From assembly GCF_020745735.1 (NCBI RefSeq), contig NC_083407.1, forward strand, positions 24,419,857 to 24,483,856: 64,000 nt of DNA. Reading direction: 5' to 3'. Made by a program: the position numbers and the translations under genes. Numbering within the stretch: the stretch's first letter is position 1; every line of letters starts with the position of its first letter. The DNA is from Hemiscyllium ocellatum (taxonomy: Eukaryota). Below, one piece after another: positions 1-64,000 of the stretch. The notes beneath the pieces were generated by a model. It was given only the letters and a program-made list of their open reading frames with translations, had not been told where the DNA came from and searched no databases.

Positions 1-228
1 TCCATGCACGTGGCCAAAATCCAGAGTGACCTGGAATACAAGAAGGACTTTGAAAAAACAAAGACCAAGTTCAACATGCCAGTCGACATGCTGGACATCC
101 TGTTGGCCAAGAAGTGCCAGACTCTGGTCAGCGACATTGACTACAGACATTACCTACATGAATGGACCTGTCTGCCAGACCAGAACGATGTGATCCAGGC
201 AAGGAAGGCCTACGATTTGCAGAGTGAT
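1..228 (+). CDS. NEB: NEB exon 1 in window (5'-truncated 312-nt-type exon, approx. human exon 105)
   Basis: ...[20 protein letters not shown]...[24 protein letters not shown]; donor GAT|GTGAGT at 228/229. Confidence 0.96.
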
Positions 229-684
229 GTGAGTATTATTATATATTTCCACCTCAGTAAAAATATTTATTTGGATAATAATTATTAAAAAAAAGAATAA
301 TCTTAGAACAGTGTTTTCCAACCACGTGATGAGATATTAGCATTACTTCATTTATTTTCCAGTTGAGCTAAGGGAAGGAAATGCATCTGAAGACTAATCA
401 ACAATCTCTGGCACACAAATGTTTCATGCATTTCCCTCTTAGTGATGTTTTAGCAGAGATATCAACCTTGTAAATTCCCTACATTGTAATGGAAGGGAAT
501 TGCAGACAAAGAACAGAAGCAGTTTCTTGTATTATTAATTTTAAAGCTATTGAGATTTTTGAAGCTAAGCCACCAGCAACTAACAGTGCAGGATGATGGC
601 TACAAGTCATCAGAATACATGTGTGGTTTTCGAATGACCAGCCATGAATTAAGATCTGCTTGCATTTATATACATCTTTAACAT

Positions 685-1018
685 TCAAAGTTTGTGAGAA
701 GATTTGTAGCTTGGGTGTAGTAGGACAACACTACCATTATAGGACAAGCCAAACAGAACAGCCAGGGAATTCCTAGGGACATGGCACTCATCCACCGATT
801 CAATCAATAAGCACATCGACCTGGACCCAATATACCAACCACTGCAGCGGACAGCTGGAACTGACAACCGGAAGCGGCAGATTCAAACCACTACAAATGC
901 TGGAGGAAAGATCACAGAAGCACTTCACAGGAGGCTCCCAAGCACTGAGGATTTCACCTAGACAGGGGACAAAACGTCTGCAATACAAATTCCCAGCTCA
1001 GCGAACAGAACCACAACA
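685..1018 (+). mobile_element. Penelope-like element 3' remnant (end of GIY-YIG domain plus degenerate hammerhead), TSD-flanked
   Basis: Frameshifted DNTTIIGQAKQ..REFL..WHSSTDSINKHIDLDPIYQPL-like coding; gca-ctgagga...aaaacgtc-tgc at 942-981; 13-bp direct repeat acatctttaacat at 672-684 and 1019-1031. Confidence 0.75.
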
Positions 1019-1895
1019 ACATCTTTAACATGTCACAAGATATTTCACAAGAGCCTTATCATTGTGTGGTTACATTCAATCTTTCTTGTCTGTGACAGGT
1101 CCCTACAAAGGTGAATTCCTCTGCCCTTTTCCCAGAATCCTGTAACTGATTATTCTTCAAGTACTTACCCAATTCCCTTTTGAGAATTATACTTGAATCT
1201 AGCTCAGTCACACTCCTGCATGCACCTAACCCCTGGCTGAGTGAAAAGGTTTTTACTCACATCATCATTTGTTCTTTTGCTGTTCACCGTATATTGCTGG
1301 CCTCTAGTTCTTCAAGCTCCTGTCAATGAGAATTGTATCCTCACACACCTTCCACCCTGCTGCACCCAAAGCGCCTCCCCCGCTCCCATAATTAATCTGT
1401 GTGAATCATTCACAACTTTAAACACTTTTATCAATCTTCTACCAATCTTCACTTCTGTAAGGAGCTTCTCCCATCTATCCATTTTACTGAAGCCCCTCAC
1501 CACAGATCCATTTTCATATGTTGCCTTCACCCTTTCTCCTAAGTATTATCTCCAGAATTAGTCTTTAGTTCCACAGTTCAGGCCAAACCAGTGTTTTATA
1601 AAATATCATTTTAACTTCATCGTTTTGGTATATGCCACTATTTATAAACTCTAGCAATGCAACACTTCACACTCAATTACACTACCATCGGATTTGTGTA
1701 TATACTATAGTCTCGGGTCTCTCTGTCCTGCACCCTTTTGGACTTGCCGCCTTGATTTTATATTACCTATTCCATTTTCTGTTCCAAAAAGTATAATTTC
1801 ACATGCCTTATGACACAAAGTTGGACATTGACCTGCATAAGAAGTTAAACAGGTTTGAAAGGAGAGTAAGAAAGTGACAGAGGGAGGTAGAAGCA

Positions 1896-2130
1896 AAAAA
1901 TAGAAATTGTTGGAAAAACTCAGCAGATCTTACAGCATCTGTGGAGAGAAGGCAGAGTTAACAGCTCTGGTTGAGTGACCCTTCTTTTGAGTTTAGAACG
2001 TCAATTCTGAAGAAGGGTCACCGGACCCGAATGTTAACTCTGATTTCTCTCCACAGATGCTAACAGGCCTGCTGAGTTTTTCAGCAATTTCTGTTTCTGA
2101 TTTCCAGCATTCACAGTTCTTACAGTTTTT
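1896..2130. mobile_element. Palindromic PLE-terminus element with degenerate hammerhead
   Basis: Inverted arms (aaaaactcagcag...gcatctgtggagagaa / tttctctccacagatgct...ctgctgagttttt); ctgaaga-a-gggtc-accg-gaccc-gaatgtt at 2007-2035. Confidence 0.7.
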
Positions 2131-2455
2131 TGAAGAGAGGAAGAGGGTTCTGGGGAGGGGTTTGGGGGGAGTTCCACCATTTGGAAAATGAAGACAAAGT
2201 CCTGGAAATACTCAGTATGTCTGGTAGAATGAGCCAAGAGAGAAAAGAGTTAATGTTTTGAATCCAATGTTCTGCTTTGGAATTGTTCCAAAAAGGGGTT
2301 GTGTTGAACTTGAAACATTAACTCTGAGTTTCTCCAGCATTTTCCACGTTTATTTCAGATCTGCAGCATCTGCATATTATGCATTAGTCCAGATCTTGGA
2401 GGCTTGCCAACTGAATGCATAGCCAGCATCAATGAAGTGATTCATATCTGAGCAT

Positions 2456-3133
2456 GTCATAGAGTCTTAGAGTCATAGAGATGTACAGGATGGAAACACA
2501 CCCTTTGGACCAACCCCTCCCTGCTGACCAGATATCCCAACCCAATCTAGTCCCACCTGCCAGCAGCTGGCCCAAATCCGTGCAAACCCTTCTTATTCTA
2601 ATACCCATCCAAATGCCTTTTAAATGTTGCAATTGTACCAGCCTCCACCACTTCCTCTAGCATCTCATTCCATACCACTCTCTGTGTGAAAAAGTTGCCC
2701 CTTAAATCTCTTTTATATTTTTCTCCTCTCACCCTAAACCTATGCCCTCTAGTTCTGGACTCCCCCACCCCAGGGAAAAGGCTTTGTCTATTTATCCTAT
2801 CCAGCCCCTCATAAATTTGTAAATCTCTATAAGGTCACCTCTCAGCCTCCGATGCTCCAGGGAAAACAGTCCCAGCCTGTTCAGCCTCTCCCTTTGGCTC
2901 AAATCCTCCAATCCTGGCAACAATCTTGTAAATCTTGTCCTTACCACCCTTCTTAAACAGTGGCACCATGTTAGCCAACCTCCAGTCTTCTGGCACCTCA
3001 CCTGTGACTATCAATGATACAAATGTCTCTGCAAGAGGCCCAACAATCACTTCTCTAGCTTCCCACAGAGTTATAGGGTACCCCTGATCAGGTCCTAGGG
3101 ATTTATCCACCTTTATGCATTTCAAGACATCCA
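2456..3133 (-). mobile_element. CR1-clade LINE fragment (3' end plus internal ORF2 piece)
   Basis: Minus-strand peptides RLNRLGLFSLEHRRLRGDLIEIYK and GEVPEDWRLANMVPLFKKG; (ctatgact)n-type tail at 2456-2480. Confidence 0.9.
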
Positions 3134-3343
3134 TGTGCAAGAGACCGGAGTTAGAAGATCACAGAGAACATGGCAGGTGTACGGCTGGAGGAGTTCCAGT
3201 GTTGGACATTTATATATTTTACTGAATAAATGTAATTGGCTGTGCTAATTGATCCTGTTCTTAATTGTACATATTAAGTAATAAGATTAATCTGACACCC
3301 AATTTATTGTCTGTGACCTATGTTTCTCTGACTTTTCCTCTAG

Positions 3344-3547
3344 TTGCTGTACAAATCTGATATGGAATGGATCCGAGGCTGTGGCTGGATGCCAAATGAA
3401 TCTCTTGATGTTAAGAGAGTGCAAAGGGCTCAGGAGATTCTGAGTGAACGACACTACCGTCAGCCTCCAGAAAGGTTCAGTTTCACCAGCATTGTTGATG
3501 ATCCCAACATAGTGCAGGCTAAAATCAATGCAAACCAACTGAGTGCT
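3344..3547 (+). CDS. NEB: NEB exon 2 (204 nt, two repeats, super-repeat start)
   Basis: tttcctctag|[15 protein letters not shown]...KINANQLSA|gtaaga. Confidence 0.96.
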
Positions 3548-3661
3548 GTAAGAACACTTCAATTCTCGTAATGATCCTATGCTTTCCTCTTCATTTTATT
3601 TTAAATTAACTGTATACTAAGCATATGTTGATTTTTAAAAAAAATTCTTGTAATTGTCTAG

Positions 3662-3766
3662 GGAAAATACAAAGAAGCCTGGGAAAAAGACAAGACACAG
3701 ATTCACGTCCTTCCTGACACACCAGAGATTTTGTTGGCTAAATCCAATGCTGCTAACATTAGTCAG
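3662..3766 (+). CDS. NEB: NEB exon 3 (105 nt)
   Basis: ctag|[35 protein letters not shown]|gtaagt. Confidence 0.96.
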
Positions 3767-3847
3767 GTAAGTGTCAAATAACTAATTGCCACAAACACAA
3801 CTCAATTAACTACTAAATTGACTGGTAATGTATTTTTATTGTTAAGG

Positions 3848-4195
3848 AGAGGCAGTAGTAGAGTGGCATTATGATAGTCTATCATTCAAGGGATCCAGGT
3901 AATGTTCTGGAGACCTGGGTTCAAATCCTGCCATCACAGATAGTGGAACTTGAATTCCATAACAATTTAAAATTAAGAATCTAATGATGGTCTCAAAATG
4001 ATTGTTAGAAAAAAAATCCATCTAGTTCTATTAATGTTATTTAGGGAAGGAAACTGCCAGCCTTACCTGGTCTGGCTTCATGTGACTTGAGACCCACAGC
4101 AATGTGGTTATCTCGTATCTGCCCTCTGGGCAATTAGGGACAGGCAATAAATGATGGCTAGGTTGCTATTCCCACATATTGTGAATGAATAAAAA
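3848..4195 (+). mobile_element. tRNA-derived SINE, second family
   Basis: B-box-like gggttcaaatcc; related copies at 47860-48140 and 49276-49635. Confidence 0.7.
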
Positions 4196-4360
4196 TGGGT
4201 CCATTTAATGGCTGTACGTACATTTTTTTAAAGTCTCAACATTGGTATGGCACATACTTCCTATATTAATGGAAGTATTTTCTTTTATTTTAAATGTGTT
4301 ACATTTTCAGACAAAGGTCATGCATACAAATTAACTGTTTTAACCTCATACAAACACTAT

Positions 4361-4564
4361 GACTGCAGATGCTAGAAACCAGATTCGGGATTAGTGGTGC
4401 TGGAAGAGCATAACAGTTCAGGCAGCATCCAAGGAGCAGCGAAATCGACGTTTCGGGCAAAAGCTCTTCATCAGGATGAAGGACTTTTGCCCGAAACGTC
4501 GATTTCGCTGCTCCTTGGATGCTGCCTGAACTGCTGTGCTCTTCCAGCACCACTAATCCAGAAT
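4361..4564. mobile_element. Palindromic PLE-terminus element (~90-bp arms) with hammerhead-derived centre
   Basis: Near-perfect inverted repeat centred ~4473; gacgtttcgggcaaaagctcttcatcag / gatgaaggacttttgcccgaaacgtc. Confidence 0.85.
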
Positions 4565-4737
4565 GTGTTTGTACGGTCATCCTAAATAACACTACTTGAC
4601 CCCAAAAATCAGTCATTGGCTTTTTAAAAAATGTTGTAGCCTTACTGGAAGCAAGTTTATTCCAATTTAGCCAGACTATTTAAAACAAACTGCAGTATTT
4701 AGATTGTGAAATGAATGGTGATGATTCTCCTTTACAG

Positions 4738-4842
4738 AAACTTTACAAGGAGGGCTGGGAAGATGCAAAAAAAAGTGTTGATTATCGTGCTGATGCCATT
4801 GATATCAAACATGCAAAAGCTTCTCGAAACGTTGCAAGCGAT
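4738..4842 (+). CDS. NEB: NEB exon 4 (105 nt)
   Basis: tttacag|KLYKEGWEDAKKSVDYRADAIDIKHAKASRNVASD|gtaagt. Confidence 0.95.
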
Positions 4843-6702
4843 GTAAGTATGAATCTTTGAATGAACATTGACGTTTTTGGAAGTCCTGAGTGTATCATGT
4901 GGACAGCTCATAAAATGGCATCAGCTATTTTTAATATAGGTTGTTCTGTCATAACACGCATTTCATAAAAGCGAATTTGCTGTAACGCAATTGATAAATT
5001 GGAGATGCTGTTTCTACAGTGCAAACTTTTAAAATATGCTGTTTTAAGTGTTGTTACTAAAGTGTGATTTTTATAGAACATAGGGTTGCACAAGAACGAT
5101 ATAAAAGAACTGACAGTAGATCCACTAGAGAGCTGAAAAAAATACCAACTGAACTTAAAGCCATGCATTTATAATGTTATCTGCTCACAACAACAAGTTG
5201 CGTAAGTACTCAAATTCTAGAATATCCAAGATCAAAAGAAATCAGAGCAGGTGGAGGCAATATGGGCATTGCACCTACTGCAACATGCTGTCCAATCAAT
5301 CAAAGCTAACCTTGGCTTTCAGCTCCATTTTCTGCCCACTCCCCATATCCTTTGTTCCTCCGGCAGACCAAAAAAACTGTCTATCCCAGTCATAAATGTA
5401 TTCAAAAATGGAGCCTTCACAACCATTTGGGGCAGAGAATTCCAAAGTTTCAGAAAGCTTTGTGTGAATAACTATCTCCTCATTTCATCCTCAGCCCATT
5501 ATCCCAAGGAAGTGTCCTCTATTTTGGTTTCCCTCACCAACGAAAACAATCTCTCATCATCCACCTTATTAAGCCCTTCAGAACCTTGAACATTCCAATA
5601 TGATGGCCTCCCTCTTCTAAATGATCCTGAGAATATTGACCCTATTTGCTTAAGCTCTCATCGTAGGACAATCCTTTCACACCAGGTACTAATTTAGTGA
5701 AACGTCATTGTACTGCCTCCAGTGCAAGTACATCTTTTCTTAAATGCGGATACCAGAATTTCATAGGGATTAGTAGTGAGATTTAAATAAAATGCATGTC
5801 ATGTTAAGACAGAAGTTTGTCATAAGAGTTTGTTGTTTTACTTTAGCCTGTGTCACAATAAATTAGATCAAACTAATAACACATGTTGATGTATTTTGCC
5901 CTTAGGCTGGTAAATGAATCATGTGTCCTTCAACACTATTAACTTCAAAAATTTATCCTCACTGATATTAAAATTGACTATTATCAGATTAGATGTAAGA
6001 ATAAATTAAGTAGATCATCATTCAAAACTGTTGTATTTGCAATGTAACAAGATATAAATGTCACTTCCATTAGCTTTAACAGCATGCTAGTTTCTATTGG
6101 TTTCTCTGAGTCATGTATGATTGCTTCTGCAATTTTGAGAAACTTCACAAAAGCAGATAGTAAGGTAGCACTAAAGTAGACAAATGTATCTGAATGACAA
6201 GATATTGATCCAGAATTTACTGAGTCCATAATTATAAACAGAAGTTCAAGCCTAACAATGGGCTGATCACATTTGGGGGAAAAAAATGTGAAGAAACATT
6301 GCATTAAATGAGGGAAAACTGTGTAAAAATATCATAAATATCTAGCCTGTGAATAAGAAACAAGTGCAGAGGAAGGAACGAAACAAATATTTTTGTAATC
6401 AGTTAAGTTTTATATTTTAGCCTGTACTGCCATTGCTTAATTCAAACATTTAATCTGAAAATAATTGATATATTGTTTTAAAAATAACTTTTCTCAATTT
6501 CAATTCCAGCATAAAATTATTTATTTAATATGAAATTAATGAAAAGCTATAGGATTGATTCTTAACATCAAAACAGGGTGGGTCAGTGTCACATCAGAAG
6601 TTAAATAACAAAAAGTAGAAAAGGATCCCAAGCCATTGCAATACTTGGAATAATATTGGAGATGAGATGAAAGGTGATTATCAGTGCATTTGTTTTATTA
6701 TA

Positions 6703-6918
6703 TGGAGATGCCGGTGTTGGACTGGGGTGTACAAAGTTTAAAAATCACACAATACCAGGTTATAGTCCAACAGGTTTAATTGGAAACACACTAGCTTTTG
6801 GAGCAACGCTCCTTCATCAGGTGACAATCACCTGATGAAGGAGCGTCACTCCGAAAGCTAGTGTGCTTCCAATTAAACCTGTTGGACTATGACCTGGTAT
6901 TGTGTGATTTTTTATCTC
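6703..6918. mobile_element. Palindromic PLE-terminus element, AGCU-hammerhead family, TSD-flanked
   Basis: ~85-bp inverted arms centred ~6826; 12-bp direct repeat tgttttattata at 6691-6702 and 6919-6930. Confidence 0.85.
6829..6863 (+). ncRNA. Minimal type I hammerhead ribozyme motif (intact core)
   Basis: cac-CTGATGA-a-ggag(cgtca)ctcc-GAAA-gc-TA-gtg: stem I cac/gtg, stem II ggag/ctcc, palindromic AGCT stem III. Confidence 0.7.
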
Positions 6919-7733
6919 TGTTTTATTATAATGAGGCTACATTTTTTCGCCTATTCTATCTTCTAAATGTTTTGGCTGAGCTATGTTGGCTTCCCAAACC
7001 TAACAGCAAGGAGGAAGTGCAAAGAGCTGAAGCCATGATGTAAGTGCCTTTCCAGCACTGCTCATGGGCAAGGAAGAGCACAATTCTCTGTAATGTCACA
7101 AGAAGCTACCTATTAAACTTCTCTCTGCAATTTGTCTGCCCCCATTGACTTTAATTGATGCTTCCTGGTCATCTTCTCCCACCCCTTTCCAATGACCATC
7201 TCCTCCTCCCTAACTGCTCAAGACCTCTCCCAACCATTACTAGAATTCTCTCACCCATGCAAAATGATTGGACCACACCAACATTTTCTTAATTAGGAGT
7301 AGGATTTCCCTACTGGTAAGTGGGTATCCTCAGTTACCTTCAGATTAACACCTAGATAAAATCAAGACCTTACCTCCAGCTTTATTCCCCTTCCCCAACC
7401 TCGCACACAATCCATATCATCAGTCTTCCCGCAACTCCTCTGCCACTATCCCTGCCTACCCAATCATGTCCCTCACCATTCTAACAATCTCTCAAATTGC
7501 CCCAGTCTATGTATCTGGTCTTGTCAGCTGTGGCCTTGTGAAGATAAACTTCCAAACTGATAATTAGAAAGAGCAAGATATTCAGGAATCCATTCTTCTG
7601 GATTACCTCATTTTACAATAATGCACTGTTGTGCATGGAATTCATCTCACAGCTAAACTCCAAGACACATTTATGTTCCTACAATAAGTTAAAACACCAA
7701 GCGAAATTGATATCCTTCTGCATTTTCCCTCAG

Positions 7734-8045
7734 TACCAATACAAAGAAATCTATCGCAAGCAACTTGGTCACCACATCGGATACCGTGACATGTATGATG
7801 ATCCCAAAATGGTTTGGTGTATGCATGTCGGCAAGATGCAGAGCGACAAGGAGTACAGGAAGGAATTTGAAAAAACTAAAGCCAATATTAACGTGCCAGC
7901 TGACATGATGGACATTGTAATGGGCAAGTTATGTCAGACTCGGGTCAGTGAGATTGACTACAGACATTACCTACATGAATGGACCTGCCTGCCAGATCAG
8001 AATGATGTCATCCAGGCAAAGAAAGCATACAGTTTGCAAAGTGAT
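7734..8045 (+). CDS. NEB: NEB exon 5 (312 nt, three repeats)
   Basis: ccctcag|YQYKEIYRKQLGHHIG...AKKAYSLQSD|gtgagt. Confidence 0.96.
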
Positions 8046-8339
8046 GTGAGTAAAAATAAATAATGATGTTTGTTTTTTGCCATGAAATTTCACCTTGAAT
8101 CATATGTACCTGAATGCATTCCATGTCCAAGTGCAGCAAGACACGGACAATATGCAGACTTGTGCTGAAAGGTGGCATGTAGCATTCATGCCTCACAAAT
8201 GCCAGTCAATGACCATCCTCCATAAGAGGCAATCTAATCATATCCCCATGACTTTCGATGGTGTCACCATCATTGAATCCCCCACTATCAACATCCTGGA
8301 GGTTCCCATTGAATACTGACTGAATTGGACCAGCTATAT

Positions 8340-8875
8340 AAAACCATTGAGGTTTTTGAAGATGTGACAAAGATTGATGAAGTCAGAGCAGTATATGTTA
8401 TCTGTGTGGATTTCAGCAAAGCATCCAACAGGGTTCCACTTGGTAGACTGATTAGCAAGGTTAAATTGTAAGGGATCCAGGGAACTTAGCCAACTGGTTA
8501 CAAATTGGGAGAATGGTTAGCAAGGTTAACTTACATAGGAATCGGGGGAGTTAGCCAACTGAATACAAAATTGATAGACTGATTAGCAATGTTAAATTAC
8601 ATGGGATCATGGAGAGTTAGCTAACTGGATACAAAATTGGTAGACTGGTTAGCAAGGTTAAATCACATGGGACTGGGTGAGTTAGCTAAATGGTTACAAA
8701 GTTAGCTTGAAAATAGGGGACACAGGATGGTAGAGGGTTGCGTTTTGGACTGAAGGCCTGTGACCAGTGGTGTGCCACAAGGACTGATGCTGGGTCAACT
8801 TTTTTTGACATTTTATATAAGTGATTTAGATGTGAATATAGGAGGTATTGTTAGTACGTTTGCAGATGACACCAC
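8340..8875 (+). mobile_element. Degenerate CR1 RT fragment containing a 4-copy ~66-nt tandem duplication (8440-8701)
   Basis: DFSKA...VPQG...FADDT-like coding; units start at 8440, 8505, 8571, 8637. Confidence 0.8.
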
Positions 8876-9229
8876 AGATATGCCTAGTTGTGAGTCCTCC
8901 CTTTTAATTGGAAGCCAAATACATCAATCCAGCTGACCACCAGATAGGGAACTTGCAGAATTAAATCCCAACTTTGAGGTTTCCCATCTGAATCTCTTCC
9001 TCACGTATCCACCCCAATACTTAAGATCTCATAGAGACATCTTTGTTAAAATTCCTTCTGGCATTCATTTCTCCTCGTATTGAAAATGGAGTGCAACATA
9101 TAGTTTGAGGGAGAAATGGAAAGAGTTGAAGTGATACAGAGTATTAATAATTCACCAATAACAATAATCATAACTGAGTAATTCAGAAATGGAAAAAAAA
9201 CTAAGAATAATCGATTTTCTTCTCATTAG

Positions 9230-9334
9230 GTCAATTACAAAGCAGATATGGAATGGATGCGTGGAATTGGATGGATTCCAACAGACTCTATAGATGTTAA
9301 GAAAGTAAAGCATGCCCAGGACATCTTAAGTGAT
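9230..9334 (+). CDS. NEB: NEB exon 6 (105 nt, super-repeat start)
   Basis: cattag|[35 protein letters not shown]|gtaagt. Confidence 0.96.
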
Positions 9335-10620
9335 GTAAGTATAAGAAATCCCGAACATCATATGATCAGCAGCATAAGATAGTGCATAATGACTCTCACT
9401 TTGGTAAAATGGTCACTGACAGCTATGCCTATGATTTATTTTGATATTTTTGAGTATATTTTGCACTGATCTGCCATGGATATATAATAATGCACAGACA
9501 TAATCTTCAGCCTCACTGCTTCTTTGGTAAACTGGCAGAGTTAACTTACATGGCCATTACAGACCCACAAATTTACATTACGGTTGAAATCAATAGTGAT
9601 TTTATTTTTGTAAGGCACAATCTGCCAGAATAGCACGCAAGTTGCAAACATAGAAATTAATTCCAAGTGTTCCTATTACATTCACTCTTCATCTAATTGT
9701 CACCACTAGATTTTATCAAATTGAGCTGAAAATCCTCTGCTGCATAATCTTCTAAGAGTTTAAATATTAAAATGTGCCACAGATAGAATTCATTTATTCA
9801 AATTTAGTCTTGTATTAAAATGGTACAAAGGAGGTCTTCAACAGCAGCTGAACTGAAACAAGGTCAGCTTCACTAGAATGAGTAATGTTCTAACAATGCT
9901 CAAGAATTTCAACTCCATCTAGGACAGAGCAGCCCTTTGACCAGCATCTTATCCTCCAGCTTAAATATTCAATTCTCCCTACCACTGACACACAGTGGTA
10001 GTGGTGTCTACTGTATATAGGATGCATCATAGCAACACACTAAGCCTCCTTTGACAGACTTTCCAAATTCATGACTTCTACAATGTAGAAAGACAAGATT
10101 TAGCAGAAAGTCTTCAAGCCACACATAATCCTGACCTGGAACTAACTGTTCTGCCACTCTTACATTGTCACTGGATTGAAATCCTGGAATTCTCTCCCTC
10201 ATCACCCTGCGACATATCTATGCCAAATGGACTGCAAAGTTTCAAGAAAACAGCTTGAACATAGGGTTGGGCAAAAACCATTCCCATGAATGACTAAAAA
10301 AGTTGTTGCAGAAGTGAGAATCTGATGGCATGGATATGTGATCAGTAGCTTACCTTGGGGTCAAATATGATACTAAGTTTGAAAACAGACTGATTTAAGT
10401 CTTACACTACTGCCAAAGCAAAGAATGGAGCCAGTAGCAGTGAATGGAATGGGCCAAAAGTAAAGGCTTCAATTTTGCCAATGTTTAATTGGAAAAAATT
10501 TCTGCTTATTGATTGTGAAACCATGTAGTTTGACAACTTAACAACAGTGGAGGAAGCAAAAGGGTTTTTGATAAGATAGAGCTGTATCTCATCAGGATCC
10601 ACATGAAAACTAACATTCTA

Positions 10621-10950
10621 GGGCAGCACTGTGGTTAGCACTGCTGCCTCAGAGCCCCAGGGACCTGGATTTGATTCCAACCTTGGGCAACTGTCTGTGT
10701 GGAGTTGGCATGATCTCCCCATGTCTGCGTGAGTTTCTACTGGGTGGTCTGATTTGCTCCCACAGTCCAAAGATGTGCATGTTAGGTAGATTGGCCATGC
10801 TAAATTGCCCATAGTGACCAGGGATATATAGGCAAGTGGGTTAGCCAAGGAATTGCAAGGATGGGGTGGTCTGGGTGGGATGCTCTTCAGAAGGTCAACA
10901 TAGACTCGATGGGCCAAGGGGCCTGCTTTCACAATGTACGGAGTCTATAC
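10621..10950 (+). mobile_element. tRNA-derived SINE (elasmobranch HE1/V-SINE-like)
   Basis: gtggttagcactgctgcctc head, ctgtctgtgtggagtt core, CR1-like tail; six related copies in the window. Confidence 0.85.
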
Positions 10951-11347
10951 TGTCAGCTAATGTTGACAAGTGACAGCACATAGATGAGAAATACACGGGT
11001 CCAAGGATTAGATGGGAGATGCCAGTCAAAATAACAGGAACAATAAGGGAAGCCTTTACAAGCAATGAACTGGTTATGGTAGATTGATAAGACTGGAAAC
11101 AGATGAAAGCATTCCCAGCCCCTGCTGGCGGATAGTAGAGAGAGACTTCAGATGAGGACGTGATAGATATGGCAATCTCATCGTCCATGCAACTAATTGA
11201 AATAAATTTCATGGAGAGAAGCTTTGAATTTGGAATGATACTTGAAACATTTAGAAAATGTTTCAGTCCATCATGCTTGCGCTGGTTTTGCACAACAGAA
11301 GGAACCTTTTATTCTTTCAGTTAATCATTTTCTGTTGTTTTCAACAG

Positions 11348-11446
11348 AGAAATTACAAGACAAAAGCGGATACTCTCCATTTTACACCAGTGACAGACAG
11401 AGTTGATTACGTTACAGCTAAACAGAGTGGGGACATTCTGAATGAT
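11348..11446 (+). CDS. NEB: NEB exon 7 (99 nt)
   Basis: caacag|RNYKTKADTLHFTPVTDRVDYVTAKQSGDILND|gtgagt. Confidence 0.95.
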
Positions 11447-11543
11447 GTGAGTGCCTGTCCTGCTGCCTCTAATTATGCTAGTTTCCACTATGGTAAAATC
11501 TTGTTGCTGTTATGTCTCATAAGTGCTCCCCTTTAATGATTAG

Positions 11544-11645
11544 ATCAAGTACCGTGAAGCCTGGCACGCCTGTAAGACCAAGTACACGCTGGTGGATTCA
11601 CCAACAATGGTTGCAGCACGGGATGCAGCTCGAAACCTTAATGAA
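11544..11645 (+). CDS. NEB: NEB exon 8 (102 nt)
   Basis: gattag|IKYREAWHACKTKYTLVDSPTMVAARDAARNLNE|gtaagt. Confidence 0.94.
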
Positions 11646-13201
11646 GTAAGTGCCACAAAGAAATATGGAAGCTTTGTTTTGGACCCCATTGTCTTCACCA
11701 GCCAAGTAGACTGAGCTACTTGCTTGGTTCCCAGATTTTTTAAAAGCATCCACATTACCAGCGTCAATAAATCCTGGTTTCAATGTAGGTTGATAACAAT
11801 ATGACAGTCAAATAGAACTCTTTCAGAATTTTCTAAATCAAAGTTATCTTCCAAAAAGTTTTGTGTTAATACAGAACCCATCAATCAAAATAACATATTA
11901 ACACCTGAGGAAGTCATGAATTAAATGTTACTTTAAGATGTAAACACTTAGCATGTAAAACTTATCGGGTAGGTTTTAACTAACAACAGGCATGTGACAT
12001 GTACAGTCCTAGGAGGCTTCCAGTCTAGAGAAATGAAGAGTTACAGATTTAGTTCCAATTCAGAAGGAAATTGAAATTCACATGCTTTGGAATTCTGCTC
12101 AATTGTCTTTAAAAAAGGATATATTTTTCTTTGCAGGAGGAATATCTATTTTGTCTTGGAAATATTATTGAGAATTTAATTAGGAACTGTATTGTAATTA
12201 GGATTATTAGAAACTATTCAAACCAGCCATTCATTTTTCATAAAATTTATAGTGAAAGACAGCAATTTAGCTCAAGAAATCCATATCAGCACATATGTTT
12301 ACACAAGATTCCCCTCAACCTACTCCATATTGCCCTATCCACACAGCATTCCATTTTTTTCTTCTTCATATAATTCACCAGTTTTACCTTTAAATGCATC
12401 AGTGATATTCAGTTCATGATATTTTATTTAAGGCACAATTTTGGTTTTCCCACATCATGCAAATCCCAATCCCTAACCTGCATTAATACTGAAAATCATC
12501 CAACATCTTTTTTTTGTTTTTGCAAACTACATTCAGTTAAAATTGACTGATTTCTATTTCATCTGTATGTCTTGGCACATCATGAACCAATGAAACATGT
12601 TGCTGACTCACTTTTGACGGAGAAGTACGATGAGTTTGTTTTCCTCACTTTCCCATTAAAAAGATGTCACTCTTAGGAATTATGTAAATCACACCATCAG
12701 CTTAGAATCAGAGTGGAGAGTGCAATAGCTCTCAAGATTTACATTTCTAGTTTCGGACTAAATTGCTTGTTCTTGTTGATGGCCTAATGAATGTGTTTTT
12801 AAAAAGTATGCTGCAATGCCAGACTTTAGCTAGCAAATCAGTAGGGAACACCACAATTGCTATTCAAAACATTCTTGCTGATCAGAATCAAGTTCCAGCT
12901 TAACCAAGAACCTATCGTCCTGCTTTCTTACTTGTACTCAGCAAGATATCCAATAGTTGTCACCCTGTGATAATAATACCAAAACATTTTTATTAATTAA
13001 CTCAAATGTTTCACCTAAAGTAAAACAAAACAAAAAAAAGAGTTAAATAATAGAACAAAGGAGATAATGATGTTTTCCATTCTTTCATTGCTCTGATTCA
13101 TTCCCCTTCTCCAGAAGACATGTTAATTATATATTTACCTGTACCAAGATTGATTTGTATCATTCTTTGTCTAATACTTGATTGTGTTTCCCTCTTTTTA
13201 G

Positions 13202-13309
13202 AAATTGTACAAAGGTGGTTGGGAAAAGCTGAAAGCAACTGGTTACAAAATGCCAGTTGATGCTGTGTCAATCTGCCATGCCAAAGCATCACAAGACAAA
13301 CAGAGTGAG
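13202..13309 (+). CDS. NEB: NEB exon 9 (108 nt)
   Basis: ttttag|KLYKGGWEKLKATGYKMPVDAVSICHAKASQDKQSE|gtgggt. Confidence 0.95.
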
Positions 13310-13685
13310 GTGGGTCCTGTTCAGAACAATGTCACTAACAGTTAATTGCCTGACTACAGAGGTATTTCAGCGACTATTTGTATAATAACCGTTTAAGTGT
13401 AACACTGAGACAGTCAACATATTCCACCATGGAATGATAATTTCCGAACAAGGTTACAATGTTGCTCAGATCATTGACAGACCTAGTCAATAAAATTGAA
13501 TTTGTTTGTTAGTGGAATTCCCACGCTGGGAATCTGTGTCGCTAAGTGAATATTAGCTAAAGATAGATAAAACCAGCTTTATGAATGAAAACACTTTCCA
13601 TTCATGCAGGTTGACTTCAATATCCCTTGTTTACTGCTAATCATTCTGTAACTAACTGGTTGTACCTTATTTTTTTGTATTACAG

Positions 13686-13997
13686 CTTAAGTATAAAGCT
13701 GATTATGTCAAGCAACGTGGCCATCTTATAGGATGCCATGACCTTCAGGATGACCCCAAAATGGTTTGGTGTATGCATGTGGGTAAGATGCTGAGTAACA
13801 AGGAGTACAGGAAGGAATTTGAAAAAACTAAGGCAAATATAAACGTGCCAGTTGACATGTTGGACATCGTGATGTCTAAGATATGTCAAGGACGGGTCAG
13901 TGAGATTGACTACAGACATTACCTACATGAATGGACCTGTCTGCCAGACCAGAATGATGTGATCCAAGCAAAGAAGGCTTATGATTTGCAGAGTGAT
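13686..13997 (+). CDS. NEB: NEB exon 10 (312 nt, three repeats)
   Basis: ttacag|LKYKADYVKQRGHLIG...[10 protein letters not shown]|gtgagt. Confidence 0.96.
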
Positions 13998-14084
13998 GTG
14001 AGTATTAGCTTATTTCTATTTAGTCTTTTACCCTACCAATTTTAATGATTCATCCTGCACACTAGCATCCTTCTGGTCCCTTGT

Positions 14085-14350
14085 CCATTTGGCCCTCCCC
14101 CACAATATCCCAGACCCAAGCCTCCAATTCGTTGCCGTCCATCACTGCCTCCTCTGACCTATCACCTTCTCCCTCACCTATCGCTTTACCAGCTACCTCC
14201 CCCCAAATCCACTACCCTCCAATTTATCTCTCAACCCCAACCCACAAACCTCATTCCTGATGAAGGGTTTATGCCCAAAATGTCAATACTGCTGCTCCTC
14301 CGATGCTGCCTGTCCTGCTGTGTTTTTCCCACACCACAGTCTTGACCCTG
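14085..14350 (+). mobile_element. PLE 3' UTR remnant with decayed hammerhead
   Basis: C-rich UTR matching 41385-41600 (rc), then cctgatgaagggtttatgcccaaaatgtc. Confidence 0.75.
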
Positions 14351-14607
14351 AACATAGGTAGCCTCTGTTAACCCTGCGCGTTTGCGAAGCGTGTTTTTTT
14401 GGGAGTGGTGCAGCAAATATTGACCCACTCTGATATATTAACATCATCTTGTCACCATCAGTTATTGTGTGATTCATCTAAAGGACCATACAGAGAACAT
14501 ACTGAATAAAATTAAGGAAGATTCAAAGCCAAGGTGTATCTCACTTCATTTTTTTTGCCATTTTGAACTTTTGCCATTGTTTTCATATGCTATTCTTTTG
14601 CTTTTAG

Positions 14608-14712
14608 TTTCTGTACAAGTCAGACCTTGAATGGGTACGTGGTTGTGGTTGGATTCCCTTGGATTCAGTTGAACATAAAAAGGTGAAAAATGCACAGGCG
14701 ATGTTAAATGAA
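14608..14712 (+). CDS. NEB: NEB exon 11 (105 nt, super-repeat start)
   Basis: ttttag|[35 protein letters not shown]|gtgagt. Confidence 0.96.
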
Positions 14713-14818
14713 GTGAGTGAAGATTTTTCCTATTGGTGGCCCACTGTTCTTTCAGAGATTTTCACTCTACATTGACATAAAACATTTGAATGCATTCTAC
14801 TTCTTTGTTCATTTTCAG

Positions 14819-14923
14819 AAAGCATATAAAGAAAATGCTGTTGCTAATTTTGCCAAGTTTACACCAATTACTGACCCGCCAGAGGTGGTACAGGCCAAGA
14901 TAAATACAAACAACTTGAGTGAT
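14819..14923 (+). CDS. NEB: NEB exon 12 (105 nt)
   Basis: tttcag|KAYKENAVANFAKFTPITDPPEVVQAKINTNNLSD|gtaagt. Confidence 0.96.
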
Positions 14924-15454
14924 GTAAGTGTCCTTCAGTGTTTTGTAATGAATACTTAAAACACTTTGCACTGTTCTTCCAAACAGTAATTTCAATGTTG
15001 CAATAGCAGTAATGTCAACATGTTTTATCGTTTGATACAGGCTTATGTATCCAGTTTGTCTTTGACTGACTGTCACCTTTATATTTTAACATAGTTGTAC
15101 TGAAAGTCAAATTCATGACTAAATACAATAATTTCATGATGAAAATTAAAAAAATTGTGAGTCCTTTGTTCACTGATTTTATTAAGTAAATAGCTTAAGC
15201 TGATCTTATTCAAGCAATGTGGCTAGTTCTTTAGGAGGAAATCAGGATATACTTTTTCACTCTGGAAGCAAATTAATTGTCAAATTCTCTCTGGCTGCAA
15301 TTGCCAGAAGACTGCAAGGCAAATGATGAGGTTACCATTCTTGTTCAAGAATGATGGCAGTGGTCAACCAGGGACAATAACATCAGTGATAGGGAAACTC
15401 TCCATTTGGAGAGACAAGGATTTTGCAAGGATAGTCAGCATTGGTTTGTCAGAA

Positions 15455-15491
15455 GAAGCATTTCAGGGGACGTCTCTGGGGCGCACGCGCG

Positions 15492-15561
<70 letters not shown>

Positions 15562-16070
15562 AAACAACCCCATTGTCCTGTGACGGACCACTGCAACTCC
15601 CCCTTCCACTCTCTCAAGAATATGCAAGCCCTGGGCTCCCTCCACCACCAAATCCAAGCCATCCTATGACTGGAGGAAGAACACCTCACCTTCTATCTTT
15701 GGACTTTTTAATCACACGTCATCAACATCGACTTCACTAATTTCCGAATCTCCCCTCCCCCCACCTCCTCCTAGATTCAGCCCTTTAACTAAACACCACT
15801 CTGTTGCCTTGTCTTACCTGTCCATCTTCCTTCCCATCAATTCGCCCCATCTCGACTGACCTATCACAATCACTTCCCACCTGCATCTACCTATTGCCTT
15901 CCCAGCTACCTTCCCCCAGACCCACCCCCACCCTCCTATTTATCTCTCAGCAACCCCCCACCCACCCCAACATATCTGGATGAAGGGCTTGTACCTGAAA
16001 CATCGACTTCCCTACTCCTTGGATGCTGCCCGACTTACTGTGCCTTTCCAGCGCCACACTTTTCGACTCA
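15455..16070 (+). mobile_element. PLE GIY-YIG C-terminal remnant, 3' UTR and decayed hammerhead
   Basis: HFRGRLW...DHCNSPFHSLKNMQALGSLHHQ, homologous to the 41379-41972 ORF. Confidence 0.8.
15495..15560. repeat. (AC)n microsatellite, ~33 units
   Basis: Uninterrupted AC run. Confidence 0.98.
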
Positions 16071-16079
16071 GAAGAAGAT

Positions 16080-17320
16080 AATTTCTGACGATTTGATTGC
16101 AGTTTGTGCAGATGAGGGTAATGTTGTTTATATAATCTGCCTGGACTTCAGTAAAGCTTTTGACAAGTGTTGGATGGGAAGCTGATCAAGAAGGTAAAAG
16201 TCCACAGGTTCCAAGGCAATTGGCAAGTTGACTCCAAAGTTGGCAGGATACAGAGGATACTGGTCTAAAGTGTGTTTGGAAAACTGTGTCTAGTGGCATA
16301 TCACCGAGTTCGGTGCAGGATCCATTCCCGTTTGTAATGAACGTTAATGACCTGGACATGAATGTAGGAGGTTTAGCAAGCAAGTTTACTCAGAACACAA
16401 AATTTGACAGTGTAGGAAATAGCGAGGAGAAAAGCCTTAAACAGTAGGAGGAAGTCAATGGTTGGTCAGATGGGCAGACAGAGTTCATTCCTGAAAGCTG
16501 TAAGTTGTAGGGCAATGGGCCATTTACAGAAAGCTGGGATACAAAAGGGCATCAGCATGCACCAGATGGGCCAAATGGTCCCCTTCTATGCTGTATCATT
16601 TCTATAGTTCTATGGTTCTGAGGTGTGAAGTGATGCATTTTGGGAAGACTAACAAAGCAAGAAAATACAGAATGAATGATAGGACCCTGGGGAGTATAGA
16701 GGATCAAGGGGACCTTGGTATTTATATCTATAAATCCTTGTAGGCAACATGGCAGATGGATAGGTGATATAAGAAGGCTTATGTGAATCTAGCCTATATT
16801 AGTTGAGGCACTTATTAGTTGAGACAGTGAATACAGGAGCATCAAGGTTGTGATGAAAATATATAAGTTACTGTATGAAGACTGGAAAACTGTATGTGGT
16901 TCTAGTCACCACACTATTGGAAAAATGTGATTGCATAGGAGGGAGTGCATAGGAGATTCACCAGGATGTTTCCAGGGCTGGAACATTTCACAAGTTACTG
17001 TGAAGAGAGACCAGATAGGCTGGGGTTGTTTTCCTTGGAGCAGGGAAGATTGATGGGTGACTGAAGGTCTGCAAAATTATTGGTAAGGAGCAGATGATTA
17101 GAGCTGACTTAAGATCAGAAGGTGGTGCATATCGGGCATTCACAGCATGAAACAGTGGTTGAGGTGGGAAGCACCACAATATTTAAGAAGTAATTTGAAT
17201 ACTTGAAATGCCATAGAGTACAAAGCTGTGAGCCAAGTGCTGGGAAATGGAATGGGTGCTTGATGCCTGGAGCAGACTCAGTGGTCCTTTCTGTGCTATA
17301 ATACGCTATGACTCTGATTG
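16080..17320 (+). mobile_element. Old degenerate CR1-clade LINE
   Basis: LDFSKAFDK-like and KCEVMHFG-like segments with many stops and frameshifts. Confidence 0.75.
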
Positions 17321-17963
17321 TAAGATTATATAATCTTCTCTACATATGCAACAATTAGCTATGTCAAGATAAAGATAGAGATTTTAATTTTGTAAGGTTA
17401 TCAGGAGATATGGTGAAAAGATGTGAAAATGGACTTTGACGTAACAGTCAGCCATGATTGAATGGAGGAGCAAATTCCATTGACTGAATAGCTTAGTTAT
17501 AGTCATCGGATTCTATTAAACCTTATTGTCAAATAATATAGTAACAAATTATTGTGGCTCTGGAAATATGAAATAAAAATAAAGATCTGGAAATGTCTCA
17601 GCAGGCCTGGTAGCATCTGTAATAACGGAAACAGAATTAACATTTTGAGTCAAGTAACAAATTTGATTAGTCAATTTTGGCTTGTAAAGCTTTTGACATT
17701 CTCAAGCTGAGTAGAAGTCTTGACTGTGTTGAGAATCACCTGCAGGTTATTGTTGATATCTATTAACTACAAGAATGGTACCAGTAACAGGTGAGTGAAT
17801 GAGTGATATTGGTTACATCCTGAGCCCCAGTTTAGGTTTTTTGCCGTGACAATTTTATCACAGGATGTCAAATTCCTCACATCTGTCTCAATGTTCATTG
17901 AATGCTGAAGCCATTGCTACAATGATTTGATTTTAATAAGGTTGCTGATGTTGTTTTTATCAG

Positions 17964-18068
17964 TTGAAGTACAAAGAGACATTTAACCTGGAAAAGGGCA
18001 AGTATATTGGTGCCGCTGACTATCCCCATTTGGCTCATTCAAGGGAAATGGCAAAGCATGTTAGTCAG
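17964..18068 (+). CDS. NEB: NEB exon 13 (105 nt)
   Basis: tatcag|LKYKETFNLEKGKYIGAADYPHLAHSREMAKHVSQ|gtgagt. Confidence 0.95.
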
Positions 18069-19189
18069 GTGAGTGTTGATATGTTTTGTGCTGAAAATGT
18101 AACTTAATAATTGAAAATCATGTTGTACAATTTTACACATTCAGATTTATTTCAGTTCCAATTGTAGATCAAGTTTGAAAGAATAATGTAAAGTTTATGA
18201 AAACGCATCATTACAGAACTGTTTATACAATTTTTACAGAATTTATTAAGTTTGTCATAACCATTGCTTCTTGACAATAAATGGCATTACCAATACTTAA
18301 TCGCTCACAATCTACATCTTGGGGGTTATCATTGACTATGAACTGTTCTGGACTAGCCATATAAATACTGTGGCTACAAGAGCGGGTCAAAAGATAAGAA
18401 TCAAGCAGTGACTAACTCAAATCCTTACCCGTCAGAACCTACCTGCTGTCTGCAAAGCACCTTCAGAAATGTAATCGAATGCCTCTACCTGCCTGGATTA
18501 GTGTAGCTCCAACAATGCTCTAGAAGCTTGACACCATCCTGGAAAAGCAACCCATTTGATTACAACCATACCTGAACATTCATTCCATCACCACTGGCAC
18601 ACTGTAGCAATAATGTGTACTATCTATACACTGCAGAAATTCATTAAGGCTCCTTGAGTGCATGTTCTAAACTCACAATCATTATCCAGGGCAGCAGATA
18701 CATGGGAACAACCAGCTGCAAGTTCCTCTGGACAACTCTGCTTCTTGACTTGGAAATATATAACTGTTCCTTCAGTTTCGCTCCCTCCCTAATGGCTTTT
18801 TGAGTCCACCTATGCCTATTAGTTCAAAAAGGAAGCTTACCATCATTTTCTCAAGGGCAACCAGGAATGGACCAAAATGTTGGCCACATCCTGTGAGTTA
18901 AGTCATAAGCCAATGTCCTTTCTTTCGACTTGGGCACTATGACATTTTCCCTATAGAAACCACTTAACAACTGACAACAATCAAACTAAATCACCTGCTT
19001 GATTATGTCAAAATAACAATTATCAAAAATCTTAAAGTTGCTGTTTTTAATTTTTTTTACACTGTATAATTAATGCTATCATGTAATGAACCTCATTTAT
19101 TGGAAGATGCCATGCAGACTGACTCAGTTATCCGGTTGTACTGTTTTTGACTTTATCTTTTTATATTATAATACATTTATATTCTGCAG

Positions 19190-19297
19190 AACGTTTATAA
19201 AAATGACTGGGATAGCCATAAAGCCTTAGGATACACCTTGCCTCCGGACTATCTGCCTCTGGTTGTTGCTAAGCATGCTGATAACGTAAGCAGCAAT
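19190..19297 (+). CDS. NEB: NEB exon 14 (108 nt)
   Basis: ctgcag|NVYKNDWDSHKALGYTLPPDYLPLVVAKHADNVSSN|gtaagt. Confidence 0.94.
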
Positions 19298-19396
19298 GTA
19301 AGTAGAGTCTAATTCTCAATTACTTGGTAAATTTTTGTTATTGTGGCATTCATTTATTTGGTATGCTTACTAACAAAAATAAATTTGGTTTCCCAG

Positions 19397-19510
19397 TTGA
19401 AGTACAAGGAACTGTATGAAAAACTCAGGGGACATTATTTGGCTGGAGGAGATATTAAGGACTTCCCTGGTATAATCCATGCCATGGCCATGGATAAATT
19501 GAGGAACATG
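19397..19510 (+). CDS. NEB: NEB exon 15 (114 nt)
   Basis: tcccag|LKYKELYEKLRGHYLAGGDIKDFPGIIHAMAMDKLRNM|gtatgt. Confidence 0.95.
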
Positions 19511-20887
19511 GTATGTACCATTTGAACATTGTAAACCTGTTAGATAAACACAAGTATTACCATTTAGTAATATTATGTCATCTAGTGTGTCATTATTGCA
19601 AAACACAAATGCATACCTTCCTTGCAAGCTTTGCTACTGCAACACTCCTGATGTTTGCCCAGACAGCATAACAGGGGACATGATCTCCAGCCTGGTGAAT
19701 GGTGTTAGGAAAGGGAGTCAAGACGAGACATAATGATTTTTCTGGAGATCAGCAATCATTGTCATTCCACTCAAACATTTCCCCAACTTGAAGTTTCCCT
19801 GCATTTTTTCCGGAACCCTTGACTCTGACTTTACCAGAAATGTAGACAATAGCATCCATCTGAAAGTGAAGCAGAGCAGAATATAGGGAAAGACAGACAC
19901 TCGTTTCTTTTTGACACTAGAGTCCCCATGGTAACTTTAGAGGTTTTGTTTAAACATTATTGAGTGTATAAATGGGTGGGAACAAGCTTTGAGTTAGATG
20001 GGTAGTGGGATTAGATGAGTGAGACTGCTTGCCAAGCCAATTCTGCTCACATAGCATGAATAATATTTTTTTAAAAATAGTGCTTAAGGTGACAATAGGT
20101 AGGATGGCACGTGGATAATGTGGTATGTGGGTAGAAGTGCACATGAATAAGATGGTAGTGAGGTAGGCCATGAAGTGGAAAAGGTAGCAAGTGGATTAAA
20201 GTGGTAGATGTGTGTGGTGGCAGGTGAGTGCAAACGTGTCTGAAGGCATTAAAACTGAGAGAGCCTTAAGTACCACACACTATGATGATATCATTAGGGC
20301 ATGGTGGAAGAACAAATTTGGACCTGAAAGGACTAAAATCCAATAACAGGTCCTCCTCATAATTTCTGGAGCCATATCTAACTTTATGAACACTTACTGA
20401 CATGCAATAGTGTTCTCATAGTTATCCTGAACCACATCTTGCTAAGTTTTGAATTTCAATTACAGTGGTGAAGGGAGCCAACGGGCTGGGAATGGCTGTT
20501 TAGAAAGAACTTTGAGAAATACAAGCACTTTCAAATAGAAAGTTTTCATTGGGCCTTGCCTCCAGCCTTGTATGCGTTGTATCAGCTGCAGACTTGGAAA
20601 GTGATCTGCTTGTAAGCTTATGATCCCTCCTTCTTGGTAGGTATTGTGTATAGTCTGGATTGAATACTCAGGAGAATAACTTGACCAAAATATCATCACA
20701 TTGTGCAGAAATGAATGAAATCCTACATTACAAGTATCCTCCATAACGTTTTCATAGAATCTGCACAATATGAATTGAGTTGAGATCTTCACATATTATC
20801 AAGCTAAGTGAGTAGATTGTATAACAGTTGGAAGAGATGCACATCCAAGTAATATCTTGTATATTTAGAACTTGTCTTTTCACTTAA

Positions 20888-21235
20888 GGTGGCACAGTGG
20901 CTCAGTGGTTAGCACTGCTGCCTCACAGTACCAGGGATCCAGGTTTGATACCAGCCTTGGGTAACTGTTTGTGTAGAGTTTCCAAATTCTCCCTCCATCT
21001 GCGTGGGTTTTCTCCAGGCGCTGCAGTTTCCTCCCACAGTACAAAGGTTTGCAGGTCAGGTGGGTTGGCCATGGTAAATTTCCCTATCGTATCCAGGATG
21101 TGCAGTCTAGTAAGGTTAGCCATAGTATATGTGGGGTTACAGGGAAAGCATGTGGGGCAGTGTGGGTCCGGGTGGGAGGGTTGTTGAAAACTCAACAGGT
21201 TGAGTGGCCTTTCTTGCACTGTAGAGATTCTATGA
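20888..21235 (+). mobile_element. tRNA-derived SINE (HE1/V-SINE-like)
   Basis: ggtggcacagtggctcagtggttagcactgctgcctcacag head; gattctatga tail. Confidence 0.88.
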
Positions 21236-21927
21236 CCTGCATATGACTTTATTTTAATGACAAAGTGACTGGAATAGGCTAAATGTAGTTCCATTTATAA
21301 AGCACAGGCACAATGAGAACAACTTCTGAGCAACAAAAAGCACAAACAGTGACTATAGGCTGCATAGTCCTTTCATTGCAACTTTGCTTGATACACTAGT
21401 TTTCGGAGCGCTGCTTCTTCATCAGGTAGCTGTGGAACAGGACCATAAGACATAGAATTGTTGGAATTTAACTTGGTGTTGTGTGATTTTTAACTTCGTC
21501 CACCCCAGTCCAACACCAGCTCCTCCACATCTTGATCTACAAAGACCAAGAAAGCCCCACACACTTTACAGTTGGAATCATGCAGGTCATCTCCGTACCT
21601 CTGGGTAGAGTTGAAACCAAAAAGCTCAACTCAGTAACTTTAGTTAAAGTTGGGGTGATACAGTTAGGATTAATCCATTCTGGTTCGGATGAGGAAATGC
21701 AACCAAGATGCTTGTTGTTGATTCTTATTCAACTAACCCAACTTCAAGTATGCACAAGCAGACATTAGAATTTCATTTCAACACACTCTGTGAACCAAGA
21801 GTTTGTTCAACATTTTGTAAATTGTCACTTCAGATTCTATTTCAGGAGAGGTGCTTGTGATTACTTTTGGTATTTAACCTCATATTACATTTCCTGTACT
21901 TTACATAGTTATTGTTTACTTTTTTAG

Positions 21928-22125
21928 CTGGATTATAGGAGGAGTTATGAAGATACTAAGGCTGCAGTTCACATCCCCAATGACATGATTAGCAACATTG
22001 TGGCAAAGAGATGCCAACATATTCTCAGCGACCTTGAATACCGCACCTATCTTCATCATTGGACCTGCCTGCCTGACGAGCATGATGTAATTCATGCTAA
22101 GAGAGCACAAGAGATCTTAAGCGAT
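21928..22125 (+). CDS. NEB: NEB exon 16 (198 nt, two repeats)
   Basis: ttttag|LDYRRSYEDTKAAVHIPND...HHWTCLPDEHDVIHAKRAQEILSD|gtacgt. Confidence 0.95.
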
Positions 22126-23091
22126 GTACGTAACAATTTAATATATTCATGGGTCTTAACCATAAATGGTGTAGCACTCGGGAGAGACGTGATTTATTAG
22201 GTACCCATGGACAGTCTGTGCTGGAGACTGTAATGTAATGGGAATTAATACGTTGACAAGTGATTGAAACTCTAATGGAGCAGGAGAGAAATATTAAATG
22301 AGAAAGCTTCATTCAGTGTATATTCTAGTGCAAATAAAGAGTTTACAGGATTTACTGAGAATGAAGGAGAGGTACTCTGAGTTAAGGATAAGGTAAAAAT
22401 GCAGCCAACGCAGCAATCTAACTAGATACAGCAGCTTTCACTGTCCAGTGCAAAGACCCAACGACCAAGAGAAGTCATATAAATGGAATCCATGAAGGGG
22501 TAAACATGCAGGGTTTAGTCAATAGGAGGAGCACAGTTCATGAGTATATATCCACTAACTACAAACTACATCCTATAAGGAGATTAGACTGATCAAAGTA
22601 ATTTTATATTTGGCTTTGACCAATATGGATTATAGAGCTGCAAGAAATAATTCCATAGTCTCTCAATCATGGTAGAATTTAGTCAGTACTTGTCATGTTG
22701 GTGAAGTGAGTGGAGCAACCATGGAAATGGCAAACAAGCTGGTTTTGCCAGCTTGGAAGCTTTGCCTTTGTAGCTTTCATCGGTCTGCTGTTTAAAGTTG
22801 GGCCTTCCTATTAAAATAATGAAACAGTTTAAACAGTTAATCAATATATTTCTTACATAAAATGAAAATGCCTATGAGGTTGCTTTGTTCCTATCATTCA
22901 TCTTCATCTCCATGTAACAGAGAACACTTGCTACAGTTTGATCTTGGTGTTTGTAGAACAGAAATTTTCAGAGGAATTTAACTTTCTTGGAAGTTCTCTT
23001 TGCTGATCTGTGATTTCTCGAATGACTGATTTCAAAATAGCTGACAGAAGGAGATGTCAACATTTGCTAACTTTGGTTTTCAATGTTGCAG

Positions 23092-23196
23092 TTTGTGTAC
23101 AAGGATGACCTGAACTGGCTGAAGGGCATGGGCTGTTATGCCTGGGACACTCCAGAAATTCTACTAGCCAAACATTCCTATGACCTGCAGAGTGAA
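23092..23196 (+). CDS. NEB: NEB exon 17 (105 nt, super-repeat start)
   Basis: ttgcag|[35 protein letters not shown]|gtaaga. Confidence 0.96.
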
Positions 23197-24894
23197 GTAA
23201 GATATTCTTAGCTGTGTTCTTTTAAGTTTGATGAAGTAAACCTGTGGAACCTGGAATCAAGTTCAGTTCACCAAGATATATATAAAAAATAATGAATGCC
23301 AAGTTAGTCTGTGCTATCACTTTGCATGTTATTAAAACACTTCAGATAAAATTTTGCAACATCTTATTGCTGTTAGTTTTTTGCATTGGGTTTTGGGACT
23401 TGAAAGAATCCATTAGGCCATACATTAGAACTTACTTACATAAAAATTTGTAAAATATGTTAAATATTGCGAAAGAAGGATAGGAACTCAATTTTGTTTT
23501 TGTTTTATATTCATCAGGATTGAGATTAGACTGTGGCTCTCATTGTTGATGTAATCGAGCCTGTTGACTCTCAAACTGAGTTAACTGATTAACCTTAGAT
23601 CAGGCAGGTCAACTGTCACTGCTCAGGCCATTGCCATAGGATATGCAGCACTGACTGACAGTCCCCATAACCCTTTGCCACTGAAAAAGGGTGACCAAAC
23701 TAATTAAAGCCCCATTCCCATGCTGTATAAATTGATGTTCCCTTTCAAAGTTTGGTTTCTTGCATCCCAGCCCTGATGAATGCAAAACTTAAATCTTTGA
23801 TTTTATATCTCTTTTTAGTAATATTTAAGTTCTGTACTACTAAGCAATTATTTATAAAAGATCACATTGTTTCACGTGGTAAAACAGTTTGTTGAATCCA
23901 TACTTTGGTGACTAGTGGGAAGATAGGTCAGTGTACAAAAATACAGTGCCATTAAATTCAAGCTCTACTCAGTGATTTTTTCAAATGCTGAGTTTCTAAT
24001 CTCAACCAAGGCTATCACAAGAAAGTGCTCAGTGGAACCAAAAGGGAAATGTCAGGAAAAATAGCAGCAAGTCTTTGAAGCTTTGTGCTACCTTGCTATA
24101 GGATAGTGCATGTAGAAGACTGGAAGCAGCTACTTTTCTTTCCAATAAATTGCAGTTATATATAGCTTGTAGATTAACATGACAAGAAATGAGCATTAGC
24201 AAAGCACAACACAACATTATCATGAAAAATAACTAAAAAGCATTTTAAAAAGTTAAATATGATGCAATGCTGCAAATTAGTGATATTTGCAGTGTACAGT
24301 TAGACCAACGATCCTCAGTTTAACAAAATATGACTACTGGAAGCTGAATGGAATCTTGTGCTCAGCTTATAGACAGTATGGCCACGTAACCAGGTGCTCT
24401 TGTTGTATCCCTGAATTCCTATGCCTTCTACCCGCTCTCCACTGTAATTAGGCTTGGAGCTACAGACATGCTTGATCTGGAGGCCCTTCAAAGGCCAATT
24501 AAGTGCCAGGAAAGGGCACCACCCCACAGCAGCTTGAATTGACCAAGGTGTAGGCAGTTCTGTAACAATGTAGTGTGAATGACAGGTAAACTTGGTTAAG
24601 TAAACCTGTCAGCTCTTTGGAGGGGGGGTGGGGGGGTGGGAGGTGGGGGAGGAGGAGACAGGAGTCCCTTAATCACAGGCAATTGGAGAGCCAACAGGGA
24701 GTCCACTGAACGCTACCCTTCCTCTCACTTTTGATCACCATTCCCGTCCCATTCCTCGATTCAGAAAGCTCCCAACCACATGTTCTCAACCAAGCACCCC
24801 CACCCTCCCACCATCCCAGGCCAACGAGTAATTTACTTATTTTTCAACTCGGTCCTTGAAGTTGAAAGTGATGTACAAAGAAAGCAAAAGTCAT

Positions 24895-25340
24895 ATAGTC
24901 ATAGGGATGCACAACATGGAAACAGATCCCTCAGCCCACCTCTTCTATGCTGATCAGATATCCTATATTAATCTAGTCCCATTTGCCAGCATTCAGCCTA
25001 AATCCCTCTAAACCCTTTCTTTTATGTATCCATCCCGATGCCTTTAAAATGTAATCATACCAGCCTCCACCACCACCTCTGGCAATTCATTTCAACACCC
25101 TCTGCATGAAAATGTTGCCCATTAGGTCTCTCTCAATTTTTTTCCCCTCTCACCTTTAAACCTACTCCCTCTAGTTTTGGATTCCCCAATCCAAAAGACC
25201 TTGACTATTTACCCTGTCCGTACCCCTCATGTTCCAGGGAAAACAGCCCCAGCCTATTCAGCCTCTGCCTATAGCTGAAAACCTCCAACCTGGCATTTTC
25301 CTTGTAAATCTTTACTGAACTCTTTCTCATTTCACAACAT
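24895..25340 (-). mobile_element. CR1-clade LINE 3' fragment
   Basis: Homologous to 2456-2930 and 55208-55853. Confidence 0.8.
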
Positions 25341-26464
25341 TCGGTGATTGGTTAGAGTATGGAATGCATTGGAAGTATAGTGGAAGCAGGTTCAATTGAG
25401 ATATTCAAGAGACTGCTAATGATTATTGGGATAGAAAAAAGTGTACACGGGTATGTGGAGAAAGCAAAAGATTGGCACTAAGAAATGAAACTTGTTTGGA
25501 GAGCTAGTGCAGGTATGATGGGCCATATGGCCTCCTCCTGCACAGAAACTAGGCAACCTGCTGTCTGTTGCCTCACCACTGCTTGACTAGCATTAGATCT
25601 GGTCCTTGTCTTAAGGAGTCAATGGCATATATCACATTCTTTCCAGCTGTCTGACCAGACAAGTTTCTGCCTATTGTCTGAAATAAAATAGAGCTACTAA
25701 AGGACACATTCTTCTTGATATAATCTTTATCTTGCATTCAATGAGAAAACCAACACGTGTATTTCGTGAGAGCAGAATACTGATTCGTTGGCAAATCATC
25801 TCTGATTGGTAGAGGTGTTGCCACGGAGAATGCATCCATTCATGAGGACTTGCAGTTAAATCTAGCAGTTAATTGTTAATTATCATAAATGAGTGCATTC
25901 TCCATAGCAATGTCTCTACATATCAGTCTACCTGCCAATTAATCAGCACTTTCCTCTCTTTTGTTTCATTCACTAGTGGGACATGCCAGCATTTATTACC
26001 TCCTTGTCCTGTTGTAGTCTATATGCTACAGGTTAATCCACATGCCATTAGAGAGAGAATTACAGAATTATGACCCAGTGACAGTGAAAGAACAGCAATA
26101 TATTTCCAAGTAAGAACAGTGAGTGGCTAGGAGAGGCACTTGCTGGTTGTAGTCTCCCCATGTATCTGCTGGCTTTGTCCTTCTAGATGGATCTGGTCAT
26201 GGGTTCAGAAGGTGTTCTATAATGATCATTGTTGAATTTTTGTAGTGTTTACTGTAGAGAGTACACACAACAGTCTAACTGTCGATCTTCATCTTGGATT
26301 GGCATTCATCAGGACAATTTTGTAAGAATGCAAGATGAAAAGTTTGACAAATATCTTATTTCAGGAATACTCAATTTCTGAGTCATCAAACAACTGTTTG
26401 AGATGATATATCTTGTTGGCAGGAAAACAACATTTGATAAATTTGTACACTTGATTTATTGCAG

Positions 26465-26569
26465 ATCAAATACAGAACTGATGGAAAGAAAAATTTTGAG
26501 AACTATACTGTGATCACAGATACACCAGTCTATGTGACAGCTGTTCAGAGTGGCCTTCAGTTAAGTGAT
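26465..26569 (+). CDS. NEB: NEB exon 18 (105 nt)
   Basis: ttgcag|IKYRTDGKKNFENYTVITDTPVYVTAVQSGLQLSD|gtaagt. Confidence 0.95.
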
Positions 26570-26833
26570 GTAAGTATTTGTCTGCTTTCACTCCAATAGC
26601 ATTAAATAGCTTGAGTTTAGTCTGCAGGTTCTTCATTTTCTGAGAGGTCTTTCCATGTATACTCCTGTGTGAGCTCTTCTGTCTTTTAAACTCCTTTATG
26701 TAGCAGGGCCTGGAGGTTATGGTTGGTCTGACTGGTAGATTAATGTATTTCATTTGCATTCCTCTCCCTGACATTTTAGCTCTGGTTAAAATAAAAGAGT
26801 TTAGATTAAACCTTCATTGACAAAGTCCTCTAG

Positions 26834-27140
26834 TTGAGAAGTGTGGTGCTGGAAAAACACAGCAGGCCAGGCAGAATCCGAGGAGCTTCTGAAGAAGGGC
26901 TTATGCCTGAAACGTTGATTCTCCTGCTCGGATGCTGTCTGGCCTGCTGTATTTTTCCAGCACCACACTTCTCAACTCTGGTCTCCAGCATCTGCAGTCC
27001 TCACTTTCTCCTAGTTGATTTTAACCTACTGTGAATCCTCTCGCAAGGATGCTTACCTTGAAGAAGCTCTCCTCCTCCCTCATTCTTGAAGAAGGGCTTG
27101 TGCCCGAAACGTCGATTCTCCTGCAGTCCTCACTTTCTCA
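26834..27140. mobile_element. PLE-terminus cluster with two hammerhead-derived motifs
   Basis: ctgaagaagggcttatgcctgaaacgtt and ttgaagaagggcttgtgcccgaaacgtc; partial inverted arms. Confidence 0.8.
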
Positions 27141-27477
27141 AAGGCCTCCAGGTGTTGTGCCCCAACTATATTGGGTTAGAAACTTTCAATCATCATGTTT
27201 GTTATTTGGGTGAAAAAGTAGAATGGCGCAGCAGTGCTGCTGCACAATCTTTCATGTCAAATTGGCCTCAAGAAACTGATGGCTGCAAAATTGGAAGAGG
27301 GTAATTTCCTCATGTCTGCTGGCTTCACTGAGAGAAATGTGAAAAACCCAGAACATTTATGCCACAGAAAGAGGTCATTCAGTCTATCATGTCTATGCCA
27401 ACCAAAAAAGAGTTATGAAGCCTTATCCCATTTTTCAGCTCCCTTTATGTTATGCAATTTAAGTGTGTATCCAAGTA

Positions 27478-27900
27478 CCATATATACTCGAGTAATCGTC
27501 AAATTCTTTGGACTACTTTTTAAGGTTAAATTTATGGGGTTGACTATTACATGGATGCTACTTTTGAGGGGCTGAATTTCATATCATATCATTAGCAGAA
27601 GCCCAGTTGATCTCTAAACAAATGAAGAAGAAAAAAAGTAAATTATGGTAATTCTGAAAACCCAGAGCAGAACAAAACAGCCAGCGGACTGGAAGACCGG
27701 GAATGGAGCGGAACAACCGGCAGACCGGAAAACTGGAGCGGGATGTGACGGCTGGCACACTGATTCAGAAACATTGATCTGCCATCTGTGAAGAACGAGA
27801 GTCAACTTTTACATGAGATATATGGAAAATTTTGGGTTATTTGACTAAAAATCAACTCCCTATTTTTGTATGAGATCGACTATTACTCTAGTCTATACGG
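27478..27900. mobile_element. Non-autonomous Tc1/mariner-superfamily DNA transposon (MITE)
   Basis: 23-bp imperfect TIRs ccatatatactcgagtaatcgtc / gactattactctagtctatacgg, with TA on both sides (27476-77, 27901-02). Confidence 0.8.
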
Positions 27901-28312
27901 TATATGATGAGGATTTTTGACTCTACCACCTATTCAGACCGATGCCTTACATATGTAAATTATGCTCACAGCATTTGGCTGAGGACCAACTCCCAATTTT
28001 GCATTAACTAAATCGAACTTGCCCTGTACACAACTGGTCCAGAACTATCATGACCTAATCAGCAGAACTTGAAGGAACTGTTGGAGTCTATTCACAAAAA
28101 GAGGGTGCAAACATTTTTATGTTTATGTTCTTTGAAGGCAAGAGGAGGAAGGCCTCTATCTGCAGTTTTGCATCCTTTGTTTCACCTGATGGATGGCAAT
28201 TATTGTCCTTTCTCTGTACTAATTTTTATTGGGAAGATTTCCATGTTTTAGGTCACAATATGTCAAGTTACGTAACCTACAACTAACAGGTGGATTGTTT
28301 TTGTTCTTGCAG

Positions 28313-28417
28313 GTTAGATACAAAGAGGAGTATGAGAAAAACAAGGACAAATACACAACTGTTTTAAACACAGTGGACTACAACAGGACCAATGACCTCA
28401 AAACTATGTTTAGCAGT
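28313..28417 (+). CDS. NEB: NEB exon 19 (105 nt)
   Basis: ttgcag|VRYKEEYEKNKDKYTTVLNTVDYNRTNDLKTMFSS|gtaagt. Confidence 0.95.
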
Positions 28418-29297
28418 GTAAGTTTTACAGCATGGATATTTTGAAAAAGTAGTAAATGGATTTTCTTTACAAGGGAATAAACCGATATATTTCAGAAATA
28501 CACATGGAGGTTCAGTGAATAAGTGCACTACATGATGATGCATTTAGCAAAATATTCTTTGGTCAGATGAGCTTGAGTGAATGGTAACCTGGTGTCAGAG
28601 TTCCGCTGAAGTTGCAATCTAAAATTAATTGCCATCTTTAGGCAAGTTGAGGAAGAAAGGAGAAGAAATGGAAAAATCTCTTTAACCTATCCTTAATATG
28701 TGAGATGATTGGAATTATATTATTGCTGTGTTAGTGATACCATTGCAAAAGTCTCTGTTAACAATAACTGCCAACTATATGAGATGGATATGAAGACATC
28801 TCCCAATGAAGACAAGTATGAAGACATGATTGTCCAATGCCCTTGTCTACTCATACATGTTACTATTGATGATATTTTAAACCTACTTACTTATCAAAAT
28901 TGTAAGGTGTTAGTCATCCCATCAGTTCACCTGTAGTCACTAGACATTCCTTTCCAATGTGCTCTTTCCAGTTTGTCACTCTTCCCTTCATAAGATTTGA
29001 TTGGGATAGTTTTTCAGATGGTAGTCAAAAACTTAAACTGCAGGACTGGGATGAGGCAGATAACTTAAAAAAAAAATCGGGTTTCTTTTGTAAAAGTAGT
29101 ATGAACTTTTCATGTATTTTGAGAAACTTGAGTCAAGGGCCAGAACACTCAGAATTAGACACATCCAAAGTGGGATATGGTAAAGAAAAAACAAAATATA
29201 CTAGGATGCAGCAATCAGATGATTCCAAACTTGCGATTTGCAAATTTGTAGATTAATGGAGAAAAGGAAATCAGAGAAAGGTGAAAAATCCCACAGG

Positions 29298-30303
29298 TTG
29301 AAGTTCCTGGAGGAGAACCAGTTACTAGCGGCGTACCGCAAGGGTCGGTGTTGGGTCCACTTCTGTTCGTTATTTTTATAAATGACCTGGATAGGGCTTA
29401 GAAGGGCGGGTTAATAAATTTTCGGACGACACGAAGGTCGGTGGAGTTGTGGATAATGACGAAAGATGTAGTAGGTTGCAGAGACACATAGATAGGATGC
29501 AGAGCTGGGCTGAGAGGTGGCAAATGGAGTTTAATGTGGGCAAGTGTGAGGTGATGCACTTTGGCCGGAGTAATCGGAATGCAAAGTACTGGGCTAATGG
29601 TAGGATTCTTGGGAGTGCAGATGAGCAGAGAGATCTCGTTGTCCATGTACACAGATCCCTGAAAGTTGCCACTCAGATTGACAGGGTTGTTAAGAAGGCA
29701 TACAGTGTTTTGGCCTTTATTAATAGAAGGATTGAGTTCCGGAACCAGGAAGTTATGCTGCAGCTGTACAAAGGTCTGGTACGGCCACACTTGGAGTATT
29801 GTATACAGTTCTGGTCACTGCATTATAAGAAGGAAGTAAAAGCTTTGGAAAGGGTGCAGAGGAGATTTACTAAGATGCTGCCTGGTATGGAAGGAATGTC
29901 TTACGAAGAAAGGCTGAGGGCCTTGAGGCTGTTTTCGTTAGAGAGAAGAAGGTTGAGAGGTGACTTTATAGAGACATACAAGATAATCAGAGGGTTAGAT
30001 AGGGTGGACAGGGAGAGCCTTTTTCCAAGTATGGGGACGGCAAACACGAGGGGACACAACTTTAAAGTGAGGGGAGATAGGTATAAGACAGATGTCAGAG
30101 GTAGTTTCTTTACTCAGAGTAATAAGGGTATGGAATGCTTTGCCTGCATCAGTAGTAGCAAGTTTAAGTGCATTTAAGTCGTCGTTGGACAGGCAAGTGG
30201 ATGTACATGGAATAGTGTAGGTGGGATGGGCTTCAGATTAGTATGACAGGGCGGCGCAACATCAAGGGCCGAAGGGCCTGTACTGCGCTGTAATGTTCTA
30301 TGT
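29298..30303 (+). mobile_element. Young 5'-truncated CR1-clade LINE (RT C-terminus and 3' UTR)
   Basis: 242-aa open frame 29449-30177 (WQMEFNVGKCEVMHFG...RPHLEYC...ERRRLRGD); preceding [16 protein letters not shown] motifs. Confidence 0.95.
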
Positions 30304-30755
30304 ACTAATTAGAAGGGAAAGGTTTCAATGCAGCGAGGAGTAGGATGGATTAGAAATGTGTAAGGATGACAAATTTTATGCAACAGCTCATTAACTTTGA
30401 TAAAATAATGCTGTTATGCTCTTGTATTTCATGGCATCATCCAAGACTTTGGTGTATGATTGTGTCTTTTCTTGGGCAGTCAAGTGACGTGCTCCCCATC
30501 TCTCGTCATTTATTTAATTGACTGTTCGTGTTTGCATCTTTGTGGTATCAAACACATCAACATTCTGGAACAATGTGCAATGTTTGTCCTAGTAACATGC
30601 ATTCTTGCCAACTTGTTGAATTGCTTATCTGTTTTAGTATATATGTTAACTTGAATCACCATCATTGTTTTATATGCTGTTTCTGACAATGTTGTTTAAT
30701 GTTAAAACAATGCTTCTTCGATTTCTACATAATCAGCCATGTATTGTTTCTCTAG

Positions 30756-30863
30756 AATGCTTATAAACTGGCCTGGGATAAGGTGAAAGCAACAAGTTAT
30801 ACAATGCCAGGAGATGCGTTTTCGATAGCTCTGGCCAAGAATCAGAAAGACATTCTTAGTCCA
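30756..30863 (+). CDS. NEB: NEB exon 20 (108 nt)
   Basis: ctctag|NAYKLAWDKVKATSYTMPGDAFSIALAKNQKDILSP|gtaagt. Confidence 0.95.
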
Positions 30864-31015
30864 GTAAGTAGAAAATTGTCATCAAATGTAATTAAGGCCA
30901 AGTTGCTGAGGGTACATCCCTACCTTCCCTGGCAGTGGCAAGAAGAATGATTTTTTGCAATTTGTTTTTTTCCTCTCATGCAAGTTTATCAAACTGTGTG
31001 CACTCAATCTTTCAG

Positions 31016-31129
31016 ATAAAGTATCGTGAAGAGTATGAGAAGTTCAAGGCTCTCTACACATTGCCACGTTCTGTGGAGGATGACCCACATACCATGCAAT
31101 GTCTTAAAGCTGGCAAGTTGAACCTTGAT
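31016..31129 (+). CDS. NEB: NEB exon 21 (114 nt)
   Basis: tttcag|IKYREEYEKFKALYTLPRSVEDDPHTMQCLKAGKLNLD|gtaagt. Confidence 0.96.
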
Positions 31130-31724
31130 GTAAGTAGTGCTCAAGTTGGACCATGAATCTCAAGTGCGTAGGCCTAAATAATTTACAACCCTCCCTAATT
31201 ACCACTGCACTTCATTCTGTGGCCACTGTAACTCTGTTACAGCCAAAGTATCCTCAGGTATTCCAAGAATTGAGTTGATCGGAGCACGTTTTTAAGAAAC
31301 AACAGGAAGAATGATTTTGATCTGGGGGTAGGGGTTAAATTCTCCCCAGTGGTCTGTTATTAAACCAGAAACGTTTGATAATTACAGACAGATCAAGTAT
31401 CACCCAGGGTGCAGTATACTCGCGCTTCATGCAAAGTCCTGTATAAATCATAAGGAACCGCCTCAATTAATTATTTTGCATTGACTTGTTTAAACTTGTA
31501 TATTTTTTTCTATTCTTACAATATTAAACGTATTCTTTGCCAAACGTTTGTACATTTTACAAATACCAGTTGTCTACTTTGTATCAGGCCATGACAGTAG
31601 GAGAATCATTGTTGAGCCTTATTCTTTTTGCTGAATTTTATTTGTTGCTATTTCATTTAATGAGAGTTGACTATTGGGGTGAAAATTCGCTGGGATTAAT
31701 CTACTTGGCCTGTGCTTTGTGCAG

Positions 31725-31922
31725 CGTTTGTACAGACAAAATTACGAAAATAACAAAATGAAGGTGCACATCATGCCTGACATGCTGGAAGTGGTTACTG
31801 CCAAAGACACCCAAGGCAAAGTCAGCTACATTGACTATCGCAAGTATCTCCACGAATGGACATGCCTGCCAGATCTGCAGATTAACATACATGCCAAGAA
31901 GGTCTGCGAGCAACTGAGTGAT
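31725..31922 (+). CDS. NEB: NEB exon 22 (198 nt, two repeats)
   Basis: gtgcag|RLYRQNYENNKMKVHIMPD...[24 protein letters not shown]|gtaagt. Confidence 0.96.
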
Positions 31923-31975
31923 GTAAGTGTTAGTTTTCGTTTCATATTAATTTTAGACCAAATAGGCAGTTGTAG

Positions 31976-32137
31976 GAGCTGAAAATGTGTTGCTGGAAAA
32001 GGGCAGCAGGTCAGGCAGCATCCAAGGAGCAGGAGAATCGACGTTTCAGGCATAAGCCCTTCAAATGACCTGCTGCACTTTTCCAACAACACATTTTCAG
32101 CTCTGATCTCCAGCATCTGCAGTCCTCACTTTCTCCT
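31976..32137. mobile_element. Palindromic PLE-terminus element with central deletion
   Basis: Same family as 38999-39211; agttgtag direct repeat at 31968-31975 and 32138-32145. Confidence 0.85.
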
Positions 32138-32649
32138 AGTTGTAGTAGCTGTCCAGTACTGAAGTACAAAGATTCAATGAAAATGGAATCATGAGAGAAT
32201 GAAAGACATCTCACTGGAATCTTGGCAAAACATATTGGGAAGCAGATTCAGTAGCAACATTTGAATGGAAAACATAAATTGGATGTGCACTTTTATAGGT
32301 ACATAATTGTAGGAAGTTCTGGAGCAATGCGGGGAGAGCAGCGGGATGGCTAGCTCTCCCAAATTGCTATCACAGGCACCAAACGTCCACCTTCTATGCA
32401 ATTTCCTGGTTCAATGGATAAAGGCAATGTACCATCAACTACTGATCCATAAAGTCATGGTACATATCGGTATCAATGACATCCGTAGGGAAAGAGAGGA
32501 GGACAAAGAGAAAATAGGGAGTTAGATTGGAAGCTAGAAGGTAGGATAAGCAGAGTAGTATCAGAATGAATATGACCCTACTGTTTGTACAGTTTGCTAC
32601 ATGGGCATGTAGAAAACCACAAAGCACACTCAATGAAGCTTACTAAATA

Positions 32650-32980
32650 CTGAGAGGTCTGGATAGAGTGGATGAGGAGAAAATATTTCCACTAGTAAGA
32701 GAGACTAGGACCTGAGAGCACAGCCTCAGAGTGAAGGGATGAATCTTCAGAACTGAGATGAGGAGGAGTTTCTTCAGCTAGTGGGTGGTGAGTCTGTGGA
32801 ACCCATTGCCTTAGAAGGCTGTGGAGACCAAATCATGTATTATATTTAATACAGAGATAGCTAGGTTCTTGATGAATAAGTATAGAAGGCAGGAGAATGG
32901 GTTGAGAATAATGTCAAGCATGACTGAATGGTGGGCTGAATGAACTAATTCTGCTACTATCTCGCATGGTATTATGGTCT
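32650..32980 (+). mobile_element. CR1-clade LINE 3' fragment
   Basis: LRGLDRVDEEKIFP...TEMRRSFFS-like coding and tail. Confidence 0.75.
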
Positions 32981-33274
32981 TATGCTGGAAGCAAGCAATT
33001 ACATCAGCATCTAAGATTAAGCAATCTTTGGAGATGCTAAGAAGAAGGCCTAATAAATTTCATGCTCTTTATATAGTGGTCTCTATCAATTCCTATCAAT
33101 GTGATAATTAGACTGCTTCCTACTTGTTGGAAAGGCTGAAGGTTAGAAATTACAGTTGAAGTTCCCTTCTCTTGTATTTCTACTGCCATTTTCCTATCTT
33201 TTGGTCAGATTTGAGTTAGATGACAGATAACAAGCATCACAGTGCTAATTATGTTTTTCGTTCTATCTTTTCAG

Positions 33275-33379
33275 GTTCTGTACAAAGATGATCTCAACTG
33301 GCTTAAAGGAATTGGTTGCAATGTCTGGGACACTCCTCAGATACTTCATGCTAAGAAATCCTATGATCTCCAAAGTGCT
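33275..33379 (+). CDS. NEB: NEB exon 23 (105 nt, super-repeat start)
   Basis: tttcag|VLYKDDLNWLKGIGCNVWDTPQILHAKKSYDLQSA|gtatgt. Confidence 0.96.
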
Positions 33380-33504
33380 GTATGTTGGAGGGATTTGTCA
33401 CTGCAATGTGTTATTGGCATTGATTCTCTCTTTCCTTCTTGTTACTTGCCTTTTAACTGCCACTGATCATTTAATTTCTTTTCCACTTTTATTTATCTCC
33501 GCAG

Positions 33505-33609
33505 ATTCAATACAAGGCGAAGGCTGAGGCATCAAGGGACCAGTTCACGCCAGTCATGGATACTCCCACTTACCGGCAGTCTGTCACCAACGCTAAACAG
33601 TTGAGTGAT
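33505..33609 (+). CDS. NEB: NEB exon 24 (105 nt)
   Basis: ccgcag|IQYKAKAEASRDQFTPVMDTPTYRQSVTNAKQLSD|gtaagt. Confidence 0.95.
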
Positions 33610-33767
33610 GTAAGTATTTTTTGAGCCAATTTATAAAAAGAGACGTTAATAACATAGACTTAGAAATCTACTATCAGCTACAGGTTAAAACCGAATGATA
33701 AATTCTAGATAGTGCCGCTTCCATACAAAACAGGTACTGTTTTATTACACTTTAATAATAAGTGTAT

Positions 33768-34070
33768 GGGCAGCATGGTGGCTCAGTGGTTAGCACTGCT
33801 GCCTCACAGCATCATGGACCCGGGTTCAGTTCCTGCCTTGGGCAAATGTCTGTGTGGAGTTTGCACATTCTCCCCGTGTCTGCGTGGGTTTGCTCCGATT
33901 TCCTCCCACAGTCCAAAGATGTGCAAGTTAGGTGAATTGGCCATGTTAAATTGCCCATGGTGTTTGGTGTAGGGGAATGGGTCTGGGTGGGTTGCTCTTC
34001 AGAGGGTCAGTGTGGACTTGTTGGGCCGAAGGGCCTGTTTCCATACTGTAGGGAATCTAATCTCATCTAA
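33768..34070 (+). mobile_element. tRNA-derived SINE (HE1/V-SINE-like)
   Basis: gggcagcatggtggctcagtggttagcactgctgcctcacagc; (aatct)n tail. Confidence 0.9.
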
Positions 34071-34331
34071 TAAAATGTCATCAAAGCTCAACCTGATCTG
34101 TCATATGTTTTCTGACTTTTGAATATTTACATATATGTCTATTTACATTGTGTATTCATATTAGAAGATATATACTTTTACAGATACACATTGTACTGAC
34201 ATAAAAGCATTTCAAGAGAGATATATATGTACGCTTGATGTGTAATTCAATTATTTTGCTTTCAATATTTTGAGAATATAGTATGTTTGAAAGTGAAATA
34301 TTCTATTTATTCTCTTCCTTCTGTTTTTCAG

Positions 34332-34439
34332 TTTGTGTATCACAATGCTTATGTGACAAATATTAGAGGTACAGTTGCTCCAACCACAAAGACTGTGGAT
34401 CTGGATAGAGCTAGGCATGCCTATAAGTTACAGAGTGAG
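34332..34439 (+). CDS. NEB: NEB exon 25 (108 nt)
   Basis: tttcag|FVYHNAYVTNIRGTVAPTTKTVDLDRARHAYKLQSE|gtaagt. Confidence 0.95.
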
Positions 34440-34519
34440 GTAAGTGTGCGTCTAGATTTTTAAAATAAATTGCGAGAAGCCTCTCCAACTAACTGGACTT
34501 TGTAACATTCCTTTTGTAG

Positions 34520-34627
34520 AATCTTTATCGTGATACAGGCCGAAGCCTTCTCCCCACTGGATATACCATTCCGGCAGATATCCCATTCTTAAAGCATGCC
34601 AGAAATGTTGACCATAACCGCAGCGAT
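34520..34627 (+). CDS. NEB: NEB exon 26 (108 nt)
   Basis: ttgtag|NLYRDTGRSLLPTGYTIPADIPFLKHARNVDHNRSD|gtaagt. Confidence 0.95.
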
Positions 34628-34869
34628 GTAAGTATTACCCTGAAACCCACTTTTGAATCTCTCGAATCAGATTTCCACACTTGCTGCTGCACTAAATGAA
34701 CTGTTCGCGAAGTTACAAATCATGTTCTGTCTTCAGGTCTCTCCAGGTCTTCAGCCTTTGACATGGTTCTCAATGCTGTTTTTATCCAATGCTTCTCCAC
34801 TGCTATCAGGCAGGCAGGACTGAGGTCACATAATTCCATTCTTATTTATGAAACTTCAGTCAATCACTG

Positions 34870-35690
34870 GATCTCCAGGACCTATCCTTGGCCATCCTAC
34901 TATTTCTCATCTACATGCTGCCCTCCAGCTACATCATTCAAAGATGCAGAGTTCATTTTTCCATGTACCGCACTTTGCTCTCTCTCACCACCATCTCTCT
35001 CAATTCCTCCACTGTTAGTAAATTATTCAACTGTTTATCTCTCATTCAGTACTGGATGAACAGAAATTTTCTCCAATTAAATAATGAAAAGGCTGAAGCC
35101 AATGTTTTCAGTCAGTACTCCAGAATTTCATTCCCCAGTCACCATCACCATCCTGGTCTCTAGCAATGGTTTAATATTCAGCCAGTCTACTTTCTTTGTG
35201 TTAATTTTGATCTCAAGTCAGATTTTCACCATTAATAAGATCACTTATTTCCATTTCAGAACATCAGCTCTTAACTCATCAGCTACTCTTTCATGCCTTT
35301 GTTTCCTCTAGGCCTGACCATTTCAAAACACTCTTGGTTGGTCTCCTATATTCTATCCTTCATAAAGTTTCAAAACTCTGCTGCCTGTAACTTAACACAG
35401 CAAGTGTTGCTCCTTTATCCCTGTACTCGCAACATACATTGGCTCCATCAGGATTTAAAAATCCCAATTCTTGTTTTCATGTCTATGACTTTGCCCCTTT
35501 CTGTTTCTGGGGTCTCTTCCCAGATTTCTGTGCTTCACCAATACTGAGTGTGCATCTCCAATTTCAATTGCAACTCCACTACTGGTCATGCTTTTAATTA
35601 CCTAGGCCGCAACTCACCCTTCAGCTCTCTGTCTCTTGAAGACACTCCTTAACTATTTCTGTAACCAAGTTTTTGGCCATTTAACCTAAT
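34870..35690 (+). mobile_element. Old L2-clade LINE fragment
   Basis: FLIYMLP...WMNRNFLQLNNEKAE-like coding; a related minus-strand copy surrounds the SINE at ~10330-11200. Confidence 0.7.
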
Positions 35691-35808
35691 ATTGAAATGA
35701 CACCCATAGCATGAATTGTTGATAATAACCCAGATAATATTAGGGTCTGAGAACGACTTCTCAGTGACATACGCCCCCACCAGAGATACAAAGTCAGGTT
35801 TCTGAAAT

Positions 35809-35950
35809 TCAATTTCAGATTCCTGAAGAAGGGCTTATGCCCGAAACGTCGAATCTCCTGTTCCTTGGATGCTGCCTGACCTGCTGCGCTTTTCCAGCAA
35901 CACATTTTCAGCTCTGATCTCCAGCATCTGCAGACCTCCCTTTCACCCCA
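35809..35950 (+). mobile_element. Single-arm PLE-terminus element, TSD-flanked
   Basis: 11-bp direct repeat gtttctgaaat at 35798-35808 and 35951-35961; near-identical to the right arm of 38999-39211. Confidence 0.88.
35817..35856 (+). ncRNA. Minimal type I hammerhead ribozyme motif (fully paired, intact core)
   Basis: agattc-CTGAAGA-a-gggc(ttat)gccc-GAAA-cg-TC-gaatct: 6-bp stem I, 4-bp stem II, palindromic ACGT stem III, GUC site. Confidence 0.78.
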
Positions 35951-36236
35951 GTTTCTGAAATGGCCAAACAGAAGATTGTGTGAGATTATATAAATTATAA
36001 CATAGATAGAAACTTATGAATGAACTCAATAAGCAATTCAAGTATAATTGGAATGTTAAACTGTTTCAAAAAAAAGAGAAAATATAACTTTATTTCAAGG
36101 GCAGAATCCTGGTTCACATAACGGATAATGTGACAATAAAACATATCAACTACAGTGTCCAGCAAGTCTTAAAACTATCAACTATGGTATCTATCAATTC
36201 TTAAAGTAACATTTACTTTAATTGCCTCAGTGTAAT

Positions 36237-37210
36237 TGTCATTTACATAAATGATTTGGATGCGAGCATAAGAGGTACAGTTAGTATGTTTGCAGATGAC
36301 ATCAAAATTGGAGGTGTGGTGGACAGCAAGAGGGTTACCTCAGATTACAACAGGATCTGGACCAGATGGGCCACTAGGCTGAGGAGTGGCAGATGGAGCT
36401 TAATTCAGATAAATGCGAGGTGCTGCATTTTGGTAAAGCAAATCTTAGCAGGACTTATACACTTAATGGTAAGGTCCAAGGGAGTGTTGTTGAACAAAGA
36501 GACCTTGGATTGCAGGTTCATAGCTCCTTGAAAGTGGAGTCGCAGGTAGATAGGGTAGTGAAGAAGGCGTTTGGTATGCTTTCCTTTATTGGTCAGAGTA
36601 TTGAGTACAGGAGTTGGGAGGTCATGTTGCGGCTGTACAGGACATTGGTTAGGCCATGGTTGGAAATATTGCATGCAATTCTGGTCTCCTTCCTATAGGA
36701 AAGATGTTGTGAAACATGAAAGGGTTCAGAAAAGATTTACAAGGATGTTGCCAGGGTTGGAGGATCTGAGATACAGGGAGAGGCTGAACAGGCTGGGGCT
36801 GTTTTCCCTAGAGCTTCGGAGGCTGAGGGGTGACCTTATAGAGGTTTACAAAATTATGAGGGACATGCATAGGATAAATAGACAAAGTCTTTTCCCTGGG
36901 TTCGGGGAGTCCAGAACTAGAGGGCATAGGTTTAGGGTGAGAGGGGAAAGATATAAAAGAGAATTAAGGAGCAACTTTTTCATGCAGAGGGTGGTACATG
37001 TATGGAGTGAGCTGCCAGAGGATGTGGTGGAGGTTGATACAATTGCAACATTTAAGAGGTATGAGTATATGAATAGGAAGGGTTTGGAGGGATAAGGGCC
37101 GGGTGCTGGCAGGTGGGACTAGATTGGGTTGGGATATCTGGTTGGCATGGACGGGTTGGACTGAAGGGTTTGTTTCCATGTTGTACATCTCTATGACTCC
37201 ATGACTCTAA
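36237..37210 (+). mobile_element. 5'-truncated CR1-clade LINE
   Basis: MFADDIKIGG, KCEVLHFG, RRLRGDLIEVYK peptides over three frames; (ctatgact)n-type tail. Confidence 0.95.
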
Positions 37211-38998
37211 GTGAAATGTACCTGTCTCAGTTTGGGAGGAAATCATTTTTGCTGAATCTCAACAGTTAAACCTTTATCTTAAGATGAGACTCAAGTGAGG
37301 GAAGTTAATCTGAAAAATACATCGATTTCAACCTGTTTAATGTTGTTTGAAGATGGAAAATAATTTCTTATGCATAGGATGGTTTCTTAATTGTAATTAA
37401 TTTCAGCCCATTTATCATAAGAATTTGGTTTTAATCACTTACTTCCAACTTAAGAACAACATTTTCTGATTCTATGAAAATTTATATAACTAAAATTTAC
37501 AAAACAATATCTCAGTATTATTGATTCTAAAAATGCTTAGCTTGCGAGGGCTGTGGTGCTTAACTTCCATTAGTTTTTGGATTATGATGTGCTTCTAGAT
37601 CGTTTAAATTCCAATTGAGTGTGGATTATCAGCACATTTTACCAAATTTACCTACATTGCACTTTTGTTACCTGACAATGTGTAAAAAATATGCAAGTGT
37701 ACAGTTTTTTTGGGTGTGGATTTCTTACCACGAAATCTGTAAAAGTCATTGTCTTTAAAAAAGCCCTTTTAAATTGTTTTAGCCATTTTTAGCCTAACAT
37801 ACTTAATTAAGGCTGTTTTTGTTTAAATGGATTCTTGACAGCAAAATGTCTTGAGTAGAGCGAAATTAAATATAATATCCTTTATTGTCATGTGTACTCT
37901 GTACAGAAGTACTGGAGTACAGTGAAAAAATTTTACTTATTGGTACTGGCACCAGTACCTAGGTACAAATCTAGGATACAAAAGATCAATGAAAAGTAGT
38001 ATCATTACTTAGTGTCTTAAAAAATAAGTTAGAGGTAAGATTGTTATAACAAACTTGATGGATTGACATTACAGTCTGGTAAAGTATTTCAGATCGACAT
38101 TACATTGCAGCAGCACATTGAACACATGGTCTGACTCCCCCTTGCAAAGCCCCAACCGAATAACTGTCCCGCTCTATTCCAAGCATCCAGTCCGTTTCAA
38201 ACTGGCACTCAGCTGCACCAAGGTAAGTTGCGCTGCTCCAAGACTCGCTTTTCCTCTCACGAATCTCCACTACTTGTTTCAGCTTGCACAGTTCTAGGGC
38301 TCATACCTATTGTGCTGCACCAACATTCGCTTCCCCTCTCTGCTCCAGGACCCGTTTCCCCTCACTGCTCCGGGACTTGAGGCAGACAATGCACCTTATT
38401 AACTTCCTCAAAGTTCTGTAAATGCAGTTTTTCCAACTGCTGTGCCATTTGTGTTTAGTTGTCAACATCCCCATTTGCTTTGCTGCATAACTTTTCCACA
38501 AAGCATCCTGTTCTCTTTCTGACAATATTCCATCAGCAATCATTAAAGACCAGTTTTTAACTTTTTAGCCTTTAAAAAATTATAGCTATTTTTCTTTCCT
38601 GCCCTTTGCTAACAGTTCTGTAGTAGCACTTATATCAGAATGTTGTAGATTCAAGTCCCAGTCTGGAGATAGTAGCACAAAATCCAGCTGGAAGTACCAT
38701 GTGAGTACCAGTGACAGGCACCATCTATTGGATGGAATATTATATGCAGCCTCACCTGCTCGATTGGATGGACATGAAAATCGCATTGTATAATTTCAGG
38801 AAATGTTATCTTTGGTGTCATGGGTAGTACATATCCATCAAACAGTATAACTGAAATATATTATCTGCTATGGTATTATTCCTGCCCTTAATTACTTCAT
38901 AGTCAATCCTTTGAAATGTCACTGTAATGAAGGGAAGTATTGCTTGTACTGTTCCTCCAGGGTGAATGCTAATCATCCATTGTTTCTTAGGATAATAG

Positions 38999-39211
38999 CT
39001 GAAAATGTGTTGTTGGAAAGGCGCAGCAGGTCAGGCAGCATCCAAGGAGCAGGAGAATCGACGTTTCGGGCATGAGCCCTTCTTCAGATTCCTGAAGAAG
39101 GGCTCATGCCCGAAACGTCGATTCTCCTGTTCCTTGGATGCTGCCTGACCTGCTGCGCTTTTCCAGCAACACATTTTCAGCTCTGATCTCCAGCATCTGC
39201 AGACCTCACTT
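38999..39211. mobile_element. Young palindromic PLE-terminus element with back-to-back hammerhead cores, TSD-flanked
   Basis: ~90-bp near-perfect inverted arms centred ~39089; 16-bp direct repeat tttcttaggataatag at 38983-38998 and 39212-39227. Confidence 0.92.
39086..39125 (+). ncRNA. Hammerhead ribozyme motif (intact core, one U-U mismatch in stem I); mirror copy on the minus strand ~39055-39091
   Basis: agattc-CTGAAGA-a-gggc(tcat)gccc-GAAA-cg-TC-gattct. Confidence 0.65.
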
Positions 39212-39448
39212 TTTCTTAGGATAATAGTCTCACAAACCCAAATGGTGAATGCAGGTAGTGGCATTAGAACAATATTCACTGTAACTCAGAGAGGTCACTA
39301 GACTAAATACAAAAACATGGAATCAAAGGATTTATATGGCACAAATACTTATGTTTGTTTGTGCCTTCTGTTCAAACACTATAACTATAAGATTTTGTTC
39401 TTTTAGATGGGCTTGATTGTCAAAAACATTTCTCATTTTCTTTTATAG

Positions 39449-39556
39449 CTGAAGTATAAGGAAGCTTATGAACATATGAAAGCAAGAGGCTACAAATTGA
39501 TCCCAGAAACCATTAGCATTACTGCAGCCAAGAAAGCAGATCTTATTTTGAATCAG
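39449..39556 (+). CDS. NEB: NEB exon 27 (108 nt)
   Basis: ttatag|LKYKEAYEHMKARGYKLIPETISITAAKKADLILNQ|gtaatg. Confidence 0.95.
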
Positions 39557-39654
39557 GTAATGTAGGCACACTGTTAGCATGAACACATTGATCATAAAAG
39601 ATTACCGTGGGAAAGGTGAATATTTGATGCATTTAATTCCTTTCTCTGATGCAG

Positions 39655-39759
39655 CGTCTATATCGTTTACTTTATGACACTAACAAAGACAAGATTCACC
39701 CAACGCATGACACTCCAGAAATTCGTCAAGTCAAAGCTACACAGGAGGCGATCAGTGAT
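39655..39759 (+). CDS. NEB: NEB exon 28 (105 nt)
   Basis: atgcag|RLYRLLYDTNKDKIHPTHDTPEIRQVKATQEAISD|gtaagt. Confidence 0.95.
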
Positions 39760-39858
39760 GTAAGTTTAAGAATTGAGTGAACTTGTCTCAGTAAATTAAC
39801 TAAGCATACTCTATTGGCTGAACAGAATTCAACGATTTTACTTTTTGTCTTCCTTTAG

Positions 39859-39963
39859 CTGATATATAAGTCGGACTACTTCCGGTTGAAAGGTCAGAAG
39901 ATTTCCCTTCCCGTCACTCCTGAGCTGCTCCATCACCGATATGTTGGTGTTATCACGAGTGAT
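39859..39963 (+). CDS. NEB: NEB exon 29 (105 nt)
   Basis: ctttag|LIYKSDYFRLKGQKISLPVTPELLHHRYVGVITSD|gtaatt. Confidence 0.95.
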
Positions 39964-40062
39964 GTAATTATTAAATCTGTCTTTGCTTATTCATTCATTT
40001 TGTTTAAATTTTTCCTTAATGTTTTCTGAATAGTACTAAGTTTGTGACTATTCCTTCTATAG

Positions 40063-40161
40063 AATAAGTACAAGGAAGAGCTTCAGTGGCTGAGGGGCAT
40101 TGGATGCTTCCTGTATGGAACTCCTGAAATGATACGAGTGCGTGACTTCCACAAATTCTGG
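40063..40161 (+). CDS. NEB: NEB exon 30 (99 nt, super-repeat start)
   Basis: ctatag|NKYKEELQWLRGIGCFLYGTPEMIRVRDFHKFW|gtatgc. Confidence 0.92.
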
Positions 40162-40847
40162 GTATGCTTTCCATTTTTTGTAATCCAGATATACCAATTG
40201 TTATGATCTAAAATTATGCCATAAATGTGAGTTTTAATTTAGCCAAAAAAGTTGGTCTAAGATCATGAATGATGCTGAAGGTCTTCAGCCCTAAGGACTT
40301 TCCTGCCCTTGGGTGCTCCACATCTATTGACTCTGACTTACAGCATCTGCAGTCCTTACTGTGTCCGAAGCAGTCTGTTAGCAGGATGGCTGTTTGGGAT
40401 GCACAGTAACGCCAACAGTACGAGTTCAGTTCCTGCAATGGCTGAGATCACCATGAAGGTCCCACCTTCTCACTCTACCCCTTGCCTGAGACATAGTGAC
40501 CCTCAGGCTAAACAACCACCAGTCGTTCCTCTCTAATGAGCGAGCTGGCCTATGGTTCCCTGGGACAGCGATACCTTTGCCTTATGTATACGTAAATGAC
40601 AGGAAAACTCCATGAATGTTGAAATTCTGAAATAAAACTAACAATGCTGGATATGCTCATTTGATCTAGCAACATCTCTAGAGTGAGAAAAATGAAGTTA
40701 ATCTTTCAGTTTGGCAGCCTAGCTTACTGAGGGTAAACATTGTAACTCTTGAGATAGTAAGTAGTATTTCTGAAAATATTTATCTTCCCGATCTAGTAAA
40801 ATTTATTTGAAAATACTTTAAACTTCTTTTTTGTGTCTTTCTTTCAG

Positions 40848-40952
40848 ACTGGCTATGACAAAGCTGCCAAAAAATTACGTGACAAGCACACTTCAGTTCT
40901 TGATACTCCTGAATACAGGCGTGTGACGGAACTGAAAACTCACTTGAGCAAT
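40848..40952 (+). CDS. NEB: NEB exon 31 (105 nt)
   Basis: tttcag|TGYDKAAKKLRDKHTSVLDTPEYRRVTELKTHLSN|gtaagt. Confidence 0.94.
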
Positions 40953-41050
40953 GTAAGTATCCAACCACTTCATGGAATGCAAATAAGAATGGAATTGTAA
41001 CTCCACCTTTAATCTCAAATGGATTGTACACTTTTATTATGCATGAATAA

Positions 41051-41298
41051 GGGAGGACATGGTGGCTCAGTGGTTAGCACTGCTGCCTCCCAATGCCAGG
41101 GATCTGGGTTCGATTCCACCCTCGGGCAGCTGTCTTTGTGGAGTTTGCACGTTCTCCCATTGTCTGCGTGGGTTTCCTCCCACAGTCCAGAGATGTGTAG
41201 TTTAGGTGAATCAGTTATGAGAAATGTAGGGTTACAAGGAAAAGGTAAGAGGTTGGGTCTGGGTAGGATGCCCTTCAGAGAGTTAATGTTGGCTCGAT
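41051..41298 (+). mobile_element. tRNA-derived SINE, 5' part (its tail resumes at ~44681-44712)
   Basis: SINE head and core end at tgttggctcgat; the tail tgtggactcgat...gattctatga follows the nested insertions. Confidence 0.8.
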
Positions 41299-42810
41299 GG
41301 TGTTGTGCTGGAAAAGCACAGTAGGTCAGGCAGCATCTGAGGAGCAGGAGAATCAGCATTTCGGGTATAAGCCCTTCATCAGGAGTGAGGCTTGTGGACT
41401 GGGGGGCTGAGAGATAAATGGGGAGGGGTGTAGGGGCTAAAGGGAAGGTAGCTGGGAATGTAATAGGTAGATGAAGGTTTTGGGTGAAAGTGATAGATTG
41501 GAGTGGAGGGTGGATGGATAGATGGGAAAGGTGATGGACAGGTCAGGAGGGCGGTGCCCAGTTGGAGGCTTGGGACTGGGATAATGTGGGAGGGAGGGGG
41601 ATTGAGGAAACTGTTGAAATTCACATTGATCCCGTGTGGTTGCAGGGTCTCAAGGTACAATATGAGGTGTTCTTCCTCCAGGCGTTGGGTGATTAGGGTT
41701 TGGCGAAGGAGGAGGCCCAGGACCTGCATGTCCTTGACCAAGTGGAAGGGGGAGTTGAAGTGTTCAGCCATGGGTCGGTGGGGTTGGTTGGTGCAGGTGT
41801 CCCAGAGATGTTCTCTGAAACGATCAGCAAGGAGGCATCCTGACTCCCTGATGTAGAGGAGATCACATTGCGTGCAATGGATGCAATAGATGACATTGGT
41901 GGAGGTACAGGTAAATCTCTGTTGGATGTGGAAGGCTTCTTTGGGGCCTTGGATGGAGGTGAGGTTTTGCACTTCCTGTGGTGGCAGGGGAAGGTGCCAG
42001 CAATGGGGTGTGGGCTGGTGGGGGATTTAGACCTGACTAGGCAGTCGTGGAGGGAATCGTCTCTCCAGAACATTGATAGGGGTGGAGTGGGAAATATCGC
42101 TCTGGTGGTGGGGTCCGTTTGTAGGTGGACCTAGTGGCAGAGAATGATGCGATGTATGCAGAGGTTGGTGGGGTGGAAGGTGAGAAGCAGGGGGATGTTC
42201 TGTCCTTGTTGCATTGGGAGGGGTGGGGCTCAAGGGCAGTGATGTGGGAAGTGGAGGAAATGTGCTGGAGGGCATCATTGACCACGTGGGAAAGGAAATT
42301 GCGATCTTGGAAGAAGGAGGCCCATCTGGGATTTTCTAAGGTAAAATTGGTCATCCTGGGAACAGATGTGTTGGGAGCGGAGGAATTGGGAATAAGGGAT
42401 GGCATTTTTACAGGAGGTAGGATGGGAGGAGGTGAAATCTAGGTAGCTGTGGAGGTTGCTGGGCTTGTAGTAGATGTCCATGGTCAGTCAGTCGTCGGAG
42501 ATGGAGAGGTGCAGGAAGGGAGGTTACCGAGATGGTTCAGGTGAATTTGAGGTCAGGGTGGAAGGTGTTGGTAAAGTTGATGAACTGTTCAACCTCCTAG
42601 TGGAAGAATTAGGTAGCACCGATATGATCATCGATGTAGCGCAGGAACATGTGGGGGGGTGGTGCCAGCGTAACTGTGGAAGATGGATTGTTCCATGTAT
42701 CCGACAAAGAGGCAGCATAGCTGGGTCCCATGCAGGTGCTCAAGGCTACCCCTGCGTTTGGAGGATGTGGGAGGAGAGGTTATTTTGGGTGAGGACCAAT
42801 TTAGCCAGGC
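41299..42810 (-). mobile_element. Penelope-like retroelement (Neptune-like): RT C-terminus, Cys linker, GIY-YIG endonuclease, 3' UTR, decayed hammerhead
   Basis: FTCTSTNVIYCIHCTQCDLLYIRESG...RFREH...AEHFNS (GIY-YIG); GTFPCHHRKCKT linker; DIYYKPSN..YLDFTSSHP..K.AIPYSQFLR thumb; YIDD at ~42625-42640. Confidence 0.93.
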
Positions 42811-43560
42811 CCCCCACTGCCCCTTAACCATAACCTCATCACCCATCACCAAACCATCATCTCGCAGACCATCCACAAACTCATCACCTCTGGGGATCTC
42901 CCATCCACAGCCTTCAACCTGATCGTCTGTGAACCCTGCACCACCCAATTTTACCTCCTACCGAAGAGTCACAAACCTGACTGCCCCATTCGACTCATTG
43001 GCTCAGCCTGCTCCTGTCCCACTGAACTCATCTCTGCATACCTTGACACTGTCCTGACCCCTTTAGTCTAGGAACTCTCTACCTACGTTCAGGACACCAC
43101 CCACGCATTTGACATACTCCAAGATGTTTGTTTTTCCAGCCCCCAAAATCTCATCTTCACCATGGGCATCCAGTCCTTGTACACATCATTCGCCATGATG
43201 AAGGCCTCCAAGCCCTTTGTTTCTTTCTCTCACATCGTCCCAACCAGTACTCTTACACCAACTCCCTCATTCACCTGGCTGAACTGGTGCTCACCCTTAA
43301 CAATTTCTCCTCCCAATCCTCCCACTTTCTCCAAACCAAAGGGCATGGCACCTGCATGGCCCTCAGCTATGCCTGCCTCTTTGTCAAGTACATGGAACAG
43401 TCCACCTTCTGTAGTTACACTGGCACCACCCCCACCTTTCCTCCACTACATTGATGAATGTATTGGCGCTACCTCGTGCTCCCAAGAGGAGGTCGAACAG
43501 ATTCAGCAACCTCACCAACACCTTTCACCCCAACCTCAAATGGTCTCCTTCATTGCCAGA
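42810..43560 (+). mobile_element. Penelope-like RT fragment in opposite orientation
   Basis: FYLLPKSHKPDCPIR, LIFTMGIQSLYTS, LTLNNFS..HFLQTKG..GTCMA.SYACLF, YIDECIG motifs (frameshifted). Confidence 0.9.
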
Positions 43561-43589
43561 TCCTAACCACCCGAGGTCTGGAGGAATTT

Positions 43590-44270
43590 GAATTGAATGG
43601 AATTGAATTGAATTTATAGTCACATGTACCAAGGCACAGTGAAAAGCTTTGTCTTGTGATCAATATAAGCATATCACAAAGTTAAGTAGCATAGATAAGT
43701 AAATAATAGGTAAACAGCGGCAAAAACCAAAACACAGGTACAGGTGAATGCTAAGAGTTTGAGAGTCCATTCAGTATCCTAACAACAGTAGGATAGAAAC
43801 TGGCTGATGCGTGTGTTCAGGCTTCCGTACCTTCTCCCCGATGGTAGAGGTTGTAGAAAAGCATTGCCAGGGTGGGATGGATCTTTGAGAATGCTGGCAG
43901 CCTTTCCTTGACAGCAGACCTGGTAGATGGATTCTACAGATGGGAAGTTGGCCTTTGTGATTGTCTGGGCCGAGTTCACCACTCTCTGTAACCATCTCCG
44001 ATCTTGAATGGTACAGTTGCCATACCAGGTGGTGATACATCCAGCCAGAATGCTCTCGATGGCGAACCTATAAAAATTGGCAAGGGTATTTACCATCATG
44101 CCAAATTTTCTCAGCTGTCTGAGGAAGAAGAGTTGTTGTTGGGCCTTTGTAACCAGTGCGTCCACACGAAGAGTCCAAGAAAGCTCTTTGTTGATCATAT
44201 TCCCAGGAGCTTGACACTCTCCATTTGTTCCACCTCTGTGCTGTTAAGGTGTAGGGAGGCATGAGTAACA
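43590..44270 (-). mobile_element. Rex1/Babar-clade LINE 3' fragment
   Basis: KAQQQLFFLRQLRKFG...FYRFAIESILAGCITTWYG...DPSHPG...LPSGRRY; (ttcaa)n tail. Confidence 0.88.
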
Positions 44271-44680
44271 TCCCACCAAAAATCAAAAATATTCTGCCTT
44301 GGGACCCTACAACCAAATGGGATCAATGTGGATTTCAACATTTTCCTCATTTTCCCCTCCCTTCACATTTTCCCAAGCCTTCAACTCTGCACCTCCCTCC
44401 TGACCTGTCCATCACCTTTCCCATCTGTCAACTCCACCCTCCTCTCCGACCTTCTCCCTCACCTTCACCTATCTGTTGCATTCTCTGCTATCTTCCATCT
44501 AGCCCCACCCCCTCCCATTTATCTCTCGGGCCCCCAGACCCACAACCCTAATTCCTGATGAAGAGCTTATGCCTGAAATGCTGACTCTCCTGCTACTTGG
44601 GTGCTGCCTGATCTGCTGTGCTTTTCCAACATCACAGTCTCAACTCTGATCTCCAGCATCTGCAGTCCTCCCTTTCTACT
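44270..44680 (+). mobile_element. PLE 3' end (GIY-YIG tail, UTR, decayed hammerhead)
   Basis: Inverted counterpart of 41299-41680; cctgatgaagagcttatgcctgaaatgct. Confidence 0.85.
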
Positions 44681-44924
44681 TGTGGACTCGATTTGCCAAG
44701 TGACCTGCTTCCACACTATCAAGATTCTATGAAAATGTTAAGTGACTTCAGGAAAATGATCTAGCGTTCTATGCTGTTATTTGAAATTAAGCAATGTAAA
44801 GGAAATATTTCTTCAGTCTATAATCAACCTCTGATGGGAATTTTTGACAAAGAGGAAAACTGCAGGGAGACAGAGCTGTAGAGTATACCAATTACACCTC
44901 AGAACTCAAGAAAGGTGATCTACC

Positions 44925-45265
44925 TCATAATGGGCACACCTCTCTTTCCATCCCCAACTTCCTTCCCAGCCCTGCCCCCTCCCTTCTATTCCTCTGATTG
45001 ACCCTTCCTTTCAGCTACCAAAGAGATTCATTCCTCCCATCAACCAACCAGTTCGTACCCTCTACCTGTGTTCACCTATTCCTACTTCACCACCGCATGC
45101 CCCACCTCATCCTCTTTTTTACAGCTCCTCTTAGACCCACCCCCAGTCCTGAAGATGGGTTGCATCCAAAATGTTGGCTTCTCCACCTCCTGATGCTGCC
45201 TGATTTGCTGTGTTCTTCCAGCCTCCTGCTTGTCTACCTTGGATTCCAGCATCTGCAATTTTTTT
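44925..45265 (+). mobile_element. PLE 3' UTR remnant, divergent subfamily
   Basis: C-rich UTR then cctgaagatgggttgcatccaaaatgtt...ccagcatctgca. Confidence 0.65.
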
Positions 45266-46066
45266 GACTCTCATCCCCTTTTCTGCCAAGATCACAATAA
45301 AAAGATCTGAATTATTCAGCAGTTGATGTGTAATCATTGCACTCAGTATTGAATTTAATGCAGGGAACATCAAGATGGTTGCTGAAGGTTTTGTGATTTG
45401 TTTGATGTTATGTATAAAACTTTGTGATCACACATCCTGAGATTTCTCCAAGCTAAGAATTTATTTTTGCATCTGTACACATCCAAGTTAAGGCACTAAA
45501 TTTTTTATGCCAAAATACATACTCCCCTCTGTTTAGCCAGTCGTGTTGCTTTTGAGGGACCTCTATTATCCTACATGCTTGATCATGAGCTTTAGTCCTT
45601 AATTATGAACTTTGCATTGATCAGCTTGTTCTTTATAAAGCAGGAAGATAAGAGCATTTATCTCAGGGTTCATTTCGTTCTAATTTGACTTGCTTGCTAA
45701 TGCAAGATTGGGACTCAATCAAATTTCTATGACACAATTGACAATCCAATGCCTGACCAAGGAAGTCCATAGCCAATCTTAATAATGCCGTAACTCCATA
45801 TCTCTACATTCTGTTTTCCAACAAAAATCGATAAAGATCAGTTTTGAAAGGTTCGCTTGTCACAGCAATGATACAGATAAACATTCCAAATTGAGCAAAA
45901 TGTGGACACTGACAGGATTAAGGTTCTGGAGACTCTTCAAGCATCATGACAGATTTGGTAAACGGGGACACCCAAACCTATCATAGATCTAAGCAAGAAC
46001 AAAACAGAACATGTGCCACATTTTAGTGAGATAATTGATCTTTCATTTGCCTCTTGTCAATTTTAG

Positions 46067-46171
46067 CTGGTATACCGTGCTCAGGGAAATAAAGCAAAGA
46101 CGAAGTACACAACAAGGCTTGACACTGTGGATCTAAACCGAGCCAAACACGGTCAGAAGATACAGAGTCAG
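46067..46171 (+). CDS. NEB: NEB exon 32 (105 nt)
   Basis: ttttag|LVYRAQGNKAKTKYTTRLDTVDLNRAKHGQKIQSQ|gtgagg. Confidence 0.95.
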
Positions 46172-46507
46172 GTGAGGCCAGACAAGCTGTTAAATGGAAA
46201 TGATGGTTCTTATAGTGAAAAGCTTCTGAGTAGAAACTAAAAGGAGGCTTTTAAGTATGGTATCAAAGCAAGATATGTATTGAATGTAGTTGAAAATTAC
46301 TGACCACAGTAAAATTTTTTTTATTATCACTTCAAAGGAAGTGTTGTATCAGTGAGTAACATGATAGAAAATTCAGGAACCGTTATATTCTTCAGTGTGG
46401 AAAGATATGACAAAATTTCTGTGCTAGTTTGCAAGTATTGTGAAACCTGCCAAGTACTGTCTATTATCACACATCTTATTAAAGATGTTTTCTTTTTCCT
46501 TCTGCAG

Positions 46508-46612
46508 TACCTGTATGTTGAATTAGCTAGAAAAGATAGACCGCATTACATTCCTCATGAGCATACTACATCCCTGAATCATGCCAAGCATGTCAAAGAT
46601 TTTGCCAGTGAG
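46508..46612 (+). CDS. NEB: NEB exon 33 (105 nt)
   Basis: ctgcag|YLYVELARKDRPHYIPHEHTTSLNHAKHVKDFASE|gtaaga. Confidence 0.95.
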
Positions 46613-47028
46613 GTAAGACACAAATAAGCAGTTATTTGGAAAACCTCTTACACAAGTAATACATATATAAATATGTTGTTTCAACTTATTTTTAAATGCA
46701 CTCAATTTCGAGGAAATAAGTTGCTTACATTTGCAAGTCAAGAAAATGCACAGGATTAATTAAAAAACATAATGAGTATGAAATTATTTTGCTGCCATTT
46801 AAACAGGGCAGTTAACAAATTGAAAAGAGTACTATAGCAGTCTACACCTTCATACAAATAGTCGTTCATGGCTTTTCAATGATTCATGTGCAATACATAT
46901 CACTTCTCAATGTGACATGGATTCCAGGGTGCAACATACTAAATGTGTGAAAAGTTAAGATAGAAAGACCTGCTTTTATTCAATTAAGTTCATGATTCTA
47001 ATCTATCTTTTTTTCTTTCCAATGTTAG

Positions 47029-47133
47029 AAAAAATACAAGGAACAATATGAGAAGTTCAAGAGTAAATACACTACAATCCCAGATACTCCAACATTGTTG
47101 ATTTCTAAGAAAGCATACATAATTGCCAGTGAT
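47029..47133 (+). CDS. NEB: NEB exon 34 (105 nt)
   Basis: tgttag|KKYKEQYEKFKSKYTTIPDTPTLLISKKAYIIASD|gtatgt. Confidence 0.95.
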
Positions 47134-47232
47134 GTATGTATTGAATAATTCCTTCTTACTGGTATATAAAGAGATTTCATAACCATCTGTGATTTTTTCA
47201 CATTTTGAGGACACTCTTTTTGCTTTTAATAG

Positions 47233-47337
47233 TTACGATATAAAGAAGCCTTTGAACATGCAAAAGGTCATTACCGTACAGTGAAAGATGCCCTGAACAT
47301 TGTCTACCATCGCAAAGTCACAGATGATATCAGTGAG
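47233..47337 (+). CDS. NEB: NEB exon 35 (105 nt)
   Basis: taatag|LRYKEAFEHAKGHYRTVKDALNIVYHRKVTDDISE|gtacat. Confidence 0.95.
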
Positions 47338-48728
47338 GTACATGATGTTTATATTTAAGTAACTGAAATCTTTGAAGTATTTAAAAGCTATTCATATTGT
47401 GTGAGCATGTTACATAGAGTAATGAGACTAACATTGTAATGCATGGCGACCTTTTGGACTTGCCTCTTTTCTACAGAAATATGGGTATCTTTAACTTGTT
47501 ATCACTCTCTGACAATAAGACAGAGACCATGATCAGGCTTTCAGCTATGGCCCAGATCCCCCCAGCCATTCTAATGTCTTGTGAATATGTTGTGGGTGAT
47601 GGTGTGGAAGGCTTTACAGTTGTGTGGAATGATGTGTTTTCTTGCCCATTGTCTTCCCACTTCTGCTGGGATGTTACCATCAGCAACAGAGATGTTGGGT
47701 AACTCTCTGGCCCCAAAGACCAGTGAAGGCCTTTAAGTTGCTAATTAATCATCCCCATTCACCATTTCTCCAGGTCTCCTCACCATTCCCAGGACCTGTT
47801 GCAATCCCAATACAAAAGGGGCCCATCATCTTAAATGGAGTGCCCCTTTTTACTTTGTGCATTACCAACCACATAATGTTCTGGATCTGAGTTTGGATCC
47901 TGTCAACGCAGATGGTGGAACTTGACTTCAATAAAAAAAAAATAAAATCTGGACTTAAAACCCATCCGGTTCACAAATGTCCTTCAGAGAACAAAATCTG
48001 CCATCCTCACCTGGTCTGGCCTACATGTGACTCCAGACCCGCAACAATGTAGTTGACTCTCAACTGCCCTCTGGGAAATCAGGGATAGGCAGTGATTACT
48101 GGCCCAACTAGTAAAAGCCACATTCTGCAATTACATTTTTTAAAAAATCCCCCCAAAATATTTACCCCTTTTTTTTTCCACCTTCAAATGAACTTGGGTA
48201 AAAGGCCAACCTTCTCCCTCATGCCCTTTGTCTACTGTCCAGAATATAATGCTGAAGGTGTATAGACCTTAATGTTGGCACGTTAGTGGTCACTTTGCCC
48301 ACCTCGTGTGTTATGGGACTGGTTTGGAGTGTGCACAAAGGAAGATGGTTAAACAATTGATGTATTTACATGAGGCCCTGCCAAAAACACACCAAGCCCA
48401 TAAAATCAAATCCCAGACCTTTCCAAGGAGAAATTATTAAAACAGGGTTATTATTGTAAGCAGGGTCAATTAGAATGAAGAATCCAGTAATTGTACCCAT
48501 ACTGTGTTCCTTCATCTTTGTTCTGCATACACTGATGGGATGAAAATTCTCAAATATTGCATGGCATTCTCAACTGACACAGCTTCAGGTTCAGCTAAGC
48601 ATTCACAGGCAAGGGAAACCAGGTCCATTTAGGAATATTTGGAAACCTTCTTCGTCCCAGTGCAGTCCTGCTTTCTATCAGTTTCCTCATTTCTGGTTAG
48701 TGACTTTTCATTAACATTGTGGTCCTAG

Positions 48729-48833
48729 GTCAAATACAAGGAGAAGTACATCCAACAGTTGGGTGTGTGGAGATCAATCCCTGACCCACCTGAACACATG
48801 CACCACCGTATGGTAACCGATGCCATCAGCACT
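48729..48833 (+). CDS. NEB: NEB exon 36 (105 nt)
   Basis: tcctag|VKYKEKYIQQLGVWRSIPDPPEHMHHRMVTDAIST|gtgagt. Confidence 0.95.
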
Positions 48834-49275
48834 GTGAGTCTTTAACTTTGTCCTCTTTAACTTTGTATTTTTGTTTAGAAATATAGTGCAAATATAGTAC
48901 CACTACAATCTTAAATTTGTTGCTGTTGTTGACTGTTAAACATATAAACGCATAATGCTTTCAATGATAATCTAAATTCAAAATTGAACAAGACAATGTA
49001 TGCAACTTTAAGATGTGCCCACACACAGGATGTCTCACTTAATGAGATACTATTTTTGACTTTCTGACTAATAGATCGGGACTGTAAGTGACATTTTACA
49101 GATTCTTAATGCTAGAAGGTGATTTTGTCCTGTAGCTTGTCATAATTAGACATGCTATTTTTGAATTTTTACTGTAAAATCCATGCCATATCTCTTCTCT
49201 TCTTCCTCCCCTGCTGGGCTGGTAAATACTTAGGTGCCTGGTGACCTTTTGGTACCACATCCAAAAGACGATGGG

Positions 49276-49635
49276 GTGGGTGATAGCCTGGTGGTGTTAT
49301 TGCTAGACTATTAATCCAGAAACCCAGGTAACATTCTGGGGCCCTTGTTTCAAACCCTGCCATGCAGACAGTGGAATTTCAATTCAATAAAAAGTCTGGA
49401 AATCAGAGTTTAATGATGACCATAAAGCCATTGCCAATTGTCAGGAAAAAACCTATCTATTTCACTAATGTACTTTGGGATGGAAATCTGCCTTTCCTAC
49501 CAGGCCTAGCCTACATGTGACTCTGGCCCCACAACAATGTGTTTGACTCTTAACTGTCCTCTGGGCAATTAAGGATGGGTGATAAATGCTGACCTAGCCT
49601 GTGACACCCACATCCTGAGAATGAATGTTAAAAAA
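49276..49635 (+). mobile_element. tRNA-derived SINE, second family
   Basis: Homologous to 3848-4195 and 47860-48140. Confidence 0.7.
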
Positions 49636-49927
49636 AGACAGATAGTCAGGTGTGAGCATGGACATGCTTTTTGTCTGTCTGGGTCTCACATTTGCATACA
49701 ACCACCCAAGGCTAGGAAATAAGTGTTTCATCAAATTTCACAGCCTCTCAAGAAAGCTTCATAGTTTCAGGGACCAGTCGGATTACCTTGATTTTTTTCT
49801 CTCTGGTCCTTTGCAATAGTGTATTCTTTGTGTTTAGTATTTAAAGTACTGAAATTAACTGTTTGAAAGTTCGTTTTGTCATTTTCAGATCTGATGCCTG
49901 AAATGAAAATGATTATTTTCTAACTAG

Positions 49928-50032
49928 GTTAAATACAAAGAAGACTTGGGATGGCTGAGAGGAATTGGTTGCTATGCATGGGACACACCTGACTTGACAT
50001 TGGCTGGAAAGAACAAGGAGCTCTACAGCCAG
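49928..50032 (+). CDS. NEB: NEB exon 37 (105 nt, super-repeat start)
   Basis: aactag|VKYKEDLGWLRGIGCYAWDTPDLTLAGKNKELYSQ|gtaggg. Confidence 0.95.
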
Positions 50033-50637
50033 GTAGGGATGAGCAGCTTCACTGTATGACCTGACATGCTTATGTGAGTGAGTTGGACACCTAACAGAAC
50101 CAGACATCTCTTCATCTTTATTTAGGGCCACACATCTCAACATTTGCTGCTGTATGAAGTATATTTGTCAGTCTTCACACTCTTATTGACCATTAGGGAT
50201 CCTTTTTATTTTGGTAAAAATCCTTTATTTCAACTTCACTTTCATTTTCTCTTCTCTCCGAAGGTATTCATGTTAATTTATCTCATTCCGCATATACCTG
50301 CCTCACTCCTGTTCCAGTGTCATATGGCCTTGTGTAGAAAGCAAGCTACTCAACTGTGGGATTACAGAGATGAGCCTGATTCTGCCTTTACCTAATAGTT
50401 TCTCATCTCACACACGTATCTAATTTAAGGGAATACAATTTGAACATAAGATGTAGACAGGAATAGAATGCTGAAAGGGTGAGATGAAGAGTGGTGCAAG
50501 CAAGGTCCTCTGGAACGTCAGTGACTTGGGTTGAATGGCCTATCTCTGTGCTCTGTTTGCTATTTAATTTCATCAGGATTCACTCATTTGGATCAAAGGA
50601 TTAAGGCTTGAAGGGCAGAATCTCAGAATAAGGAGTT

Positions 50638-53600
50638 ATAGAACATAGAAGAATGCAGCACATTACAGGCCTTTCAGCCCTTGATGTTGTGCCAATCCTT
50701 TATCTAATCCTAAGATCAAACTAACCTTTCTACCCTGTGTTTTATTATCGTGTATATGGCTATCCAAGAGTCACTGAAATGTCCCTAATGTATCTGACTC
50801 TACTACCACTGCTGGCAGTGCATTCCATGCACCCAAAAACCTCTGTGTAAAGAACCTACTTCTGACATCTCCCCTAAACCTTCCTCCAGTCACCTTAAAA
50901 TTATGCCCCAGCATGACAGCTATTCCTGCCCTGGAAAACAAGTCTCTGGGTATCCACTCTATCTATGCTTCCTATCATCTTGTACACCTCTATCAAGTCA
51001 CCTCTTATCTATCTTTGTTCCAATGAGAAAAGCCCTAGCTCCCTCAGCTTTCTTCCTATGACACGCCCTCCAGTCCAGGCGGCATCCTAGTAAATCTCCT
51101 TGCACCCTCTCTAAAGCTTCCATATCATAGAACATAGAACATAGAACAGTACAGCACAGAACAGGCCCTTCAGCCCACAATGTTGTGCCGACCATTGATC
51201 CTCATGTAAGGTAAACCTAATGTACGAACCCTCAAATTTCTGTGACCATATCCATGTCCAGCAGTCTCTTAAATATCGCCAATGTCCTCGCTTCCAGAAC
51301 TGCTGCTGGCAATGCATTCCATGCTCTCACAACTCTGCATAAAGAATCCGCCTCTGACATCCCCTCTATACTTTCCACCAAACAGCTTAAAACTATGACC
51401 CCTCGTGTTAACAATTTCTGTCCTGGGAAATAGTCTCTGGCTATCAACTCTATCTATGCCTCTCATTATCTTATACACCTCAATTAGGTCCCCTCTCTCT
51501 CTTCTTTTTTCCAATGATAAAAATCTGAGCTCAGTCAACCTCTCTTCATAAGATAAGCCCTCATTTCCAGGCAGCATCCTGGAACTGACATCCAGGCACC
51601 TCCTCTGAACCCTCTCCAAAGCATCCACATCTTTCCTATAATAGGGTGACTAGAACTGGACACAGTATTCCAAGTGCGGTCTAACCAAAGTTTTATAGAG
51701 CTGCAACAAGAATTCATGGCTCTTAAAGTCAATCTCCCGTTAATGAAAGCCAAAACACCATATACTTTCTTAACAACTCTGTCCACCTGGGTGACAGATT
51801 TAGGGGATCTATGTACCTGCACACCAAGATCCCACTGTTCCTCCACACTACCAAGAATCCTGTCTTTAATCCTGTACTCAACCTTCAAGTTCAACCTTCC
51901 AAAATGCATCACTTCGTATTTTTCCAGGTTGAACTCCATCTGCCACCTCTCAGCCCATCTCTGCATCCTGTCAATATCCCGCTGCAGCCTACAATAGCCC
52001 TCTATACTGTCAACGACACCTCCAACCTTTGTGTCATCTGCAAACTTGCTAACCCATCCCTCAATCTCTTCATCCAAGTCATTAATAAAAATTACAAACA
52101 GTAGAGGCCCAAGAACAGAGCCCTGTGGAACATCACTCACCTCTGACTTCCAGGCAGAATACTTTCCTTCCACTACCACTTGCTGTCTTCTGTCGACCAG
52201 TCAATTCTGTATCCAGACAGCTAAATTTCCCTGTATCCCATTTCTCCTGACGTTCTGAAGGAGCCTACCATGGGGAACCTTATCAAATGCCTTGCTGAAG
52301 TCCATATACACCACATCCACAGCTCGACCCTCATCAACTTATCTAGTAACATCCTCAACGAACTCAATAAGATTCGTGAGGCATGACCTGCCCCTCACAA
52401 AGCCGTGCTGACTGCATTTAATCAAGCCATGCTCTTCCAGATGGTCATAAATCCTATCCCTCAGAAGACTTTCTAACACCTTGCAGATGACAGATGTGAG
52501 ACTGACTGATCTGTAATTGCTGGGGATTTCCCTATTTCCTTTCTTGAAGAGACGAATCCTTCTGATAATGAGGTGACCAGAACTGAACACAATATTCCAA
52601 GTGTGGTCTAACCTGGGCTCTATAGAGCTGCAGCATAACCTCAAGGCTCTTAAACTCAATCCCCCCCTGCTAAGAAAAAACAACACAACAGATGCCTTCT
52701 TAATAACCTGATCAACTTGGGTGCAATTCTGAGGGATCTATGAACATGGTCCCTAAGTTCCCTCTGTTCCTCCACACTGCCAAGAATCCCACCTTTTAAC
52801 CCTGTACTCTGCATTCAAATTTGACCTTCCAAAATGAATCACTTCACACTTTTCCAGATTGAGATCTATCTGCCACTTCTCAGCCCATGTTTGCATCCTG
52901 TTAATTTCCCGTTGCAACCTACAACAGCCCTCCACACTATCCAAAACTCCACTAACCTTCATATCATCGGCAAACTTACTAACTCACCTTTCCACTTCCT
53001 CATCCTGGTCACTTATAAAAATCACAAAGAGCAGACGTCCCAGAACAGATCCCTGCGGAGCACCACTGATCACCGAGCTTCAGGCTGAATACTTTCCAAC
53101 TACCACCACCCTCTGTCTTCTATGGGCCAGCCAATTCTGTATCCAGACAGTCCAGTTTCTCTGTGTCCAATGTCTCCTTACTTCTGAATGAGCCTATCTT
53201 GGGATCCTTATAAAAAGCCTTGCTAAAATTCATGTACACCACACCCACTACTCTACCTTCATCAATGTGTTTTGTCACATCCTCAAAGAATTCAAAAAGA
53301 TTTGTGAGGCCCTCGTAAGACCTGCCCCCCCCCCCCCCCCAAAGGACAAAGTGAGGACTGCAGATGCTGGAGATCAGAGTTGAAGAGTGTGGTGTTGGAA
53401 AAGTACAGTAGGTCAGCCAACATCCAAGGGGCAGGAGGATCGACATTTCCTGATGAAGAGCTTGTACTTGAAATGTCGACTCTCCTGCTCCTCGGATGCT
53501 GCCTGACCGGCTGTGCTTTTCCAGCATTACACTCTTTGACTCTGTCTCTCATAAAGCCATGGACTACCTCTATTCAAGCTATGCTTTTCCAAATTATCTT

Positions 53601-53665
53601 TAAGTCCTCTTTCTCAGAATCCTCTCCAATAATTTGTCCATCACTGACGAAGACTGACTGGTCTT
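50638..53665 (-). mobile_element. Stack of about three nested or tandem CR1-clade LINE fragments
   Basis: Minus-strand ORFs with [39 protein letters not shown]; (ttctatg)n tails at ~50640 and ~51127-51147. Confidence 0.92.
53346..53545. mobile_element. Palindromic PLE-terminus element inserted into a CR1 copy
   Basis: Inverted arms around cctgatgaagagcttgtacttgaaatgtc; CR1 sequence resumes after 53545. Confidence 0.82.
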
Positions 53666-55207
53666 TTAAGTTAGATATAAGGAGGAACTTTTTTCTTTCA
53701 GAGTGTGATGAATCTGAAGAATTCTTTATTGCAAAGGGGTGTTGAGGCTGGGGTGTTAACTATACTCAAGCCTGTTAAGCATATTCATATACACATTTTT
53801 AATCATTAAAGGAATTGAGGCTCATGGGAAAATGGCAGGAAAGTGGAGTTGCAGATTATTAGATCAACCATGATCTTGTTGAAAAGCAGAGCAGATCTGA
53901 ATCACCAAATTCTGTTCTTGTCACTTCTGAGTCTTATGGTCGAAGCAAATACTGCTCTGCAAATACTACTATCCCAGCTGCATGTGGTTTTATAACTTGC
54001 AAGCCTCTTCTGATCACCTGACAGCATCCTCCAACGCACAGCCAGTGAGCTTCCTACTTTGTCATCTCTGCAGTTCTTCTTCTGAGCTTTGACTCTTACA
54101 CTTATCTGCCTATTGGTTTCCAGAACGTCTCAAATTTCTAAATAGCATGGAAACATCCAACTGCTCTTGACTTCTGACTGAATGCCCTTCACAGAATCTG
54201 TGTAATTCAGCTGCCTCTCTAGCAATACTAACTGCAGCACATCTAGACAGTCTACATCCCTTTGTCTACTGTCACATACTCATTTGCCGACCCTCATATC
54301 CTTCTTCAACTAAATGTGACCCAGAACTTTTCTTCAGTGACCAAAACTATTTGAGTTACCAATTGAAAACCTGGCAATAAGCCCCACTCCTACTGGTGGG
54401 TAGAAATGTCACATTTCTTTGGTTGCTTGTTTCTGGGATCTCAAAATACTTATGTAAAGAAGAATTCTTCACACCACAGATAGTGTATTCTTCCCAAAGG
54501 ATCTTTATTTTTTCAATGAACTGTCTCCTTTCTGAGAGTTATGAGATCACTACTTAAGTGTCTGCTACTGCTTCTCTACCATTTAATCTATTAACCTGAT
54601 CCACACTAGCCATCTTAATCTTCATACCCCTGTAATTGTCTTTAATTGTGTTTACGATAATAGGTTAAGGCTCACATTTCTCACCCTCAGTCTGAATATG
54701 AAATTCTATCATGTTACCCAGAGGGAACCTTTAGTATGAGGAAAATAATTAACCCTGCCTCATTATACATTACCAAGTTTAAAATAGTCTATTCTATGTT
54801 TGGTTTCAGAATGTATTATTCGATGTAACTGTCCCAAACACTCTCTAAACTCATCTATCAGGCTAATTTTTTGATTCATCCAATCCATACGATTGCTAAA
54901 TCTCCCATAGTTAATTCAGTACCTTTATTACAAGTGCCAATTATTTCTTGATCTATTCTCCATTCTACAGAATAGGAAGGGTTTGGAGAGATATGGGCCG
55001 GGTGCTGGCAGGGTTGGGATATTTAGTCGGCATGGACGAGTTGGACCAACAGGTTTGTTTCCATGCTGTACAACTCTATGACTATAATGCAGAAATTGAC
55101 AATGAGGTATCAGGAAAAGTAGAGTAACACTCTAAACATGTACTATGTTACAACCACCACCATTTCACTGGTCAGGTCCTATCGTCTGTTTGGTTTGCCA
55201 TCTGATA

Positions 55208-55853
55208 CATAGAGTCATAAAGTCATAAAGATGTACAGCATGGAAACAGACCCTTCGGTCCAACCTGTCCATGCTGACCAGATATCCCAATCCAATCTAG
55301 TCCCACCTGCCAGCATCTGGCCCACATCCCTCCAAACCCTTTCTATTCACATACCCATCCAGATGCCTTTTAAATGTTGCAATTGTACCAGCCTCCACTA
55401 CTTCCTCTGGCAGCTAATTCCATACATGTACCAACCTCTGTGTGAAAAAGTTGCTCCTTAGGTCTCTTTTTTTTTATATCTTCCCCCCCCCCACCCTAAA
55501 CTTATGCCCTCTAGTTCTCGACTCCACCACCCCAGGGTAAAGACTTTGTCTATTTATCCTATCCATGCCCCTCGTGATTTTACAAACCTCTATAAGGTCA
55601 CCCCTCAGCCTCTGACGCTCCAGAGAAAACAGCCCTAGCCTATCCACCCTCTCCCTATAGCTCAAATCCTCCAACCCTGACAATATCCTTGTAAATCTTT
55701 TCTGAACCCTTTCAAGGTTCACAACATCTTTCCGATAGGAAGGAGACCAGAATTGCACGCAATATTTCCAATCGTGGCCTAACCAATGTCCTGTACAGCC
55801 GCAACATGACCTCCCAACTCCTGTACTCAATACTCTGACCAATAAAGGAAAGC
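55208..55853 (-). mobile_element. 5'-truncated CR1-clade LINE, same subfamily as 36237-37210
   Basis: KYCVQFWSPSYRKDVV...RLRGDLIEV; both copies share the ttggaaatattg frameshift. Confidence 0.93.
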
Positions 55854-56060
55854 AAAATATGATTAAATGTTGTGAACAGTGGCCTAAGCTGCATGTTCTG
55901 AAACTATAAATTTAACAAAACCTTAGAAGGAGCACACTATGTTCAATAATTCCAAACATAAACTACTTAGTGAAAATAAAGTGGATGTTTCATTCTGTTG
56001 TTCAGCTTTTAGAGAAGGTTTGCTGTCCATCTTACTTATCTGTCAAATTTTCTTTTGCAG

Positions 56061-56165
56061 TACAAGTACCGAGAATCAGTTGCAAAACTAAGAAACAACT
56101 TCAAGTATACGGCCGATACTCCACACATCCGGCACGCTAGGGCGGCAACAGCAATGTTAGATGAG
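56061..56165 (+). CDS. NEB: NEB exon 38 (105 nt)
   Basis: ttgcag|YKYRESVAKLRNNFKYTADTPHIRHARAATAMLDE|gtttgt. Confidence 0.94.
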
Positions 56166-57872
56166 GTTTGTGCAATTGGGATAGAGTTAATAAGACAATA
56201 TTACAAATATCCAACCTATGTTGGAGCCTTCAAGCCCTTGCGACCCAACCTTGAAAGCCCAGGCAATTCAGTCCTGTTCACATTGCATCTCGTACTTGTT
56301 AATGGCTCCCATTTTGTATTTAGTGACTCTGAAGAGTTTGAAAGTACTGCTTTTAGCACTGTTGCCTGAATAGTGGACGAATCCTTAGTCAGAGCACTAA
56401 GATGTGCTTGTATCAGTAACTGAATATAGGGACATGGGTTTCAACTTTATACACTGCTCTCAAGGCTCTCTGGTGCAAACCTTCCAACGTAAAACCTGGA
56501 CATTCTTGATCTATATTTTTGTCTCAAAATATATAAAAATACTAAATCTGTTAATAACATCATCTCTTTTTGAATTTGCTTTCAAGGAAAAAAAATAGAA
56601 AATATAAATATTAGACTGAGTAAATTCTGTGAATGGGTATTAACATTCCTTTAATGTACCATTAGGTTTTCTTATTCGATCTGGTACTTTGTGGCAACTT
56701 GGGATTTTCTTTGATAATGTAGAGCTTGAACTCTTCACTGAACTGTATTGTGTTTAAAAAAAAAAGTCTTTTTAGGATAAAATGACTCAAAATCCAAAGG
56801 ATAAGAGATGACTTTTAGCTTTTACAGAGGCATGTATTACATTATTCCCTTACCACTCATTTTTCTTTGCGATTTTCTTAACTGCTACCTAGAGGAGCCT
56901 AGAAATTATTATAAGGTAAAAACAAAGGTAAGATTTTCCCATTACCACAAGTATAAATAAATCTGCTTCCCTAAAACAGTTGTTCAACTTTTAATTAAAT
57001 CACTTCTTCCAGAATGTTGAAACTGTTCATTTCAAAAACTGAAATGAGTGATGGAATTAAAACCTCTTTGATCTATACTGTGCTTGAGCGAATAATTACG
57101 AACAAAGATAAAATGTATCATAAGGCTGTAGATATCCATGAAGATAATGAAAGTACATATTTTACAACTTATCTGACCAAACATTACCTAAACATTTTTT
57201 GACAGATGCAAAAAAGAATTTTAATATCTATCATTTGCTTTATCTGAGTTACTAGGCAGTTCATTAATTGTTACAATCCTCACTTCCAAGCTGCTTAAGG
57301 CTAAAAGCAACACAAGTAAAATTCAAAAACACTCTAGTCTCAGGCAAAGAGAAAACATGTTGATTATTTTTATGATTAGGATTTCCATCATTACAATTTG
57401 TCAGTTAAAGTAATATCATTTTGATTCTCAATCCTGAATATTGTCAGCATTATATATTTACTTCCATTCTATTTTGAGATACATCTTTGCAGTAACTCCA
57501 ATGAATGCAAGCAAAGTACTAACAAATGCTCACTTTTGTAGGGCCTGTTGCCAAGAATTTCAGGACATGGATGTAGCTCTTGTTAAGCAGCATATTTGTC
57601 ATTCACTCTCTTTACTTGCAAATGACTGGTTGTTGGAAATGGGAACAACATTTTGACTCTGACTTCAGGTGGTCAGAGTCAGATTTTCAGACAAGGCTTA
57701 GAAGATTGAGAAAATCTGACTGCACTGACTTGTCCTAGAGCCAGATATTGAAATATTTCATCCCCATGCAACAGTTAAATCAGTTAATTCCCTCACCTCA
57801 CACTTCCTTTACAAAAACATTAAATCATTGAATAGAATGCATTATTTTAACTACATCTCATATTCTGAGCAG

Positions 57873-57977
57873 AAGTCATACAAAGCTTTCTATGAGAAGC
57901 AGAAGAGCAAGTATACCTTGGTTTTGGATGATCCTAGAAACCTTCTAGCCAAAAGGTCGGGGCGACTAAGTAGCCAG
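57873..57977 (+). CDS. NEB: NEB exon 39 (105 nt), first of the mutually exclusive pair (human exon 143/144 orthologue)
   Basis: gagcag|KSYKAFYEKQKSKYTLVLDDPRNLLAKRSGRLSSQ|gtaatt; resembles the human alternative repeat KKYRADYEQRKDKYHLVVDEPRHLLAK... (recalled, not aligned). Confidence 0.92.
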
Positions 57978-58222
57978 GTAATTCTGTGGAGCTTGCACTA
58001 GAATGCTAGCCATCTACAACATAACCAGCAGTCATCTGCTGGTATGCTTTATGTGGATGTCATCTACCCAAATAAATGTTTTATTGGGTAGGCCTGCTGC
58101 AGCTTATAAGAACCTTTTCACTTGTAGAGTGACTGAGTTCGAGGATGATGAACACTGGTGTCCTTTACTGGCTTAGCTTACGTTCCATCATCCTTTGCAT
58201 GCATGTGCATTTTTATTGACAG

Positions 58223-58327
58223 CAATCATATAAGTCTGAAGCCAAATTCAAATTAAGGCGAGGATGCAATGAACTTCTACGGCCTGATATGCTGACTGCC
58301 ATATACAACTCAATCTTAGGGAGCCAG
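58223..58327 (+). CDS. NEB: NEB exon 40 (105 nt), second of the mutually exclusive pair (human exon 143/144 orthologue)
   Basis: tgacag|QSYKSEAKFKLRRGCNELLRPDMLTAIYNSILGSQ|gtaaaa; shares the distinctive GCNExLRPDMLTAxYNS motif with the human alternative exon (recalled). Confidence 0.92.
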
Positions 58328-58670
58328 GTAAAAGCGCTTGGTGTTGTGCACTATTGTATCTTCTTTATATTTTTTGGATTGTCTTAAACTAAAGCATTGA
58401 ACACTAAGCATTAATCATTTTAAAAGTTCATTTGGAAATAGATTAATCAATATTTTGGTGAATTTCAGTTGCAAACCAAGTTGAGATTAATTTCTAAAAT
58501 GTTCCCTACTAATTCAAGCACAAGTAATTTTGCTGTGTGCATGTGTGGCACTGTCTTCTTTAATAACACTTACTGCATGTTTTTTGATTGATATTCTATT
58601 GATATTGGGCCAGATTTTGATAAAATGTGGCATTTTGTTTCACCTTCTTAGATGCAAAATTTTAGTTTTG

Positions 58671-59050
58671 GGCTTTACAGAGACGTGGGTAGAACAGGGG
58701 CAAGAATGGCTGTTGCAGGTTCCAGGGTTTAAATGTTTTAGTAGGGTCAGACATGGGGGTAAAAGAGGGGGAGGTGTGGCATTACTTGTCAAGGATAGTA
58801 TTACAGCGGTGGAAAGGACGATGGAGGAAGACTTGCCATCTGAGGTAGTTTGGGCTGAGGTTAGAAATAGGAAAGGTGAGGTCACCCTGTTAGGTGTTTT
58901 CTACAGGCCTCCTAATAGTCCGAGAGAAGTAGAGGATAGTATTGCGAGGATGATTCAGGAGAAGAGTGAAAGTAGCAGGGTGGTTGTTATGGGGGACTTT
59001 AACTTCCCAGATATTGACTGGGAAAGCTATAGCTCGAGGTCGTTAGATGG
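58671..59050 (+). mobile_element. Internal CR1 ORF2 fragment, APE endonuclease domain only
   Basis: TETW...RGGGVALLVK...GVFYRPPNS...VVMGDFNFPDIDW in an uninterrupted frame. Confidence 0.92.
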
Positions 59051-59129
59051 AATACAGCTTTTCAGCAAGATCTGGCCCATTGGGTTGACATTGATTGCTC
59101 TACATTAATTATTTGCTCGCTGTATACAG

Positions 59130-59234
59130 TGGATTTATCGGAAGGACTACGAAAAGGTGAAAGACAAATACACTTCAATTTTTGAGACCCCTGACAATCT
59201 CCGAACTAAGAAAGTGACGAAGTTCATCAGTGAT
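59130..59234 (+). CDS. NEB: NEB exon 41 (105 nt)
   Basis: atacag|WIYRKDYEKVKDKYTSIFETPDNLRTKKVTKFISD|gtaagt. Confidence 0.95.
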
Positions 59235-59372
59235 GTAAGTTAAGTTTTTTTAATGCAATGCATATGTGTTTAAATTAAATCTGTTTAAATAGTAGTTACC
59301 GTGACTGAGCACAGAAACTAGCTATACCTGTTATGCATATACAGAGTTGTTCAGATTACTGATCTTTAGTTA

Positions 59373-59693
59373 GGGGCAGCACATTGGCTCAGTGGTTAGC
59401 ACTGCTGCGTCACAGCATCAGGGTCCCAGGTTTGATTCTAGTCTCAGGCGACTGTCTGTGTGGAGTTTGCACATTCTCCCCATGTCTGCGTGGGTTTCCT
59501 CCGGGTACTCCGGTTTCCTCCCACAGTCCAAAGATGTGCAGATTAGGTGAATTGACCATGCTAAATTGCCCATAGTGTAAGGTGCATTGGTCAGAAGGAA
59601 ATGGGTCTGGGTGGGTTACTCTTCGGAGGGTTGGTGGGCCGAATGGCCTGTTTCCACACTGTAGAGAATCTAAAGCTTTCCACACTGTAGAGA
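59373..59693 (+). mobile_element. tRNA-derived SINE (HE1/V-SINE-like)
   Basis: Same head and core as 33768-34070. Confidence 0.9.
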
Positions 59694-59829
59694 GATAAAT
59701 ACAGCTATTACAATCAGCTACAACTGGGTATATTCAGAACTTTGTGTTCCTTTCCTATTACCTGGATAAAAAGAGCAGAGTTACAGTGAAACCACTGGTA
59801 AAATTCCCCAATTTATTATAGTTCCAGAC

Positions 59830-59935
59830 AGGATGAAGGGCTTATGCCTGAAATGTCAACTCTTCTGCTCTTCAGATGCTGCCTGACCCGCTGTGCTTTT
59901 TCAATTCCAGCATCTGCAGTCCTCACTTTCTCCCA
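59830..59935 (+). mobile_element. Short PLE-terminus remnant
   Basis: gatgaagggcttatgcctgaaatgtc...ccagcatctgcagtcctcactttctcc. Confidence 0.75.
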
Positions 59936-60805
59936 GACAGGGTACTCCAAGCTGTCCCCCTATTCACCCTCCTCCGCCGCACCCCACCCCCCAATCCCCC
60001 ACCAATTGGCCACAACGAGGTTAATTAAAAAAGATCCATCCTTGTCAATACTTTTCTCCCAGAAAAAAATGAATTTGTGATTTAAAAGGAGCTAATTAAC
60101 CTGGCATCCTTGAGTAAACAAAGAATGAGCATATTAATACAGAGAAGAAATGATAACTCATATAGATACAGATTAAAGAAGTGAGAAAAGAGTCCAAAAA
60201 AAGAGAAAAGTTAAATGACATGTGAATCAGTCTCTGGTTATGTGTGAAGACTAAATAGTGTAATAATGATTGTTGAGTAGTTAATTTCAAGATACTTGGG
60301 TTTGCAGTTTAGCTGAAATTCTTTTGTTCTATTCCCTTTTTATCTGGCTTGCTGGATGGCATCCAGCACTGAGTGAGAAATTCCTCTACCTGCAACTCCA
60401 CTTTCAAGGAACTACGCATCTGTACCCCTAGGTCTCTTTGTCATACTTGCCTTTAAAACAACAGCTAGCATGACATGTTAGCATTTTAGTACTATTGGTT
60501 GAATCCATATTTTGTTAAAGTTACAAATGGTTCCACATTTTCCGTTCTTGATCTGCTGCATGGTTTCTAACTTCAAATGTTTGAACTCAGTTAACTACAA
60601 TTAATGCCAGTACAAAATAATCATGAGACATTTGTCATGACAATTATCTACATTAGTTTTGGCATTAGGGAAATATTCATGATATTTAATTGCACATCTA
60701 TAGAATGGAGCAATGTAAAGATGGATCTTCACATAATTCAGAGAAAACAACTTGCATAATAATCACATTTTTATATGAGAACCTTCCTTTTTTGTGTTTT
60801 TGCAG

Positions 60806-60913
60806 ATTAAATATAAACTGGAGCATAACCGGGACAAAGCTAAGGGCTACACTACTATCCATGACACACCAATGCTGCTACACATGCGAAGTGTGAAAGA
60901 CAAAATTAGTGAT
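60806..60913 (+). CDS. NEB: NEB exon 42 (108 nt)
   Basis: ttgcag|IKYKLEHNRDKAKGYTTIHDTPMLLHMRSVKDKISD|gtaagt. Confidence 0.96.
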
Positions 60914-61610
60914 GTAAGTATTCACCACACCCAATAATAGAAATAAGGTTGCCTTTTGCTTTAAAGCAATTTCAACTTTGCAATCTCCTACCAATACTGG
61001 GCGTTTTGTAGAGCACTGTGGGGAGAAATAGGTCAGAGTTATGAAAGCCAGGAGCAGGTAGGTAGTTTTCAGATATCAGCCCCTTGCTCAACATCAGCAA
61101 CTCCAAATGTCCCAGGTTAGGGCAACTGGACATCCCCCTAACCTAGCAGGCAGGTCACCTTAGTTCCTAGTTGGGTAACCAGTTGTTTTCCTTGCATGCT
61201 GGGAAGGAAATTAAATGGCGAGGCAGAGATTTAATCAACTTATGACCACTTCAGGGCCTTATTTGATGATAGATCTAGAGAGTCTCCAATAGACCTTCTT
61301 ACAAACTCGCAACTAAATTGCAGAAGATGGTGAGAAGGAGGTGCGAGGACCAATTAATTCAATTCCTTCCCCTTCTTGTTACCTCCGGGTAAGGGGAAAT
61401 TCTGCTTTATGTTTCGCCTCTCTAGGAATGTCAAGATAGTAACCTTCACCATCAGTTGCTAATTAGTTATACAAAAATAAAACTTGCATTGTAACCCACT
61501 CATGCCATCTAAATAAGTAACTCTCAAAGTGCACTAAACACGAAACTTTACCTGATGGAATGACTCTTACGTGATTGGCAGGATTTCAAATATTGCTCTT
61601 TTGTTGACAG

Positions 61611-61715
61611 TTGAAATACAAGGAGAATTATGAACGCAACAAATCTGATTGCAACATTCACGGTGATGCATTTTCAATCAGGGCTGCCAAGAGTGCGTAC
61701 AAGAACACAACCAAC
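61611..61715 (+). CDS. NEB: NEB exon 43 (105 nt)
   Basis: tgacag|LKYKENYERNKSDCNIHGDAFSIRAAKSAYKNTTN|gtaagt. Confidence 0.96.
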
Positions 61716-63220
61716 GTAAGTGTCTTTTGGTGTGTTTTGATCTGAAATTATGAAAGACACAGCATCTTCCACAACCTCAGCAATGTGTTTTATTATCAAT
61801 ATAAGTACTTTTAAAATATAGAGTGCATCAAGGCTGTGAAAAATACATTTCTCTCATGTATTTTTCACTGTTTCATTTGAAAAGCATGTTCTACAAAGGT
61901 GAACAAATGTTGCAAAGATTTCTCCATTTTCAAACAGATAGGGCTAGATTTAATGCAGCTTGTCATGAGGGGAAATATGGTGGCTGTGCTACTTTGATTG
62001 AAGGAGAGGCCTCACCCCAATCTCGCAAAAGCAAGAAACCCTCCCACACCCCATCCATCACTCTACCCAATACGTTTCAGAGTGGAAGTTGCTGAGGAGG
62101 GATTCATGACCGCTATCGTAAAATGTCAATTAATGGCGGCTGAGGGATTAAATGGGGCCACACGGCTGTCTTGCAAATAGCAATATCATCCAGAAAAACA
62201 GGTTCCCTTGAAAGGATGCCTCACTATCAGCCACTCTGTTCACTAACCAGCAGATGAGATCCCCACATCAGCTGACAAGTCATAGTCATTGTGATATTTG
62301 ACAGTGATATTGTTATAATTTAGGAACACTTGTGTTCTTTAAATATCGGGCAATGTCAATATACTCGAGCAGTATTGCTTGGATACCTAGGTTTAAGGAA
62401 ATTGATGTATCAAGGTCAATTTTTAATCTAACTCACTTGGCATCAAATTAAATGGAATGCTGGATTCACAGCCCAATCCTACCTTCTATCACCTTTACCT
62501 TACCTCATCCCCATAATATTACTGTTCCCTGACTTCACTGGAACAGAAAATTGACCTGATATCAGCATTGTACCTGATCCTAAGCACAATACAAGCTGAG
62601 GGAACAGCACCCCATTTTCTCTTTAGGCACTTTACATCTTTTGGATTCAACATTGAATTCAACAACTTTATACCAAGAACTTTGTTCTCCGTTTTGTTTC
62701 CCCTACTCCTATCTGTGTGTCTTTTAATCCCTTACCCTCTAACTTGCTCCTTCTTCCTTTCTGTTCAAATTGATGCCCACTCCACCTGCCCATTCAACCA
62801 CACCGCCACACACACACACGTACGCACATACACACGCTTCCTACACTGGAAAAACGGTGGTTTAAGCTAAAGTTGCCCCAGTGTCATTGTTGTATCTTGA
62901 AGTGAAAAGGTCTTTTCATGCAGGTCTGAATTGTCTACAAGTTGTTCAGGTGCAATTACATCATGATCATAATGCTTCACGTGTGAGAAAGATTACGAAT
63001 GTGGCTTTGGTGCTAGTCCAGCTGCTCAACTAGATATTTTGCTAAGTTACACCAGCCACTTGCAGTCACTTGCACTAAAGACATACTGTTGCTTGGAGAA
63101 ATATTTTACAAGGTAATTGACTTATCAAAAGAACGTCGTGATATTTTCTACAGTATAAAGTCCCTATCCTTATTGTCTCACAGTTTCTATAGCCCTTTGT
63201 AAATTTTCTGATAGTTTCAC

Positions 63221-63455
63221 ACTGGTTAGTTTCACCAGCAGGGACTCCGGTTCTATTACAGCTTCAGATGGCTGTCTGTGTGGAGTTTGCATATTCTCTC
63301 TGTGTCTGTGTGGTTTCCTCTAGGTGCTCCGATTTCCTCCCACAGTCCAAAGTTGGGCAGGTTAAGTGGATTGGCCATGCTAAATTTCCCACAGTGTCCA
63401 GTGATATGTGGTTAGGTGGATTAGCCATGGGAAATGTTGGGATGGGGTAGGGGGT
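63221..63455 (+). mobile_element. Degenerate tRNA-derived SINE
   Basis: ctgtctgtgtggagtttgca core. Confidence 0.8.
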
Positions 63456-63970
63456 GCAGGTACAGAGTTCCTTGAAAGTGGAACCACAAGTAAATATGAT
63501 AGTGACGAAGGCCTTTGGTATGCTTTCCTTTATTGGTCAGTGCCTCGAGTATAGGAGTTGGGAGGTGATGTTGCAGCTATATAGGACATTGGTTAAGCCA
63601 CCTTTGGAACATTACATGCAATTCTGATCTGTCTGCTAGAGGAACGATGTTGTGAAACTTGAAAGGGTTCAGAAAATATTTACAAGGATGTTGTTACGAT
63701 TGGAGGGTTTGAGCTAAAGGAAGAGGCTGAATAGACTGGGGCTGTTATTCCTGGAGCACCGGAGGCTTAGGGGTGAAGTTATCGAGGTTTATAATATCAT
63801 GAGGGCATGGATAGGTAAATAGACAAGGACATTTCCTTGGGGTTGAGAGTCTCTAGGCATAGGGTGAGAGGGGAAAGATTTAGAAGGGATCTGAGGGGCA
63901 ACTTCTTCATGCAGAGTGTGTATTGAATGAGCCAGAGGAAGTGGTAGAGGCTGGTACAATTATAATATTT
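63456..63970 (+). mobile_element. CR1-clade LINE 3' fragment
   Basis: Homologous to 36510-37050. Confidence 0.85.
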
Positions 63971-63972
63971 GT

Positions 63973-64000
63973 GGGCGGCACGGTGGCACAGTGGTTAGCA
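63973..64000 (+). mobile_element. SINE 5' end, cut by window edge
   Basis: gggcggcacggtggcacagtggttagca. Confidence 0.8.

What the first reader, a model, noticed from the sequence alone, without database searches (positions are those of the whole stretch)
35798..35961. Intact hammerhead ribozyme motif on the sense strand of a nebulin intron, carried by a ~140-bp TSD-flanked mobile unit
Seen: agattc-CTGAAGA-A-gggc(ttat)gccc-GAAA-CG-TC-gaatct (35817-35856). It has all conserved core nucleotides (CUGANGA, GAAA, UH), a perfect 6-bp stem I and a 4-bp stem II. Stem III is reduced to the self-complementary ACGU. The unit is flanked by an 11-bp direct repeat, so it inserted on its own. Established: Penelope-like elements carry minimal type I hammerheads with a palindromic stem III that work as dimers, and an extra A after CUGANGA is a tolerated natural variant. 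Inference: this is a non-coding, non-autonomous, ribozyme-bearing PLE parasite that could nick the NEB pre-mRNA after GUC 35848-35850. Unlike the palindromic copies, it is not locked in a long local hairpin.
Basis: partly seen in the sequence, partly recalled or inferred. Interest (0 to 1): 0.82.

Follow-up and report, generated by a model that had tools for sequence, protein, structure and literature searches.

The report
Truncated Penelope tail with hammerhead motif
The 142-bp insert in a shark nebulin intron is an ordinary truncated end-piece of a Penelope-like retrotransposon that carries that family's known minimal hammerhead ribozyme motif, and nothing found here suggests it cuts the nebulin transcript.

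Summary
The motif sits at 35817-35856 exactly as written. It is flanked by an exact 11-bp target-site duplication and lies on the sense strand of a nebulin-repeat gene intron.

It is not special to this locus. The window holds about 14 loci (18 arms) of the same repeat. A second, unrelated-looking family at 6703-6918 carries the same motif with a covarying stem II and palindrome.

The same tail lies about 225 nt downstream of a decayed GIY-YIG endonuclease ORF at 41604-42475 (-). The family also shows the Penelope "tail" signature. So this is the 3' end of a Penelope-like element (PLE) with the published PLE minimal hammerhead, a known kind. This scan has already noted it hundreds of times elsewhere in this genome.

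The "perfect 6-bp stem I" is private to this copy. It comes from a T-to-A change at 35853 plus a fold-back junction; older long copies pair only 2-3 bp.

In transcript context, the 5' strand of stem I and C3-A6 are predicted to be held in a hairpin with the upstream flank (35794-35826). There is no tandem partner. Published PLE hammerheads are inactive as monomers.

Cleavage of nebulin pre-mRNA is therefore unlikely, but it was not tested: the single read-laying run failed. Interest is low.

The parts
35798..35808 (+). left target-site duplication GTTTCTGAAAT
   Evidence: exact 11-nt repeat, with only two matches in the window
35809..35813 (+). 5 nt of junction filler not shared with other copies
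   Evidence: alignment A1; this is part of the right arm of the junction near-palindrome
35814..35818 (+). TTCAG, a 5-nt remnant of an inverted (fold-back) arm; the junction CAG|ATTC is the same as in the 39087 fold-back
   Evidence: 9 of the 10 nt before the core match copy 39087+, against 5 of 10 for the old long copies
35817..35822 (+). helix I, 5' strand AGAUUC
35823..35829 (+). catalytic box C3-A9 (CUGAAGA; N7 = A in the young subfamily, U in the old one)
35830..35830 (+). unpaired A between A9 and G10.1, a hallmark of PLE minimal hammerheads
   Evidence: present in 12 of 12 tabulated copies of both families; described in PMC4209133
35831..35842 (+). helix II, GGGC/GCCC with loop UUAU
   Evidence: pairing probability >0.92 in every context folded
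35843..35850 (+). G12 A13 A14, the palindrome A15.1-C-G-U16.1 (35846-35849), and the C17 cleavage-site nucleotide (35850)
35851..35856 (+). helix I, 3' strand GAAUCU; the A at 35853 is a private T-to-A change (the family has GATTCT)
35857..35950 (+). long-form 3' tail of the PLE terminus; it has no poly(A) and ends about 100 nt after the cut site
   Evidence: 97.6% identity to arm 39087-39212; the end is defined by other copies and by the TSD
35951..35961 (+). right target-site duplication
35794..35826 (+). competing hairpin: the upstream flank plus TSD pairs with the element's 5' end, covering the helix I 5' strand and C3-A6
   Evidence: 14 of 16 complementary; it is in the minimum-free-energy fold of the 96-, 146-, 301- and 701-nt contexts
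38999..39211 (.). closest relative: a fold-back (tail-out) copy with a 16-bp TSD; the only other core-intact sense copy in the same intron
   Evidence: predicted 89-bp hairpin of -188.7 kcal/mol
41604..42475 (-). decayed C-terminal ORF of a Penelope-like element (HTH_animal plus GIY-YIG endonuclease), directly upstream of the same hammerhead tail (core at 41382, - strand)

Best explanation
The unit at 35809-35950 is a young, 5'-truncated retro-insertion of the 3' terminus of a Penelope-like element (PLE). It was made by target-primed reverse transcription and left an 11-bp TSD.

Like all copies of its family, it carries the PLE minimal type I hammerhead. This has no helix III hairpin, only the palindrome ACGU, so catalysis would need a domain-swapped dimer of two copies (a double hammerhead) and probably protein help.

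In the parent element the motif most likely processes multimeric or read-through PLE transcripts. That step is inferred from the literature and not shown here.

At this locus the motif is a passenger:
- It is single.
- Its 5' half is predicted to be trapped in a hairpin with the flank.
- Its only intact sense neighbour is locked in an 89-bp fold-back.

It is therefore most likely catalytically silent and neutral for nebulin expression.
For: Family membership:
- The window holds 18 arms at about 14 loci.
- Copy lengths grade from about 70 bp to more than 1.2 kb, as expected from 5' truncation.
- TSDs of 8-16 bp flank 4 copies of this family, and a 12-bp TSD flanks the family-2 fold-back.

PLE link:
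- ORF 41382-41972 (-) has homologues at E 7.5e-25 carrying PF01541 GIY-YIG, PF26215 and PF00078.
- These homologues map collinearly to 42475-41604.
- The Atlas search gave 0.96 to GIY-YIG clusters.
- The hammerhead core lies about 225 nt downstream of this ORF.

PLE 'tail' signature:
- All 7 inverted structures have one arm 22-39 nt longer than the other.
- This matches the optional 30-40 bp tail and the two RT start sites described in PMC11167929.

Motif definition: every published min-HHR feature is present (PMC4209133).

Covariation between the two families in the window:
- Stem II is GGGC/GCCC in one family and GGAG/CUCC in the other, with 2 pairs changed on both sides.
- The palindrome is ACGU in one and AGCU in the other.

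Evidence for silence at this locus:
- Helix I pairing probability is <=0.11 in a 96-nt context and 0.0 in 301- and 701-nt contexts.
- The hammerhead-compatible fold costs +2.0, +5.3 and +7.2 kcal/mol respectively.
- The double-hammerhead dimer scores -24.7 kcal/mol, against -25.8 for two monomers.
- Published work reports no cleavage by single min-HHRs and weak cleavage by dimers (PMC4209133).
- The Anolis PLE hammerhead cleaves only with protein, and no RNA-seq ends were found at its site (PMC11167929).
- Copies decay at CpG and core positions like neutral DNA: only 3 of the 10 tabulated copies of this family keep both the core and all stem II pairs.
Against:
- The folding arguments use nearest-neighbour energies, which ignore hammerhead tertiary structure, co-transcriptional kinetics and proteins.
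- As an isolated 40-mer, this copy does fold as a hammerhead: -12.9 kcal/mol, z -2.8.
- Its core is fully intact.
- Non-CpG core positions are slightly less diverged than the tail (7.8% against 13.7%), though the sample is small.
Confidence: 0.85

Rival explanations
1. One reading: the motif is an active ribozyme that nicks nebulin pre-mRNA after C35850. It would act as a monomer, or by pairing its ACGU with another sense copy, for example the one at 39092 in the same intron.
For: - The core is intact.
- Helix I has 6 bp and helix II has 4 bp.
- The hammerhead fold is the minimum-free-energy fold of the isolated 40-mer.
- A second core-intact sense copy lies 3.2 kb downstream in the same intron.
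Against: - There is no helix III, and published single min-HHRs show no detectable cleavage (PMC4209133).
- The competing hairpin 35794-35826 forms first during transcription and removes helix I in every context fold.
- The would-be partner at 39092 sits in an 89-bp hairpin of -188.7 kcal/mol.
- The dimer is not favoured energetically.
- At least 4 core-intact sense copies are tolerated within 64 kb of one essential muscle gene, which argues that they do little harm.
Confidence: 0.04
2. The unit is a copy of a dedicated short non-autonomous element: a SINE-like or retrozyme-like fold-back master that parasitises PLE proteins. It would not be a randomly truncated copy of an autonomous PLE.
For: - Copy 35818 shares the exact fold-back junction CAG|ATTC with copy 39087 (9 of 10 nt) and is 97.6% identical to it. 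This suggests that a short fold-back template was itself copied.
- All four loci of the young CTGAAGA subfamily in the window are short.
- A 2026 preprint (10.64898/2026.07.22.740005) derives vertebrate non-LTR retrozymes from PLE terminal repeats.
Against: - The other fold-backs have different junctions, so they arose independently at insertion.
- Copy lengths form a continuum up to a copy with an ORF.
- There is no tandem head-to-tail array at this locus.
- The window sample is far too small to define a master element.
Confidence: 0.25
3. The hammerhead resemblance is a chance look-alike in a repeat, and the sequence has no ribozyme ancestry.
For: - No Rfam hammerhead model matches, even at E<=10 on 351 nt.
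- Helix I is only 2-3 bp in ancestral copies.
- A relaxed descriptor finds about 3 hits per shuffled window.
Against: - Two unrelated repeat families in the window keep the same boxes, the same extra A, the G10.1-C11.1 pair and a palindrome, while their stem II and palindrome sequences covary.
- The architecture is the one published for PLE termini, and the family is tied to a GIY-YIG ORF.
- The only box position that differs between the old and young subfamilies is the free N7.
Confidence: 0.03

Closest known systems
Minimal hammerhead ribozymes of Penelope-like elements (min-HHR; Cervera & de la Pena 2014, PMC4209133; the dimer-type variants of Lunse et al. 2017 were not readable here)
   Same: - Type I topology with CUGANGA, GAAA and UH.
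- An unpaired nucleotide between A9 and G10.1.
- The G10.1-C11.1 pair.
- No helix III hairpin, only a palindromic 15.x-16.x segment.
- Mostly dispersed single or inverted copies from truncated PLEs.
- Very high copy number in non-mammalian vertebrates.
   Different: - Helix II is only 4 bp here (6-8 bp in the Schistosoma and Drosophila virilis examples).
- Ancestral helix I is only 2-3 bp.
- The 6-bp helix I of this copy is a private accident.
- The exact shark family was not found named in the papers I could read.
Poseidon PLE of Anolis carolinensis (PAc; Frangieh et al. 2024, PMC11167929)
   Same: - The hammerhead lies near the terminal-repeat/ORF junction.
- Inserted copies end at internal RT start sites some tens of nt downstream of the cut site, in an AC-rich stretch.
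- There is an optional tail of about 30-40 bp.
- Both target strands can be primed, which fits the tail-out fold-backs seen here.
   Different: - Here each inverted insertion uses one long and one short tail end (7 of 7), whereas the paper reports no strand difference in vitro.
- Distances from the cut site are about 70 and 100 nt here, against about 85-92 nt there.
- No full-length element or start of the ORF is present in this window.
Non-LTR retrozymes of animals (Cervera & de la Pena 2020, PMC7229834; Li et al. 2026 preprint)
   Same: Short non-coding hammerhead-bearing retroelements related to PLE terminal repeats. Solo monomers are common, including in introns.
   Different: Retrozymes are defined by head-to-tail tandem units bounded by hammerheads that yield circular RNAs. 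This locus is a single TSD-flanked unit with one motif.
Canonical type I hammerheads (Rfam Hammerhead_1, e.g. Schistosoma Sm-alpha, newt satellite 2)
   Same: The same catalytic core, and the same reliance on dimers when helix III is short.
   Different: There is no helix III hairpin, no loop 1 and no loop-loop contacts. No Rfam model scores it.

Membership tests
PLE minimal hammerhead (min-HHR, PMC4209133) | Catalytic boxes C3-U-G-A-N-G-A9, G12-A-A14, A15.1/U16.1 and H17 (not G) | tested here: met
   All are present at 35823-35850.
PLE minimal hammerhead (min-HHR, PMC4209133) | One unpaired nucleotide between A9 and G10.1 | tested here: met
   This is A35830. It is kept in 12 of 12 tabulated copies of two families.
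PLE minimal hammerhead (min-HHR, PMC4209133) | G10.1-C11.1 closing pair of helix II | tested here: met
   G35831-C35842; helix II pairing probability is >0.92.
PLE minimal hammerhead (min-HHR, PMC4209133) | Helix III absent or minimal, with a palindromic 15.x-16.x segment allowing a dimeric helix III | tested here: met
   ACGU at 35846-35849; family 2 has AGCU.
PLE minimal hammerhead (min-HHR, PMC4209133) | Consensus families with compensatory changes in the stems | tested here: inconclusive
   - Between the two families in the window, 2 of 4 helix II pairs and the palindrome change on both sides.
- Within the family, the changes are mostly CpG decay and pair-breaking.
- Only 12 sequences were available, so a genome-wide set is needed.
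PLE minimal hammerhead (min-HHR, PMC4209133) | Self-cleavage as a dimer | not testable with these tools
   This needs in vitro transcription or end-specific RNA sequencing. Read laying failed.
Penelope-like element insertion | The family's full-length form encodes RT plus a C-terminal GIY-YIG endonuclease | tested here: met
   - 42475-41604 (-) aligns collinearly to proteins carrying PF26215, PF00078 and PF01541, with a best E-value of 7.5e-25.
- The Atlas search scored 0.96 to GIY-YIG clusters.
- The same hammerhead tail follows this ORF (84.5% identity to the reference arm).
- The 142-bp copy itself holds the tail only.
- Pfam on the ORF pieces alone gave nothing.
Penelope-like element insertion | 'Tail' signature: two classes of 3' ends about 30-40 bp apart, and no poly(A) | tested here: met
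   Short ends fall near arm position 100 and long ends near 126-133. The overhangs measure 22-39 nt in 7 of 7 inverted structures. This copy has the long form.
Penelope-like element insertion | Target-site duplication and frequent partial inverted or tandem copies | tested here: met
   TSDs of 8, 8, 11, 12 and 16 bp; 6 fold-backs plus one 3.4-kb tail-out structure.
Canonical type I hammerhead (Rfam Hammerhead_1 and relatives) | Score at or above the Rfam gathering threshold; a helix III hairpin | tested here: not met
   There is no hammerhead family hit at the gathering threshold on the window, nor at E<=10 on 35700-36050. There is no helix III hairpin.
Non-LTR retrozyme | Head-to-tail tandem units bounded by hammerheads (two or more motifs in direct orientation) | tested here: not met
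   There is a single motif between the TSDs. The nearest direct pair in the window, 26889/27086, is a different locus, and its second member is an internally deleted fragment with C3 mutated.

The most novel reading that the evidence does not exclude
This sense-strand copy may cleave a fraction of nebulin pre-mRNA after C35850, despite the unfavourable folds. That would require help from PLE-encoded protein or chaperones, or pairing with another sense copy. Intronic PLE tails would then be a hidden layer of transcript attrition in shark muscle genes.
Probability: 0.03. Interest if true: 0.6.

Novelty: new member of a known kind. Interest (0 to 1): 0.13.

Why it matters
It matters little as a discovery. 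It is one more copy of a retrotransposon terminus whose ribozyme motif was described in 2014 and is known to be very abundant in non-mammalian vertebrates. This scan has already flagged the motif many times in this genome.

Its main use is for annotation. Such motifs in shark introns should be read as PLE tails, and a 'perfect' stem in a single copy should not be taken as evidence of function.

The window does give a compact, internally consistent illustration of PLE insertion anatomy: TSDs, tail-out fold-backs, and a strict long/short tail asymmetry. The asymmetry could inform models of dual-strand priming by PLE proteins.

Tried and rejected
- **Read laying.** I tried RNA and DNA runs over 33250-39240. 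So I have no RNA coverage, no RNA-end data, and no empty-site check in related species. All runs offered were assembled contigs anyway, which cannot show cleavage ends.
- **Rfam.** No hammerhead hit at gathering or E-value thresholds. This is uninformative, because PLE minimal motifs lack helix III.
- **Pfam on the PLE ORF pieces.** No hits even at E<=10. The link needed the homology search and tblastn.
- **MAFFT alignment of the two hammerhead families.** It misplaced the 1-nt loop difference, so I tabulated pairs by script and did not use the count of structure pairs.
- **Core versus tail divergence.** The 7.8% versus 13.7% non-CpG difference is too small a sample, and is contaminated by fold-back junctions, to claim selection.
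- **Lunse et al. 2017 (PMC5785218).** Not held in the library.
- **Loop II ATG as the PLE start codon.** I considered whether the ATG at 35837 is the PLE start codon, as in the Anolis element. The distance to the insert's end is about 111 nt, which resembles that element's geometry. But by my own frame count on the sequence, this copy's frame stops after 26 codons at 35915-35917, so I make no claim.
- **Extending long copies upstream to find a 5' end.** No two copies share more than about 515 bp.

Full report
**1. Observation**

- AGATTC at 35817-35822
- CTGAAGA at 35823-35829
- an extra A at 35830
- GGGC-TTAT-GCCC at 35831-35842
- GAAA at 35843-35846
- the self-complementary ACGT at 35846-35849
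- C at 35850
- GAATCT at 35851-35856

The direct repeat GTTTCTGAAAT is exact at 35798-35808 and 35951-35961. It occurs nowhere else in the window, against 0.08 expected by chance. The insert between the repeats is 142 bp.

Nebulin-repeat exons lie only on the + strand. Pfam PF00880 matches 1-228, 21928-22125 and 47032-47136, and further exons were found by tblastn. The nearest flanking exons are 33275-33382 and 39452-39559. The unit is therefore intronic and in sense orientation.

**2. It is a repeat family, not a locus-specific feature**

The 28-nt core recurs 6 times within 3 mismatches, against 0 expected. Searches with tail motifs and blastn with the arm 39087-39212 find 18 arms at about 14 loci in 64 kb.

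Alignment A1 gives the family consensus: CTGATGA, then A, GGGC, TTAT, GCCC, GAAA, CG, TC, followed by GATTCTCC and about 90 more bases.
- A young subfamily has CTGAAGA at N7. Its members are the loci at 35818, 39087, 32062 and 26889/27082. Copy 35818 is 97.6% identical to arm 39087+.
- Older copies have CTGATGA. They are 72-85% identical and extend up to about 515 bp upstream in pairwise comparisons.
- Many loci are fold-backs with two arms in tail-out inverted orientation. Their junctions differ from locus to locus.

**3. Link to Penelope-like elements**

I tested that lead.
- The ORF at 41382-41972 (-) lies directly upstream of the hammerhead core at 41382 (-).
- It scores 0.96 to eukaryotic GIY-YIG clusters in the Atlas search.
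- It has 42 homologues, with a best E-value of 7.5e-25. Many carry PF01541 (GIY-YIG), and some carry PF26215 or PF00078.
- These homologues map collinearly onto 42475-41604 (-), with one frame shift.

RT plus a C-terminal GIY-YIG endonuclease is the defining ORF of canonical PLEs (PMC4209133, PMC8557442 abstract, PMC11167929). So the hammerhead-bearing tail is the 3' terminus of a PLE.

A second PLE hallmark is also present. In all six fold-backs and in the 3.4-kb tail-out structure, one arm ends 22-39 nt earlier than the other. This matches the optional 30-40 bp 'tail' and the two adjacent internal reverse-transcription start sites described for the Anolis PLE. That PLE's protein also nicks and extends both target strands (PMC11167929), which offers a ready explanation for tail-out fold-backs.

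TSDs of 8, 8, 11, 12 and 16 bp flank five insertions. There is no poly(A).

**4. The motif against the published definition**

Cervera and de la Pena (PMC4209133) define the PLE minimal hammerhead by four features:
- the catalytic boxes
- the G10.1-C11.1 pair
- a palindromic 15.2-16.2 segment in place of helix III

All four are met here.

A relaxed descriptor scan also found a second, sequence-unrelated fold-back family at 6703-6918. It has the same boxes and the same extra A. Its helix II is GGAG/CUCC where the first family has GGGC/GCCC, and its palindrome is AGCU where the first family has ACGU. That makes two helix II pairs and the palindrome changed on both sides. This is covariation at the level of element families, which is where selection on a retroelement ribozyme acts.

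Within the family, individual copies decay like neutral DNA:
- CpG sites in GCCCGAAACGTC go to TG or CA.
- G12 is lost in two copies.
- C3 or U16.1 is lost in others.
- Only the three young arms keep both the core and all stem II pairs.

Rfam models do not score the motif. This is expected for a hammerhead without helix III, and it excludes membership of the canonical families only.

**5. The 'perfect stem I' is an accident of this copy**

The family's 3' strand is GATTCT. This copy alone has GAATCT, from a T-to-A change at 35853.

The 5' strand AGATTC has two sources. The ATTC is ancestral. The AG is the last two bases of a 5-nt remnant (TTCAG) of an inverted arm, and the junction is the same as in the 39087 fold-back.

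Helix I pairing in the other copies:
- The 39087+ copy pairs 5 of 6.
- The old long copies pair 2 bp plus one isolated pair.
- Family 2 pairs 3 bp.

**6. Is it likely to cut nebulin pre-mRNA?**

As an isolated 40-mer, the hammerhead secondary structure is the minimum-free-energy fold: -12.9 kcal/mol, z -2.8.

In transcript context it is not. Positions 35794-35809 (flank plus TSD) pair with 35811-35826 (14 of 16). This sequesters the helix I 5' strand and C3-A6.
- The hairpin is in the MFE of the 96-, 146-, 301- and 701-nt contexts.
- Helix I pairing probabilities fall to <=0.11 in the 96-nt context and 0.0 in the 301- and 701-nt contexts.
- Forcing the hammerhead fold costs +2.0, +5.3 and +7.2 kcal/mol in the 96-, 301- and 701-nt contexts.
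- Because the hairpin lies upstream, it can form before the helix I 3' strand is transcribed (inference).

Dimer formation also looks unlikely.
- The domain-swapped double hammerhead of two 40-mers scores -24.7 kcal/mol, against -25.8 for two monomers.
- The only other core-intact sense copy in the same intron (39092) lies in an 89-bp hairpin of -188.7 kcal/mol.

Published data point the same way.
- Single min-HHRs show no detectable cleavage, and dimers cleave weakly (PMC4209133).
- The Anolis PLE hammerhead cleaves only when the PLE protein is present, and no RNA-seq reads end at its cut site (PMC11167929).

Finally, at least four core-intact sense copies sit within 64 kb of one essential muscle gene, which argues that they are harmless.

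All of this is inference. The only tool that could have shown RNA ends failed, and the runs on offer were assembled contigs.

**7. Verdict**

The finding is a real and correctly read motif, but it is an ordinary member of a known class: a 5'-truncated PLE tail insertion with the PLE minimal hammerhead.

The emphasis on an 'intact' ribozyme poised to nick NEB pre-mRNA is not.

Whether the young short copies descend from a dedicated short fold-back master, which the shared junction with 39087 would suggest, or are simply truncated PLE copies cannot be settled from one window. I put the former at about 0.25.

The scan has already noted this motif class on many other pieces of this genome. One follow-up there (s1-188222) reached the same 'known kind' verdict.

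Noticed in passing
window 38999-39211, 31976-32137, 26838-27010, 4363-4553, 53348-53548, 6703-6918, 41301-44675: Every tail-out inverted insertion has one long-tailed arm and one arm that ends 22-39 nt earlier (7 of 7). This fits the two RT start sites and dual-strand priming reported for a PLE in vitro, but it implies a strand asymmetry that the paper did not see.
   Followed up: partly
window 6703-6918: A second fold-back family, unrelated in sequence, carries a core-intact sense hammerhead at 6832 (CUGAUGA-A-GGAG..CUCC-GAAA-GCUA) and a 12-bp TSD (TGTTTTATTATA). Its inverted arm has G12 decayed to A.
   Followed up: partly
window 41301-44675: A 3.4-kb tail-out inverted PLE fragment. The - arm holds a decayed HTH_animal plus GIY-YIG ORF end (41604-42475). 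Inner inverted repeats lie at 42545-42809 / 43274-43541.
   Followed up: partly
window 35794-35826: The 5' junction of the studied copy forms a 14-of-16 near-palindrome between the target site (TSD) and the element's first bases. My rough, uncomputed estimate puts such a match at well under one per window by chance. It may be a by-product of how the 5' end was joined.
   Followed up: partly
window 4340-4575: The old fold-back at 4363-4553 has no direct TSD. Its flanks are inverted copies of each other (CATACAAACAC on one side, GTGTTTGTACG on the other), as if it had inserted at the centre of a palindromic site.
   Followed up: no
window 35837-35917 and other copies: Loop II holds an ATG in most copies. 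The distance from it to the long-tail end is about 111 nt, similar to the ORF-start-to-RT-start geometry of the Anolis PLE. The frame is open to the end in copy 26889, but by my own frame count on the displayed sequence it stops after 26 codons in the young copies.
   Followed up: partly
window 26832-27123: Two hammerhead motifs lie in direct orientation 197 nt apart (26889 and 27086). The second belongs to an internally deleted fragment with C3 mutated to T.
   Followed up: no
window 51538-52179 (-) and 58530-59105 (+): LINE fragments in nebulin introns: RVT_1 (E 6.4e-12) and an APE-type endonuclease (E 9.3e-13).
   Followed up: no

Follow-up and report, generated by a model that had tools for sequence, protein, structure and literature searches.

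A conserved GCAUG element and a strongly folded intron at a predicted nebulin 143/144-type exon pair of the shark Hemiscyllium ocellatum

The window that we analysed is a stretch of 64,000 nucleotides (64 kb) of Hemiscyllium ocellatum contig NC_083407.1, and all positions given below are counted from its first letter. Judged from its sequence, the gene on the + strand is nebulin: about 35 repeat-encoding exons are readable within the window, and an exon neighbouring the pair described here matches the nebulin repeat of Pfam with an E value of 2.8e-15. This pair consists of two adjacent exons, A and B, which are both located on the + strand, both 105 nt long and both in phase 0. Exon A (57873-57977), the first of the pair, encodes a canonical nebulin repeat and is of the human exon 143 type. 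Exon B (58223-58327), the second of the pair, has the acceptor UUGACAG and is of the human exon 144 type. The intron between them, called A-B intron in the following, comprises 245 nt (57978-58222, +) and is of the U2 type (GUAAUU...ACAG). On the upstream side the pair is flanked by a constitutive nebulin exon (56061-56165, +; 105 nt, phase 0) that forms an open frame between AG and GT. On the downstream side a further constitutive nebulin exon follows (59130-59234, +). The intron after exon B additionally contains a LINE-type endonuclease fragment in sense orientation (58680-59105, +; Pfam Exo_endo_phos, E 7.5e-11).

Using exon B alone as query against 1.84 billion representative proteins we obtained 24 short reading frames that run through exon B orthologues in unannotated vertebrate contigs, with nothing closer than 71% identity. 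Another protein from this search, P0005, was an unrelated repetitive protein and was rejected as an orthologue. Searches with the intron and with exon A reading frames provided no cartilaginous-fish counterparts. DNA was compared from nine species-level loci, which were assigned to groups with labels derived from their exon sequences: a mammal-like group (L006, L008, L014 and L016), a bird-like group (L001 and L012) and a ray-finned-fish-like group (L005, L011 and L009). The mammal-like and the bird-like loci are referred to together as the six tetrapod-like loci. Exon A is identical in three of the four mammal-like loci, in agreement with the identity of exon 143 between human and mouse (PMC6200726).

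The order of preceding exon, exon A, exon B and following exon was reproduced in eight other vertebrate loci. The orthologue of the preceding exon was located upstream of exon A in L001, L008 and L011, and that of the following exon was found after exon B in L011 and in the spliced model P0020. Between the shark and the eight other loci the first exon of the pair shows 57-60% identity, and shark exon B shares 63-71% with the second exon of other vertebrates. Wherever the flank was long enough, the orthologue of exon A was found 449-654 nt before that of exon B. Exon A of the fish-like loci has a length of 102 nt rather than 105 nt, such that the fish-like pair measures 102 and 105 nt.

Exon B carries the segment ...GCNE(I/L)LRPD(M/I)L..., and the shark pair agrees in adjacency, reading frame, exon length of about 105 nt, order and flanks with the human exon pair NEB 143/144 (mouse Neb 127/128, super-repeat S21; PMC6200726, PMC7370890). 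A canonical and highly conserved first exon, a divergent second exon and a short intron in between are likewise shared with the human pair. An earlier note on this DNA had taken the two exons for a mutually exclusive pair, and order, flanks and exon identities in other vertebrates identify them as the nebulin pair of the 143/144 type: on the basis of these comparisons exon A is the orthologue of human exon 143 and exon B the orthologue of human exon 144. For human and mouse it is documented that one exon or the other is included, never both (PMC6200726, PMC7370890). By extension from the mammals, the shark exons would be mutually exclusive as well.

The acceptor of exon A (57862-57872) is nearly identical, …UUCUGAGCAG, in the shark, one bird-like locus and two fish-like loci, and it reads …U(C/U)(C/U)GAGCAG in the mammal-like loci. 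The exon B acceptors all end with a purine-rich (G/A)(A/G)ACAG. Conserved weak acceptors on both exons are as expected for regulated exons.

UGCAUG is the binding element of RBFOX. In the shark two overlapping TGCATG copies, UGCAUGCAUG, are found just upstream of exon B (58196-58205, +), which places GCAUG at -26 and -22 from the exon B acceptor. The earlier note had pointed to this overlap, which is present as TGCATGCATG, and to two further TGCATG downstream, which were found as well (58538 and 58574, spanning 58538-58579, +; 211 and 247 nt after exon B). Over the whole window the number of TGCATG is at chance level (57 versus 54 +/- 7 expected), and the four copies within 600 nt around exon B constitute its densest cluster. 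Among the 35 shark exons exon B is the only one with a GCATG at most 60 nt upstream of its acceptor, for which the chance is 0.065 per acceptor.

The motif is not limited to the shark. All 10 loci with sequence extending to this region, which belong to four groups, carry a (U)GCAUG upstream of exon B. The six tetrapod-like loci carry an identical UUUGCAUGAACAG with the motif at -10 and a likely branch site, CUUCAC, at about -22. In the three fish-like loci GCAUG is located at -48 to -53 and is followed by a UG-rich tract. For about 14 further fish-like reading frames the upstream peptides (e.g. ...WHAVCVC..., ...MACCVCV... and ...CMLCVC...) are compatible with an arrangement of GCAUG plus UG-rich tract, the third codon bases not being readable from peptides. 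In two of the fish-like loci (L005 398-846 and L011 3702-4204) two more GCAUG follow exon A at a distance of up to about 100 nt. Taking shark, tetrapod-like and fish-like loci as three independent lineages with a chance of 0.065 each provides a joint chance of about 3e-4. These comparisons support that the GCAUG at the exon B acceptor has been conserved and does not occur there by chance, and it is probably a working RBFOX-type site.

Folding of the A-B intron resulted in a chain of stem-loops, in which all stable stems are local and confined to this intron. Every hairpin arm that had been quoted in the earlier note was found in place (all on the + strand). Stem-loop 1 (58011-58059), with a probability of its arms to be unpaired of 0.02-0.10, is closed by an outer stem of 8 bp (58011-58018 with 58052-58059). 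This stem encloses hairpin i, in which CATAACCAGCAG (58020-58031) pairs with CTGCTGGTATG (58036-58046) over 11 bp with one bulged A. Stem-loop 2, i.e. hairpin ii (58064-58091), is formed by CTACCCAAATAAA and TTTATTGGGTAG and comprises 11-12 bp that are all Watson-Crick. A small fourth hairpin of 4 + 6 bp (58110-58140), absent from the earlier note, was obtained in the MFE as well as in the centroid structure. Stem-loop 3, i.e. hairpin iii (58141-58195), consists of 13 bp that close a 28-nt loop, with a probability of its arms to be unpaired of 0.01-0.08. Its arms, AGGATGATGAAC (58142-58153) with GTTCCATCATCCT (58182-58194), enclose the sequence GCTTAC (58176-58181), and the pyrimidine tract provides with its first half the 3' arm. 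When both exons were included as context, the hairpin arms stayed paired in the ensemble (probability to be unpaired 0.01-0.15). In addition the two ends of the intron can pair (57984-57990 with 58216-58222, possibly 6 bp).

A yUnAy scan of the loop of stem-loop 3 yielded two putative branch points (58164-58181, +), UUUAC with the A at 58167 (-55) and CUUAC with the A at 58180 (-42). With the candidates at these positions the shark GCAUGs would be located between the branch region and the AG. The idea that the fold hides the branch point is plausible on this predicted structure, in which both candidates are looped and half of the pyrimidine tract is tied up.

The folding of the intron clearly exceeded that of shuffled sequences: a minimum free energy of -78.9 kcal/mol corresponded to a z-score of -3.53, with 0 of 200 shuffles being as good, and repeat runs on the 245 nt gave -3.96 and -3.99, so that z ranges from -3.5 to -4.0. 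Taken singly, hairpins i, ii and iii had z-scores of -4.7, -2.8 and -3.4. The remark of the earlier note that a comparable stem density was not noticed in the other short introns holds, since none of these 8 introns folds as well (z -1.4 to +1.3). Within the 64 kb as a whole, 7 of 261 non-overlapping segments of 245 nt (2.7%) fold as low, and the four most extreme ones fold far lower (z -8 to -29), namely those at about 38956-39200, 4411-4655, 6616-6860 and 25726-25970 with z-scores of -29, -16, -8.6 and -8.0, respectively. A rough background count gave about 3.5 hairpins per kb with an energy of -11 kcal/mol or better, and three or more of them in 2.8% of the 245-nt segments, where the counter missed hairpin 3 due to its structured loop.

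Such a fold could also have arisen at the DNA level. According to this explanation GCAUG alone is functional and the hairpins are neutral near-perfect DNA palindromes, originating from chance or from template-switch or inverted-duplication mutations. We consider this a distinct possibility, though one short of an even chance. None of the 35 base pairs in the three stems of the earlier note is a G-U pair, all of them being Watson-Crick, and the antisense strand of the intron folds equally well (z -4.7); stems of this kind together with equal antisense folding are what DNA-level palindromes would give. The 2.7% of local segments that fold as low point in the same direction. Against a neutral origin stands that among the nine short introns only this one has a z-score below -1.4, and further arguments on both sides come from the orthologous introns.

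The A-B intron was over-folded in six of six tetrapod-like loci (z -3.0 to -7.6), with flanking-intron controls of the same length ranging from -1.4 to +1.4. That over-folding affects the very same intron in the shark as in the tetrapod-like loci, whose flanking introns are free of it, has a chance of about 3% as a coincidence and argues against neutral palindromes. The tetrapod-like introns are moreover equally strand-symmetric in their folding, so that strand symmetry does not discriminate between the explanations. In favour of neutral palindromes, two fish-like introns had no excess folding (z -0.5 and -1.6), and homology of the shark intron to other vertebrate introns was not detected: an nhmmer profile of the six tetrapod-like introns found no match in the shark intron when run against the window, and global alignments of the shark intron with the others reached a z-score of at most 2. 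With 245 nt the shark intron is considerably shorter than the tetrapod-like introns of 611-654 nt, and alignable sequence is limited to the GCAUG at the acceptor. Given the coincidence of about 3%, we consider it about as likely as not that the fold of the shark intron matters.

Some positional likenesses were seen between the shark and the four mammal-like loci. GGAUGUCAU is found at +78 from the donor in the shark (58055-58063) and at +77 to +82 in the mammal-like loci, and AUUGGG is found at +106 (58083-58088) and at +102 to +107, respectively. The two sequences are separated by a hairpin in the shark as well as in the mammal-like loci; homology of these parts is unsupported by the alignment tests.

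Application of RNAalifold to the six tetrapod-like introns revealed conserved local hairpins as well as a long-range helix of 27 bp that spans about 370 nt (alignment columns 198-226 with 569-598). This helix is 90.5% paired across the six loci and contains 6 compensatory pairs. When the partners were slid by +/-2 columns as a control, they still paired at 64-68%, owing to the UG/CA-like character of the arms, such that the support for the helix is moderate and does not amount to proof. A description of it was not found in the papers searched. The six loci also contain strongly conserved intronic blocks. At their 3' splice site a mini-hairpin is present in 6 of 6 cases, in which UUCA of the likely branch site pairs with UGAA of GCAUGAA. 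It parallels stem-loop 3 of the shark in that both involve signals of the exon B acceptor.

The explanation that accounts best for these data, to which we assign a probability of about 0.5, is that the A-B intron serves to regulate an ancient either/or exon pair of nebulin, with GCAUG as core and the hairpins as auxiliary part. It builds on the anatomy of the intron, its excess folding, the conservation of the motif and the excess folding in the tetrapod-like loci, all of which were observed here; the binding of RBFOX, the direction in which it acts, a role for the stems and the exclusivity in the shark enter as predictions. The core part of the switch would be the GCAUG element or elements between the branch-point region and the AG of exon B. 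RBFOX bound at GCAUG would compete with U2AF and U2 snRNP at the 3' splice site of exon B. Exon B would then be silenced and exon A be joined to the following constitutive exon. Without RBFOX splicing would use the acceptor of exon B and skip over the weak one of exon A (UUCUGAGCAG). The hairpins would provide an auxiliary layer: stem-loop 3 may keep the acceptor region of exon B weak, with the branch candidates looped and half of the pyrimidine tract in the stem, and would set GCAUG at the foot of its stem, and the remaining fold may give the intron a defined shape. Exclusivity cannot be attributed to the stems alone, since a blocked exon B acceptor would affect splicing from the preceding exon as much as splicing from exon A.

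The direction of the predicted switch follows from the position rule for RBFOX, by which binding upstream of an exon leads to skipping and binding downstream to inclusion (PMC5840707). Applied to the GCAUG upstream of exon B, the rule predicts silencing of this exon. This is opposite to the earlier note, which had RBFOX select the second exon; the sole conserved motif lies upstream of exon B, for which repression is predicted (PMC5840707). The two downstream TGCATGs, by which activation of exon B would be predicted, have no counterparts in the orthologous loci. RBFOX1 increases during muscle differentiation (PMC5840707), which would fit the predicted silencing of exon B. This developmental argument is a weak one, given that a literature review gives the developmental order of exons 143 and 144 the opposite way (PMC11525221). 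Among the splicing events that are listed as jointly regulated by MBNL1 and RBFOX1 is an unspecified one in NEB (PMC4161394), and our literature search found no paper that ties RBFOX to the NEB 143/144 pair.

A more far-reaching form of the GCAUG-centred explanation is an ancient two-part switch, dating back at least to the ancestor of jawed vertebrates, in which the RBFOX site and a fold that was selected despite complete turnover of its sequence jointly enforce exclusivity. The fold would then take different forms: in the shark it would consist of local hairpins, in the tetrapod-like loci of such hairpins together with a long-range helix. We regard this form as doubtful. If true, it would provide the first mechanism for the exclusivity of NEB 143/144 and an example of structure that is conserved without sequence conservation in a vertebrate intron.

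Exclusivity could alternatively be steric. The earlier note proposed that folding brings the donor of exon A too near to the branch point of exon B, with RBFOX selecting exon B, for which a stable chain of hairpins and the presence of UGCAUG on both sides of exon B speak. Steric exclusivity requires a donor-to-branch distance below a limit of roughly 50-60 nt. The linear distance is about 200 nt in the shark (about 190-203 nt to the branch candidates). In the tetrapod-like loci, for which the same exclusivity is documented, it amounts to about 590 nt; the introns elsewhere measure 449-654 nt. Nor does the predicted fold shorten the path in comparison with shuffles: 31 steps lead from the 5' splice site to GCAUG, compared to 24 +/- 11 steps in shuffles, and the path is likewise unremarkable in 8 other loci. 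The claim of a shortened donor-to-branch distance was thus not borne out and exclusivity by distance is unsupported. Since, moreover, the conserved motif upstream of exon B predicts repression (PMC5840707) and the downstream motifs are not conserved, we consider the steric model unlikely. Two other general routes to exclusivity were rejected. Both exons have 105 nt, i.e. a multiple of three, so that reading frame and NMD cannot enforce the choice. An incompatibility of U2- and U12-type splice sites does not apply to the donors GUAAUU and GUAAAA and the AG acceptors, which are all U2-type.

Still less probable is a competition of docking and selector sequences of the Dscam, 14-3-3zeta or ATE1 type, in which an element of the intron pairs alternately beside each exon. 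The conserved long-range pairing within the tetrapod-like intron would be in line with such a scheme. In the shark all stable stems are local and lie in one intron, and exact or near-exact complementarity between the intron and its flanking introns was not above chance. In particular, the best reverse-strand matches of the intron comprised 11-18 nt with E values of at least 0.5, none of them in neighbouring introns. The extended duplexes that duplexfold predicted between the intron and the flanking introns barely differed from those of shuffles and were disregarded as uninformative. With flanking-intron complementarity at chance level the docking-and-selector scheme is left without support.

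Least credible of all is that the hairpins have nothing to do with splice choice and represent a remnant of a mobile element or an intronic small RNA (miRNA or snoRNA): palindromic retroelement insertions do occur elsewhere in the window, but no second copy of any part of the A-B intron is found within the 64 kb, an Rfam scan of 57700-58700 gave no family match in the intron, stems of 11-13 bp do not reach the length of a miRNA precursor, and a box C-like AUGAUGA is present with no box D downstream of it. The scan returned a sub-threshold match to mir-3660 outside of the intron (58396-58469, +; 20 bits versus a gathering score of 70, E 0.43), which lies in the AT-rich intron after exon B and is most likely due to chance.

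The GCAUG-centred switch can be compared with known systems. Exon 9 of the ATP synthase gamma gene and exon 4 of calcitonin/CGRP are silenced by RBFOX through a UGCAUG in the upstream intron, near the branch point or the 3' splice site. Exon B resembles them by a GCAUG between branch region and AG, by its location in a muscle gene and by the predicted skipping (PMC5840707). It differs from them in that it has an alternative partner immediately upstream, by which one site could toggle two exons. A further comparison is with exons 5A and 5B of egl-15. This muscle-specific mutually exclusive choice in C. elegans is made by repressing an exon with an upstream GCAUG and a GU-rich element: Fox-1/ASD-1 act together with SUP-12 on UGCAUG-GUGUG upstream of exon 5B. 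Similarly, GCAUG is followed by a UG-rich tract in the fish-like loci, and the shark has GCAUGUGCA. The systems differ in gene and phylum, and no sign of a partner of the RBM24/SUP-12 type was seen at the nebulin pair.

Intronic structures that steer exon choice in vertebrates include the competing structures of ATE1 (PMC7797038) and conserved complementary regions (PMC8052449). The nebulin introns are like these systems in having excess pairing, which partly covaries in the tetrapod-like loci and is local in the shark. Unlike in ATE1, no competing pairings were found in the shark. The 'RNA bridges' of RBFOX are a further case in which intronic structure controls exon choice. A bridge or compaction that brings GCAUG nearer to exon A was rejected for the shark intron, since shuffles were equally compact; unlike an RNA bridge, the fold brings the site no nearer to exon A than random folds do.

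Overall, the interpretation in the earlier note is partly supported. A conserved RBFOX-type element and a recurrently structured intron have support, and the selection of the second exon by RBFOX as well as exclusivity through a shortened distance are unsupported. The locus would be a mutually exclusive exon pair that is controlled by RBFOX and has structure in its intron.

NEB is the gene most commonly involved in recessive nemaline myopathy. None of the papers that we found describes the mechanism of the either/or choice between its exons 143 and 144 (PMC11525221, PMC6200726), which makes variants near these exons hard to interpret. The conservation of GCAUG in all vertebrate groups sampled provides a concrete and testable hypothesis of a toggle by RBFOX. 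Excess folding recurs in the shark, the mammal-like and the bird-like group, which suggests a part for RNA structure in the switch, in which case intronic variants that break stems could matter clinically.
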